In this document: piece by piece, positions 1 through 64,000 of the stretch | Layout: each line of letters begins with the position of its first letter | Position numbering within the stretch: the first letter of the stretch is position 1 | Assembly (NCBI GenBank): GCA_035084275.1 | Contig: CM068751.1 | Location: 7,564,001-7,628,000 of the forward strand | DNA from: Hydrolagus colliei | Lineage: Eukaryota | Direction: 5' to 3' | DNA: 64,000 bases | Notes under the pieces: model-generated | What the model saw: only the letters and a program-made list of their open reading frames with translations | The model's database searches: none | Told to the model about the DNA's origin: nothing | Translations under genes and position numbers: made by a program

Positions 1-163
1 TATATATACAGGGTGAATATATATATATATATATATATATATACAGGGTGAATTAAAAAACCATGATACCATTGTAATGTCTAATAACTCCTAAAGGAAT
101 TAGAATTTTTTTTAGTTAATAGGGTAGATGAAAAATAAAACGTTTTGGTCGCCCTTTACAGTA
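1..163. repeat. (TA)n microsatellite with possible Tc1/mariner MITE relic
   Basis: TA runs with two TA|CAGGGTGAA starts (about 7 and 42), resembling a Tc1/mariner terminus. A degenerate opposite end lies near 145-163. Confidence 0.35.
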
Positions 164-890
164 TACATATATAAATCTTAAATTTGCCCGAAGCTTGTAA
201 CACCAGCCAAATGAAGGTCTTCCACTGACATGACAGAAGTCGGTTGTGCAATGCACCATGTTCAATGTTGCTGCCAGTGCAGTGAACAAAGAGTGAAGCC
301 AGATCTGAGCACTAGGTGGTGTATTTGCTCAATCCTCTGCCTCTCAGATAGCCAACCTCTCTGGGATACAGCGCTAGGGTAATGAAGTAGTTTGGCTCCT
401 GCAGATAAATAAATTGATTCCATAAGAATACTGAACCCAGGAATGCTTCATTTACTAGAGAGTATCAGCAGCAGGGGGTAATGGGAAGGTATTCTTTTGA
501 GATTTGAGCTAAACTGAGGCACTCTGAGTTGTAGCATACCTGACTTATGAGTGTACAATACTGTATGACCTTTGGAAAGAATAAGTTCTTGTTTTTTTTA
601 AAAAAAATTAGCTGCATTCTTCTTCATTTCATAGTGTTTTGTACATAGCTCTGAATTAGCCTAAACTTTGAAAGAAGATAAAACATCACAAAGGCAAGGT
701 TGGTTCCTTGAGGATTTGTTGTTTGGTTTGGGTGATTTTTTTTTTAACAGGGATTCTTCATTGCCTTCATCCAGCATTACCAGCACAGAAGAAACTCTGA
801 AATCAGACTTTATAATAACAGCTCAGATGGATCTCTGCATATACTCCCACATATTCCACCACTAGAGTAACAGACCTTCACAAGACGTTA

Positions 891-1115
891 GTAATAATAA
901 TTATTATTATAATCCTTGCATTTGATATAGCGCTTTTCACGTCTTATCGACATCTCAAAGCACCTCTTAGAATATACTGTAAAGTGAATTAACTATATTT
1001 GTGGGTGAAACATTATAATAATAGTATAATCCTTGCATTTGAAATAGCAAATTATACCAATAATATAACAATAACATAATAATAATCCTTGCATTTGAAA
1101 TAGCACTTATCACAT
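891..1115 (-). mobile_element. SINE 3' fragment with three successive tail copies
   Basis: AATCCTTGCATTTGA preceded by (TAA)n occurs three times (about 911, 1028, 1084). Confidence 0.75.
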
Positions 1116-1149
1116 TGAAATATCAGAACTTGCTCCACCGCGGAGCTTC

Positions 1150-1360
1150 CTGTGCAGTGATAGTGACTGTGCGTTTTCAGATGAATCTGATCAGTAATAA
1201 TAGACATGGCAATGTCCCCACAAACTACCATAAGGGGAATTATTCCTTTTCACCTGAGGATTTATGGACCTGAGTTTTACATCTCCTCTGAAGGACAGCA
1301 CTGCCGACGATGCTGCGCTCCCCCAGCACTGACCTGGAGTGACAGCCTGGATTTATAACA
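1150..1360 (-). mobile_element. Deu-domain SINE-like fragment (ancient)
   Basis: acatctcctctgaaggacagcactgccgacgatgctgcgctcccccagcactgacctggagtgacagcctggattt resembles the reverse complement of the DeuSINE core as recalled, and matches the copies at 26.5 and 37.6 kb. Confidence 0.6.
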
Positions 1361-1669
1361 TTACCCAACCCCCAAAGACTTTACGAATGCCTCAACTTGT
1401 ATTGCAAGTAAACTCCCTGTGCTCTGTTCGATCAGATGGAATCTGAATGAATAAATAAGGGATTAAGTGGAGATTAATGACACAATCAAATGAAACACGT
1501 AGACAGTAATTTGCTAAATAAATTACAATCACCATTCATAATTCAAATGAACTCCTTGCCCAGAGGAATCTATTTCAGGATTATAAGATGGATCCACAGA
1601 AACAAGGGAAGAAAAGGAAAATGAATCCCTTAATATTTCTAAAAAGTACAGTACACCAGAGATCCTAAA

Positions 1670-1850
1670 AATAATAATAATAATCCTTCCATTTCATATT
1701 GCACCTTATCACATCTTCTGGATGTGTCAAAGCGCTTCACAGAATGTACTGTAAAGCGAATTGACAGCGTATTTTGTGAGCGAAACGCAGACCGCCAATT
1801 GCACTCAGCAGATCCCCACGAACAGTGGTAGATTGAGTGACCCAATTAAT
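1670..1850 (-). mobile_element. SINE, 5'-truncated (dominant tRNA-head/L2-tail family)
   Basis: (TAA)n tail plus tcaaagcgcttcacagaatgtactgtaaag body shared with other copies. Confidence 0.85.
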
Positions 1851-1894
1851 TCTACAGAATTGAAATAGAGTAAAAATCGTTTGTATCTTCTGAT

Positions 1895-2240
1895 GCTCCT
1901 GCTAATGGCCTGGTGAATAAAGTGCCTTAGTGTGACACTGACTTACACAGACCAGAAGGTCACAGGTTCAGTTCCTGGTCTGTGCTGAGTTAACTAGGGC
2001 AGAAGGTGGAGCAGTACAATTGGACTTGGTGCCCCTGGGCAAGGGAGGATTCCTGTTCTTGATCACCATCAAGTGACCCCTGCTGGAAAGTGCATGAGTG
2101 TTGGCTGAGGACAGTATCAAGCTTGGCTTTGATGCCCTGAATGGATTGCATAGCCTTTCTGACATTCGTGGTTTAGAAAAGAATGAACAATGTATACCTG
2201 CAACTGTGAAACCACAGCAAGTCAGTGCTTCATGAGCACC
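1895..2240 (+). mobile_element. LF-SINE-like ancient SINE
   Basis: acagaccagaaggtcacaggttcagttcctggtctgtgctgagtt...gtgacccctgctggaaagtgc...gaggacagtatcaagcttggctttgatgccc is collinear with the LF-SINE consensus as recalled. Confidence 0.75.
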
Positions 2241-3015
2241 ACCAAAATGTGCCACGTGTTTAGACCTAATTACACTTTTGAACATTAAGATTGGGCAGGA
2301 TTTTCAAAATCAGCCTTGATTTCTTTCCTGGCTCGGAAACCCGTTTTTTTTTTCCACAGGATTTAAAAAGAACCGGAGAAAGTAGACTGCAGAAAGGGTG
2401 GTCTTAAGGCTAAGAACAGAAGGCATTCCAGGCATCAAGAGAGGAAAGGAGGGGGAGGGGAATTACAAAAAATAAAGCTACCAGAACCAGCTAAAGTAAA
2501 ATGTCAGTGGCATTACACATCCTAACATCTTGTAAGCCTGAGAGGCTAGTCATAGAGTAAAACTGTGTGATGCTGCTTAATTCTGTATAATTTTTAAGTG
2601 AGTTGCTTGTGTCTATTTCCTTTGAACTATGAATGTACTAAAAATGTCCTGATTGGTATTCACTTGTTTTGGAATCCTGGCTACAGTAAGTGAAAACATG
2701 AAAGGTAAAACTGGAGTTGGATTGTGAATTCTGCTTCATTCACATCCCACCAGATCAGAAAGCAAGTCACACAGCATTTAAGTCCCTTTAGCTCTAAAAT
2801 CCACCACATTGATTGGTTTGCAACTCACTTTAATCAACATTAAGAAGTTGAATGTTTTTTTGCCACTGTAAACGGAATCAAAATGAGTCTGGACTGTTTG
2901 GATCGAGAGTTTTGTAGTCAATCGGTCATAAATCTGTAAGGGACGTGAATATAAAGGCGCAGAGTAAACAGCAGGTTTGAAGTAAACACTGCCCTGAAAC
3001 AGGGACGTCTTCAAA

Positions 3016-3335
3016 ATAATAATAGTAATCCTTGCATTTGACATAGCGCTTTTCACATCTTCTAGATGTCACAAAGCGCTTCGCTGAATATACTGTAAAG
3101 TGAATTGACGGTATATTTGTGGATGAAACGCGACAGCCAATTGCGCACAGCAGCGACCCACAAACAGTCATGGATTGAAATATCCAATTTTGTTATTGTG
3201 TTTTTTTTTAGGGATTATTATTAGGAATGTGGAGTAAGGAAACTTGCCCAAGGTTTCGTCCTGACCTGCCTGGATTTGAACACAGATCTCTCGCTTGTAA
3301 GGCGAGTGCTCTCACCACTGAGCTACGGGATTCCG
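3016..3335 (-). mobile_element. Full-length tRNA-derived SINE with L2-like tail
   Basis: Head with A box (TAGCTCAGTGG) and B box (GTTCAAATCC) at about 3270-3330, body, and tail ...AAATGCAAGGATTACTATTATT. Confidence 0.9.
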
Positions 3336-3796
3336 CATGGGCAGAGAAAACATAGAGTTAAATAACATTAAAAACTGTCTTTTTCTGAGTGCTTTCCCAA
3401 ACTAAACGATCAAAGGGTTAGAGTGTTTTTGCGACCCAGTCACTACCTGAAGCCATTTGGAGTTCTTTTATTATTATTATTTACAGCACAGTTAATAGTA
3501 TGGATTGGAATTTATTTGGTTTTGCGCCACCTTGTGGCAGAAGTGCCATATATTTCCTCCTCCGCACTCCTTCCCCCAGCAGATTGGCAATTCTGGACTC
3601 TACAGGACTCTCTCTGATTAATGATCAGTGCAGGATTGCTAACCTCTATGATTTTGATCATTTACAAAATGCTACCTGCCATAACCCTGGCATATGATAA
3701 AACATGGGGATTGTTAGTAACTTTGAGCATAATGTCTGCAAGTCTAGTTTTTGAACTATCAGATTTCTAAAAGCTGCCATTAAATGCTGGACTAGA

Positions 3797-4097
3797 ATAA
3801 TAATCCTTAATAATCCTTGCATTAATATAGTGCTTTTCACATCTTCTGGACGTCTCAAAGCGCTTCACAGAATATACTGTAAAGTAAATTGACTGTATAT
3901 TTGTGGGCGAAACGCGGCAGCGTCCCACAAACAGTCGTGGTTTGAAATGACTCATTTATTATGTTTTTGGGGGGACAGATTATTATTCAGTACGTGGAGT
4001 AAGGAAACTTACCCAAGGTTTCACTCAGCCTAGATTTGAAACACAGGTCTCACGCTTATAAGGCAAGTGGTCTAACCACTGAGCTACAGGACTCCAA
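3797..4097 (-). mobile_element. Near full-length SINE (same family)
   Basis: Head, body and tail present, with a small internal deletion and a duplicated TAATCCTT in the tail. Confidence 0.9.
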
Positions 4098-4455
4098 ATG
4101 CTGGACTATTGCTAGAATACTGCATTCATGCTTATCATTTTGATGTTACACAGCATTGAATTGCACATGTGCAAGCGAATAAGGTAAATTATACTTTACA
4201 CCCCAACAGTGCTTCATAAATGCATTTTTTATCATTGCAATTACTTTAGTTTCAAATCGAATCAACTATTCTTGCGCCTTTCGATAAATTCATTTCAAAT
4301 ATTTTACATTTGCAGAACCAGAACAACATAATTCAAAATACTGCAGAAATACCAGTCGAGCACAAGAGAAATGGAACTGATCATCCCATTAACTGATTAC
4401 CAGTGACAGAAAAATCAAAAAATTATACTGGCCCAGGACCAGTGAAAATAACATC

Positions 4456-4570
4456 AGTAATAATCCTTGCATTTTATATGTGCCTCATCACATTGTCGAG
4501 ACATCTCAAAGCGCTTCATGAGATATAAAGTCAAGTGGATTGACAGTGTATTTTGTGAGCGAAACATAGC
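4456..4570 (-). mobile_element. SINE 3' fragment
   Basis: taatccttgcatttt...acatctcaaagcgcttcatgag matches the family tail. Confidence 0.75.
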
Positions 4571-4639
4571 TTTTGGATTTGTATAGAATATTATGGTATA
4601 GACTATATTTGTTACAGAAACAATTATAGACATAGAATT

Positions 4640-5000
4640 GCATACACTCATTCAGCTCAACTAGTGGTTACCCTACATCATTCTCCACCCCTTCTATTTG
4701 CATCTCCTTTACCCCATTTATTCCCTTTCCCTTCTTGTATGCATAAATTCTCCTCTTAAATATATTGATACTTTTTGCTTGAACCACCGTTCCAGCAATG
4801 ATGTTGCCACGAACCTCTGTATAAAGAAATACCTTGTAAACTTGCTGCTAATGGCTAATTTATATTTATGCTTATTTTTAAGGCATCAGCTAGCGGAAAA
4901 CAATTTATCAATGTACACTCTGTCAAACTTATGTTAATTACCTTTTGTCTTTTAACTTGTATCAATTCAAGGCTTATTGACAACCACTGGAACCCTGTCC
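4640..5000 (-). mobile_element. Degenerate CR1-like LINE 3' fragment
   Basis: Pyrimidine-rich tract (ccccatttattccctttccc...acgaacctctgtataaagaaat...gacaaccactggaa) similar to the copy at 46640-47090. Confidence 0.45.
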
Positions 5001-5787
5001 TTAAGCATTTTGTTTACGCAAACTGTGAACACAGGTTTCTGCTAATATAGATTAATGTCACCTTTCAATACTCAGTGTGTTGAGATGACAGGTAAATTGA
5101 AGACAATATAGCTTGCAGAGTAAATTCATCTCACACTTGAGTATGTGATGTTTGCAATTTTATAGTCAATTCAAAACATCAGAGCTAACTGAATGAGTTG
5201 TGTAGAAAGGAGCTTTCCTTTTGCCGTATAAAGAAAAGCAGTTGTCATGTACAGTATTTATAAAGGTTATGAATCATGTTTCAAATGTTAAGCAATACTT
5301 TTCTGAGCAAAAGCATAAAACGTGATGTTCAATACCACAGCAATAACAACAGTTTGCATTTATACTGTGCCTTACACATGGGATAATATTCACTGGTGCG
5401 GTGTCAGACACCGAACAAGAGAAAGGGTGGGATGGGGGGGAAAGAGGCCAACATACAAACTCACTCCACAGAAAACAAAATCAGGCATTTAAACGTACAT
5501 CTATTGTATCACTTAGCGATATACTAGTTTCTAGAGGAATAATGCTAGGAGAATTCCAGTTTCTCTCGTGTTATGTCAGTTATTCTCTTTAAGCGGCTGT
5601 CCTTGGCATTCCTTTGTTTTACTGCATTCAGCTGCTGCAAGTCCTCTTTGGCTTGTAGAACTTTAAAGCCAACTCCGATTCACCAGCTTGTGCCTTATAC
5701 ATACACACATTATTGAGGCTATTGAGTTGAAAATCTGTGTGTTTGTTTTTGGAGAGCAAGTTCCGACCCTCTTCCTTGCGCACACGT

Positions 5788-6117
5788 TTATAACACGTTT
5801 TCATCCTCAAAGTCAAACGCAAAAGATGAGACGTATTTTTTGGAATTTTTCTCTTTCAAATAATCCTCGTAAGGATCTTTCGTGGCTTTCTGATTCTTTG
5901 AACGCATATAGCCAAAAAAGACAGTTAAGGCCAGGAACGAGTAGAACAGCATGACAAAGATGACAAAGAAATAGGAGTTTTCGTACAGTTTCTGTTGAGG
6001 GTCTTCGGAAGCCGTGACATTCAGTTGCACTTCATTGACTTGCCTTTCATCCAAAGATTCTTTTAAAATCTTTCTGATGCACGTCGAAAAAAGGGCAATC
6101 AATGTAGTCTTGTTCAT
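5788..6117 (-). CDS. KCNE-family (MinK/MiRP) single-pass K+ channel beta subunit, 109 aa; candidate KCNE6-like
   Basis: MNKTT...NVT...ENSYFFVIFVMLFYSFLALTVFFGYMRSKNQKATKDPYEDYLKE. Two N-glycosylation sequons (NKT, NVT), one transmembrane helix, and the KCNE signature GYxRSK...DPYxxYL. ATG has A at -3 (GTCAAGATG). Single coding exon, as in other KCNE genes. The ORF stays open in frame up to 6366. Confidence 0.9.
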   Translation of the reverse strand: MNKTTLIALFSTCIRKILKESLDERQVNEVQLNVTASEDPQQKLYENSYFFVIFVMLFYSFLALTVFFGYMRSKNQKATKDPYEDYLKEKNSKKYVSSFAFDFEDENVL

Positions 6118-9100
6118 CTTGACGCTGCTCAGGAATAATGTGGCAGTGTGTAGACTTGCTGAGCGAAGATAACTGGACTCTAGATTTGGTAAGGAATGCA
6201 GAAGCCCGATAATAAAATAACATTCTTCAGATAATGTATCCTGTGGTACAATGTCAGCCCTCAGCCCTTGGTTATTTTGGTCCAGACGCATCATTTCAGT
6301 ATATTTATTTTCTTCTCTCTGAACGATCCCCCATTTATTTTCCACGAAAATGCCAAACTTCATCATTTATCTTAAAAAGATTAGCCTATACACACACACA
6401 CTGGAATATACTGTGCCACCAGTGCTGGCAATATACACGATCACTAAAGACCATTTACTGGCTGGCAATGTGTACAAAGCATAGTGAATTAACCCATGTG
6501 TTAATCAGAGAAAGGGATGAGTAAGGCATTGCAAACTTCACCCCCAATAGATGGATTGGGAGACTCCTGTACTGAATATGATTTAGTTGAAAATAATTTT
6601 GAATTCATTTTGGATGTATTTTTTTAAAAAATTGCAGACTATGTTTCCTATGTTTCCTTGCTGGATATTGAGTTGTTTGATCTGCTCCCCTTCTCTGAAG
6701 GACGGTCTCTTGTGTTGGGGTTGGTTCAAAAGCAAAAAAGGAGCAAACTAGCCACAAGTTTTTTATATTCAAAGTTCCTTTGTGGAAAGTTATCCCTCGC
6801 TGCTACAAACTGTCAGCATCGTAGACTTACAGTTCTGCTGTCAAATCTGTGGGGTTTATGATCGACGAGATCCTTTGTTAATTGTTTGTGTACTTTTTAT
6901 CCCCTTTAAACCTTTGATTGCCAGAACCAACTGAAACGAAAGACTGTGTCAAGGAACCATGGGGCCAAGGGTTAAGTTATCCTCAATATGTGTTTGCTTT
7001 GCATGTGCGCACTAGCACAATAAAGGTAAAGTGGTCAACAGTCCACTCTCCCTCAGTATTATGTTTTACAGGTTAAGTCACACTAAAGTAAATTGTTGCT
7101 TTACTGAGAAGTGAAACATTATCTCTCTGCATCAAGATTACTTCACTGGATGACAGTAACAGCTGCTTTTGTGATCTAGCCACTCTGGAATCATGGCAAA
7201 AACACAAGAGTTGCTTTGAAGTGGCATGCGCTTTAAAAAAAAGTCATATTTTGCAAGCTTAATGCTGTTGCTTTAAGTGTGACCTCTGCTCTGATTCTGT
7301 GATGACTGTTCCATGTACACATATTGTGTTATATCTGAATGGCTGTTGCAGCCTGTGTTTGTCATTAGAACCCAGCAGTAAAACCCATGAAAGCAAAAGC
7401 TTTTATATATATATATATCTATATATATATATTTAAAAAGGTTAGAAACCTAGCTTTACCCAGATCAGTAATAGCTGTGATGAAGTTCCAGATAAAAATA
7501 AATGAATGAACATCTTCAGTTTTATTCTTACTGCTTTTTCCTGATTCAGCTTCTTAAAGATAAAGCGTAAAATCAATTCTCATTTGAAAAAATTGGGATA
7601 TTCAGGTTGAATTCCTTCCAAATAGTTAATCATTAAATTACATTATGTTACATAAGGTTAGTTGCTGTTTGATGTATAAAATTGTGAGATTTTACAGCAG
7701 AAAAACAAGTGAGGAAATTTACAATATTAAATGAAATTTCATTTTGATTGCAAGAAGAAGGTCTAATTTAAGAAGAAATGATGTAATCTTCATATTATCT
7801 TTCTTCTTGATTTGGGCACTTTTTAAATGCGTTTACAACAATTCAGTCTTAAAACTTTAGACGGTTGAGGATATTAATCCTTTGTGCTATTATTTTTTCC
7901 AATAATAATGACTGTGCATTTTACTATATTATTTTGATCCACTGAAAAACATTAATAGCTTTTTCCGCAAAAAAAAACTACAGTAGCAACAGAATATTGT
8001 AGATAATTCTGTTGGATATTGATAAGTATTGGGAAAGTCTTTACCTGAAGCTGGGAGAATTCACATAAACTCAAATCCTGAGTTTTGTTGTTCTGTGTAA
8101 AACAGCAGTATTTCTACTTGACCTATTAAGTGACCAGTGTAATTGTTTGTGTGACATGAAGGTTTCTTCTCTGATCTACTTAGTGACACAGGTACCAAGT
8201 TATGGTTGAACTCTGGACTGGATATTCGCATAAACTCCAAACCTGAGTTTTATTGTCATCTGCTACTATCAGCACAGCAGAGAAACTAAAAGACAGTCAC
8301 AAGAAGTTTGAGACTTTACTTATAGTGACTTTGAACTGGTATTTCTTCAATAAAACAGAGGTCTCAGAGCTCAATTCAAGGCCTTTGTGAATCAAACCTG
8401 CTGTGATATCATAATCTAAAATGCAGAAATCCAAATATAGTAGTTACCCATAGATCATTCGTTGAATAAGAAATCCAATGAGAAATGTGAACCACATTAT
8501 CACACAACTTGAATAAGTATTATATAGTAGAATTGTGTAAATCTAAGTATGGCTGGTACGCTGTGACAAATTGCACAGAAAACAGAATGTTTCTCAAACA
8601 TCAACCTTCTCTGAATAGACTGGAAAGATGAAACTGTTGTGGATGTCAATTCTGACCTAGTGGGCATTGTCACCACATGGAGGGTGCCATGCATTACGAT
8701 GCACGAATCAATAATGATAAGAAATGTGCCATTACTGTACCGTGTTGCTCAGTGTTAAAGTAATGCGTGAACACACCCTCATTGAGAACAACAATCTATT
8801 GGAAGTCACGCACCTTTTGTAAGATCAACAAAAAACTTAAGGTAGATAATGTACCGAAGACATCAAAATGCAGAGTGTGTTGCTCATCATGTGAAGTGCT
8901 AACACACAATCCACTGGACGACAAGAAGGAGCCCAAGATATCTTCATATCACTCCCTGCTCACTAACATTACTCGTAAAAAAAAAACAAATCTCCAGTGG
9001 GAAGCCTATGTGTTTGATTTACGTGTACGAGACAAAGTGGTTACATAGTTTAATTGAGCAGTAACTCAGTTAATATGACAAATGTACAAGTCAATCAAAA

Positions 9101-9397
9101 AAATCACTTCTAGGGTGAGATTCCTTCACCGATACACAATGGTATGCGAGTTTCCAGACAACACCTCAGGGAAAGGTTGACGATATAATTGACTAAACGC
9201 AACTGATCTAGTGATGAGCAGCAGTGCCTTAAATTAACTTTAACTTCGGGAGATTCACTACCATGTTTTTTTAATTATACTTTCACTGTCACTTTGAAAA
9301 AAACATCTTTGAACTCCCACCGTTTGTGTATCATTACTTCTTGAATTATGGCTCATTCCATCTGTATCAGATAGCAGAAAAAGGTAATTATTTCATT

Positions 9398-9702
9398 ATT
9401 ATAATAATAATAAGAAGAATCTTTGTATTTGATATAGCGCTTTCCACATCTTCTAAGCATCTCAAAGCGCTTTACAGAATATACGATAAAGTGAATTTAC
9501 TGTATATTTGTTGGTGACCTGTGGTGGCTAATTGTGCACAGCAGTGTCCCACAAACAGTCATGGATTGAAGTGACCAATTTATTATAGTTTTTTTCTTGA
9601 GGGATTCTTATCAGGCGTGTGGAGTAAGGAAACTTGCCAGGAATCGAACCCAGGCCTCTCGCTTGCGAGGTGCGTGCTCGATCCACTGAGCTACAGGACT
9701 CT
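9398..9702 (-). mobile_element. Full-length SINE (same family)
   Basis: Head GAGTCCTGTAGCTCAGTGGATCGAGCAC...GGGTTCGATTCC, followed by body and tail. Confidence 0.9.
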
Positions 9703-10599
9703 TGATTATTATTGCTATTATCCAACAAATGTTTAAATCATTTTGTACAATTTTATGACTGAGAATATTATTATTAATATAAATAATAATCCTGCCAATT
9801 CGTGCAGCATAATTCATGAACATCATGAGGAGGACTGTAATGTGTAGCGGCTGTGTGCCTTGTAAGCAAAGGTGGCCATGAATTGTGCACACATCAATGA
9901 CCCACCCACAACCACGGTTTGAACAATCGGTTTATCTTAAATGGGCTTCACTGTAAAACCTTCTCTGCTGTTAAATCTAGATGGCCAAGCTGAGAAGTTG
10001 TTTTAGAGATTCTCACCTGTATAAAGTTTCAGAAAATGTTGGGATTACAAGGTTGTAAAGATATAAATGTGGGGAAATGCAGGGTCTACAGTACTTTCAC
10101 CCTCTCCCCTCGTATTAGCTTGTTCCCGTCATTTTCTGTGTTACTTCTCTCAGACCCTCTTTTTGTGTGACCGCTCAATTATCGCGGTAATATAATGACT
10201 GACCACATGATGGCATGGTTTGGCAATTATGCTACAAAGATCCCAGGATGGCATGAACAAAATACCACTGACTGTAGAGTGAATACCATGACCAACAGGA
10301 ACACTCTGTATAGTATGGATTACTGAATATTTCTGCATTCATCCATGAAGCTTTATAAGAATTTACTGGACTCCCCAAAAAATTATGGACAACCGATCAG
10401 TCAATATGTTACTGCAAGAGCAGAAAATTTCTTCTCAGAAGTGCTTCAACCATAACAATTTTCTTCCTTTGTACTTTTTGACACGGGAAGGGAACCTCGC
10501 AGCCACACGGAAAAGTTGGGCTTTCGATTCTTCTTAGTCTGGTAATAGATGCCAAATATATTCTGTCTTTTCTGATAATAAGAAAACCTATTGTTCATG

Positions 10600-10760
10600 G
10601 TCATGGCTGTTTGTGGGACATTTCTGTGTGCTAATTGGCAGCTGCATTTTGCCTATAAAAATATACACAGTCACCACACTTTACGGCGAATCCTGAGATG
10701 TGCCTTGAGATTTCCTCCGAACGTGAAAGGGGCTATGTCAAATGCAAGGATCACTATCAC
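10600..10760 (+). mobile_element. Diverged SINE 3' half
   Basis: ctgtttgtgggacatttctgtgtgctaattggc...atgtcaaatgcaaggatcacta matches the family body and tail. Confidence 0.75.
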
Positions 10761-11329
10761 CATTTCTAGTAATCTTGGGGACTGACAGGTAGTAAATTTA
10801 GTTTAGTTAATGCGTTGCAAACCATGCTTTCTTAACCAAAGCCAATTCTATAATCTAATCGTTTATCATTTAACGGAACTGTTCACGACTGGCGGGTTGA
10901 GGTCTTGGAGATGGAGTTTTGATTGCGTCGCTTAAGGAAACCAGTGAGGGAAGTAAACTTGTTTATTGCCATCCCTGTAAAGCACCTGTTCTGTTAGCTC
11001 TTCTCAGGGGAGAGGTGAATTGGGTTGCACTTTCAGAGTTACGATGTCTCGAACACGTTAATCATGTGATCTATGTGTGCTTCGAAATCACCTGGCCGCA
11101 AATCTCTGGAGTCTGATGCTACAGCTGTGATCAGTTATATAGGGTTTGAAACATTAGCAGGGTAATAATTCTAGTTGTGTTTTGTACAGTGATGACACAG
11201 CCTCTTTAGGAAAATTGTGCGCAGCTCCCAGCTGCTTGGACAGCAACCTTCAGGTGTCCCATTTGAGCAGTTATCTTTTGGGGGGGAAAAGAATCAAATC
11301 GCCTCTAAATTTCTCCCATCAGAAAAATA

Positions 11330-11484
11330 ATGGTCACTCAATCCAGGACTCCTTGTGGGACGCTGCTGTAAACAATAGGCTGCCACGTTTCACCACAAAC
11401 TATACAGTCAATTCACTTCACAGTATATTACGTAAAGTGCTTTGAGACATCTTGAGGACTTGATAAGGTGATACATCTAATGCT
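11330..11484 (+). mobile_element. SINE 3' half
   Basis: Family body and tail; abuts an oppositely oriented copy. Confidence 0.8.
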
Positions 11485-11710
11485 GTAGAGTGAATTACCG
11501 TATTTTTGAGGGCGAAACCCAGCAGCCAATTGCGCACAGCAGTGTCCCATAAACAGTCATGAATTGAAGTGACAATTTTTTTTTGGGGGGATGGATTATT
11601 ATCAGATGTGTGGAGTAAGGAAACTTGCCCAAGGAATCTCTCTGCCGGCAATCGAACTCAGGTCTCTCACTTGCAAGGCGAGTGCTCTAACCACTGAGCT
11701 ATAGGACTCA
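11485..11710 (-). mobile_element. SINE head and body, tail missing
   Basis: A and B boxes at about 11650-11705; body extends to about 11487. Confidence 0.85.
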
Positions 11711-14019
11711 CTAAAATCATAGTAGTACTGCAATAACAGTAGTTGAAACCACTCAGCCTATGTAGGTGGAGTTAACTATTCTAACCCCATTTTTTTTCGC
11801 TGTGTTGCTCTATGCTTTTGCATTGTTCCTCTAGAATTCAAAGTTCAAACTACCTTCTTTGTGAAAAACATTTCTTCCAATCTTACCTTTGAATCTTTCA
11901 GCAGCAATCCTGAGTTCATGCCAACTTGTTTCAGATTCTGCAAGTTGTCCACTGTAGTATTTCCTAATGCACAATATGATCTGACTCCATTATTAATCAA
12001 CAAACCATATTAAAAGCATGCTCATTGATAGAATATATTTGTTTTCTGTGGACAGTGGCATAGAAAAAGTCTGCTATCATTTTAATTAAAATTTAGGAGA
12101 TTATAAGTCTTTCATTTAGTCTTTAAAATGTTTATTGTTTTCGTTCATCCTCTGAAAGACCTGCTGCTTTTAGGCTCGGGGTTGTAAATGTGATATTTTA
12201 CTTATAAAGTTGGATTATGTGTTATGTTTCAGCCGGTACCCTTTTTTCTCTGCTGTATAATAGTACTATGCTACTGTGTTCATCTTCTATTTGACGATTC
12301 CCAGAAAGAGTTAACAACTCTATTCAAAATTCAGTCTGAAGCATCCAATGGTATTTGGATGTGCTTTGAAGTGCTCAAAATATGAAACAGAATGTGAATT
12401 TTCTCACGTAAGTTTGAGCCCTGGAGCTGTCTGCTGTGAATTATTACACTGATAACATTTCAGCGCTTGTATTAATTTATCAGTGATTGATTCAGTGGAT
12501 TAGTATTTTTTTACTCATAGTCGTCTGCGTTGGACAAGCCTCAGGGCAACACAAACTTAACAGTTGAAGCAGCAACACTGACTGTGGAAGATAGCAGAGC
12601 AAGGTCCTTCCTGACAGTCATACCTGTGTACGTTTAATTTACAGAATGTGAAGAAATGTGGATTATTATTGATTGGTTAAAAGAAAATGAAGAGAGATAG
12701 CAAAGCAAACTGAAATATGGGTATCTGCAGGTCCCAGGAAGAATATTTTTGGTCAATTTGGAATTAAAGCTCACGCCACTTAATTAAATCTACTATAACA
12801 ACAACCTCCCTTATCCTCGCACAGGGCAGTGTTCCAGAGCGCTCGACAGTGGTGAAACACAGTGCGGAATCTAGTTGGAACTGTGTTCATTTAAGGAGCA
12901 TCTGTAGTGCTTGTGCACCTATTAAAGGCAGTGTCAATTAGTTACAATCACAGTTGGAGAAGCCGAAATAAATCCAGTTTAACCCAAGGTTAGGACACAG
13001 GGCTGAGTGAGATGATTTTAGGTTTAGTACGTTTCAAACTCTTAGCCAAGTCAAACCATTTGATAAGCCAGAACAAGCATATACGAGTCAAACTTTTGCT
13101 ACGGAGGCACATTTTTCAGCCGGTGAGGATTTGTACTATACTGCTGAGTGAACAGCCAAAAAAACACACTGTAAAAACAAAAGATTCTTGAAACGCACAG
13201 CACGTCAATAAGCATCTGAAAGAGATGGGTTAATATTTCAGGTCTGACCCTTCCAGACAAAACTGACAAACAGCAGTTCTTCAAAGACATTCATGCCAAA
13301 GCGAGTAAAGCCCAGACCATTTGAACCAGCCAAGTATTGGATGTGCTTTGTTATCCATTTAATATTTTCCTTAATGTGCTCAAACCAATGAAATATGTAT
13401 TGGCTTCATTCTTTGATCACGTCCTGCAGATATTTTTTATTTCTTCAACCTAATAGTGAACAAGAAGATCTGAAGTCGATCAACGTTTTACTCGAGATAT
13501 GGAACAGAACATGCTGAATAATAAAATACACAGCAGCTTCCACAACCTTCCTAACTCAAAACATGACAGGCTGCTTCAGTGTCTTATTTCTCAAACTCTG
13601 TGTTTCTTTCAGCTTTTGAAATAAAGATTGGATGCAAATGTCGCAATTCATTAATGCATTCAGTGGGGAGGATTTCTGAAGCTTGTGTGATATCATAGGA
13701 GGAAGGTGTCGGTTACTTTGCCAATGTAAAACACAGGACAGGAGTTACCAGGCTGATTCAGAAGCAGGAAACAATGTATTTCTTGGCCATTGGAAAAGCA
13801 GAGAAAACAAAGCGGAAATTGTGTGAAAAAAAACATTTCAGGTTTGATGAGATGTGTTAGTTATTGACTGAGTTCCATCATGTCCTTGGCTAAAATGGAT
13901 TTCTTAAACATTACGTTATATCTGTAAAAAGTGGGCCAGATATGGAATTGAGAAATCACACGAAGCTGCCTCTTTAAAAGACATTTTGGCGAAAGCTCCT
14001 AAAAATTTCCTGTTAATCT

Positions 14020-14135
14020 GCTTTTGCCAACAAAATACAGTCACTGCACTTTTACAGTAAATTCCTGTGAGGCGCTTTGAGATGTGAAAGGCACTATTAT
14101 CAATTGTGAGGATTATTATTATTATTCATTATTAT
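14020..14135 (+). mobile_element. SINE 3' fragment
   Basis: aaaatacagtcactgcacttttacagt...gcgctttgagatgtgaaaggcact...ggattattattatt. Confidence 0.7.
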
Positions 14136-17100
14136 TGCTTTTTAAAAATAAAATCCATCTCCTTCACCTTGGGTTTATTTCGCTCCCGCGTTTGCCATTT
14201 GTCACAAATACGTGTTTCCCTAAAAAAAAATCATCGGAGTTTGAAAGAAGCCTTTATGCCAGTTACTGCCATTCTTCGTTGATAGAAATTTTCAGGTGTC
14301 TTAAGTTGAATATCCTGTTCCAAAAAGGTACAAGCTAGTAAATGGGTGGAGATCCTGAAGAAGCAATTTCCTACACCCACCAGATGGGTCTACCAGTCTC
14401 CCAAAGGTAATTACCTCCAGTATGCAAAGTTTAACCAAACAAAGAAGATTGCTCATTTGAAGAAGAATGATTACTGCATTTACACTGTTTGGAATCATGT
14501 TCCCCCTCGCCCCTCCACTAGCATATAATCGGAGATGACTCACAAACAAACGAGAATGAGAAAATACGGGGGGGAAAAAAATAATTGATGTTCTTGCTGG
14601 TCAAAATTAGCCTCTGTGGTCAAGCATTGATTTAAAATATATCCGAAGTTCCTCAAAGGCATTTTACTGAAAGTTTTTTGTTGTTAAGAATCGCTTAGTC
14701 ATTCCGCAGCCCCTGAAACAAGCAGTGGGCCTGCTTCCAATTAAATCATCATCTAAAATCAGAAAAAGGCAACAAACTTGACTGAGCTGAAACAGAATAT
14801 ATAAAAGAAGCTCGGAATCCGTTGCTGAGTTCTTCACATGGAACCTGGTGAAATCTACGTAGAAACAGCTGCTGAAGCTTATCTGAAACAGAAGTTGGTC
14901 CACTAAGTATTCGTTCGTAAATAAGGTTTGGTCCAAATATCTAACTGTAGGAATATACTTTTGGCAATGAGCAAAGTAATTTCCATGGTGCTTTATTTTT
15001 TAAAATGATATATTATATAATGGATATTTTTTTTAAATCCCTGCCATTACCAACCAGCATCCAAAAATTAAATGTGTGAAATAATTTTTAAAATGAACAT
15101 ATAAGGAAAGGGAAACAAAATCTTTAAATGCCGGCTGTTGTATTTGCATCTCACAAATTAACTAGACCCCACAATTACTCTTAACCCATCACGCATAATC
15201 ACATTCCTCATCACGTACTAAACTACATTTGCTCTAACAGCAAGAACCAGACATAGCCTTAGTATAAATCAAGTGACTCTTCCACTGAACACTGCTCTCT
15301 CCTCTCTATATGGTTTGTCGTGATTGGGCTCAGTCAAGTACCATGCTCTGTATTCACCTCCCTCCCTGGTTTTGTGACTGTCATACAGAGAGAGCAAACT
15401 ATTGTATTCTTCTATTTTTATACCAACTATGTGGTTGAGCGATTGGAGCCTGTTGTCATGGCTACCCCCCGTTTGGGGTCAAAGGGGGTCACCTTTCCAA
15501 CTTCAAGGGGCACTAACCTATTTTATATTAAAATATGAAACAGTCCCTCATTCCCGCCCCCACTCCCGTCCCCACTTTCTCTATGGGCTGCCCTATTCTG
15601 ATAAAGGTGAATTGTGTTTGTTTAAACATTTCTTTTGTTTTCCCCAGCTGGCTTTCTGAGCCAGTCTACTTCCTGCTCAGCCATTTTTCTCCCCCTCCAA
15701 TGCAAGAACTGTTGTCAGGCTCACAGAAGGGTTCCTCTATTGTGTTGCTAATGACTCATCTGCACTGCTACACATGATGGGCAATCCTCTGTGTGTTTTG
15801 AATCCATTTTAAAGTAAAGTACCTGCTTGTCAGTCACCACAACACAAAGAAAGGCCTTCAACCCATTTGATGTCACCCTTCCAGAATACCAATTCCAGTG
15901 TGTTCATGTTACCCGGTTCACCTGTTTCCTAACGTACCTCACTCCTTGAACATTGGAGATTATGCTGGTTGCACTCCTCTAGAATCAGTTCTAACAAACT
16001 CTTCGGTGATGCCATCAGTAACTGCACTATCCCTCACCATTTACACATGGTGTGGGAGGAGTACAAAACTGTTACTGTATAAAATAAAAATCGCAGACAC
16101 TGAAATTAGTCAGTGAATCCTTATCCAAAAGACATCCAATGTGTTGAAACGCAAGCACCTGATGCTGTAGGGTGGTGTGATACCCGGTTCTTACTACGCC
16201 CAGTGAAATACCTACTTGATATGACAAGAAACCAAGGGTTTTATGGGCAGTTTCAAAGCTCCGAAAATAGAAACCTCAGTGTGACTCACCTTGCTGTCAT
16301 TTCAACTATGGCTTGAGGAGAAGCATAACATGGGTGCAATAATTTTAGAAGAGGAGTGAACAATTAAATATAGTTGTGTGGGGAGTTATGGACAGCATTT
16401 ATAATTCCAATGTTTTCTTCACCACTTCAAAGTAATAAAAAAAAGTGAATAACTTGGAAGTGTAGTTAAATCGTGGAATAATGTAGTGTATTTTCAAGGT
16501 TTTCATTGTGTGGATTGCACAGGACTCTAAAACATGATTGTAAAGGAGTTTCAGTCTGAATCTAATGACGTTTGACTTACTTGGTGTCAAATTCTGGTAG
16601 TAAAGTTCAGTTCAATGGAAGTAATCAATAACAGTTTTATTTAATGATTTAAAAAAATTCACTACCATTTACAGAAAAATGTGGTTCAGCGAATGTAATC
16701 AAAAATATTACCGTGAAATGCAATTTAAAACTATAATTGCAAGGAGCCTATGTACAGTACCTTCTTGAAAATGTAGCCTTTTTACCATGAGTCTCATGTT
16801 TCATTCATTGCAATGGGCTACATTATAACTGATTTTAGCAAACGATAATAAACAAACAGATGTAAACTGATGATTCAGCTGATTCTAAAGAACGACCTTA
16901 CCATTGGAGAATGTTCACAATTATTATTTGCATTGTGACGGAACGTTAAAGACCAATTTAAGTCAAGACAGAGAGAACTTGCATTTTCATAGCATCTGAT
17001 CGCATCAGAACATCCCAATCAGCTCTTCAAATGTAATTCCTGTTAACCGTAGTGACTGTTTTTGCAGGCATAACGAGACAGCTACATATCACCAACTACC

Positions 17101-17789
17101 ATGAGGTGAATGACCAATGCATTTGGAGGTTTGTTGGCCAAGAACTCCAGTCACAGCTCATTAGTGGCATAATGCATAGAGATTTTCTTGCAAAATGGTT
17201 CATCTTGAAATTGCCTATGCAAACTGCATTGAATTACAGTGAGATTGTGCCTTTCCAGATGCATTAATGTAGTGTTCAATTTACCAGTTAGATGGATGGA
17301 TACGTGTATCAGAGTTTATTGTACCACAAGCAATCAAACATGGGAAATAGAGGACCTCTTTAGTAACTTGCTATGAAATATCAGTCGTATAATTACAGCT
17401 CCGCAACTCCACACTGCGGTTTTCTCCATAGCCTCCAACGTACACCCGTTGCTTATGTTATTCTTACTAATAAGGTTTCCCTAAATACTGACTGCAATTT
17501 TATTTTCAAACGGCTATCGAAGGAAATGTTATTGGGGCTATTTTTCACCGATTGCTAAAATTGCGATTCTCTTCCCACTGGTTTCTGTCCTAAAAAAGTC
17601 CATTATAAAAGCAGAGTGAACAGGTCGGTTAGAAACAGCAATCAGTAAATGTTCCCACTGAAACGAATTACTATTGTTCTGTAATTTCCTCTTCCAGGCT
17701 TCATCGTTTCTGAGTACGTAAATGGCACTATGCGAAACACAAGCCAAAATCCGTTGATCTATTGGTGTTGTTCAGAAAAGTGAAACAAT

Positions 17790-20245
17790 GCAATGGTTTT
17801 TCTTAACTTTATTTTTTATAAATAGTAAATATTCACTGTGTTTGTACAGGAAAGAGAATCTTTACATCAATGCTGTACTTTGCAGTCAAATGACAATCAA
17901 GAGGTTGGAATAACAGATATTGCAGAAGATGTTTAGATCCATTACCCTTTAAGTTCAGCATGTGACAGAATAGGTCACATCATCTACATCATCGTACTAA
18001 GTGGCTGTAATTATCTAAACTCGTCTCTACATGCTAAGCAAGAATGTACATATTGTGAGCTGCATGCTAAATTCTAAAATACTGCAGTTGAATATATAGG
18101 AATAAATAATATTTTCTATGAGTGTCTACGCCACAATGCAAATAATTAACTGATCAATATTATAATCATAATTAAGTTTATGGACAAAGTCATGGGAAAT
18201 GTTACAGCAAACACCGAAAGGCATTAAAAACAATCGGCTACCAAACTTTCTGTGAGATTCTGGAATCATACGTTGTGAAAATTTGTGCCGTGAGCTATTT
18301 GGATTTTCCCACTGTACAATAAGTACTTAAAACAGAAAGAGTGTAGCGGTCCTTCAACATGTTTCCTGAAGTCTGGTGCCTGCACATTCCATTCCTCTGG
18401 TCTTACCAAAATAAGACATGATCTTCAAATCTGTGTATACAAACATTTCACGTACCGTTTCTACATATCAGATTTTCAGGCTCAGGGTTTATCTACAATA
18501 TCAAGTGGAATGTTTATCTTGCACAGCACTTTATTTATTCTTAACAATGCTTAAAACACCTGCTGGTAAACATTTTATATAGTCAACCAATTAAATTACA
18601 AGAATTCACAATGATGTCAAGGAAAAAATAGAATACAGGATAATACTTCTCAAGAAATACCATGGTAGACACAGAAGTACATAATATTGCACATTGCTGT
18701 TTCATCACTAAAGCTGGAGTAAATTTGCTCTTGTTCATTTTGCACTGAATACACTGATAAATGTACCTAAATATGGCACCTTAAAATAATTGTTTACTAA
18801 GGGAATAGCCCTTCTTTTTTGTTACTGAATGAAGCATTTGTATGGGTAATTCGGAAATTCATTTGCAGACCAGAAACCCTAGGGTCATTGTTGTGGTAAC
18901 CATCCAGATAAGAGGAAAGATAATGGTTGATTTATATTACTTTAAAAAATATTATGCACTTGAAAATTGCATAATTTATATGTAGTAATTTGTGTTCTCA
19001 TATCACTACGATATCAATGTGGTTAGCCACCCTTCAAATTATCACCAGCGTTCTGCCCTCAGTATGTTTTGCAGCCAAGCCACAGTGTTACGGTTTAGTG
19101 AGAATCAATGAGCCATTGGTGATTACGGGAGCATTAGTTATGATCTCAGCAACCCGAATGACAATCCTGAATTTCTACCTAGTCTTAGCCAGTGAGACTA
19201 TTTTATCTTAACATTTTAGATGTGGCAGAATTATGGAAATTATTCAAATTCAATTTAAATTTAGGACTGGGGACAGTGGCTTCCAAATTAAGACTTATTT
19301 GAAGAATGTTCAACAATTCTTGGTCCTTTTAAGACAGAATGGACTTACAGACTAAGCGAAGAGAGATTTGGGTAAGATTTGGGGCCTGAGATTTATGCAG
19401 TAATGGCTAGAAGTACCACCGAGATTTAATTTACTCTATTAATATAGTGTTTCTGAGCAGGCAAAATTGTTGTTGATTTGAGTTTTAACTTTGAAGCCCA
19501 TTTTTTGTATTTTTAAAAATGTTAACAATAACTAGCTTGAAAATGAAAGACCGAATTTAAGAATTTGACAAATACTTTGTGCTCAGAAATGCTACAGTAA
19601 TGGAGGAAATATAGACCAAGTTGGACTTTCTACCATGCAGGTCATACAATGCAGTAGATATGATCCAATAATTTGAGTCTGCAAGCCAAGTAAAATCTAG
19701 CAAAAAATTCTGCCGGTACCTATACACCAAAGTAAACAGAACATTTTCAATTGGAATTCCTTTTTTTTGTGAAAATGATCCTTTTGAGAACTTACTTGAA
19801 TTAACATTCACTCGTACAAAGTTCCCAAATCAATTCAAGTACACCCACGAACAAACTACATGGACATGATTAATGCTGAATCCTTCAAAGCCCTTTTGTG
19901 ACCAAATAAGATTTCTTACTTATCATTTACAGCTTAGCCTCTGATTGTTTGCCACAAGTCCTTTATTGTACTTGTGAGTCACAAATTGCAAATTAATTTA
20001 TCTCCATTTTCTTTCTGAACAAGAAACACCTTTCTACGGTAACGAAAGTAACCTTGTAACCTTGTAACCAAATCTGTGAAACCGGGGAATCTTCCTTTGA
20101 TCACAAATGAAAAACCATTATCAGAGATGGGCAAGAGTTGGCTTGTTTCTGGGGAACAGATCCAACCGTTGTGGGGCATCATAGTCCCGCTATGTGTATG
20201 AGTCCAGAACATGGGGCTGTTTCAACTTGTTATGGACATTTTCAC
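17790..20245 (-). other. PAX3: Putative Pax3 3' UTR with alternative poly(A) signals
   Basis: Minus-strand AATAAA at 19962-19967, tandem at 18530-18539, and at 17808-17813. AT-rich with TGTA motifs near the distal signal. The true 3' end cannot be determined from sequence alone. Confidence 0.55.
18506..18513 (-). promoter_or_regulatory. miR-1/miR-206 8mer target site (ACATTCCA) in the Pax3 3' UTR
   Basis: Plus-strand tggaatgt reads ACATTCCA on the Pax3 sense strand. Pax3 is an established miR-1/206 target in amniotes. Confidence 0.6.
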
Positions 20246-20280
20246 TCATGCTATATCTGGCTTCAGATAATGAAAGGCAC
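20246..20280 (-). CDS. PAX3: Pax3 exon 9, coding part (PAX3d-type C-terminus)
   Basis: TTCCATTACAG|GTGCCTTTCATTATCTGAAGCCAGATATAGCATGA. In phase with exon 8; gives SAFHYLKPDIA*, the conserved vertebrate PAX3d terminus. Confidence 0.95.
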
Positions 20281-22014
20281 CTGTAATGGAAGTAAAAGAA
20301 ACTCAGGAATGCTCTTTGTGACAACATCATTGCAAGGGGCCATGTCAAATGCAGGTAGAATGTTGTCAGGGCTAATCATGAACTGCCAAAACTCCGAGGG
20401 TTACTTTATTTATATTAGGACAAGTTTGACAGTACCACACGGATCCGGGAGTATTGTCCAGGATGATGCCTGATTTGGCCTTTTTTTGGAACATGTGTTT
20501 TTAATAGTGACATTCCAGTGGCTGTTTTATTTTTTGACAGACCTTGGCCTGAGGTTCTACATAAATGGCAAGCATCTATTAAGTCTCAGCAATTAATCGC
20601 ATCAAGATGCTGCTGACAGCCCTGAAGATAATTATATATGTATATATTATATATAGTACTTTAACTCAAACCGTCGACAGATTATTTTATTAGAAAGAAG
20701 CAAAACATTTAAGTGCATGGTAATTTTCTTGTTTTACAACATATTTTGCACCCATTATCTGATTGATCTAACCCAATTTGTTTCTTTTCATGCTAGTTCG
20801 CTTTGTCATGACTAAAGAGTTTTCTTGCCAAAAATGATTTCCCCCCCTCACCCTCTATTTGTGCTAATTCCCTCCTTTGAACCAGCATTAGTAGTGTGAT
20901 TGCAAACACAGATTTGCTGAGCTTGTCAATTTTGTGGAACAAAAATAGGCCTCAAACTCGCAGGAAAGGAAATAGAGTATTTATCAACAGATGCTCAAGA
21001 ACCATTTGCAGTGTACATGTACAGCGAGGATACTATTTCCTAGGCTTTGCGAAGTATAAAATGAATGTGCAAATATATGTAATATGTAATGAATATCAAA
21101 TCATTGTGAATAGAATTGGTGTTGCTGAATTAAAATCTGATAGCTCACTCAAGTAAGAGTAAAGGTCAAATGAAAGTTAAGGATACAAAACAAATGGGCT
21201 CATCTGCCAACCAAAAACAGAAATTCGGTTACTCCCAAGTTACAAATGAATAGAAGATGATGTTGTCTAAGCTTTATTCAATCGAGTATTTCTAAAAAAA
21301 AATTAAGATTAAAAACTAGGTTGTCCTCTTAAAATAACTAAAGTAGTTAGTGTTTTTTTTAATAACTGAAAAACATGGCCCAGATAACATTAGCAATAAA
21401 AGTATCAGCTAACTGCGTCCTATTTTTTTTTTAAAAAGCAGATGATTACAGCTATGGGATAAAATATGTTCATTGTAGCTGAATATTGATTAGAGCAAAA
21501 GAAAACCTGATCTGCGCTGTATCAATCCAACAGGTGGTATTCTATCCAAAAATGATCAGTACAGGGCAAGAACATTACATTTTCAGTTATCAGCAAAGTA
21601 CAATTTGCTAAAAAGAAAAAAAAGTCAACCTTTCTGGCATTTGTCATAATACTTTTTACAGGCAATATTAATCCTGGAAGTCTCGTAAGGCAACATTCCA
21701 CACTCTCCTCCATTACGGACCATTTTTGTCAAGATACAAAATTGGCAGAATGTTATCCTTCTCTGTTCTATTAATACTTCTCTGTTCTCTCTCGCTCTCT
21801 CACTGATGTACATGGCAAAATAATAAATGAATGATATATTTCGCAAATCATTTCAAAACATTTGTACACAAAATTAACAATTGTCACACAGAATTGGACA
21901 TTCGTCCTCAAAGTTTGTACACTGTGTCACACATTTTAATACAGATTGATGAAGGATGAGGTGGGTAGGCGTTTTTATAGCTAAATGTGTTGCTTAGGTT
22001 TACATGGCACTTAC

Positions 22015-22261
22015 TTTGCCCATATTGTCCATATTGATAGCCGGTCACTGGATCCATGCTGTAACCTGATGAGCTGTAAGATGGTGGGCAGTAAGACTGA
22101 GAGGTGGGCAAGCTATCAAGGGGTTTCATCTGATCCAGCCGTTGACTACAACTGGCAGAGACGGATGTGGGTGGTTCCAAGCCTCCAGTCAGTGGTGATA
22201 GGGCATAGTCAGTCTGAGGTTGGTGTGGAACTCCGCCAGGATTTGCTAAGAGTCCCATTAC
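22015..22261 (-). CDS. PAX3: Pax3 exon 8
   Basis: ATCCCTCCAG|GTAATGGGA...GGGCAAA|GTAAGT; 247 bp. Encodes [82 protein letters not shown]. Confidence 0.96.
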
Positions 22262-22804
22262 CTGGAGGGATAAAGAAGGGCAGTGTTAACAAACATGCAC
22301 ATAACTGAAGATGGATGCCATTTTCAAAAGGGCCAATTTCAGTTCAACGCAAACAGATTCTTCAGAGCGAGGAGGACGCGGGGAATAGAACCATGTTTTT
22401 TTCTAATAGAGCCAACTCTGATTGTTTTATTGAGTTTAAAAGCCAAACTAGAAAAAACGACACGAGTATTGTCACCCAAAGATTCGTCTCTCGTTTGTAG
22501 AAACAAATACTTTGATCACAACACAATGGAAGATGGGAACAAGATAAAAGTCAGAAAACTGGTCATATTAAACATGACGCAAAGCATTATTTTCCACATA
22601 CAACTTGAAAAGTATACAATCAACTTCCAAGCTGAGTGTGAATGCCGTGAAATCGTTCACTAAACAAGTTGGCAGCTTCATTCATACAGTAAGAAAGACA
22701 TTAATTCAAATTTGTGGGCTGGCCTTTTCAATGTACCAGACGTGCCGGGTAACAGTGAACAAGGATCAAGCTGGGAACAAAGATTGATGTAGAAACAAGA
22801 CTGG

Positions 22805-23197
22805 CATCTTGTAGCTCAGTGGTTAGAGCACTCGCCTTACAACAACAAAATTACACTTGTATAGCACCTTTCACGTCAGGAGGACATCCCAAGGCCCCGG
22901 ACAGATACTGCTTCAGACATGCGTGAGACCTGTGTTCGAATCCAAGCAGATCAGGGTGAAACCTTGGGCAAGTTTCCTTACTTCACACACCTAATAATAA
23001 TCCCTCCAAAAAAAAACAATAATAAAATTGGTCATTTTAATCAACGACTGTTTGTGGGGACACTGCTGTGTGCAATTGGCTGTCGCGCTTTGCCCACAAA
23101 TATACAGTCAATTCACTTTACAGTATATTCTGTGAAGCGCTTTGAGACGTCTAGAAGATGTGAAAAGCTCTACATCAAATGCAAGGATTATTATTAT
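22805..23197 (+). mobile_element. Full-length SINE interrupted by an antisense (TTG)-tailed insertion (about 22840-22920)
   Basis: The tRNA-like head GTAGCTCAGTGGTTAGAGCACTCGCCTTACA is broken by about 80 bp, then resumes at GCGTGAGACCTGTGTTCGAATCC. Confidence 0.85.
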
Positions 23198-26100
23198 ACT
23201 GTATATTCTTTTATTATAAGATTCCCTCCCACCCTGGCAACACATCTCCAGTTCCTACATTTCCCACATATTGTTTGTCCCTAAAAAGGAATCCTTAACA
23301 TCCAAAAGCAATGATCTACGGTTTTGATCAGTTTCTTATTCCAAAGCTTGCTGGAAAGAATCAACAGATGACATAAATTATTGTATACAAAGGTCAACAT
23401 CTGTGGTCGAGATTACTAATTTGCCCGTGTATATTCCTAAATAACTGATATTGCATATTTTGAAGAGATTATTTTAGCATTGCAAAGAAGTATAAAAAGA
23501 GCGTGGCCAGCTCACACAGTTTTTCATTATGTTTTTTTTAAGAAAAAAAAGTTTATAATTCTGCCTGGTATCAACTTCCAGAAATGTTAGTCTACTTAAG
23601 AGCAATTTCCTGTCAAAGACAATTTGCATCTACGTAACAATTTGGGGATCAAATAACAGTGAAAAGGTTAACTCCTCATAAGAGTAATTTTAATTTAGAG
23701 TAAAATATTTTTTTACTGGTAAGAGAGGGATAATCCTCCTTTATTTTGCCCCTCAGAGAAGCTGAATGCACTGTATTTAATATTTGTATAACCTAAGGCA
23801 GTGTGATCTTTTTTCCAATTGTACATACCTACCCATAGGGCAAGATCTTAATATGTTTGGATGAGTGCCAGCGAAAGGATTTAATATTTTTTAAGTTTCT
23901 TGTTTCTGGCTAAGTCCGTGTATGACCCAGAGTGTCCATCAATGCAGTTTATTAAATACTAATTGTGCTGCGACTGATTTTAAAGATTAGGAGAAAAATA
24001 AAACATGTAAAGGTTTCGCGAAACTTACTCTGTGTCAGACAATCAACCTGGTACTCGATAGTCCACTAAAGGTGAGCCGAATCTATGTGAAAATAACTTT
24101 CTAAACATTTAAATACATGGTTGGAAGTAAATAATCTTGAAGGCCCAGAAACTTTACAACTGGATTTCTATAAAATCATAGTAGAAAGAGCAAACTTGCA
24201 AATTAAGAACCACAATCCATGTGATCGATCACCCATTCAACAAGAACAGATGGACACAAAATGCTGAACCAAAAAGGTATATTCAACACAAAACTGATTA
24301 AGCATCTCAACTGCACTGCAGCCTCTAGGTGCAATTTGACAGTGGATTAACCATATTTAGGTCCCTGAGGATTAATATAGGATAGCTGGGTAGCTTTGAT
24401 GCTTGAATCGGGATCTTGTATTTAAGTGCCCGCATTTGGATCAGGAATTCTATATGTCAATAATGGAGGCGCTTTTTGTATGTTAGAATTCTACACCTGG
24501 ATCAGAATTATGCTCCAAGGGGGAATGGGTTTATCTGGAGTTGATTGTATTTTACAGGGTTTACATTGTGTTCCTTTTATCTCTTAATACTTTAGAAAAG
24601 AATGCTGCTTTGTATGCTAGGACCTTTTGTTGAATAATTTTGCAAAGAGAAAGTTTGAAGCTGGTCATGAAGCTTTTGCTTGTTTTAAAAAAACATAATT
24701 CAGAGTTTATGCTGGAAAGCCTTTGTGTCTCTTGTGTATATTTAATCACTGATCCTACAAATATAATAGTAACACAAGTCAGCCACCGTTGGTTATTCTC
24801 AAAGCCTGCCGACTGGAGAATCAATTTACTGCTCACATTGATTTCCAATAATTTTATAACGTAACATTTCAGGAAATCCATTTTTTGGAGGAACTGTTTG
24901 TGATAAAGCCTTAAACGTCTACAGAGTCATGTTTTCTGCCCTGAGTGGTTTTCTGCTGATAAGACTGCTTCGGGAATCAACCTGCAGTTGATTAACAGCA
25001 AAATAATTAGATTTTAGTAATTTCTGCTTGGTTCTTTGAGAAAAAGAAAAAGAAAGTAGCCTGGAGGCACAGAGTGTCAGTTAAGGTATTTCAATGTGAC
25101 CTTCTCACTTAAAGCATGGAGTTACAGGAAGGGCAGAACTAGTCTGCACCGAATCATACCACAAGTACTGAATGAAAGCGGGATTAGTCTAAAGCATCTA
25201 CTCTCCCTATAGGTACCAATAGATTTCCAGAAGCAGAGGCAAGACATGAATTCACTGGAGAATCGACCATTCGCAACTTTGAATTTAGTGAAGTTCACAG
25301 CTTAAATTGAGTAGAAGCATGGTGAATAATTAAATACGGTCAGCATGCAGTTACAAATATAGCCTTCAATACGATTCTCAAAAGAAAGTTCCTACTTTAG
25401 GTGCATTCTTTATCCAACATATTCAACCTCTGGCCTCTTGCAGATGAGATTACTAAATAAGCACAGTTTTATTCCACAGCCTAATGTCCACTGGGGGAAT
25501 AAGCTAATACAACAAAAACTCATTTAACTCTGTATTAAGCGTTGAGATTAGGTGAATTCAGAAACTCACGGTGAAATGGGGACTAAAGCCTTTTTAATAC
25601 TCCAAAGACTACAGTGTTTTTCAATTTTATGCCAGTTTAACCTCTCAAATATTTTCTGACTTGATAATGTTATGCTCTGATTGTACACAGTTATGAATGT
25701 GATCATTGGAGATCTATTATACACCTTGTGAAATCATGTTAGAATGAGATGAGCACACTTATCCTACTGTAATACAGAATACATTGTACAAATCTTTTCA
25801 CCAATTAACCACAAATGCAATTTCTCAAAGGGCCAAGTAAAACATTTTAACAGTAGAAATGTTCAAATCTCAAGATGAATACATTGGCATCTTCTATTTG
25901 TACTTTGCTGATAAAGTAAAGGTTGATTTCTTTTTTTGATAAAGGCTTTATGTGAATTAAGCTTTGAGCTCAGTTTTGATCTGATTTGGAATTTAGGAAA
26001 TACATTTGAAGGGTGCTCTGGAGATCATAAGTAGAAACAGAACTGCGACTTTGCTCCCATTGTGCACGGTGTCAATGAAAAATGCTGCTGGAATCGATTG

Positions 26101-26454
26101 CAGTTCCTCACCAAAAGCCAAGAGCCAAACCAATTGATGTCACCTTCTCTCTTACATTCAATTCGTCTTCCCCTTTTTTTGCTGCCATCTACAACTCTTC
26201 AGCATTCTGTTGTATCGGGGGCTGACAGATTGAACAGGACTAACAGGCAGTCTCACAGTGGTTACAACAGCAAATTCATGTTCAATTATAATTAACAGCA
26301 CAACTTCAGATTTGGCCAATTCCCCCTTGATTTGCGTTGTCTTAATACTGCGAATGTTTTCCTTGCACAACAGACGTTAATTTGAACGTATGCTGTTGGA
26401 TGAGAAGCCGCATGTGGCTCAAGCACCCGGGGGTAGGAAGGGGGAAAGTCTTCA

Positions 26455-26612
26455 ATGGTTTAAATGTCTTAAGCAAAGGACAGCAACTCTGACAATGCAA
26501 CGCACCAACTGGCACTGCGATGGAGCGTCAGCTTAAGACAACCCGAGTTCCAAGTCCTGACGGGTCTCTGACTCAGAGGTGAGAGAGAGTGCTACCATAG
26601 AGCCAAGCTGAC
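26455..26612 (-). mobile_element. Deu-domain SINE-like fragment with tRNA-like head
   Basis: aaaggacagcaactctgacaatgcaacgc...ctgactcagaggtgagagagagtgctaccatagagccaagctgaca; similar to 37560-37727. Confidence 0.6.
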
Positions 26613-28024
26613 AAGGCAACACGGTAGAAAGGTAAAGGAATCAGAGAAACATCAGGATGGAACTAGAGTAAATTGCTAAATAGAAAACATTGGCACAATC
26701 TCTTTTCACTGGTGCCAAGTACAGGAGAGAGAAGCCAGCGCGGGCTGTGGGCACTGCAGCGCTTTGGCACTTTTGTCTATCAGGAGCCTTATTCTACAAA
26801 TACCAGCAGTGAAATTCTGCCTTTAATTACATTTTCTATTGCCTCTTGCACCAGCATTCTGCTTTGCATGAAAAGAGCTGACTGTCTCCACAGCTTTTCC
26901 CAATAAGTAAAACAGCCTTACCGGCGTAGCAGTGAGAGGCCAGCAAGCAAAATACCTTGAATGGTTTGAGTAGCTTTATCATCCCAACTGAACAATAATT
27001 CAAATAGTAGTACAATACTTGACCAGTTGCTGTATTAAAGGCAGCAGATGTTTTAAACACTTAAGTCTGGTTGCTGTGCATTTTCACTTCTATTGATTGA
27101 AATGGTTGTTTGTCTTGTTAATCGTGAAAAAATCTTACTAGCATTCATCCCAACTCCGCCTGCATTTGGGTATACACATGTGCAGATCTCTGCTTTCCCG
27201 ACTCCACCAATGCATTTGAGTAATGCAACTGCGGCTGCCAGTTACACATCTGCTATGAATGTCTCCAATACTGTCACAACAAGAGGCTCCGTCTATGTCA
27301 AGCTCAAATCTTTAAGAATAGAGGGTAGAGGCAACGGTTTACATTGATCAGTGAGATACGTTCCATTGTTCCTTATGGGCTAACATTGGAGAATTGTCTC
27401 GTAGATTCCCACTGTAAGCAGGTAATCATTTCATTATACTTGGGAGTTTTATTTCAAAATTGATTTAAACGGTAAGTGAATTGGGAGACTAGGATTGTTT
27501 CACTCTAAATGGAAATTCACTATATCAAGTTCACTTTAGGCTGCACAGTTTTCCACTGTATAGTTTTTTGTATCCAGCACCTGTACTGATTTCTGGAAGG
27601 TTGCAAAGTCTAAACATATACAAATGTTAAAATTTAATCATCTGACTTAATTACTGTCAAATTTTGATAATGCCTCATAAAATAAATGCTGAAAATGGAA
27701 TACCTCAAAACTATGAACCTCTTCAAAATAAATATTGCACAAAACTTACTTAGAGAGTTTACCATAAACCATGAAAGAAAATGACATTTTCCTTCCTGCA
27801 AATGGGACATTTCGACTGTCCATTTGCAATAAATGAATTAAAGTAAATCAAAGCCACTAACTGCTGCCCGTGCATTAATTGAAATCTTCCTCTTTCCTCT
27901 CTTGCAGATGATGACTCTCGCTAGGTACTCCATTCCTCACAAGCCATTCTTCACATGTAAGTCCAGCGCCGGGACATCCTCCTGACGTGAAAGGCACAAT
28001 ACCAGTGTAATTTTGTTGTTGTTG

Positions 28025-28250
28025 TCCATACATGGTATGTTATGCTATTGAACCATGCGGAGTATCACAGCAAAATCCAATCCTGTTCTGCTTGGCATCC
28101 ACACAATACCGTTTCCAGTTGGGATCACTGATCAGGAGCAGGAATTCCGGCTGTTTTTTTTCTTCCTCTACCCAACGGTGTTGTGACCCACTGTATCATC
28201 CCAGCTGCTAACCTGTCTCAGCTCATCCATCCCAGAATCAAACTTAAACA
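28025..28250 (-). mobile_element. LF-SINE-like fragment
   Basis: Reverse complement of the 1.9-2.2 kb element core (atcacagcaaaatccaatcctgttc...tttccagttgggatcactgatcaggagcaggaattccggctg). Confidence 0.65.
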
Positions 28251-29377
28251 ACTTAAATCAAATAGCCAGAACATAAATGCATAAATCACTGCATTCAGTC
28301 AGTAGCAGGTGAGTGATAGGGATCAATTGTGGAATTTGTGAATAATTGAACATAGCCTGATAGGACAATGAATTGCGCTTGTTACTCAATACATATATAC
28401 TCATTACTTTTGTCAACCTCCTGTTGTTCCCGGGTCTTATTTTTGTTAAAATTACCTGCTACTATTTTATTTTGTCTTCAGCTTATAAAACAAATTTATA
28501 ATGACTTGGGATCATATTATAAATATCAGGAAAGAAGAGAAATCTGTTTTGTGACCTTTGTGACTTGAAATTCAAAATGTGTATATCTGATCTTGAAGCA
28601 ATGCATCCAAATGAGTTACTAGCAAACTGAAATTTCTTGGTATTCTTATCAGTGGCATTTAAAGGATTTTGTGTTCCTCCACTCATATGGTCTCAATCAT
28701 CAGCTCTCATAATATTTTCAAAAGTTAAAAATAATACAATGAGCTATGACTACACAACACAGGAAAAGTTTTTTTTTGGCATAGTATTGCTTTACATTTT
28801 TAATTTCTTCATTATGGCCAATACATAAACTGAATGTGTATCTGTTTGGAATCAGTAAAAATAGTCCAACATAAAGAAGTAAGCGTGTGTCAGCCATGAC
28901 AAACAAAGGTGAAGAGGGAAATTGTTAACATTAAATCAAGATTAATGTAGGCATTTATCGCGTATCAGTATTGGACAGAATTATATAAATAAAAATACGA
29001 ATGCAATAAAACCCAGCAAAATCGTAATTCTATTCCTATCATTGGGTTCTGCGTTTCGAAAATAATTGTTACATTTAATAAACCTGAGCAAGAAAATATA
29101 GTAAATCATGGATTAGAAGCTATTTGTCCATCTGGGGGAGGGGGGATTTTTATGCTATTCTAATGGGAAAATATGCTTTCATTTTATCTCTCCTGTCCTT
29201 TATGTTTGTGTTTGATATTTTAGCTAATTCCTTCCGTCTACCATGTTAAACACAACAGCAGCAATTTACACAGCGATCAGATGCCCTTTGGTACCTTGCC
29301 AAATGGTCCGATATTATCACCTTGTGTATGTGAGCATGCACAACGAGTGTCAGCGAGTTCGTTAATCAAGGATGATA

Positions 29378-29790
29378 ACAACAACAATTTGCACTTATAT
29401 AGCACATTTTTGGGGAGAGAGTTGTAGAGGTTAAGGACAAAGCATCTGAAAGCTCACTGGCTGATGATGGGTGAAGCTAGTGATGGTCCACAAAGCAGAT
29501 CAGAGTTGGCTTAGTGGAAGGAGCAGCTGGGAGAGTAGAGTACAGGAGATCACAGAGGTAGGCTGGGGTAAAGGCATTTGAAGGTGAGGGCAATGATCTT
29601 CAAGTCAATCCACTGAGGGATCGAGAAGCAGATGAGGTTGGGGCTGATGGGCTCAAACAGCCTAGTGAGAGAGAATATATGGGCCGCAGCATTCAAAGTG
29701 GTCTGGAACTTGTGGAGAGCAGAGAAGTGGGGCATTGGAAAAAAAATGAAGATAACAAAAATGTGGATGAGGGTTTTGTTTGCAATGGAG
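29378..29790 (-). mobile_element. LINE2 (L2) 3' fragment
   Basis: Minus ORF ...LHKFQTTLNAAAHIFSLTRLFEPISPNL...WIDLKIIALTFKCLY resembles the L2 ORF2 C-terminus (QNAAAR...HITP.L..LHWLP...I.FK...LTFK). Ends in a (TTG)n tail at about 29378-29400. Confidence 0.75.
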
Positions 29791-29794
29791 ATGA

Positions 29795-30030
29795 GACAAT
29801 CCTACCCTCATCCATGCAACATCCAGCATGGTTCATTGGTCAGTGATCAGGAGCTGACATCCTCGTTGATTTTTCTCTCCCCTTTAACCCCCACCTCCTC
29901 TAGCCCCAAGTATTTTGTAAATTGTAGCACCCCAATTTCTGTTAAGACAAAGATCAGCTAACTCAACATAGGCCAGAATTTAAACATGTAACAAACTGGT
30001 CTTTCAGACTTCATACATTATTCCATTAGG
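29795..30030 (-). mobile_element. LF-SINE-like fragment
   Basis: atccagcatggttcattggtcagtgatcaggagctg...gatcagctaactcaacataggccagaat is the reverse complement of the LF-SINE 5' half. Confidence 0.6.
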
Positions 30031-33000
30031 CAATCAGAACAGCTTTTGTCTAAATGTTGCATTGATAACAAAATAGTCTATATACGGTACTAATTTTAAC
30101 CTAATATTCTTGCTTCAATATGTTTGTAGTGAACACACAATATGGACATGGCATAAAGGAGAGCTCCACAGTGGGTTTAAGAAATCTGTTCAAAAACATC
30201 TTATCCCCAGATGTACAGTACTGTACTACAATTGTCATATGACATCAACTCGAGAAATTTGAACCAGGAAAACATGAATCACATTTTTTAACATTTTGCT
30301 GGCTCTAAATTGTTCCGTTGAAAGTTGAGTTCCAGCAAAATTGCACTTGTAAAAGAAATCCCTTTTTAAAGAGTCATTAGAAATGTCAGTCTCTGGACTC
30401 ACCCACCCTACACTGGAATTTTTTAGCCTTTTTTTTATTAATTCTTTTTTTTATTAAATAGCTTATTTGCATCCAAGGACTGAGTGGATTGATTCCCTTC
30501 TGAAACTACCACCTGGATGAGGTTTAAGGAGCAGTGCTCACGAAACACCATTTTGGGAATAACACTGAATTGACTCTGACTGGGATATTAGTGTTAAGTG
30601 AATGTATATTCACATAGAAATGCAAGAGTGTCTTACAGGACATATGGATCATCAATCATAAATTTGAAAGGTAGAAAACAGATTTTGTCTTATTATCTGT
30701 TCATTTTTAACTGTTTTACTCAGTTGACACGTATCAATAGTAATTATATTTTCCTTTTTGTATTAATGTCGATTCATTTTGATCACACTTAAGAAGATAG
30801 GAAGATGCAGTAATGGAAGTAAAACATGTTTTTGTTAGGGACGCGTAAAAGGGTTAGTTTCCAATGATATTTACTTTCAAAAGTTGTTCAGTAAATGATT
30901 TGCATGGAGACGCTTGGGCAGAGGTGGACTAGGAGTCAAGGCGGAGGTTTGTCTCTCTCTCTAAAAATTATTAAAATGTTAAAAAAATGAGAAATGGAAT
31001 GCATGTCTCTCACCCTTCAATAGCCAAATGGGTCGGTTCATCCATTTACATTTTTTTCATTTAAAAAACAAAAGCAAATCTAATATCTGCTAACTCAAAG
31101 ACAGCATTTCTGAGAATTCAAGTTTCATAAATTCTGGAAATATCTTGAATTGGAGAATTCTTCCAATTTAACAAGAAGCTGCTCTGCCCAAGAGACACAG
31201 CTTTGTTCTTCACACAAAGCATTAATTTTTAGAAGACTGTAGTCACGATTAACCAAAGAAATTAAAATCATCTATTGACATCGGACCCGGAATGTAAATC
31301 ATAGAACTGCCGGTACACTAGACTCTCAGTAAATACTCCTTTGCTCTGTGTACTGATAGTTATTGTTATATCTCTGAAATTCAAGACAAAAGAATGTAAG
31401 ACTAGTTAGATTGAAGTCCTGTTTTTATTTTATTTTTGTGTCCATGCATAAGAGGAAATTATTTTTGACACCATTAAAACCATTCAATGGAATTGGTTTA
31501 AGAATATTTATTATACATAATATATATGTATATAACAATTACCAGAAGAAGATTATTTTTTATTGTTAAAATGGTGTAAGGAAGGAAATAAATGTATCAA
31601 ACAGCAGGTAATGTATTTCTGGAATTGTCAGTAAAACAATATTTAAGGTTGAGGACGAGCATCATTTTAATGCTGATCTCGGAAACAAAGGGCTCTTAGC
31701 ATAAAATTTATGAAATCAAATTCTAATTTGGAGTAAATGAAACAGTATTGCAGTGCCCATACACATTCTGTGTGGAAGTGTTGTTGAATTAAATTGCTCT
31801 TGACATTATTAAAATCACAGCCGTTAAGGGTAATTTGATGTGAATCAACAGCAAACTCTTTCACAGCTAGATATCACAGGCAGAGCCTGGCTTTGCTAGA
31901 GTCAGGGAAGAAATGCCTTCTTTAATATAAAAGCCCATCTGTGAAAACCATAGACCATGTTAAGTGAATCAAATTTTTTGATGGACGATTATATTTCATT
32001 CCCCTTTGCTCTGAAGCAGAAAACTGCACTGTATTAAAAAATAGATTTTTTTTATTCACAAAATAATAATCCACCCTTTGCGTCTATGGGTGCACGGTCC
32101 ACAGAATGAAATTGCTAGCGAAAGCTATACCGTATTTCATTATTCTCAACCAAAATACGATCTCCCTTCATACATAATAGATTTTCTTCCAGCGAATTAA
32201 CATTCTTGTTTCGAACTCCACTGACAGTTTTTGGATTCAGAAATGCATTACACAGGAGCTGATGACATACTCCTTTCTGACCCTTACACATTCGCTTTCC
32301 GTCATTTACAGAACATGCTGTCAGTGGAATCCTGATAAATGCTCTTGAAGATGTCACTGCAAAGCTTAGCCTTAATGTGAAACACATGCGGGTCAGTAAC
32401 CCTCCATTCATCATGGGGTGGTGGTGTTTGTGTGTGTGTGGGGGGGGGTTGGGAGGAAGGGTTGGTCAGCTACTGGTTGATCACTGATCGGCAAAAGCAA
32501 TTAACCATTTAATTTACTCTATCAGAAAAGAGTGTTCATTTGTAAACAGGTTGCTTCCTACACTTGCCAACCAAAAGAGGTGTTTTAGAAGCTGTTTCAA
32601 ATGTCAAAGCGCTCTCTGACTCAACAGATAAAATCAGAGTTTTATTAAAACCCAGCCGATTCAGACCCAGCCGTGTTTGAATTCACTTTTTTCATGCTTC
32701 TACTTTCTCGGCATCGAAAATAAATGGATAGTTTATCACCAAAACTTTGTTTGTGTCGGATGGCAGAACAACACAAAAACTAGAAAATCTCAATGTTTGC
32801 AGATCTTTTTGTAATCAAATCAGCCAAGACAGTATATAATGGTGATCCATTTCCCAGGTTAAAGATCTGAAATAAGTGAGAATGTGGAAAACCCCAGTAC
32901 ACGTTTAAAATGTTTACTGGGAATAATTCACACTCACTAAAATTGCACTGTGGGCATTATCAATACCACAGTCTATTTGAAATAGATTATTTGAAAAAAG

Positions 33001-33049
33001 AACTAGGGTAGAGGACAAGTCTATGCTTCCAAGTTTCATTGGTGGGTCA

Positions 33050-33183
33050 GACACTTTCGCCTACAAAATATAGTCAATCCACTTGGCAGTGTATTCTCTG
33101 ATCTATGCACTTTGAGACCTCTTAATGACGTGATAATGTATATACACGTATATCAAATGCAAGGATTATTATTAGTAGTAGTA
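33050..33183 (+). mobile_element. SINE 3' fragment
   Basis: Family body ending in tatcaaatgcaaggattattatt. Confidence 0.75.
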
Positions 33184-33799
33184 TAGAGACAGGATGATCA
33201 ACAGTGCATTGGATTTACTGTAAAACTGCCTGGCTTTGCTGCCCATGGCTCCATACAGCCAATTTAATCCCAAGAAGGTGTTTTGAACTTGGGAGGCATG
33301 AGTAGAACTTGAGTGTTTTAGATTTTCCAAACAGAAATTAAACAATGAGACAAGATAAATGCTTTCACAGTGACCTCACTGTGTTTCGATCAGTCTCTCG
33401 GGTGTGAATAGTATTCCAGTGTTGTACATTTTTATTGCCATCAGGAGATGTACTACCCTCCTTCACATCAAGTAGTTCATAACCACAAGCAACAAACAGA
33501 ATTGCATCACTTGGCATTCACTGAGAGTTGTAGCATTTCACGCATAAACACTGCAATCACATGAACTCTCAATATGACTATCTTCGGAAGGCGTCTGAAA
33601 AATGATTACTCTGGGACAAACTACAGAGACATTATTTGATTCTTGGGAGGAAAACCAATAAGCAACAGTATTATGGGATGAAATTAGTGGCATTTTGCTC
33701 ATTCGTTTTCCTTTTCCAAAATTATCAGATGCTCATTGCACCCAGTATATTAGACATGATTCTAAACAAAGTTCTGTTAAACAAAAATTGAACCAAAAA

Positions 33800-34090
33800 T
33801 TAGATGGATCCCTTGGACCAGAAAGGGAATTGGTTGAATTCTGGTTTGTGCTAAATTAAGGGAAACAGAATTGAGTTCACCTAATTTGTCTCAGAACTCT
33901 GGTCTGGAAAAGGGAAAAGTCTCAGCAGTAGTTTTTCCTTCACTGTACCTGGAAAGTACATGTTGGGTTCAGAGAGGATCAGGCTTAGCTGTAGCTGTAA
34001 TGCTCACTGCAAACAAATAACCTGCTGACATTCATTGTCTACCCCATAGGGTTACATATTAAGAACGGACACTTGGGCAAGATACTAAGC
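33800..34090 (+). mobile_element. LF-SINE-like copy
   Basis: ggaccagaaaggg...ctggtttgtgctaaatta...ctggaaagtac...gaggatcaggcttagctgt...cctgctgacattcattgtcta...aagaacggacacttgggcaagatac; collinear with the 1.9 kb copy. Confidence 0.65.
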
Positions 34091-35239
34091 TTTGCTCTTG
34101 TGGTTTGTGAATGCCTTGATGCTGTTGCTGCTTTGTAATTTACTCCTATGTATCCATGATTCTGTATGGATCACATGGGGTTGAGCTAGATCCTATTACC
34201 TATAATATCAGTGCTCAGAAGTGAAAGGGCACTTAGTTCCCAGCCAAATGGAGCATAAATTTTAGATTCTTCATGCTTTCAAAACAGTGGAGGACATTTA
34301 ATCCATACCGTAATAAAAACAAAATGTGTTGAACTTTAATAGATTACCTAATAAGAGTAGAGGATTTTGATCAAAGGGTCATGTAAATAGTACTGCGGAA
34401 TGTGGTTACCAGATTCTGCTCATATCACAATTATTGGAGAAATGCACTTTGCACCAAAATACTAAAAATGTCAACTAGTTTTTTTGGGGGGAAACGGGAA
34501 ATACTCTTATTATTGTTTCTATTACAGTGCTTTTTTTTTAAAAAAACAGTAATTCTTCAAGAGTATAAAGAAATTACTAATATCTAGAGTTGCTCTGTTG
34601 TATCAATGGCCTTTTATGGAATTTAGAAATTCACTACATTACTTCTGTTACACATAAAGTTCCAATTGAAAAATAAATGCATTTCCAGCAGTACTATATT
34701 CATACAACTTGATTAAAGCCTTTCTTCCTTTCTTCCAACACCCACAGTCATAAAACCAGAAGCCTGAGAATAATGATGAAAACAGATCAGACAGCAGAGA
34801 CTTTCAACCCATCAAATTTCAGGAGACACTGTGTGATGGCATTTACAGATGTTCAAAAGAGCAAATGAATTCTTTACTAACTTCTTTGAATAGAAATGAA
34901 CTACAGTTTTGACTGTAAGTTCAACACCATTGATAAACAATGGGATCAGTACACGGTAAAGAGAGTTTCAAAAGAAATAATGGTGATGAAGGCAAACGTT
35001 ACAAAAATGCTCATCATTCCAAGTCAATGGGGGAGAATTCTGTGCTAAGTCAGAGTCAGGGTAATGGACTGAGTGGCTTCTCCCTGTCTTATCTTGTTAT
35101 CTTTCAGACTTCCAACCAAGACTTTTGTTTGTAGCATAATACAAGCTTGCAGATGTGCTAGATACCATCTCCCTGGTGATCGTTGTGACAGTGGAGCCAT
35201 TTGGCAATGATTTAATTTAATTGGAAATAGCATTGGAGT

Positions 35240-35450
35240 GTACTAATAATCCCTGCAAAAAAAAACTAAAACAAATTGATAATTTCAACCCACGACTGTT
35301 TGTGTGTCACTCCTGTGCACAATTGGCTACCACGTTTCGTCCACAAGTATATAGTCAACTCACTTTACAGTATATTCTGTGAAGCGCTTTGAGACGTCTA
35401 GAAAACGTGAAACATGCTATATCAAATGCAAGGATTATTATTATTGTTAT
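35240..35450 (+). mobile_element. SINE 3' two-thirds
   Basis: Family body and tail. Confidence 0.85.
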
Positions 35451-35685
35451 TTGTTTCTTTTTTGAAAAATTGGCCGCAAAGCTGCATCGCGACTCACAGG
35501 ACTTTCCTGTTTTGACATTAAAATGCCATCTGGTTGTGAGGGCATCACCGCATTGGATCCCAATTTGGTAAAACTTTAGTTAAGGTCATAAAATGAGTTG
35601 CTTACATTCGCAGGGCCTGGTGGCACCAAACATTTGTAAAACACCCTCCTGCCAAGAAGGAGGAGAAATACTGAAAGTGACTTGA

Positions 35686-35783
35686 AGTCAATTCACTTTA
35701 CAGTAGATTCTGTGAAGCGCTTTGAGACATCGATAAGATGTGAAAAGCGCTATATCAAATGCAAAGATTATTATTATTGTTAT
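35686..35783 (+). mobile_element. SINE 3' fragment
   Basis: agtcaattcactttacagtagattctgtgaagcgctttgagac...aaatgcaaagattatt. Confidence 0.85.
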
Positions 35784-37379
35784 TGACAGAAGATTGTTTT
35801 CTTTTTAAAAAAAATTATATTATATCCCCAGAAAACCAGTGTTAAAGCTGGAACCTAGGATACAGAGGGCTGAGTGGACACCATTTGGCCTCTTCCGACT
35901 CGTCCGGCTTGTCCACAATGGTTAAAAATAACTTAGAAACCATGCATATCAAAACAAGTTATGATAAAATCTGAACATAGATCCATCATCCAACCTGCAA
36001 GACATCAGTGCATATGAATGCAATGCACAGGAAGCTACATCAGCAGTGAGCTGACAACCTGAAATTTGTTCATGTTTTGCTTAGAACACAACCTCCGAGG
36101 CATTGGACCCCGTGAGCCATGTTATCTCGGGGACTCCCGTATGTAGATGTTGGTGATACAAGAGTATCGTATCCATTTTATGTCACACATCATGTAAGGT
36201 GCCCCCAAAAAATGATGGTTATATATTTTGTGTGCAGTTTATGGACTGGGAGCATAAATTAGACCCTTGCATTCAATAATTGTTGTAATTGCGCAGTTAA
36301 TATTATAAGTTTCAAATGAATTTTGTCGCAACGTAAACCGTAATTCATTAAATGTTCTTTTGAGCACAGACCACAGCAGTGACTGCACACATCAGATAAA
36401 GTGTTCCATCCTCAACAGCGAATCACTATTTATTATTAAGGAGCATCGACAAAAAGTAATTCAGGGAACAAGAGTAACAAGCCACTTCCATTCTATTATG
36501 TATTGCAGTACAAAAAGTCTGATGTGTATAAGAGCAAACACAACGTATGGAGTAAGTGGATAGTGTGAGGAGAATTTCAGTATTAACATGGATTTTCTAA
36601 TTTAGTTTTAAAAGCAATGCGTTTGATACTGTTACACCCGTAATCAATTTCTTGTGGATAAGAAAAAAAAAAGGCATCAATTAATTGTGCGCTTAATATG
36701 ACAGAAACTAGGAAGGTTCCTATCTCCCTGGAGGGGGAAATTAGTTTCATCGGTCTTTATAGTTTTTACAACGCTGTTAACTTTTGAGGTCTGTGAGTTA
36801 TCAGCGCTGTGCAGAAACCAGAAACAACACCATGCTGATGCAAACTGCACATTAAGTAAATAGTAAAAAGCCACAGATGCAAGCAGTCATTTTGGCCACC
36901 CTTTGTGCCATTAGAATCTCATTTTCTGCCTATTAGAATACCCCTTACTGTTCCAGCACGAGCAGCGGCCAATGATTGGTGTGTAATTGACTGTAATTTT
37001 CTTTTCACTTTTCATTTGTGTCAATCCCTGCTTCCTTATGTTCTTCAAACTTGCAGAAAAGATTTCAAGAAAATCACACCTTTGGCTCTGTATCTCTTTT
37101 AATTATAGATTTGTGTGACAAATCTTGAAAATTAGCTGGTGTACACCTGTGTCCAGGATATGCTAATGTTTTGCACAATATATTTTAATTCAACAAACTA
37201 ACATCAATCTCCAAAAGCTAACAGACTCTTTAACTCTTTAAAAATGCTAAGCTTTCTCCAATGGTCATTTATTTGCAGGATAATTTGCTGAGCCTGCGGC
37301 AAGCTTTGCATGATCTTCAGAACTGCAACTTTAGCATCCTCACATTTAATATAGGGCTTCAGAGTGTATCTAAAAAGTG

Positions 37380-37727
37380 TAATTACTGCGTATTTGTAGG
37401 TGCGCCGAAGCCAATTTGCACACAGTAATAAACCGCAAACAGCCATGAAGTGAACGACTACTTTTTCTTTCATTTGGTTGATTGGTGGCCAGGAAATTGG
37501 GAGAAATTCCCTTCTCTTTTCGAATAGTGCCTTGGGATCTTCAACATCACCAGAACAAGACATCAGTCTAATGTCTCACCCTAAGGATAGCATCTCCAAC
37601 AATGCAGCAATCCGTAGGACTGAATTGGGATGTCAACCTAGACTATGAGCTCAAAGCCTGACATGGGGCTTGAACCCACAGCCTTCTGACCCAGATGTTA
37701 GAGTGTTACCAACTGAACCAGGCTGAA
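37380..37727 (-). mobile_element. Deu-domain SINE-like copy, near full length
   Basis: tRNA-like head (ggcttgaacccacagccttctgacccaga...accaactgaaccaggctga on the plus strand) plus core ctcttttcgaatagtgccttgggatcttcaacatcacc...aaggatagcatctccaacaatgcagca. Confidence 0.7.
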
Positions 37728-38399
37728 CGTTATGATATTCAAAGATTTAGGATTTGCATGAAACATTGAGGGAATACATACATATACAATATATAAAAAA
37801 AACATTTTATAATACATCAATTTATATATAAGGCATATATTGTTAATATTTCCAGTTTATGCTATATTCCTACCAGCTGTGTTATTTTTAATAAGGACTT
37901 TAAAAGCAAATAATGATTTACTGATCTTTTTTTAAATGTTCACTTGGAATCACTTCAAGGTGATTTCCTGCAATGTACCAATCATTTAATTGTGTGTGAT
38001 ACCGTGTTCAGTCACCAGCACTCCCCTATTGAATTCTCTCTTCAGCCTATGAAGTTACAAAGCACTGTTGATTTGTAGCCTAAAAAACAGGCGACATCAC
38101 ACTACACAAGCCTGAAAATACATTGATTGAAATGGTAAAAGGTTCCACTCGTAAAACCTCAGTGGATAAACTGGCAGACATCAGAATGAAAGCATGAGTG
38201 AAACAGCTGAAAAGACATGAGCTTTTCCAATGAACTGAATCATGTCATTATTACCTTGCCTATAAACCGCAAACATAACGCAGTGCAATACATCTATGAC
38301 TAGAGTAGAGCATTAGCCATTCATTTGAATGCTATATAAATATACTGTACCTTTAATAGTCTACATTTAATTCCACAGCTGAAATCTATAATACATCTT

Positions 38400-38605
38400 A
38401 TAATAATAATGATAATGTATTAGTATGTATTGGTATTTGATTTGGTGTAGCGCCTTGTCACATCTTCAAGAGTCTCAAAAGTGTGTGACAGCGTATATTG
38501 TAAAGTGAATTGACTGTATATTTTGTAGGCGAATCGCGGCGGCGAATTGCGCACAGCAGTGTCCTACAAACAGTCGTGGATTGAATGCCCCGATTATTAT
38601 TATTC
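38400..38605 (-). mobile_element. SINE 3' half
   Basis: gtaaagtgaattgactgtatattttgtaggcgaatcgcggcggcgaattgcgcacagcagtgtcc matches the family body. Confidence 0.85.
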
Positions 38606-38906
38606 CGTTTTTCTTTTAGATTTTAAGGCGTGTTTCAATCACCACTTTTATAAATGTTGGGTGCAGTTCTTAGCTAACTGTACAGTTTACCAACCTGCGT
38701 ATCAGGAAAATGCAATGTCTGTAAGGTCACAGTGGAAAAACTAGCAAAGGAAAAGAAAGTCTATATCCCAGAAGAGTCACATGAGCTGCACAGTCAGACT
38801 TGTGCAATGATTTCAATTTGGAAACGCTTCTTTAATTCTGCCTTGGGTAGTAAACTATTTGCTTCACGTATACACTAGACACTCTGTTTTGAATCACAGA
38901 ACTGAC

Positions 38907-39121
38907 CTGAGGTGAGAGGCCGTTGCTAACAGTTGGGTTCATGGGATTGGTGGGGCCGGCAGGAGACACAAAGCTGTCAGTGTACCCTGAAAATCCATGC
39001 CTGCTGGAGGATAAGCAATAAGCTGAGCTGCTGTCTGGAGTGGAGGGGAGGCTGCTCTGATGAACTGACGTTGGAGGCAGAGGCTGTGGCCTGTGAACCG
39101 TGTTGCCCGGATCTGACATTG
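38907..39121 (-). CDS. PAX3: Pax3 exon 7
   Basis: TGCTTTCAG|CAATGTCAG...CCTCAG|GTCAGT; 215 bp. Encodes (A)[71 protein letters not shown]. Confidence 0.96.
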
Positions 39122-40365
39122 CTGAAAGCACAATAACATTTATTGTATCATTAACGCTGCATCACTTTCTCTTCTTTGGAAACTGCTGAGCCAGTTCCAG
39201 AAATAATAAGATGATGTATCTGTTCACATTCAAAATGTTTTTATTCCCTCACCTTCTCCTCTCAGGGCTCGAAAAATACATTTTACAACTTAAAGGTACA
39301 GTGTCTCTATGAGAAATAATCCCGGGGCAAACCTTTTTTTTTCACATTTGTTTACAACCAGAGAACTTGAAGGACCCAATGACGAAATCGCGTCAAAATC
39401 AAAATATCATTCACCATTGTGTCACAACATGTGATGCTAATCATGAGGAAGGGGCACGTTTTTTTCTTGAGCACTTTTTTTCCCATTCAAAGCAAAATTG
39501 TCTGCCAAGCATCTCTTTGAGCTGAAGCCGGTGCCCCTTTAAAACATGACACCACGCTCTTTAGAATCAAGCGTTTGCTGAGAAGTCTCTAACCATCATC
39601 GTTCGTTCAATCAAACCACATTTGAAAATGCATTTCCTGAAAGATAGCCTCAGTTGTGCTTGATCGAAGAGGCCTTGATAATGTCCTGCATGATGTATTA
39701 TTGGTTTACACCATTACCAAGGGATATACAGCACAGTATGGGGGTTGGAGGCATTCTCTTAAAATGTAAAGACTTATTTATAATTTGATTGAATAGATCA
39801 GTGCACTGCCCAAATAGTTATTGCAAACAGACTATGGGGGATAAAGATTTATGTGCCCATTTTTCACTTCCATATCAATTTGTGATTGCGTGAATGATGT
39901 GACTTTAAAACCATCATGTTTACTGGGTAATTCAGAGATCAGGGAGTCTGGCAAAGGCAAGGAACCAGAGACAAAAAGGTTGTTTAAAAATGGAAACTAC
40001 TAAATACATGCTAAAGAGGCAGGTAATGAGTCATAAACAAGAGTGGAAAATATCTTACAAACTATAGCAAAAACAACTGAGACCTACAGAATAAAGTATA
40101 ACATTTTCAGGCATTGTATAGCGCCTTTCATGTCATAAAGTGCAAACATTTATGCATCGATTCAATAGTTTTCATTTTCAGCAAATCCTTTCTGGCTGCT
40201 TTTCACAGCGGAAGGAAGAGTTAAATTTATCCTTCCAATATCCGATTCACTTGTAAAAAAAAATAAAAAATCATATAGCACAAATGCAGATTTAGTCAGT
40301 GAGTTTGACTGCCAGAAACCTGTCATTTCAGGGCAGATTCAATCTGGGATCAGATATTTGTTTAC

Positions 40366-40531
40366 CTTGTGGTATGGATGTCGGTGGGTAACTGGCATCA
40401 GAGAGCTGGTACGGAGACAGTGCTGGCATTGCTGTGGGTGGAAATCCTCCAGGGATTAGGTGATTAAACGCCAATAACTGGTTAGCTCCTGCTTGTTTCC
40501 TCCACCGAGCTCGACGGTTACTGAACCAGAC
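40366..40531 (-). CDS. PAX3: Pax3 exon 6 (homeodomain helix 3 with S50; start of transactivation region)
   Basis: Not in the ORF track; read by hand. TTTGTTAG|GTCTGGTTCAGTAAC...CCACAAG|GTAAAC; 166 bp. Encodes [55 protein letters not shown]. Confidence 0.97.
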
Positions 40532-43191
40532 CTAACAAATTAAAAAAGGATCAGATCAAGGGCAAAACAACTCAATAGTCAATAGAGCTAAATAACCCAT
40601 GACTGGCCACATGCCATAAACAAAGATGAAGCTAAGGTGAAGTATTGTATACTGTTTGCCCACGAGTAAGGATGGACTAGCAACGCAATGTAAACAGATG
40701 TTTAAAAATATATGGATGGGAATTATGCACTGAGCGATGTGGAAATTATCACCAACATCACATCACAACTTGCAGATTTTTGCCCCATCATAATAATAAA
40801 AGATGAGTAAATCAAATTTGGATTGCTATTTTTGTTTCAGATTGTATTTGATATTCTCCAAAGCTGACATGATAAATAACCCTCTCCTTGTCAGATTGAT
40901 GTGAGCCTTCGCCTGTTGTGTCTGTTGCCAGTAAATGCTCATCTCATTAAGCTGTTGTTTATTGGCCTGGCAGCAGGCTGCTGGGAATTGAGCGATAAAC
41001 ATAGAATAATACAACAAGTTGCATTCCGCTCCAGCATCCTACTGTTAGCAGCTTCCAAATGGTTTCTGCTAAATGTATTCCTCGCTACCACACTCTACAA
41101 CTTTTCAATTCTCACTCTCAGTCTGAGCTGTCAGTGAAACCGGTGACCTTTTGGCTTATTCAATAGAGCATGCTCCGTTGATGACTCCTACAAAACACCA
41201 AACTCACTAGGACACTGCGAGTTTCAAAGGAGCAGGGAAAAACCTTCAGTAATTCAGAGCAACTCCAGAATTCTGTTATTTTACGCACAGGTGCCCGAGT
41301 CTGAATGCAAAATGTCTGTGAATTCAGTCTGAAGTTCAGCCTTTTCTTCTTTGGCTGCACGCTGCTTTTGTTTTTCCTTTGGGAAGATGCAACCCTTTTT
41401 AAAATTTGTTTTAACGCTTGCAATAATTGCTGTACGATTTGATCATTTGATCTTCAGCAGTAATGGGACTTTCGTTTTTTTCTTAATTGCGCTACAGATG
41501 TTTCAGGAACACATTCCAGATTTAAAATGGTGGGACAGCTGTCATGTAAAAATATTTTTGGAAAAAATTCCTCAATAAAAGTCAGCGGAATCAGTATTCA
41601 TACTGTCTGAGAAAAGTTAAATTCCCAACACAGAGAACCTCCTGAAGAAGTCACTGATTGATTTAAATCTGTCACTCATGCTGGGTTTAGTAAAAGATCC
41701 ATATGTTAGTTGTTCTGGGGAATTTACTAGGGCACTAGATCACAGCAAGCCTCATAAGAGATGATCGGCCTCCTGAGACCAGATGAAGCTGTGAGGAATG
41801 CAGAGAAGTCACAGGGTTAAAGCTACACTGTGGCAGCTGCTGCATTAATGTTGCTTCTGCATGCACTGAGGGGCAAGGACTTAAAAAGTGTTAGCGTTCG
41901 TACTTCATTCAGAACAATTATTTAAACTGAACATTTAGACTACATGTGGAGTTATTGGGCCTTTTGGAGAATGGCAAATGTATTATGCAACGTCGCTGTA
42001 TAATAGACGGAGAAGCTGGATTTTATCATGATGACTGGCCTTGAAGAGCCTAAAGCATGGGAGATGAAGAAAAGGCAATCTTCCCTTCAGGTCCATATCT
42101 TCCGCGCAACACAAAACCCATCCGTTGATAGACTTTACCCAACTCAATCAACCTCTGGTGGTAAAGTAATATATAAATGTTCCCTGAATATCAAATCAAG
42201 TGAAACTTCAGAGCACACATCTAGCAGCCATCTACTAGGGTCATAGGGTGGAGGGCCGATATGGGATCAAATGTCTAATAGTAGCTCCCCCTCACCCTAG
42301 CACCCTCCTCTCCAATTTAAATCTCATTTCCAGCAGGAAAGAGTGCACCTGTACCTCAATGTACAACAATGAAATTATCTGGACTTCGGCATACAATGCC
42401 ATTCTTGAGCAGATACTTTATTAAATTCTTCTAAAGTCGAGTGCCGCAGATTATGGAGCTATGATCCCTAAATCTCACAGCTCCTGACGTGAAAGGCGCT
42501 ATACAAATGTAATGTGTTGCTGTTGGTTTTTGCCTGGCATCAAATTGCCATCTTACATCTACATTGCACTTACATCGTATTGTAAAGTCTGAATCATGTT
42601 CCCTCTCAATCTTCTTTTTAGAATAAAAAACACATTTGGCTCAGTGACTTGTGATGTGACAGTCCCAGAATCATCCTTATTTTTCTGCTCGTAATGAGCT
42701 CGAACCTTTAATGCCCTCTTGAAAGAGTATTATCTGTTACCATATGGTAGCCGACACAAGAAAAACCTTCTTAAAAAATACGTCGACAAAAAAAAACTAA
42801 TCCCCCGAGGCAAGGATAACTATTTCAGGTTTTAGATGTCGATTATTTAGATCAGTTATTAAAAGGTTCAAATCGTTGGCTCTTCAAAACAATTTCCCTC
42901 AACAAAATGGATGCTTCAGGCTAGTATGTCTTCATTGAGTTTCAGAACCTGCATTTGTAAGAGCAGCGGCATCACAAAACTTATTTCTCCAAGAATCTCA
43001 GCGCCTGAAAGAGCCGTGCTTCAGAAAAGGATTCAGACCCGGGATTATGCAGGTCATTATGCGATGATGTATTTCTTTTTAGATCGTTCTGCAATTGGAA
43101 TGGATATTTTCATTGGGTTATACGTCCTTATAATGCAGCGAAAAATTCCAAATGGCTAAATCCACTGGAGGTTTGACAGTGAAAAAATTCA

Positions 43192-43524
<333 letters not shown>

Positions 43525-46500
43525 TTAAATTATTGATCTGTAGTATGATAACATGCACCAACCTCTTCATATCTGACTGTTTAACCCACTGCAACAAGTT
43601 TTCATACCTTCTTGGTATTTCTGTGCAAACAACTTACAAAGCATCATAATGTTTGGTTTTGCATTGTAGGTATACTTTGGACCATACAAGTAAGACAGCA
43701 AATAAGAAAGGTACTAGTAAATCACTAGTAAATTGCCGTTTGTCAATCTTCTTTTGTGCAACTGATGATGGGAATGCTATTGATTTCTGACCGGCATGAT
43801 CAAGTACCACATGCTAAAAAAAAATATTGTTTAGCGACATATCTCAGGCAACCTTGTAAAGCCTTGCTTTACGAAAGCAGATTAGTTGGGTATTTTTTTT
43901 AAACTGCACTATCCACTAGCTTTCATCCTCCCACCTATAGACAGAAGCTAAGGAAAGCTTACTCTAGTCCCACATGCTGTGAAGATATTCAAGTTTCACA
44001 GCAAAGGTCACTTTCAGGAAGATGCAGCTTGTATAGTCACAGCACTGACCTCTGCTCTCAGCCTGGCTTTGAGGTCTGGGATTAGGTCTTCAGAGAAACT
44101 ATATGACCTGCACCTTCCTATAATTGATGCTCATTGTGAATGTGGGATATATTTATAACATATCACACTGGAACCTAACAGTTTTAGACAGTAGGTTTAC
44201 TTCCTTCCTATATTAAAAAATAGTTGGAATTTTGAAAGATTGTGAATATTTTGGATACAGCGGCTTTAATCATTGTAAGCAAAATATTTATCTTTCTTTT
44301 AATTTGAAGACCAGTTTCAATCAGATTTAATAATGCATCTTCTACTTCACTGTGTCAAAATCAAACCATTACTTATGCAAATAGTTTGCCAGTGAATAAC
44401 TGCTTTCTTAATTTTAAAGTGACTGAAATACCAGAAGATTAAATTGAAGCGCTGAATAGCGGTTTTTCAAATTAGATACTCGGCACAAAAGCTTAGCTTC
44501 AACTGAAGCTGAAGAGACAGTGTTATATAATTGTATCCTTCCTACAAATTCAATTTCCCTCAAGCTGAGTGAACTCATAAACGCTCCTCGCAGGTGCATA
44601 CTAATCTGTTTGCACAGATTTATGTGGGAGAAAGCAACATGGTTATTCGGAGGCAATGCGGCAGAAGTGGCCATGAATTGGAATCGGTAAGCTCTTCAAG
44701 CTGTCTCACTGCTCTCGCAGAGTTCCCCTGTTCGTAGGCACTTGTCTGGAAATGTCATTACATTCTGTGGATCTGGGGAATGTGAAGCAAAGCTCAGGCA
44801 GCATATTTACTTCAAAACCTAAGCAATAGACTGTAATCTGAAACTTTATACTAGGAAAGTCGTAAGATATAGAAACATTATACAGGGAGAGCCGCCATAT
44901 AGTGTACAACAGCTTTATACCGGAAGAATATAAAAACTTTAATACTGAGGGAGTCACGATGATGCACATATTAAACAAAGGATTTCGCTGTAAATGAATA
45001 CTTTAATCAGGGGTGCGCTCTCTTTGGTGAAACGATTTATCTCCGCGCTTCTTATGTTTCTCAAATTGATCATTGCTTGGAATGTGCACTCCTAATCTTC
45101 ACTGAAGTAACCAGCCCATCCGTCATGTTACCATAGCACACAGTTACCAGTATAATGCCGTTGTTTCCTGTTAATTGAATCCTCCCCAAATCTGGCAATT
45201 CCTTTCTGACCTGATAGAAATCTAATGTACTTTACAACAATTTACATTTATATAGTGCCTTTCACATCGGGAAGACATCTCAAAGCTCTCTAATAATTTC
45301 TGTGCTAGCTATGCAAAGTCTGAGATTAGTTCCACTGGACTAGTTCCATTTGACGGTCCACACCAAGTTCATGCTACACATGCATCTAGCTTTTTAAGGG
45401 TTCTCTAAGAATCTACAACACGGTATCTTGAATGCATATTTTTTGTAAAGTGAAAAAGAATTCAAGCCATCTCTTTCCAATTGTTAACTAACCACCAAGG
45501 CAATACTTTTATATGCCTACCCTCCATTAATGATGAACAGTGTTTTCCATTTCCAAAGAGACTTTATTCTTCAAAAATAAGCTAAACATTTCTAATTAGC
45601 AATGGCATAAACTGAAGACAGCACAACATTTGCAGTTTAGTTACAGTATTGTAATAGTAACTTAGAATTAACGCATTATGGCTGTTGAGTGATTCAAACC
45701 ATCTCAAATATAAAGTACAAGCTTTATTGGTTAGATTGCAGTCATGACATTAAGCTGACTGTGTACTGCTTAAAACGATTGTTTATATTTTTAGAGACAC
45801 AAATGGGGGCAATTTACATGTATATAGCGCCTTTCACATCAGGAGGACACCTCAAAGCACTTCAACACAGCTGAACGGCTACTCATTCTGGCCCAATGTG
45901 TCTTACAAATTATTATTATAGATAAGTGTCCATCCTCTAACAAATGAATTTGTATCTTACCCCTATTTCATTTGAGATTAATTTAATACAGACAATAGGT
46001 TAGTTTTGTTAAAACCAAATCTAGTTCCCAACTCTGTTGTAAAACATTTTGGTGTGGATTGTCCCTGTCCTAAACTGTGCATGTTCAATGATTGGGGCTG
46101 GCTGTGTGCTGGTAACACACACTCCTTCCATGTATTTATGCATTATCCATGCATGAGTATACATGGAGAAATTGTTCACCCAGCATCGACATGTAATGCA
46201 ATATGCACAGCTGGCTCTTTGCGGTAAGTGAACTGGATGGAGATTTTTAAAAGAAGTGTTAATAAGAGTCAGTCTGCATGCAGAGATTACATTCTTTATA
46301 GCTGGAGGCACTTGTTTCCATTGATCTTTAAACCACATTCCATTATCTTTGACAGTCTAAATAATACTTATATTTTCATTATAACGGATAGTAATTTCAT
46401 TGTAACAGAATAATTATTCAATTTCATTGAGTGAAATGCCACATTCAGCTTGATATTCAGTGAAATCAGTTCACCAACAGTTTCACCATTTCACTAAACA

Positions 46501-46639
46501 ATATCAATTCTTGACATCTGATTTCTAGACAGAGAGGCAGCATTTTCATAACATGAGTAGATGATAGCCTTCAACATTGCAGAAAATATTTACAAAAAGA
46601 TTGTTTTAAGATCTTTTTGATTTCTAAGCAGTAATAATC

Positions 46640-47090
46640 ATAGAACCATTCACAGCATAAAACAAGGGCATTCAGCCTATCATGTCTATACTGGCTCTTT
46701 GAAAGAGTGAGCCATTCAATCCCATTTACCTGCCTTTTGCTCACACCCCTATAAATTATTAATTTTTAAAAAGATATTTATCTAATTCCCTCCCAAAACC
46801 TAATCTGAATTATGCCTTAACTATCGCACCAAGTTCTACATCCTAACAATTCTCTGCATTAAAAAAAATCCTCTCCCCATTTGTTCTCTTGCTAATTATT
46901 TTAAATTGATGCTTTCTAATCACTGACTCAGTGACCAGTGGAAATAATTTTTCCCTCATAATTTTAAAGATCTCTATCAAATTTCCTCACAACCTTCTCC
47001 ATTCCATTGAAAGTACCCCCCGTTTCTCTCATCTCCACTAATAGGTCAAAGGACTCATCCATGGTATCATTCTAGTAAATCACATCTTTT
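46640..47090 (-). mobile_element. CR1-like LINE 3' fragment
   Basis: catagaaccattcacagcataaaacaagggcattcagcctatcatgtctatactggctc...ttaaagatctctatcaaatttcctcacaaccttctcc...ggtatcattctagtaaatc; typical reverse-complement CR1 3' end. Confidence 0.65.
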
Positions 47091-47174
47091 CTACTGTATA
47101 TTTCATCTGCTATCTATTTGCCCTGTCTACTAGTTTGTCGATATCCACTTGCAGTTGCTTACTGCATTGTGAGT

Positions 47175-47563
47175 TAATAATAATAATACAGTACTTGCAT
47201 TTGATATACTGTAGCACTTTTCATGTCTTCTAGACGTCTCAAAGCGCTTCACAGAATATACTGCAAAGTGAATTGACTGTGTATTTGTGGGTGAAACGCA
47301 GCAACCAATTGCGCACAGCATTGTCCCACAAATATTTGTGGATTGAAATGACCAACTTATTGTTTTTTCAGCGCCTTGGGATGTCCTCCCGATGTGAAAG
47401 GTGCTCTAGAAATGTAATTTTGTTGTATTGTTGTTGTTTTTTGAGGGATTATTATTAGGAGTGTGGGGTAAGGAAACTTGCCCAAGGTTTCGGCCTGCCA
47501 GGAAGTGAACCTAGGTCTCTCACTTATAACGCGAGTGCTCTAACCACTGAGCTACAGGACTCA
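47175..47563 (-). mobile_element. Full-length SINE with nested opposite-strand (TTG)-tailed insertion (about 47369-47437)
   Basis: Head at 47500-47563 and tail at 47175. The insert cagcgccttgggatgtcctcccgatgtgaaaggtgctctagaaatgtaattttgttg sits in the T-rich linker. Confidence 0.88.
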
Positions 47564-48434
47564 GTCTTTCACAGAATCTGGATATTAGCAGGTTTCCTTC
47601 AGGAAGGAACAAATTGAACCATAATCTTTCAGCTGAACAACTTTTTCAAAGTGCTAAAAACATCCTGTAAGCCTCCAAATCACAGTAAAACCCTGGATTT
47701 ACAATAACAAAGATGTTATTTCCATGGCAACTGGATGAAAAAAATACGTTCGCTCATGCAAATATCATTTTTGAAAGATGTCTTGATGGGCACTATTAGA
47801 TCATCTTCACATCGATGATTTAAACTATTATTGATTTTAACCAGCTTGGGTTCTCCTAATTTTACTGTAACTATCCCACTATTGTAACTATATGCATGCA
47901 AAATCTCCCCAAATCTCCCAGTCATTTTTTTGCTCCCACCAAATAGATATTCAGTGCTCTTTGTTGATTACTATTCCAGCTACTTTGAGTCTAGGGTTGT
48001 TTTTGCTGGATTTGCTCTGCTTGTGGTTGTGAACCCATAAAAGCAGATTTCCAAAGTTCAGGAGTGTATGTTAGCCTCCTGAGAAATCTTACAAACACTG
48101 GAAGTAGATCGTGGCAGAATGCATTGCCCAACATCACTGCTTCACGCACTCTGGGGTGCACAATCCAGAACCCAAACGGATTTAGTTATACTGCACCCGG
48201 ATGCTGTGCAAATCAGGCAGAAACACATGCATTGTGTTGGTTTTACTTGTTCCGGACTTTGGAAGCAAACCACAGTGATTTGACTGCTTTGAGAATGGGA
48301 TACCAGCCAATGGTAAAATGCAGTATAGCCAGACTGAAACCGGGAATAATTTGCACTCTGTATATTCCATTCCAACGCCACAGAATTTATACTCACACAT
48401 ATATTCCTTACTCATTTAATTATCTCAGATTCAA

Positions 48435-48575
48435 CTGGCTGTGTGCAATTGCCTGCCGTGTTTCGCCCACAAAATATACAGTAAATTGACTTTACAGTAT
48501 ACTCTGTGAAGCTCTTTAAGACATCTCAAAGACCTCATAAGGCGCGATATAAATGCGAGAATCATTATTATTATT
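48435..48575 (+). mobile_element. SINE 3' fragment
   Basis: gctgtgtgcaattgcctgccgtgtttcgcccacaaaatatacagt...aaatgcgagaatcattattatt. Confidence 0.8.
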
Positions 48576-50115
48576 AGTAGTACAAGTCATTTTTCTGACC
48601 AGTCATCGGAAGAAAACAATTTGCCTCTTCAAGCTTAAGTTGGATATGTCGTGGAAATGTATTTGCTATGTTACGAGTCACTATTGGACAGGCAATCATG
48701 AAAATATTATATCTATAAAGTGCCACAAATTGACATAGTCCCCATTGGGGCACCACAAATAAGCCGGGTAATGTATCCATGACATTCTTCTTTAGAAAGG
48801 TTTGATGCAGCTGAGGCTGCTTTTGTCTGGAGAGAACCCTGCTTGGCTGTATTGAAACTGGGAGAAAGTAGGAAAGACAGCAATTAGCAAAAGGATCAAG
48901 AACAGGGAAGCAATAACACTCCATGGGATTACAAATTCTTCACTATAGGAACAAATAAAAAGGGAGGGAAAGCATAAGTACCACCACCGGACAAACCATG
49001 AAGTTTAATTAAACCAGGAATTATGGAATTAGAAGCAGTTCTTTCTGCTCTGACCTTTACTGTGACTTCAGGAAATATTTGGCTTTGTTAAGGCCATGAT
49101 ATATGAACACTTCAGGCCAATTTCATAGGGAACTGAACACAGCATGCCATTCTAGTGCATGGCATCTTATTGAGATTTCTTTCGCTTCACACCAGTTGTC
49201 TCAATTGTTATTATAAACACAACTACACATTGGAGTTCAGAAGGCAGTGGATCGCACATGTTAAAAATGAAATTCATTGGCTCCTTGGCCTTTTTGTGTG
49301 TTGTGCTTTAGAGCAGCTACTTTTGAAAATCCTCATCAAATTCCCCATCGAAAAAAATTCCTTCTCTTTTCTCATGGGATCTTTAATTGCAGATGGGAAT
49401 TAGATTTTAATGCCTTATCAGAAGAAGCAATTTCTTTTGTAAACATTTACATGTGGTTTGCATAATAGCCCACCACTCCCCCCCCCCCCCACTCCCCTCC
49501 AATTTGCTCAATCTTACTGCAGTACATTAAGCCTCTTCGGTAAAATAACCTTTACAACATGCAAGATATTCAAGTAAAAATGATTACCTAAAAATCGCAC
49601 TTTTGGAAACAACTCACGAATGACTCTCTTTTATTTTAGGTGGCTGCGAAATTACTTTTACAAGCAAAATATGTATTAATCGTTGTTTTATATGCATCTA
49701 ACACAGAGGCATGTTACTGTTTTCTAACTATTATTACGTCACCGTTATCTTTTTGGAAATGTACATCTTTTCAGGGGAAATTGCCAGCACAGTACAGCGT
49801 AAACTACACCTTAATATGAAGAGTTACTTATTTGGTTTGTAAGTTTGTTCCTGGTTTTCCTGATGGTGTTGTTGCCCCTGTTTTTAATAAATTGTCTCCA
49901 CTAAGTTTTGTCCTACAAATCTCTCACCTTTCCTACCTTACCCTTGTAAAGAAACTTGATTCCCATTTTCCCCTGAACTGAATATTATTCAATCAACACC
50001 AGTTGCCTCCAGTACTCAAATGGGTGCCCATTATTCATGTGTATATCGTGACCGTGAATGATGGCTTTCAACCCTTGGTGAGACATTACAATGTCCATGC
50101 CCATTGCCCACACTT

Positions 50116-50167
50116 GTACATCTTCCACTAGGTGTCACTGAAAAGTGACACCTAGTGGAAGATGTAC
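50116..50167. repeat. Perfect inverted repeat: 24-bp arms, 4-nt loop
   Basis: GTACATCTTCCACTAGGTGTCACT-GAAA-AGTGACACCTAGTGGAAGATGTAC. Confidence 0.97.
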
Positions 50168-50964
50168 CCCTGCTAGGATGCACACAAGAAAGAACCCTGG
50201 TTGATTTGTTTTTGACTGGACGCCACAAACGCTGCTTTTTTATCTGATCACTAGAAGGTGTATGAGAATGACTTGAGAAGGGTGATTGCAGTCCAGTATG
50301 TTTCATGTTTGTAGCTGAAGACTTTGTTCCGAGATCAAGATTTCGCCAGCCAGGCCGTGAATCATGCCAATCACTCTGGCATAACTACAGGATTAATGTG
50401 CCAGTCATTCAACTTCAATGGTTACTTCATACCATATAGATTATGCTTTGGAGTGACAATACTCAATATTGGTTAGTGGTGTGTTTTTCTATATTCAGTA
50501 ATCTGACTTCGCACAGCGGTTCGAGACATGATGGCTGTAGGTTGCTAACTTGATCATCTGCTTTACTGACCATCCACAAAAAGGCAACTCAAAAGCCGTA
50601 GAACCGTGGTTCGATGTTGTACCATCAAATTCAACGCGTTGTGAAGAAATCTTTATTCAGATGTTTACAAAGAAAAAAAACACATATGCTTTTAAGGCAG
50701 AGAGAGGGCACCGTGGAAAGCAGGGGAGAGTGAATGCAAAGGACGTTGAAAGGGAGAATCAGAACATGTGGGTGTCATGAATAAATTAGTAACTGAGACT
50801 GCTGAACCACAGAAGAATAGGCATTGTTTCATTATTATTAAATCAACAAACCCACTAAACTGATAGCAAGCAAAGCTGACACCCACACACTACTGCCTGA
50901 TCTGTATCCCCTGTGTGTATCTTTATCAAGTGAAGCGATTGTCACGTTTTTTTTCCCCCTGTCT

Positions 50965-51200
50965 TTAATTTTCTCCCCCTTGTTCTGAAGTTACCAACTC
51001 CTGCTGGATAAAGACCACATATGCCAGCACAACCCCTTCGTTACCCCACCCAACCAGTCATCCTTCACGTATAGTCTAATTTTCCTAATTTGTGTGTCGG
51101 CTGCCTTAACAACTGCAAGGGCATCACAGTGGAGTCTGATTCTTTCCTCGTAAATGCGTTGACCAGCAAATGGTAGGGGGGTGGTTACTACAGGGACATA
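50965..51200 (-). mobile_element. LF-SINE-like 3' half
   Basis: ttctcccccttgttctgaag...ccagtcatccttcacgtatagtcta...gtgtcggctgcc...gggcatcacag is the reverse complement of the LF-SINE 3' region. Confidence 0.6.
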
Positions 51201-51214
51201 GAGATCAGAAATGA

Positions 51215-51536
51215 AGCTCTGATAGCTCAGTGGTTAGAGCATTCGACTTACAAGCATGACATCTGTGTTCGAATCCAGGCAGGTCATGGCGAAACCTTGG
51301 GCAAATTTTCTTACTCCACACGCCTAATAATAATCCGTCCAAAAGAACACAATAATAAAAATTGGTCGCTTTCAATCCTCAACTGTTTGTGGGACGCTGC
51401 TGTGCGCAATTGGCTGCCACGTTTCGCCCACAAATATACAGTCAATTCACTTTACAGTATATTCTGTGAAGCATTTTGAGATGCCGATAAGATGTGAAAA
51501 TCGGTATATCAAATGCAAGGATTAGTATTATTAATA
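51215..51536 (+). mobile_element. Full-length SINE (clearest copy of the dominant family)
   Basis: GCTCTGATAGCTCAGTGGTTAGAGCA...GTTCGAATCC...CTTTACAGTATATTCTGTGAAGC...TATCAAATGCAAGGATTAGTATTATT. Confidence 0.92.
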
Positions 51537-51964
51537 AGTGCAAACGCTAACTGGTTTGTTTTTAGGGTGCTGATTCAGTCTACTTGCAGAGCCTGGAACC
51601 TGGCTGCAATCAGCTGAGTTGAACGTACTGGCAATCGAATCTGGGACCGCGTGAGCTGATTCACTTTGAACAGTGATTTATCGAGCAAGTTCTTTTGTTG
51701 TGTTGTTTTAAATATTTTACCACATGCACACAGCCCTGCTCGCGCTGGAAACATCTTCCAGATTTCCACAGCTGCCGCGTCATGGGTTTAACGACGTCCC
51801 ACGGCACGGCAGCCTGTAAAGCGTTTTTATTGTGTGCTTTCCAGCTTCACAAGATAACACAGCTAATAGTTTTGAAGGCCACAAGCACAGTGTGCAGCAA
51901 TGATGTCCAGTTGCAATTCTGAGCACAGATGATGACAATCATTGCACTCCGCAGTGAGCGGAAA

Positions 51965-52080
51965 TACTTCTTCCACAAAATATACAGTCAATTCTTTACC
52001 ATATATTCTTTGAAGCGTTTTTAAGACATCCCAAAGATGTGATAAGGGGCTGTATCAAAAGAAAGGATTACTGTGATTAT
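51965..52080 (+). mobile_element. SINE 3' fragment
   Basis: cacaaaatatacagtcaattctttaccatatattctttgaagcg...aaaggatta. Confidence 0.7.
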
Positions 52081-54334
52081 ATCGCTTAAAATCAAGGACT
52101 TGGCACCTCTGGAGTCAGGAGAAATTATATTATTTTCTCCTATTTGTGAATGTGACTTTTAACTCATTTGCAAATGCAGTGCTCACTCTGAAGTGCGTGA
52201 GGGACATTAAATATCTGAATTATCACACTCGTTGTGTGAATCATTTGTGTCAAAGTGTGTCTTATTGTTTTCTTGTTGTTGCCTGGTCACGATGACCCAG
52301 ATACCTAAATCAAAAACTTTTAAAAAAAATCTTCATCTATGGGCATAATTGGTGGCAAATGTATGAAACAATTTGAAGCAAATTGAGGATATTTCAGCTT
52401 TTTTTATCAGCTGAAAACATGAAAAGACATTAGGGGAAAAGAAACTTTTAAATACAGTCTGCAACAAACACCTGTTCACTAAACTAAACTGAACTTCTTA
52501 GTCTATAGTCAGTGCTATCATGTTTACTTGGCTGCAACTAGACATGCTTTAGTAACTCTGATATCCCATCACTCGATCAGACTTAATGACAAATGACACA
52601 TTCCCCTTTGTGGTTCTCAGGATTTTTGTTGACATATTTGGCTCCTTTTGTTGGGGCCTAAGAAGTGGCCTATGGCTGAAGTCTATTCTGCCAATTTCCA
52701 CGCTCCATCTGTGGTATACATCAGCAGGAACCTTCCTCACAGTCAGCATTCTGACACCTGCCTTGGCACAAAGAGACACTTAAGAGGAATGGAGTGGTGT
52801 AGTTGAGGTCTGGAGAAGGAAACTCGGCAGGGGTTAATCCAGCCCTCACTGCTTTAGCAGCCGGGAGCACCTGGAGGTACTCGTGTCATACAAAGTTTCT
52901 ATACATTACTTTTACTGCTGAGTAGAAAAAAAAAGTGGCCTTAATCGGCAGCAAATACTGACGTAGAATCTTACGTGATTCCAAATCGAGCATTTGCACA
53001 ACAAAAGCATTTGAGGATTTGTAATCAACTTAAACTGTGCTCGAGCAGAGTTTTGATTTTCTGTCACCCACAAACTGTTTTCTTTCTTCTCCAACATTGT
53101 TTCAAAATGCGGCTGAACTTTATTGATTTGAAGGGGGAATTCAACCGCTTGTTGGAAATCCAGATTTCAAGAATTTTAGCTAAGGGTTGTTTTTTTTGCA
53201 CGGAGTTACGTTTAATTCCTCCTTATTCCCCACCAACCCATCTACCCCTCCTCCATCTTCCCTGACTCTCAGTGCCACAGCAAGGGGTCATTAATAACAA
53301 AATAAGTCCCTGACAGCTCTGTATTAACCAAAATGGTGCAAATAAACTCTGACATGCAACAACTCCCACAGTGGTTTTGCTGTGGGTGGAGAATACAGAT
53401 TAAATATGAATATAGTAAACAGCAGGAGACAAGTTCAGAAGGTCTAAAGTCAGCCAGGAGCTACCCTCAAGCTTTTCGCATAGTTACTGCATACAGGTTG
53501 ATAGTTAACTCAGAACAAACACTGTTTAAATCAATTTCAATGATTAAATCCAAGTGCATGTTAGTAGACCTAAATTCATGAAAGACTTTTTTTTTGTGCG
53601 CTGTCTGTTTTAGTTTGACTGATACTTGGATTGTTCACGTGATTAAAAGCAACCGCAAGATTGTTTTCCCTTACAGGGGAGGATTTCATTTCAAACAAAC
53701 ACACACACACTTTAATATGTTACTTTATAGCCATTTACATTTTTGTTAAAACTCAAAAGTCTGTCTCCTGTAGCATTTTGCTTACATTTTACGCTACCGT
53801 GTATTTAGCTGATGTGTAGTTTGTTTTTTTGCTTCGGGAAAACGCTAACTGAAGTCATATTGTTGCATATGTATTTAATTCAAGGAATGTAACACAGATG
53901 TGAAATTCAATCGATTGCACAAATGTAAGAAGATAGCAGGGCAAACAAAAACATAGGCTTTTGCTATTCAGGACGCATCTGTCCTTATGAATTAAAGTGG
54001 CCGAAACATCTCTCGACGGGAAATTCAGAAGACAAAAGTCGCTATTTCAAGGTAGATAAACTGAAAAGGGTTTTGATCAGACCTTCATTTATCTGTGCGG
54101 GATTCATGACCGAGTGATCTTCTTAAATTGCTTCGTGAGCAAAACAAAATCACACCGCTCGCAAACTGAACTGCTTAAACAAGCATTTTTTCGGAATATA
54201 GCACTGTTCATAAGAGTACTTTTGTGAAGGAAAACCAATCCAATCAATGCGATTAGAAACAATCAATTGCATTGTGAAGACTAGTCTTGGCAAAAGAACA
54301 TTCAGAGATAAAGACAGCAGTCGTTTTCATTTAT

Positions 54335-54570
54335 AGCCGTCAAGAGGAGGGCCTTTACGGACCATATGTGCTCCAAGCAGAGTTCCTATCGGAGGCCGGC
54401 CACAGGGTCTTTTGGGAGCTGTTAATGAACTGGGTAATTGAGCTGTCGACATGTGTTACCAAAACAAAACAAAGGGGAGAAAAGACAAATGAACAATTTA
54501 TTTGCAGATCAGACCAGTTTAGCTTCTCAGCAAATGGGACAAAGTGATTGACTGAGTACATCTAACAGTA
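54335..54570. promoter_or_regulatory. Candidate Pax3 intron-4 conserved element (Sox, homeodomain and Pbx motifs)
   Basis: ACAAAG at 54469 and 54539, TAATTG at 54435, TGATTGAC at 54545; non-repetitive, with retained CpGs. Confidence 0.4.
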
Positions 54571-55419
54571 CATCGAAGTAAAGCAGATGTATTCAGAGTA
54601 AATGATGGGACGACAGCTTACGGCCCATCTGTGGCTATCGTTCTACTGCTGTGTCTATGTGATCTACTAAAGAGATTAATTTTACACCTGCCTAAATGAT
54701 CTTTAAACTAGATCAATTATTAGCAAAACGACTTTATACAGATGCTAGAAAAATAGTAAATATTGGCTCGAGACATTTTGTCTCTCGCAAGCTAAAATTC
54801 AAATCATTATTAATATAGTGCCTGATGAGCCATTGTGTTCAGCATCTTGCACCCGAATAATATGTTTGATTTAGAATCCAGCTCATTAAAAACAAGCTGC
54901 AACCAATTACCCGTACATAGTCTCGGAAAAAGCTTCAGCACTCCCAACTCCCGCTACTGAAAAATAACTACCAACTTAAGAGTATTCAAAACTGTTCTGA
55001 GAATACATTGAATACACACAATAGAAAAAGGACAAACTACAATGTTCAAATGTTAAATTACTTTTCAACACATCTCATCTCACTTCTGTTCAGGCTCATA
55101 TATAAACACACTCTTTGTATTGAGTTAAAAATAATTCTTGCCATGATTCAAAGTTACCAAGACTTTGAAAACGTAATGTACTATAAGTTAATAGCCAAGT
55201 GCACATAAAGGAACTGGTTACTAGTTTTTTTTAACCGTACCAGATTATTCCTCTTCATTAAGAACAGATTGTTTTTGAAGCCATTCAGATGCTTTGGCAA
55301 AATGTTAAAAGCATCAATGTTTCAAATTAAAGTGGTATAATAAAGTTTGTTCAATTGCCTCTAATGATAACCTTCCAGCATCACTGTTTATTTTTAAAAT
55401 CTAGCTATTAGTAAGAACA

Positions 55420-55640
55420 ATCTCTATTAGTTGCAGTCACGCTCACATTTGCATGCGGAGCCACGACAGGTTTCACTGGTGTGAAACTAGAAACAAATTT
55501 CCAATTGGTACCACCCCAGGAAAGTTTGTTTTTGTCCCTGCCAGAAGCAGCATAATTAAAATAGCCACATTGAAAGGCATAAAATGGGCATTTTTATGGC
55601 CAATAAGCTCATTCTGAAAGTGGAATTTTCAACACTTAAA
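55420..55640. promoter_or_regulatory. Candidate Pax3 intron-4 enhancer (paired, POU and Hox/Cdx motifs)
   Basis: GTCACGC at 55436-55442, ATTTGCAT at 55447-55454, CATAAAA at 55578-55584, TTTTATGG at 55592-55599. Confidence 0.45.
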
Positions 55641-58504
55641 TCATGCAAAACGGATTCCCCTCTAACGAGAGCTTAGAATTCTGTTATTATAACACTGACC
55701 CAACTATTTCTCCTTCGATTTTGTTTTCCCGTTGGGAATTATTAATGAACCGTGAAAAACATTCACTTTTATATGACGGAAACACTGAATATTTCTCTTA
55801 TTGTCATAATGGCAAATCTACAAAGAAAGCTCTGTATGCTGGTCTGTGGCGCTAAGATAAATGGGCTGCCCACACTTTTTGAAGATGCAACTATGAACGT
55901 AATTATACCGCATTGTTATCAACACAGATGTCACGCACATGCATCCATTTCAGGAATAATAAATTCTAGTTGGGAAAAAATCTGTTTAAAAAAATGTCAG
56001 GTGTGAGATTTGGACCAACCTCACTTTTACTGCTAGTTAAAAGTGAACTCTTGAGCGAATTAACACTCAAACAGGGAAACACTGATAGACTTTGACCTTA
56101 TGATAAACTTTGACCTAGCAGTATGTTACAAACATGCCTTCAGAAGCCGCCCTGACAGGTTTCATGCCTTCTGTTTTGAACAAGTAACCTGTTTTCTACT
56201 TGACCCTTGCAGCTACAAGCAAAGAACATTTGACTTGCATTTCAAAATTTCAATACTATTTTACTTCTCTTATAGAAATTGAAGTAGCCAGCTGGAGGTG
56301 GAAGCATTTACAAGTTACAAGCCTCTTAAAACGAATGGCATTTGGATTAACATATGGGACGGTTATGCTATGAATTTAACAGTTCCACAAACCGAGATGC
56401 TTTGCAAACATATCTCTAAAATAAAGATTTTTATGTAACTGAGACACCTGTGTTGTTCACTTGACATTTCTCTTTGACTTCCCCCACTTTCTATTCTTTC
56501 TTTTAGCTTTTGTTTTCTTTCCTTGAAAGGGAAAAAAATAAACATCTTACTTTGGAATAAGCAAGGGAAGCGGTTGACCCTATAACCTGATTTCTGACCT
56601 TTGACTCTGGATTGACAAGGCATTTTAAGATTCCAAATCGCATTCTCTCTGGAGCTTTTGGATTCGCAAAAAATCACTGGTCAAAACGAGAATAAAAATC
56701 AACTTCAATTTCTTTCCGCAAATGGATACATGCAAAGTAGGTGATTTACGGACCCTTATTCAGAGATCCTCAAAGGTGAATAGCCCGAGGTAATCAGTTC
56801 ACATGACCACGGGGGGGCAATGGTCAAGAGCCACTTTTCTTTGACTGAATCAGTGGTTCTATTCTTGAACGGGTCAACGTTAGCTGACTATAAACAGAGC
56901 CCTCATTCAGTCATTTAAATTCACAGTTTATATTGAAGCACTCCCAACAACCTTAGACAGTTCATTTAATATCCATATCTCAGTGGCACATCAGTAATGG
57001 AAAGAAAAGACTGGTTACATCTGTTGGGACCCAACAAAACATTTATTTACATACTGGAAAATGTACCAGTGGAAACACATTTGACAAACGCTGTGTAAAT
57101 TCAAGTAGTTTATTCCCCTCACTGATTGTTCCAGTATTCTATACATGAAGATTGTACAATTGCAGAAAAGCTGATTTTTAAAAAATTTGCTCAATTGAAA
57201 ATTACATAATGCGCTTGTGTAGATTTCCTTGTAAATGAAGCCGGTTGAAGATGTGTTTTGTCAAGACAAGCTTGCTTTAATACTGTCAAATATTAGAACT
57301 GTGAGAGAAAATCAATGCAGTCCTCGTTCAACTACAGATAGCCTCAAAGTGCTAACTCTTGAGTATCTCACGGAAGTATCAATGCTGTGTTTATACGGCA
57401 CTTTTTGCAACGGTTCAGCACAAAATGTGCATTGTGAATCAGTGCAAAACAGGAGCTTTCAACTGGCTCTTTTTAATGTTATTAAAGAGCTGGTTATGTA
57501 GCTGGATCTTTAACAACATTAAAGAACTAAAACATGGATGTCAATGTACCGAGCGTATCTAACTGCATGTACAAAACTCCCACATCAGATGCAGTAACAG
57601 TTTTGATCAATGTAATGCAATGAGAATGGAAAAGTGGAATGGTGTTACCATTTGTGCATCAATTTATCATGCTGAGTGAAGCCTAAACGTAAGTTTAATC
57701 ACACCACTATTTAATCACCCTCCTGTGACTGTGGTTTCACGAGCGGTTTTGCTTCTCACTACAGCCTCAGCTCCTGAAATGATAGTGGCTCCACTCTAAT
57801 TGTCCCTGAAAAGTTCGTGAGCAGCCTACGATATTTTGCTCCACCACGCTTTCATGTTAGTAAAGACCTGTTTGTACCACTAACACTTTAATAATACTGT
57901 ATTTAAAACATTAACCCCCGATTTGGAGTTCAGCGCATGCAAATTGGGTTCTGAAAGTGGGTTCTTTTTTCTTAATAGACCCAGTGAATGCAGTGAGGAG
58001 TGGGAACGTCTGCATAATTTCCCAGGCGGAAAACAAAGTCACTTAATTTCTGGCTGTGCATTGTGAACATAAGAACATAAGAGATGCACTAATTTGGACT
58101 CAAAATCCAATCAACACATTGCTTACCATAACATCAAGTGCTGGATTAATAAAATCGGAGATCTGTTGCACAATATTATACATATAATAGGACAATTGTT
58201 AACTACAGTACTAAACTCCAGAATGATAATGTTTACATTAGAATGCACATCATTGGTTGGCTATATATTTGTACACTCATCAAAAAATTTGTTCAAGGCG
58301 AGTGAACAGGATGTTTCTAATTCTGAAACAATTTGACTTAAGCCAGATCTGCTTTGTTCCAATAGTTGTCCTGTTCAGAAGTGTTCAATCTAAGTATCCC
58401 TAAGAGTCATTTAAGATAAATACAGATAATTACAGCCAAAACTAGCTAAACATCTCTGTGAAAGCTACTGTTTACACCATAATTCCACTTTACAATTGCA
58501 AAAC

Positions 58505-58675
58505 AAAATTTGGTCACTCGATCCACAACTGTTTGTGGGACATTGATGAGCGCAATGGGCTGCTGCGATTTGCCCACAAAGTAGAGTCAATTCACTTCAA
58601 AGTATATTCTGTGAAGTGCATTGAGACGTCTCGAGGACGTGATATGGCGCTATTTCAAATGCAAAGATTATTATC
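58505..58675 (+). mobile_element. SINE 3' half
   Basis: actgtttgtgggacattg...gtatattctgtgaagtgcattgagacgtc...tttcaaatgcaaagattatt. Confidence 0.82.
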
Positions 58676-59689
58676 GTTAAAAAATCTGAGAAACTAAGCA
58701 CTGGTTTATTGCACCACATTGAACTTCTTTTTCTGGTTTAACCATAAAGGTCCTAGTTAGCATTTGTGACATGTTCAAACAGGTCAGACATTTCAGAATA
58801 CAAATTCACAAACATACACGATTCAGTAGGTATTTAACTTTGTAAATTATCTTTGGGATTATAATGTCACTTTCATTTCACTTCAAATCAAGTGAATGCA
58901 ATAATATCTTTCTGTGTAGGCTGCGAGTACATCAACAGCGTACGGCATATTCTTATTGTAATTAATTAACAAACACAGCAATCTGGAATGAGGGCACTGT
59001 CATCACAGATGCTAAGTTTACCAAGCTAATTGGATAAAACAGTGGGCTACCGTCTCTTGTTTTTTCCAAGATTAGTGATTGACATGCCTCTGTCTGGCTT
59101 GTCTATTAACTGTGGTCATATTGTTGCTATTTGGAGTTTTGCTTGGCTAATACTTCTAACAAATAGAGTGTTCCTTTACCCCTTTCTCCTTGACCTTCTC
59201 TTGTCCATTTTCCTTTAGTCAATTCAAACTGCCTTATGAAGAATTTGGTCACAGTAGAGCGAATCCCAATTCTGCGCATATAGTTAACTGAGTGCAGCCA
59301 AATTAGCGCTTAGTCAGCCTGGTGCAAGACCAATCCAACGCCTCTCAGCGCTAATGCAATTGAGCACAATCAATTCAGCACAAGAAGTTACAAAATATAA
59401 ATATAAAGAACCTCACACAATCCAAACGTAACCCTAGCCTCACAAAAGCAAAGTTATTGGAACTCTTCGCACAACTTGGCTGCCCTAGATTGCTGCAAAC
59501 ATCACTATCCTCGCTCAATTCCAATATAACGCAATTAACAAACGTAGAATCAGCTGCGCTACATTAACTACAAGCTGAAACAAAACCCCCTGAACTGGAT
59601 GTACCCCTTCTGAAGGGCTACTGAATGAATATAGTCCATTGCAGCCCCAGGTTCATCCTATTCCCTGCCCTGAATACCTCACTTCAAAG

Positions 59690-59900
59690 ACAGGCCGCAT
59701 TCATTAATTGCCCTTTGAATTAATATCAAAGGGTCACAATGCGAGTGCCAAAAGAGAAAGAAGCTTTAATGAAGCATAGAGCTGCCATTCATTTGCAGAT
59801 AAGCATGTTTTTATGCTTGGATGGTCACCACGCTGAAGGCCTCATGAAGGGGGAGGTAGAAAGAGTTGAGAAGCTTTGCTCTAATGGTAATTTGTACTGT
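59690..59900. promoter_or_regulatory. Candidate Wnt-responsive Pax3 intron-4 enhancer
   Basis: Inverted TCF/LEF pair CCCTTTGA-ATTAATA-TCAAAGGG (59711-59733) with flanking homeodomain cores; no recognisable repeat. Confidence 0.5.
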
Positions 59901-62129
59901 AAACAAACAAGAGAAAACCAACACAAATATACCTTGATGAAGTAGTGCTAGAAGTACTTCAAGACTCAACAGTTTGATGACTTTTTAAACACACAGGAAT
60001 TTAAGCTTTGTGCATTTTAGTGTTTATCTTATTTCTTTAATTTGTCATTTTACCAAATGTTCCACCGCTATTTTTATTGCGTCAGTGTTTAAATATGATG
60101 TAGAAGGATAATTGCAAACTATTATAAGAAAGCACTAATAGTAATTAAACTAATGCACCTTCAAGGATTTGTTCACTCTTAGAACTTTACATGGATTTTA
60201 AAATTTATTTTCCTGTTACTATCTGCTGTTTTCGTTCATTTCTAATAACCCTTTATTCTCGTTTTTGACTTTTGTCATTTTTTCTCCAGCAGTATTGCGT
60301 TTGTCTCTGTCGTGAATTGATTCCTCAACACTTCACAATGGAATTTCTTATGCTCTAAATTTAACTTCCAAGCTACATTTCCTTTAGAAAATTACCGGCT
60401 GGTCAATTTACAATCAGCAACTTCAATGAAGCGACTGTAAATGCATTGCAGTCAATTTTATAGCTCCTTAAAAATGCTCCCAGATATATTGTGACTCTTT
60501 CTCGCATTGCTTCCTGTGACCTGAGAAGTTAAAGTTGTAAACTCGCAGCTTTGTTTGTATTTATCTACTTCTTGGGCTCATACAAAAAACGCCACACTTG
60601 GTGTACTCTACGACACAAAGATATCAAAGTGTCATTTTTCTAATGTGTCGACAGTATTGAAATCAGCATTTGCTTAAATATTGATGGCCAGTTATTCACT
60701 TTATTTACACAAACAAAGTCCCTCTCAGTTTCTTTGATAAAAGCAGTTAAATCTTTTTACTCTTTCATGTTTTGTCAGAACTTGATTCCTTTTGTCCCCT
60801 GGCTATTTGCCTAGCTGTGGACAATGAAGCAGGAAGAATAGAAGCAGATTGTTGGAATGGTCTTCAGTGAAACTAATTATGACATGTTGACTGCACTCAC
60901 CATGACATATTTCAGAGATCCAAGCTTATTCAATTACCCTTTCCAGATTTCCCTTTGAGAAATATTTTATCCTTTGAATGTTTGTATTTCTGAAGTGTAT
61001 TTATGTTCAATCTGCAAGTGCAATCCCCTGATCTGTGAGGGATTGTATTGTTACTGTTATTATACCCATTTCCAAATTAGGTAAACACCAATGGGATATT
61101 GAAGACATAATTTTGTTTGAAAGGCTTAGTGGTGAAGAAAAAGAGACTTTTTCTCTCTTCCCCCGGTACCTTTTAGCTTTTAGCCGCTGCGATATTTTGT
61201 CGTTCCCTCTTTATGATGGGATGCAAATTGAGGACCATGACATTATGAGTGGGGTTTGGAGGGGTTGCTTCTTTTTAAGTGTTGAGATAAAACACATTAA
61301 ATTTCACATTGCTAATCACAACAGGCGTTGACAGTTTGGTGAACACTAGACTTGTAAAGCCTGACGATCATAGTGTGGGTTTTGCAGATGCCAACTGACA
61401 GCAGCTGCTCAGCGAGAGTACATTAGAATAGGGGATGTGAAAGAAAACAAAAAAAACTCAAACAGCTATATATCTTAGCCCTTAAGAACTTGGGGGAACA
61501 GATTCACACCACATTTTTTAAGCAAGTTTTAGATTCTTCGGGCCAACAGTTGCTCATGGTTTGACAATTTGTATGTCGGGAGCGATGATTAAAATTAGAG
61601 GTTACAAATGAAACAATTCCTCGGAAACTCAAAACCAATGTGTTTGTTTGTTGTATGATAGTTCCTTTGTTATTCAGTTTTGCCCCTCTTAAGACCCCCA
61701 TACACCACCAGGCCTAAAGAATGGACAGCTGACTGGGTTCCAAGGCTGCTAGGAAGGGTGTATAAGGGACCCAGGTTTACTCTCCTCCTGATTTTCTCTA
61801 CTTCACTGTGAAGAAGCATTTCACACCCAATAACCACGCTACTCTGAAGGCCCACAAGCTCTTCTAACAGAGAAGGTCTGAAGAATGATCACTCTGGCAA
61901 GTACCCTCCCACTGTGGTGCATCTACACATCGCAGGGCCTATCTATGTAGGGTATTTCTTAACGGGTAATTCCTGAATAAGAAATCGGTCACGCAAGTAG
62001 AGATTCCTTGCAGTAACCAAAAGAACATCAGGCCAATCAGCTGTATCTCCACTCTGCTGCTATGTACCTCCACAGTAGAGTTTCCACAAATCACAAGTGA
62101 GTCCTAATTAAGGAATCCCGCAAAGAAGT

Positions 62130-62430
62130 AAGACAAATTGATATTTCTAACTTTGACGAAGCGTTTGGTGCTACTGCACCACAACGAGACCAATTTGCAT
62201 TTAGGTAGTGCCCTTCACTCTACAGAGATGATGGCAGACACCAGGTTGGAGGGTGTGGGCTGGGGGTGGTGGGGAGGAGGGGCGGGCGGAGGACAGACTT
62301 TAATGGAGATGATCAAAGACCCAGTCGAAGGGTGGGTTTTGAAGACAGATATAGAGAGTGGGTATGATACAGGGGTAAAGGGAGAGAGTCCAGAAGTTAG
62401 GGCAATTATTCTGGCTGAAGACACAGCCAC
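62130..62430 (-). mobile_element. Degenerate L2-like 3' end
   Basis: Minus strand GTCTTCAGCC...GCCCTAACTTCTGGACTCTCCC...TCAAAACCCACCCTTCGAC...TTTGATCA resembles the L2 ORF2 end and 3' UTR. Confidence 0.45.
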
Positions 62431-64000
62431 AGAACTGTAATTCCTATTTGTTGAACAATGTCACAGGTGCACATTAAGGCTTAAGTAGACTAAATAAGCA
62501 ACACAAAATACTGTGCACAAAAAATCCGCCATTCCAAATTCCTCCAGGACTTTTCCAGGTTATTTAAGGGGCAAGACGGATTTTAATGCTTCCCTATACA
62601 TTAAAATGGTACTGATATGATTCAAATAATTTTTTCTGTATTACAACTCTCAAGTTCTTTATTGTCCAAAGGGCAACTTCTTTAAAACCTAACATTTTCC
62701 AAACTTTTCATCAGGAACATGATACTCTGTAAGTATTCCCTGGCAACGTCAAATACAAATTGTGGTTGAGTTCTCCAAGTAGTGTACATTGGTACTGTAT
62801 AATGATGTAACATTTGACTCTGTCGCTGACCCTACCCTGTGAGTTCCTAACGGCACAATCCACTGGGCAAACAGGGAAATAGAGTCAATGTGGAATCTCT
62901 CCCTTTCAGTTCTTTGTGACTGATAAGACAGTGGCAAGGATAAAGGCTTGTGAGAAAGTTGGTTGCAGTGTGTCAGTGGTGGGTACACAAAACTAAAGGG
63001 TAGACGAGAATCATTAAACATGAACGTGTAAAATGCAATAAGATTCATATGTTTAAGCTTCATATTTCCAAATGGACCCGATCATACTTCAATGTTTTCT
63101 TCAATGGATCTTTGAAACAAGCCGCGCGATTCATTTTTCAACGTAAGTGACAAATAATTGATAATTTCTTTTGAGTTTCACATGGTTTCTTCACTCTCGT
63201 GGCAATTATTAACTATCTTCACTCCTCACAATTGCCACTGCTTTCACTGGGGGGTGAACAGATGTGTTTGTGACTGAGGAGTTCACCAAACACTGATTAC
63301 ATTAACCAGAAGCACCATGCCCACTCATGTAAAGCACTCATTCCCACAAAAGTAATTTGGCTCATCCTGCATGACACATGGTACAGAAGTGATACTGCTC
63401 TAGATTTCCTGTGTCCTCAACAGACATTCAGTCAGGATTAGTGGACTGTGCTTTGCTACGTTCAAGTAGGCAATTACTACTCCAACTACAAACACTTGGG
63501 ATTTATACAGCACCCTTCATGAAGGAAAATGATTTGGAGTGCTTCACAGGGACGATGTTACACGCCTTACAAAGGAGGAAGGGAAGTAGGAGGGGTGTTT
63601 GGAGAAGTAGAATATTAGACTTAGGTAGATATTATTATTAGGTAGATAATACTGTATTAAGCAACTTGCACATGTTTTCAGATGCACTCTACAAAAAACT
63701 TGTATTTCCAAAGATAAAGTTTCCAAATATAATCAAAATAGTGCATAACGGTACAGGATTTCTCAATCATATTTTGTAAATGGTAATTATTACAGTTACT
63801 GCATCTATTTTCTGCCATAAATGTCATGCAATGGACCACAGCAAATAATTATAAGCTAGTGGCAACTCTACTCCAGTCACTGATTAATATTGTTCAGTAT
63901 AATTTATCTTCGATGGCAAATTAATCTCCTACAAGATTATCCTTTTCCTAATAACTTAGCTGCCATTTAGACATACAGTATTTAAAACACTTATTTAGCC

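What the first reader, a model, noticed from the sequence alone, without database searches (positions are those of the whole stretch)
5788..6117. Intact KCNE-family gene just 3' of Pax3 that is not KCNE4: candidate KCNE6 ortholog
Seen: a 109-aa single-transmembrane protein with NKT/NVT sequons, NSY-TM-GYMRSK and DPYxxYL, on the Pax3 strand about 14 kb past its stop. Known: human KCNE4 lies on the 5' side of PAX3 and has a long C-terminus with a tetra-leucine motif, which is absent here. The TM aligns without gaps to KCNE3 (NSYMYILFVMFLFAVTVGSLILGYTRS). The positions equivalent to the gating triplet (KCNE1 F57-T58-L59, KCNE3 T71-V72-G73) read L-A-L, bulky-small-bulky as in KCNE1. A sixth family member, KCNE6, was reported from zebrafish as KCNE3-like in sequence, giving an IKs-like current, and pseudogenised in eutherians. 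Inference: this is that lineage in an early-diverging jawed vertebrate, or else an undescribed KCNE paralog. Small genes like this are easily missed by annotation.
Basis: partly seen in the sequence, partly recalled or inferred. Interest (0 to 1): 0.8.

Follow-up and report, generated by a model that had tools for sequence, protein, structure and literature searches.

The report
Chimaera KCNE6 gene beside Pax3
This is an intact small gene for a potassium-channel helper protein, the cartilaginous-fish counterpart of the recently described KCNE6, sitting just downstream of Pax3 as it does in other vertebrates; it is a sound annotation, not a new kind of gene.

Summary
A 109-aa ORF lies on the minus strand at 5788-6117. 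It passes Pfam's KCNE model (ISK_Channel, 31.5 bits against a cut-off of 22.1). It has two N-terminal sequons, one hydrophobic span and a DPY motif. Pax3 exons are on the same strand, and the Pax3 stop is 14.1 kb upstream of the ATG.

- Kasuya et al. 2024 place kcne6 next to pax3 and give its triplet as "LAL or MAL". Here L62-A63-L64 lie opposite human KCNE3 T71-V72-G73.
- In a tree of 35 proteins the ORF is sister to a Callorhinchus protein (80% identity), inside a chondrichthyan group. That group sits in a 22-row clade separate from KCNE3 and KCNE5 (100/98).
- The clade contains a cyprinid protein whose termini match the published zebrafish KCNE6 primers.

This is a new member of a known kind. 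Shark and chimaera orthologs already sit in databases under other names. Interest is modest.

The parts
5788..6117 (-). KCNE6 coding sequence in one uninterrupted ORF: 109 codons plus the TAA stop (5788-5790).
   Evidence: Pfam ISK_Channel 31.5 bits against cut-off 22.1. KCNE6-group profile 125.2 bits.
6106..6114 (-). First N-glycosylation sequon, N2-K3-T4. N2 is invariant in 24 of 24 aligned KCNE6-group proteins.
   Evidence: Glycosylation itself is inferred.
6013..6021 (-). Second sequon, N33-V34-T35. T35 is invariant in the 24-row alignment.
5914..5970 (-). Core of the single transmembrane helix, residues 50-68 (FFVIFVMLFYSFLALTVFF).
   Evidence: Best Kyte-Doolittle window, 2.58. The AlphaFold2 helix spans 41-79, with pLDDT about 90-94 for residues 51-70. 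Residues 44-77 are identical to the Callorhinchus protein.
5926..5934 (-). Gating 'triplet' L62-A63-L64 (CTG GCC TTA).
   Evidence: It lies opposite human KCNE3 T71-V72-G73 in a gapless alignment. The paper gives 'LAL or MAL' for KCNE6. L62 and A63 are invariant in the 24 rows.
5869..5877 (-). Juxtamembrane D81-P82-Y83 motif, preceded by the basic stretch Y70-M-R-S-K.
   Evidence: D81, P82 and Y83 are each conserved in at least 90% of the 24 rows. The motif aligns to DPY of human KCNE2 and KCNE3.
5800..5817 (-). Acidic C-terminal motif F101-D-F-E-D-E106, conserved in the KCNE6 group (consensus FDFEEE). In the six-row alignment A1 the two other KCNE6-group rows have YDFEEE and FYFEDE; the KCNE3 and KCNE5 rows lack it.
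   Evidence: E104 is invariant; F103 and E106 are at least 90% conserved.
6118..6145 (-). Candidate 3' splice site, ...cattattcctgagcag|cgtcaagATG, seven bases upstream of the start codon. A stands at -3 of the ATG.
   Evidence: Read from the sequence. No transcript evidence; inferred only.
20246..20278 (-). Pax3 terminal coding piece, AFHYLKPDIA plus stop (stop at 20246-20248).
   Evidence: The same C-terminus is present in the source-named pax-3 model P0045.
21911..22285 (-). Open stretch holding a Pax3 C-terminal exon ([10 protein letters not shown]...[10 protein letters not shown]).
   Evidence: 78% identity over 105 columns to P0045 'paired box protein pax-3 isoform x2', E 1e-53.
38835..39161 (-). 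Open stretch holding the Pax3 exon with the Pax7-type domain.
   Evidence: PF12360, E 9.4e-26. 73% identity to P0045.
43192..43524 (-). Open stretch holding the first part of the Pax3 homeodomain exon.
   Evidence: PF00046 Homeodomain, E 3.6e-15, profile positions 1-46 of 57.

Best explanation
The ORF is the KCNE6 gene of a chimaera-like cartilaginous fish. It is a single-coding-exon gene for a type I single-pass membrane protein that acts as an auxiliary (beta) subunit of voltage-gated K+ channels.

Shown here:
- It is a KCNE family member.
- It belongs to the orthogroup that includes the published zebrafish KCNE6.
- It keeps the ancestral position 14.1 kb downstream of Pax3 on the same strand.
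- Its transmembrane and juxtamembrane core has stayed unchanged since the split from Callorhinchus.

Inferred from the experiments of Kasuya et al. 2024 on zebrafish, coelacanth, frog, anole, chicken and koala KCNE6:
- The N-terminus is extracellular and glycosylated.
- The helix packs against the KCNQ1 voltage sensor.
- The complex opens more slowly and at more positive voltages (KCNE1-like, IKs-like), even though the sequence is closest to KCNE3.
- The heart is a likely site of expression.
For: Family membership:
- Pfam ISK_Channel scores above the curated cut-off.
- PDB sequence hits are to KCNE2, KCNE3 and KCNE1 only, at E 1.2e-05 to 3.7e-03.
- The ESM Atlas gives ISK_Channel clusters as the three nearest.

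Orthology:
- 39 of 43 word-sharing candidates passed E 1e-3. The best is Callorhinchus V9KT13 (80% identity, same length), then Scyliorhinus (60%).
- In the search of 1.84 billion representatives, 47 proteins reached E 1e-3. By profile score, 43 of the 47 are KCNE6-type, 1 KCNE3-type, 2 KCNE5-type and 1 unclassified.
- In the tree of 35 rows, the 22 KCNE6-like rows form one side of a branch (100/98). ORF plus Callorhinchus has 100/96 and the five chondrichthyans 99/96. The three starred subgroups (chondrichthyans, anurans, ray-finned fishes) fit the species tree; the forks joining them to the amniote rows are drawn open.
- Profile scores for the ORF are 125.2 bits (KCNE6 group), 41.8 (KCNE3) and 40.0 (KCNE5).
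- Link to the published gene: the primers translate to M-P-... and ...EEENSV-stop, against the cyprinid P0047, which reads MPL......EEENSI.
- The triplet is LAL.

Synteny:
- Pax3 lies upstream on the same strand.
- Three bird gene models fuse the Pax3 C-terminus to the KCNE6-like ORF: P0043, P0045 and P0079.
- The paper places kcne6 near pax3 'in most cases'.

Paralogy:
- Callorhinchus also has a separate KCNE5 (P0078/P0090). All named hits among the 120 listed are KCNE5.
- Ascaphus truei has KCNE6-like, KCNE3 and KCNE5 proteins (P0023, P0138, P0186).

Constraint:
- 22 of 109 residues differ from Callorhinchus, and none of these lies in residues 44-77. A run that long arose in 0.18% of 200,000 uniform placements.
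Against: - There is no transcript evidence for this species. The only public run that holds the locus is not on record as RNA.
- dN/dS could not be computed because no Callorhinchus DNA was reachable. 80% protein identity alone would be compatible with weak constraint outside the core.
- KCNE1, KCNE2 and KCNE4 are missing from the tree. They are excluded only indirectly: no such protein is among the 47 representatives at E 1e-3, and PDB KCNE1 and KCNE2 score 22-29 bits.
- With the single sequence, the best PDB hit is KCNE2 (E 1.2e-05) and not KCNE3 (2.9e-05). KCNE3 leads only with the 24-row profile (41.4 against 31.8 and 30.6 bits).
- Foldseek found no PDB match for the model, which is expected for a lone helix. 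Mean pLDDT is only 65.8.
- The paper's 'MAL' triplet was not seen in my 24 rows, which read LAL, LAM or LAF.
- No chondrichthyan KCNE6 has been tested on any channel.
Confidence: 0.9

Rival explanations
1. It is an intact-looking relic: a KCNE6 ortholog by descent that is no longer expressed or functional in this species, as in eutherians.
For: No RNA run is available. 20% of residues differ from Callorhinchus. KCNE6 is known to have decayed in one lineage, the eutherians.
Against: - The ORF has the same length as the Callorhinchus protein, with no stop or frameshift.
- All 12 columns that are invariant in the 24-row alignment are kept.
- The differences avoid residues 44-77 (P about 0.002).
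- The paper describes the eutherian relics as having relatively short N and C termini, which this ORF does not have.
- The Callorhinchus ortholog is a UniProt entry, V9KT13. I recall, without having checked, that such entries derive from cDNA.
Confidence: 0.07
2. It is a divergent KCNE3, KCNE4 or KCNE5, or an undescribed seventh paralog, and not KCNE6.
For: Databases name members of this group KCNE3, KCNE3-like or KCNE4. KCNE1, KCNE2 and KCNE4 are not in my tree.
Against: - The clade is separate from KCNE3 and KCNE5 at 100/98.
- The profile score margin is more than 80 bits.
- The triplet is LAL, not TVG.
- The same species carry KCNE3 or KCNE5 as well.
- The clade is tied to zebrafish KCNE6 by the primers and by the pax3 position.
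- There is no LLLL and only a 38-residue tail.
Confidence: 0.03

Closest known systems
KCNE6 (Kasuya et al. 2024, Commun Biol 7:1662, PMC11659587; zebrafish, coelacanth, frog, anole, chicken, koala)
   Same: It is adjacent to pax3, has the LAL triplet, is about 104-124 aa long, has KCNE3 as its closest classical paralog by profile, and falls in the same clade.
   Different: - The lineage differs: no cartilaginous fish is named in the main text or in the Fig. 3 legend.
- Like tetrapods, it keeps the GY(M/V)RSK basic stretch. The teleost proteins, including the cyprinid tied to the tested zebrafish protein, have FK(C/G)F followed by acidic residues instead.
- It is functionally untested.
Callorhinchus milii V9KT13, 'KCNE3-like protein' (P0001)
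   Same: 80% identity, the same 109-aa length with no gaps, residues 44-77 identical, and sister in the tree at 100/96.
   Different: 22 substitutions, mostly in the N-terminal helix and the distal tail. It is deposited under a KCNE3-like name.
KCNE3 (human structures 6V01, 9WD8, 2NDJ)
   Same: Gapless alignment over the transmembrane helix and DPY motif. It is the best PDB family for the KCNE6 profile, at 41.4 bits.
   Different: It has the triplet TVG where the ORF has LAL. It forms a separate clade (98/94). KCNE3 makes KCNQ1 constitutively open, whereas KCNE6 shifts activation to positive voltages (paper). It lacks the acidic FDFEEE tail.
KCNE1 (minK)
   Same: The expected functional effect is similar (slow activation at positive voltages), according to the paper's zebrafish data.
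   Different: Sequence similarity is weak, 22.1 bits and E 1.7e-03 in the PDB. The triplet is FTL in the paper's account.

Membership tests
KCNE family (Pfam PF02060 ISK_Channel) | Match to the family profile above the curated threshold | tested here: met
   31.5 bits against the gathering score of 22.1, E 1.6e-07, residues 11-90.
KCNE family (Pfam PF02060 ISK_Channel) | Small single-pass protein with N-terminal sequons ahead of the helix and a DP[YF] motif after a basic stretch | tested here: met
   One hydrophobic span at 50-68; sequons at residues 2 and 33; YMRSK then DPY at 81-83. Model helices are 3-31, 41-79 and 82-92. Topology and glycosylation are inferred.
KCNE family (Pfam PF02060 ISK_Channel) | Modulates KCNQ1 or other Kv channels | not testable with these tools
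   This needs co-expression and voltage clamp.
KCNE6 orthogroup | Lies next to pax3 | tested here: met
   The Pax3 stop at 20246 and the KCNE ATG at 6117 are on the same strand, 14.1 kb apart. The paper reports this position for zebrafish and 'most cases'.
KCNE6 orthogroup | Triplet 'LAL' or 'MAL' in mid-helix | tested here: met
   L62-A63-L64 lie opposite KCNE3 T71-V72-G73. The paper's statement was read.
KCNE6 orthogroup | Groups with zebrafish KCNE6 and apart from KCNE3 and KCNE5 | tested here: met
   The 22-row clade has 100/98 support and contains the cyprinid P0047, which the published primers tie to DrKCNE6. The zebrafish protein itself was not in hand.
KCNE6 orthogroup | Groups apart from KCNE1, KCNE2 and KCNE4 | not tested
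   No KCNE1, KCNE2 or KCNE4 sequences could be fetched. The evidence is indirect only: none is among the 47 representatives at E 1e-3, and PDB KCNE1 and KCNE2 score 22-29 bits.
KCNE6 orthogroup | Expressed (in the heart in zebrafish) and shifts KCNQ1 activation to positive voltages | not testable with these tools
   No RNA run holds the locus. There is no electrophysiology.
KCNE3 | TVG triplet and membership of the KCNE3 clade | tested here: not met
   The triplet is LAL. The KCNE3 rows form their own clade at 98/94. The ORF scores 41.8 bits on the KCNE3 profile against 125.2 on the KCNE6 profile.
   The ORF has no LLLL and only 38 residues after residue 71 (translation). No KCNE4 sequence was compared.
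KCNE5 | Membership of the KCNE5 clade | tested here: not met
   The KCNE5 rows, including Callorhinchus P0078, form their own clade at 97/93. The ORF scores 40.0 bits on the KCNE5 profile.

The most novel reading that the evidence does not exclude
KCNE6 was already fixed next to Pax3 in the last common ancestor of jawed vertebrates. In cartilaginous fishes, sauropsids and amphibians its native partner may not be KCNQ1 (or not only KCNQ1). It may instead be the KCNQ1-like paralog Kv7.1L, which a 2025 preprint reports as lost in mammals (10.1101/2025.09.21.677649, passages read). On this reading, the decay of KCNE6 in eutherians would be a co-loss with its channel. Nothing here tests the pairing. 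Marsupials, which keep a working KCNE6 according to Kasuya et al., would need checking for Kv7.1L.
Probability: 0.1. Interest if true: 0.55.

Novelty: new member of a known kind. Interest (0 to 1): 0.3.

Why it matters
**Dating the gene.** Together with the shark proteins found here, this places KCNE6 in both branches of cartilaginous fishes. The gene and its linkage to Pax3 therefore date to at least the jawed-vertebrate ancestor. This is one step deeper than the species named in the main text of the 2024 paper.

**Annotation.** The exact protein is not in the 15-billion-sequence collection, so the gene is probably unannotated in this genome. Its relatives carry a jumble of names: KCNE3, KCNE3-like, KCNE4, Pax-3 and hypothetical. 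A consistent KCNE6 label would help annotation.

**Functional comparison.** The chimaera protein keeps the tetrapod-type basic juxtamembrane stretch, which teleosts lack. It is therefore a useful comparison point for working out how a KCNE3-like sequence yields KCNE1-like gating.

It does not change what is known about the family.

Tried and rejected
- **Synteny in other species.** I tried to fetch genomic context for the Scyliorhinus and Xenopus orthologs. I relied instead on fused Pax3-KCNE6 gene models in three birds and on the paper's text.
- **Expression.** The look-up of sequencing runs gave one run, not on record as RNA. Read laying on it gave contigs only, which confirm the sequence but say nothing about transcription.
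- **Full KCNE1-6 tree.** The alignment search listed only KCNE6, KCNE3 and KCNE5 types among its best 120 of 543. The third search, with Callorhinchus KCNE5 as query, listed KCNE5 only. KCNE1, KCNE2 and KCNE4 therefore stayed out of reach.
- **Fold comparison.** The AlphaFold2 model has mean pLDDT 65.8. Foldseek against the PDB found nothing at E up to 10. This is uninformative for a single helix, so I did not pursue it.
- **Longer ORF.** The in-frame extension up to 6366 (192 aa) was rejected as coding. 19 of the 24 aligned KCNE6-group proteins start at the MN-x-T/S methionine, and the other five have only 4-7 extra residues.
- **Earlier scan notes.** There was nothing near this place. A word search gave only Kir6.2 notes, which call this genome a chimaera.
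- **Prior description in cartilaginous fishes.**
  - The search for 'KCNE6' found 6 papers, 5 listed.
  - 'KCNE' with 'Callorhinchus' found 2 papers.
  - 'KCNE' with 'cartilaginous fish' and 'KCNQ1' found 3 papers.
  - In PMC11659587 and in the lamprey preprint, the words shark, cartilaginous, chondrichth and Callorhinchus gave 0 occurrences where searched.
Supplementary Fig. 5 of PMC11659587 may list further species.
- **Side checks.** PMC10991444 had nothing relevant.
Full report
**Observation**

The window carries an ORF of 109 codons on the minus strand, with ATG at 6117 and TAA at 5790-5788. Its features are as follows.
- It has two N-x-T sequons, at N2 and N33.
- It has a single strongly hydrophobic span. 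The best 19-residue window is residues 50-68, with mean hydropathy 2.58.
- NSY precedes the span, GYMRSK follows it, and DPYEDYL comes after that.

An in-frame extension upstream to 6366 exists (192 aa). It is not supported: 19 of the 24 aligned KCNE6-group proteins begin at the MN-x-T/S methionine, and the other five carry only 4-7 extra residues.

A 2890-nt contig from the one public run that holds the locus covers 4536-7393. It differs at two places, 5068 and 6626, both outside the ORF. That run may be the assembly's own sample, so it is not independent support.

**Neighbourhood**

Pax3 exons lie on the same strand at higher coordinates.
- A homeodomain exon lies within 43192-43524, and a Pax7-domain exon within 38835-39161 (Pfam).
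- An exon within 21911-22285 is 78% identical to a source-named pax-3 model. The exon at 38835-39161 is 73% identical to the same model.
- The terminal AFHYLKPDIA-stop ends at 20246.

**Family**

- Pfam's ISK_Channel model matches residues 11-90 at 31.5 bits, against a curated cut-off of 22.1.
- Among solved structures, only KCNE chains match at E below 0.01: KCNE2 at 1.2e-05, KCNE3 at 2.9e-05 to 2.5e-04, and KCNE1 at 1.7e-03 to 3.7e-03.
- Residues 46-90 align without gaps to residues 55-99 of human KCNE3. This puts L62-A63-L64 opposite T71-V72-G73.
- A 24-sequence profile of the orthogroup ranks KCNE3 first (41.4 bits), then KCNE2 (31.8) and KCNE1 (30.6).
- AlphaFold2 with that alignment gives helices 3-31, 41-79 and 82-92. 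Confidence is about 90-94 over residues 51-70 and the tail is disordered. Mean pLDDT is 65.8.
- Foldseek found no PDB match, which says little for a lone helix.
- The ESM Atlas lists three ISK_Channel clusters as nearest, with scores 0.95 to 0.92.

**Orthology**

Database searches:
- The word-indexed search gave 39 proteins at E up to 1e-3 among 43 candidates.
  - The best is Callorhinchus milii V9KT13, named 'KCNE3-like' (E 4.7e-49, 80% identity, 109 aa).
  - Next is a Scyliorhinus hypothetical protein (60%).
  - Amphibian, reptile and bird proteins follow at 44-65% identity.
- The exact window protein is not in the collection.
- The exhaustive search of 1.84 billion representatives gave 47 proteins at E up to 1e-3.
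- I scored those 47 with profiles of the three groups. 43 of 47 are KCNE6-type, 1 is KCNE3-type (P0071), 2 are KCNE5-type (P0076, P0078) and 1 (P0051, 825 aa) matched none. Four of the 47 were among the 13 sequences used to build the KCNE6 profile.
- The window ORF, which was not used in any profile, scores 125.2 bits (KCNE6), 41.8 (KCNE3) and 40.0 (KCNE5).

Tree: a maximum-likelihood tree of 35 proteins was built with IQ-TREE under LG+C20. These rows were my own choice from the roughly 170 proteins then in hand. I favoured full-length, named proteins from diverse taxa.
- The 22 KCNE6-like rows form one side of a branch at 100/98.
- The 8 KCNE3 rows have 98/94 support and the 5 KCNE5 rows 97/93.
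- The window ORF is sister to Callorhinchus (100/96), within a group of five chondrichthyans (99/96).
- Chondrichthyans, anurans (99/96) and ray-finned fishes (96/89) are each starred. The forks that join them to the four amniote rows are drawn open, so the tree does not resolve tetrapods as one group.

**Link to the published KCNE6**

Kasuya et al. 2024 (PMC11659587) is the source. I read the abstract, sections 6, 7, 8, 10, 13, 15 and 17, and the find passages. The paper reports the following.
- Zebrafish kcne6 lies between a lincRNA and pax3.
- kcne6 ORFs lie near pax3 'in most cases'.
- The triplet is 'LAL' or 'MAL'.
- KCNE3 is the most similar classical member.
- The protein gives a KCNE1-like positive shift of KCNQ1 activation.
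- Zebrafish kcne6 is expressed in the heart.
- The gene has decayed in eutherians.

The paper prints no protein sequence in its text, but it does print its RT-PCR primers. They translate to M-P-... at the start and ...EEENSV-stop at the end. The cyprinid cluster P0047 (Labeo, Cirrhinus, Cyprinus; 124 aa) starts MPL... and ends ...EEENSI, and has the LAL triplet. P0047 sits inside the 22-row clade. The clade is therefore the KCNE6 orthogroup.

**Independent support for the linkage**

Three bird gene models fuse the Pax3 C-terminus directly to the KCNE6-like sequence. They are Colinus P0043, Limosa P0045 ('pax-3 isoform x2') and Callipepla P0079, which is a whole Pax3 plus KCNE6 at 679 aa. This requires same-strand adjacency. 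The Labeo protein is even named 'Paired box Pax-3'.

**Paralogy**

Many species carry this gene together with a KCNE3 or a KCNE5.
- Callorhinchus has P0001 and the KCNE5 P0078/P0090. All named hits among the 120 listed are KCNE5.
- Ascaphus has P0023, P0138 and P0186.
- Xenopus tropicalis has P0030 and P0172.
- Ambystoma has P0004 and P0110.
- Anolis has P0018 and P0210.

**Constraint**

Against Callorhinchus, 22 of 109 residues differ and there are no gaps. None of the differences falls in residues 44-77. A run that long arose in 0.18% of 200,000 uniform placements.

Across the 24 aligned proteins, N2, C13, T35, N47, V55, M56, F58, Y59, L62, A63, F67 and E104 are invariant, and all are present in the ORF. 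An acidic C-terminal motif (FDFEDE here, consensus FDFEEE) is conserved across the 24 KCNE6-group rows. The KCNE3 and KCNE5 rows of alignment A1 lack it.

**Mechanism**

Shown here: family, orthogroup, position, intact frame, and a conserved core.

Inferred:
- The protein has a type I topology with a glycosylated extracellular N-terminus.
- It assembles with KCNQ1 through the helix and the juxtamembrane stretch.
- It gives a slower, positively shifted, IKs-like current, as measured by Kasuya et al. for zebrafish, coelacanth, frog, anole, chicken and koala proteins.

My confidence in the identity is about 0.9. My confidence in the specific gating effect is lower, about 0.6. No cartilaginous-fish KCNE6 has been tested, and the zebrafish protein differs in the stretch after the helix. 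Teleosts have FK(C/G)F followed by acidic residues, whereas the chimaera, sharks and tetrapods have G(Y/H)xR(S/G/A)K.

**What is missing**

- There is no RNA data for this species.
- No DNA of relatives was available for dN/dS.
- KCNE1, KCNE2 and KCNE4 are not in the tree.
- The candidate splice acceptor seven bases upstream of the ATG and the first AATAAA 1066 nt past the stop are readings of the sequence only.

**Novelty**

- The searches, and the word look-ups, found no paper that describes KCNE6 in a cartilaginous fish.
- Supplementary Fig. 5 of PMC11659587, which I could not see, may list more species.
- The paper does state that kcne6 ORFs exist in all vertebrates it surveyed.
- Chondrichthyan orthologs are already deposited under other names.

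This is a new member of a known kind. It is useful for annotation and for dating the gene to the jawed-vertebrate ancestor, but it is not surprising to a specialist.

**Source organism**

The source is a cartilaginous fish closer to Callorhinchus than to sharks. Earlier notes of this scan on the same genome call it a chimaera.

Noticed in passing
window 3001-4500: Interspersed repeats. The summed contig depth in the DNA run reaches 0.4 to 6.3 million in several 200-base bins, against about 60-80 over the single-copy flanks. Hundreds of joints and loose ends are reported there.
   Followed up: no
proteins P0043, P0045, P0079 (birds): Deposited gene models splice the end of Pax3 (...AFHYLKPDIA, or ...GQYGQS) into the KCNE6-like ORF. 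They are either prediction artefacts or a hint of read-through transcripts from Pax3 into KCNE6.
   Followed up: partly
hits: Members of one orthogroup carry at least five kinds of name in public databases: KCNE3, KCNE3-like, KCNE4, 'Paired box Pax-3', and hypothetical or uncharacterized. None in the listings is named KCNE6.
   Followed up: partly
proteins P0008 and P0199 (Mauremys mutica): The turtle's KCNE6-like protein (KIL84_022724) and its KCNE5 (KIL84_022713) are both reported from a contig of 106,458,794 bases, with locus tags 11 apart. This suggests that the two genes may be linked in turtles. In Xenopus tropicalis and Gekko they are on contigs of different lengths.
   Followed up: no
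alignment A2: Teleost KCNE6 proteins lack the basic GY-x-RSK stretch after the helix and have an acidic run instead. Sharks have GHLR. The third triplet position varies (L, M or F), while the first two (L, A) are invariant. The paper's 'MAL' was not seen in these 24 rows.
   Followed up: partly
window 6118-6366, minus strand: The reading frame stays open for 83 codons upstream of the conserved start, with two ATGs at its far end. No homolog supports it as coding.
   Followed up: partly
protein P0051: This 825-aa protein matched the ORF's helix region in six stretches (E 4.9e-10) but matched none of the three KCNE profiles. It is probably a repetitive or mistranslated sequence.
   Followed up: no
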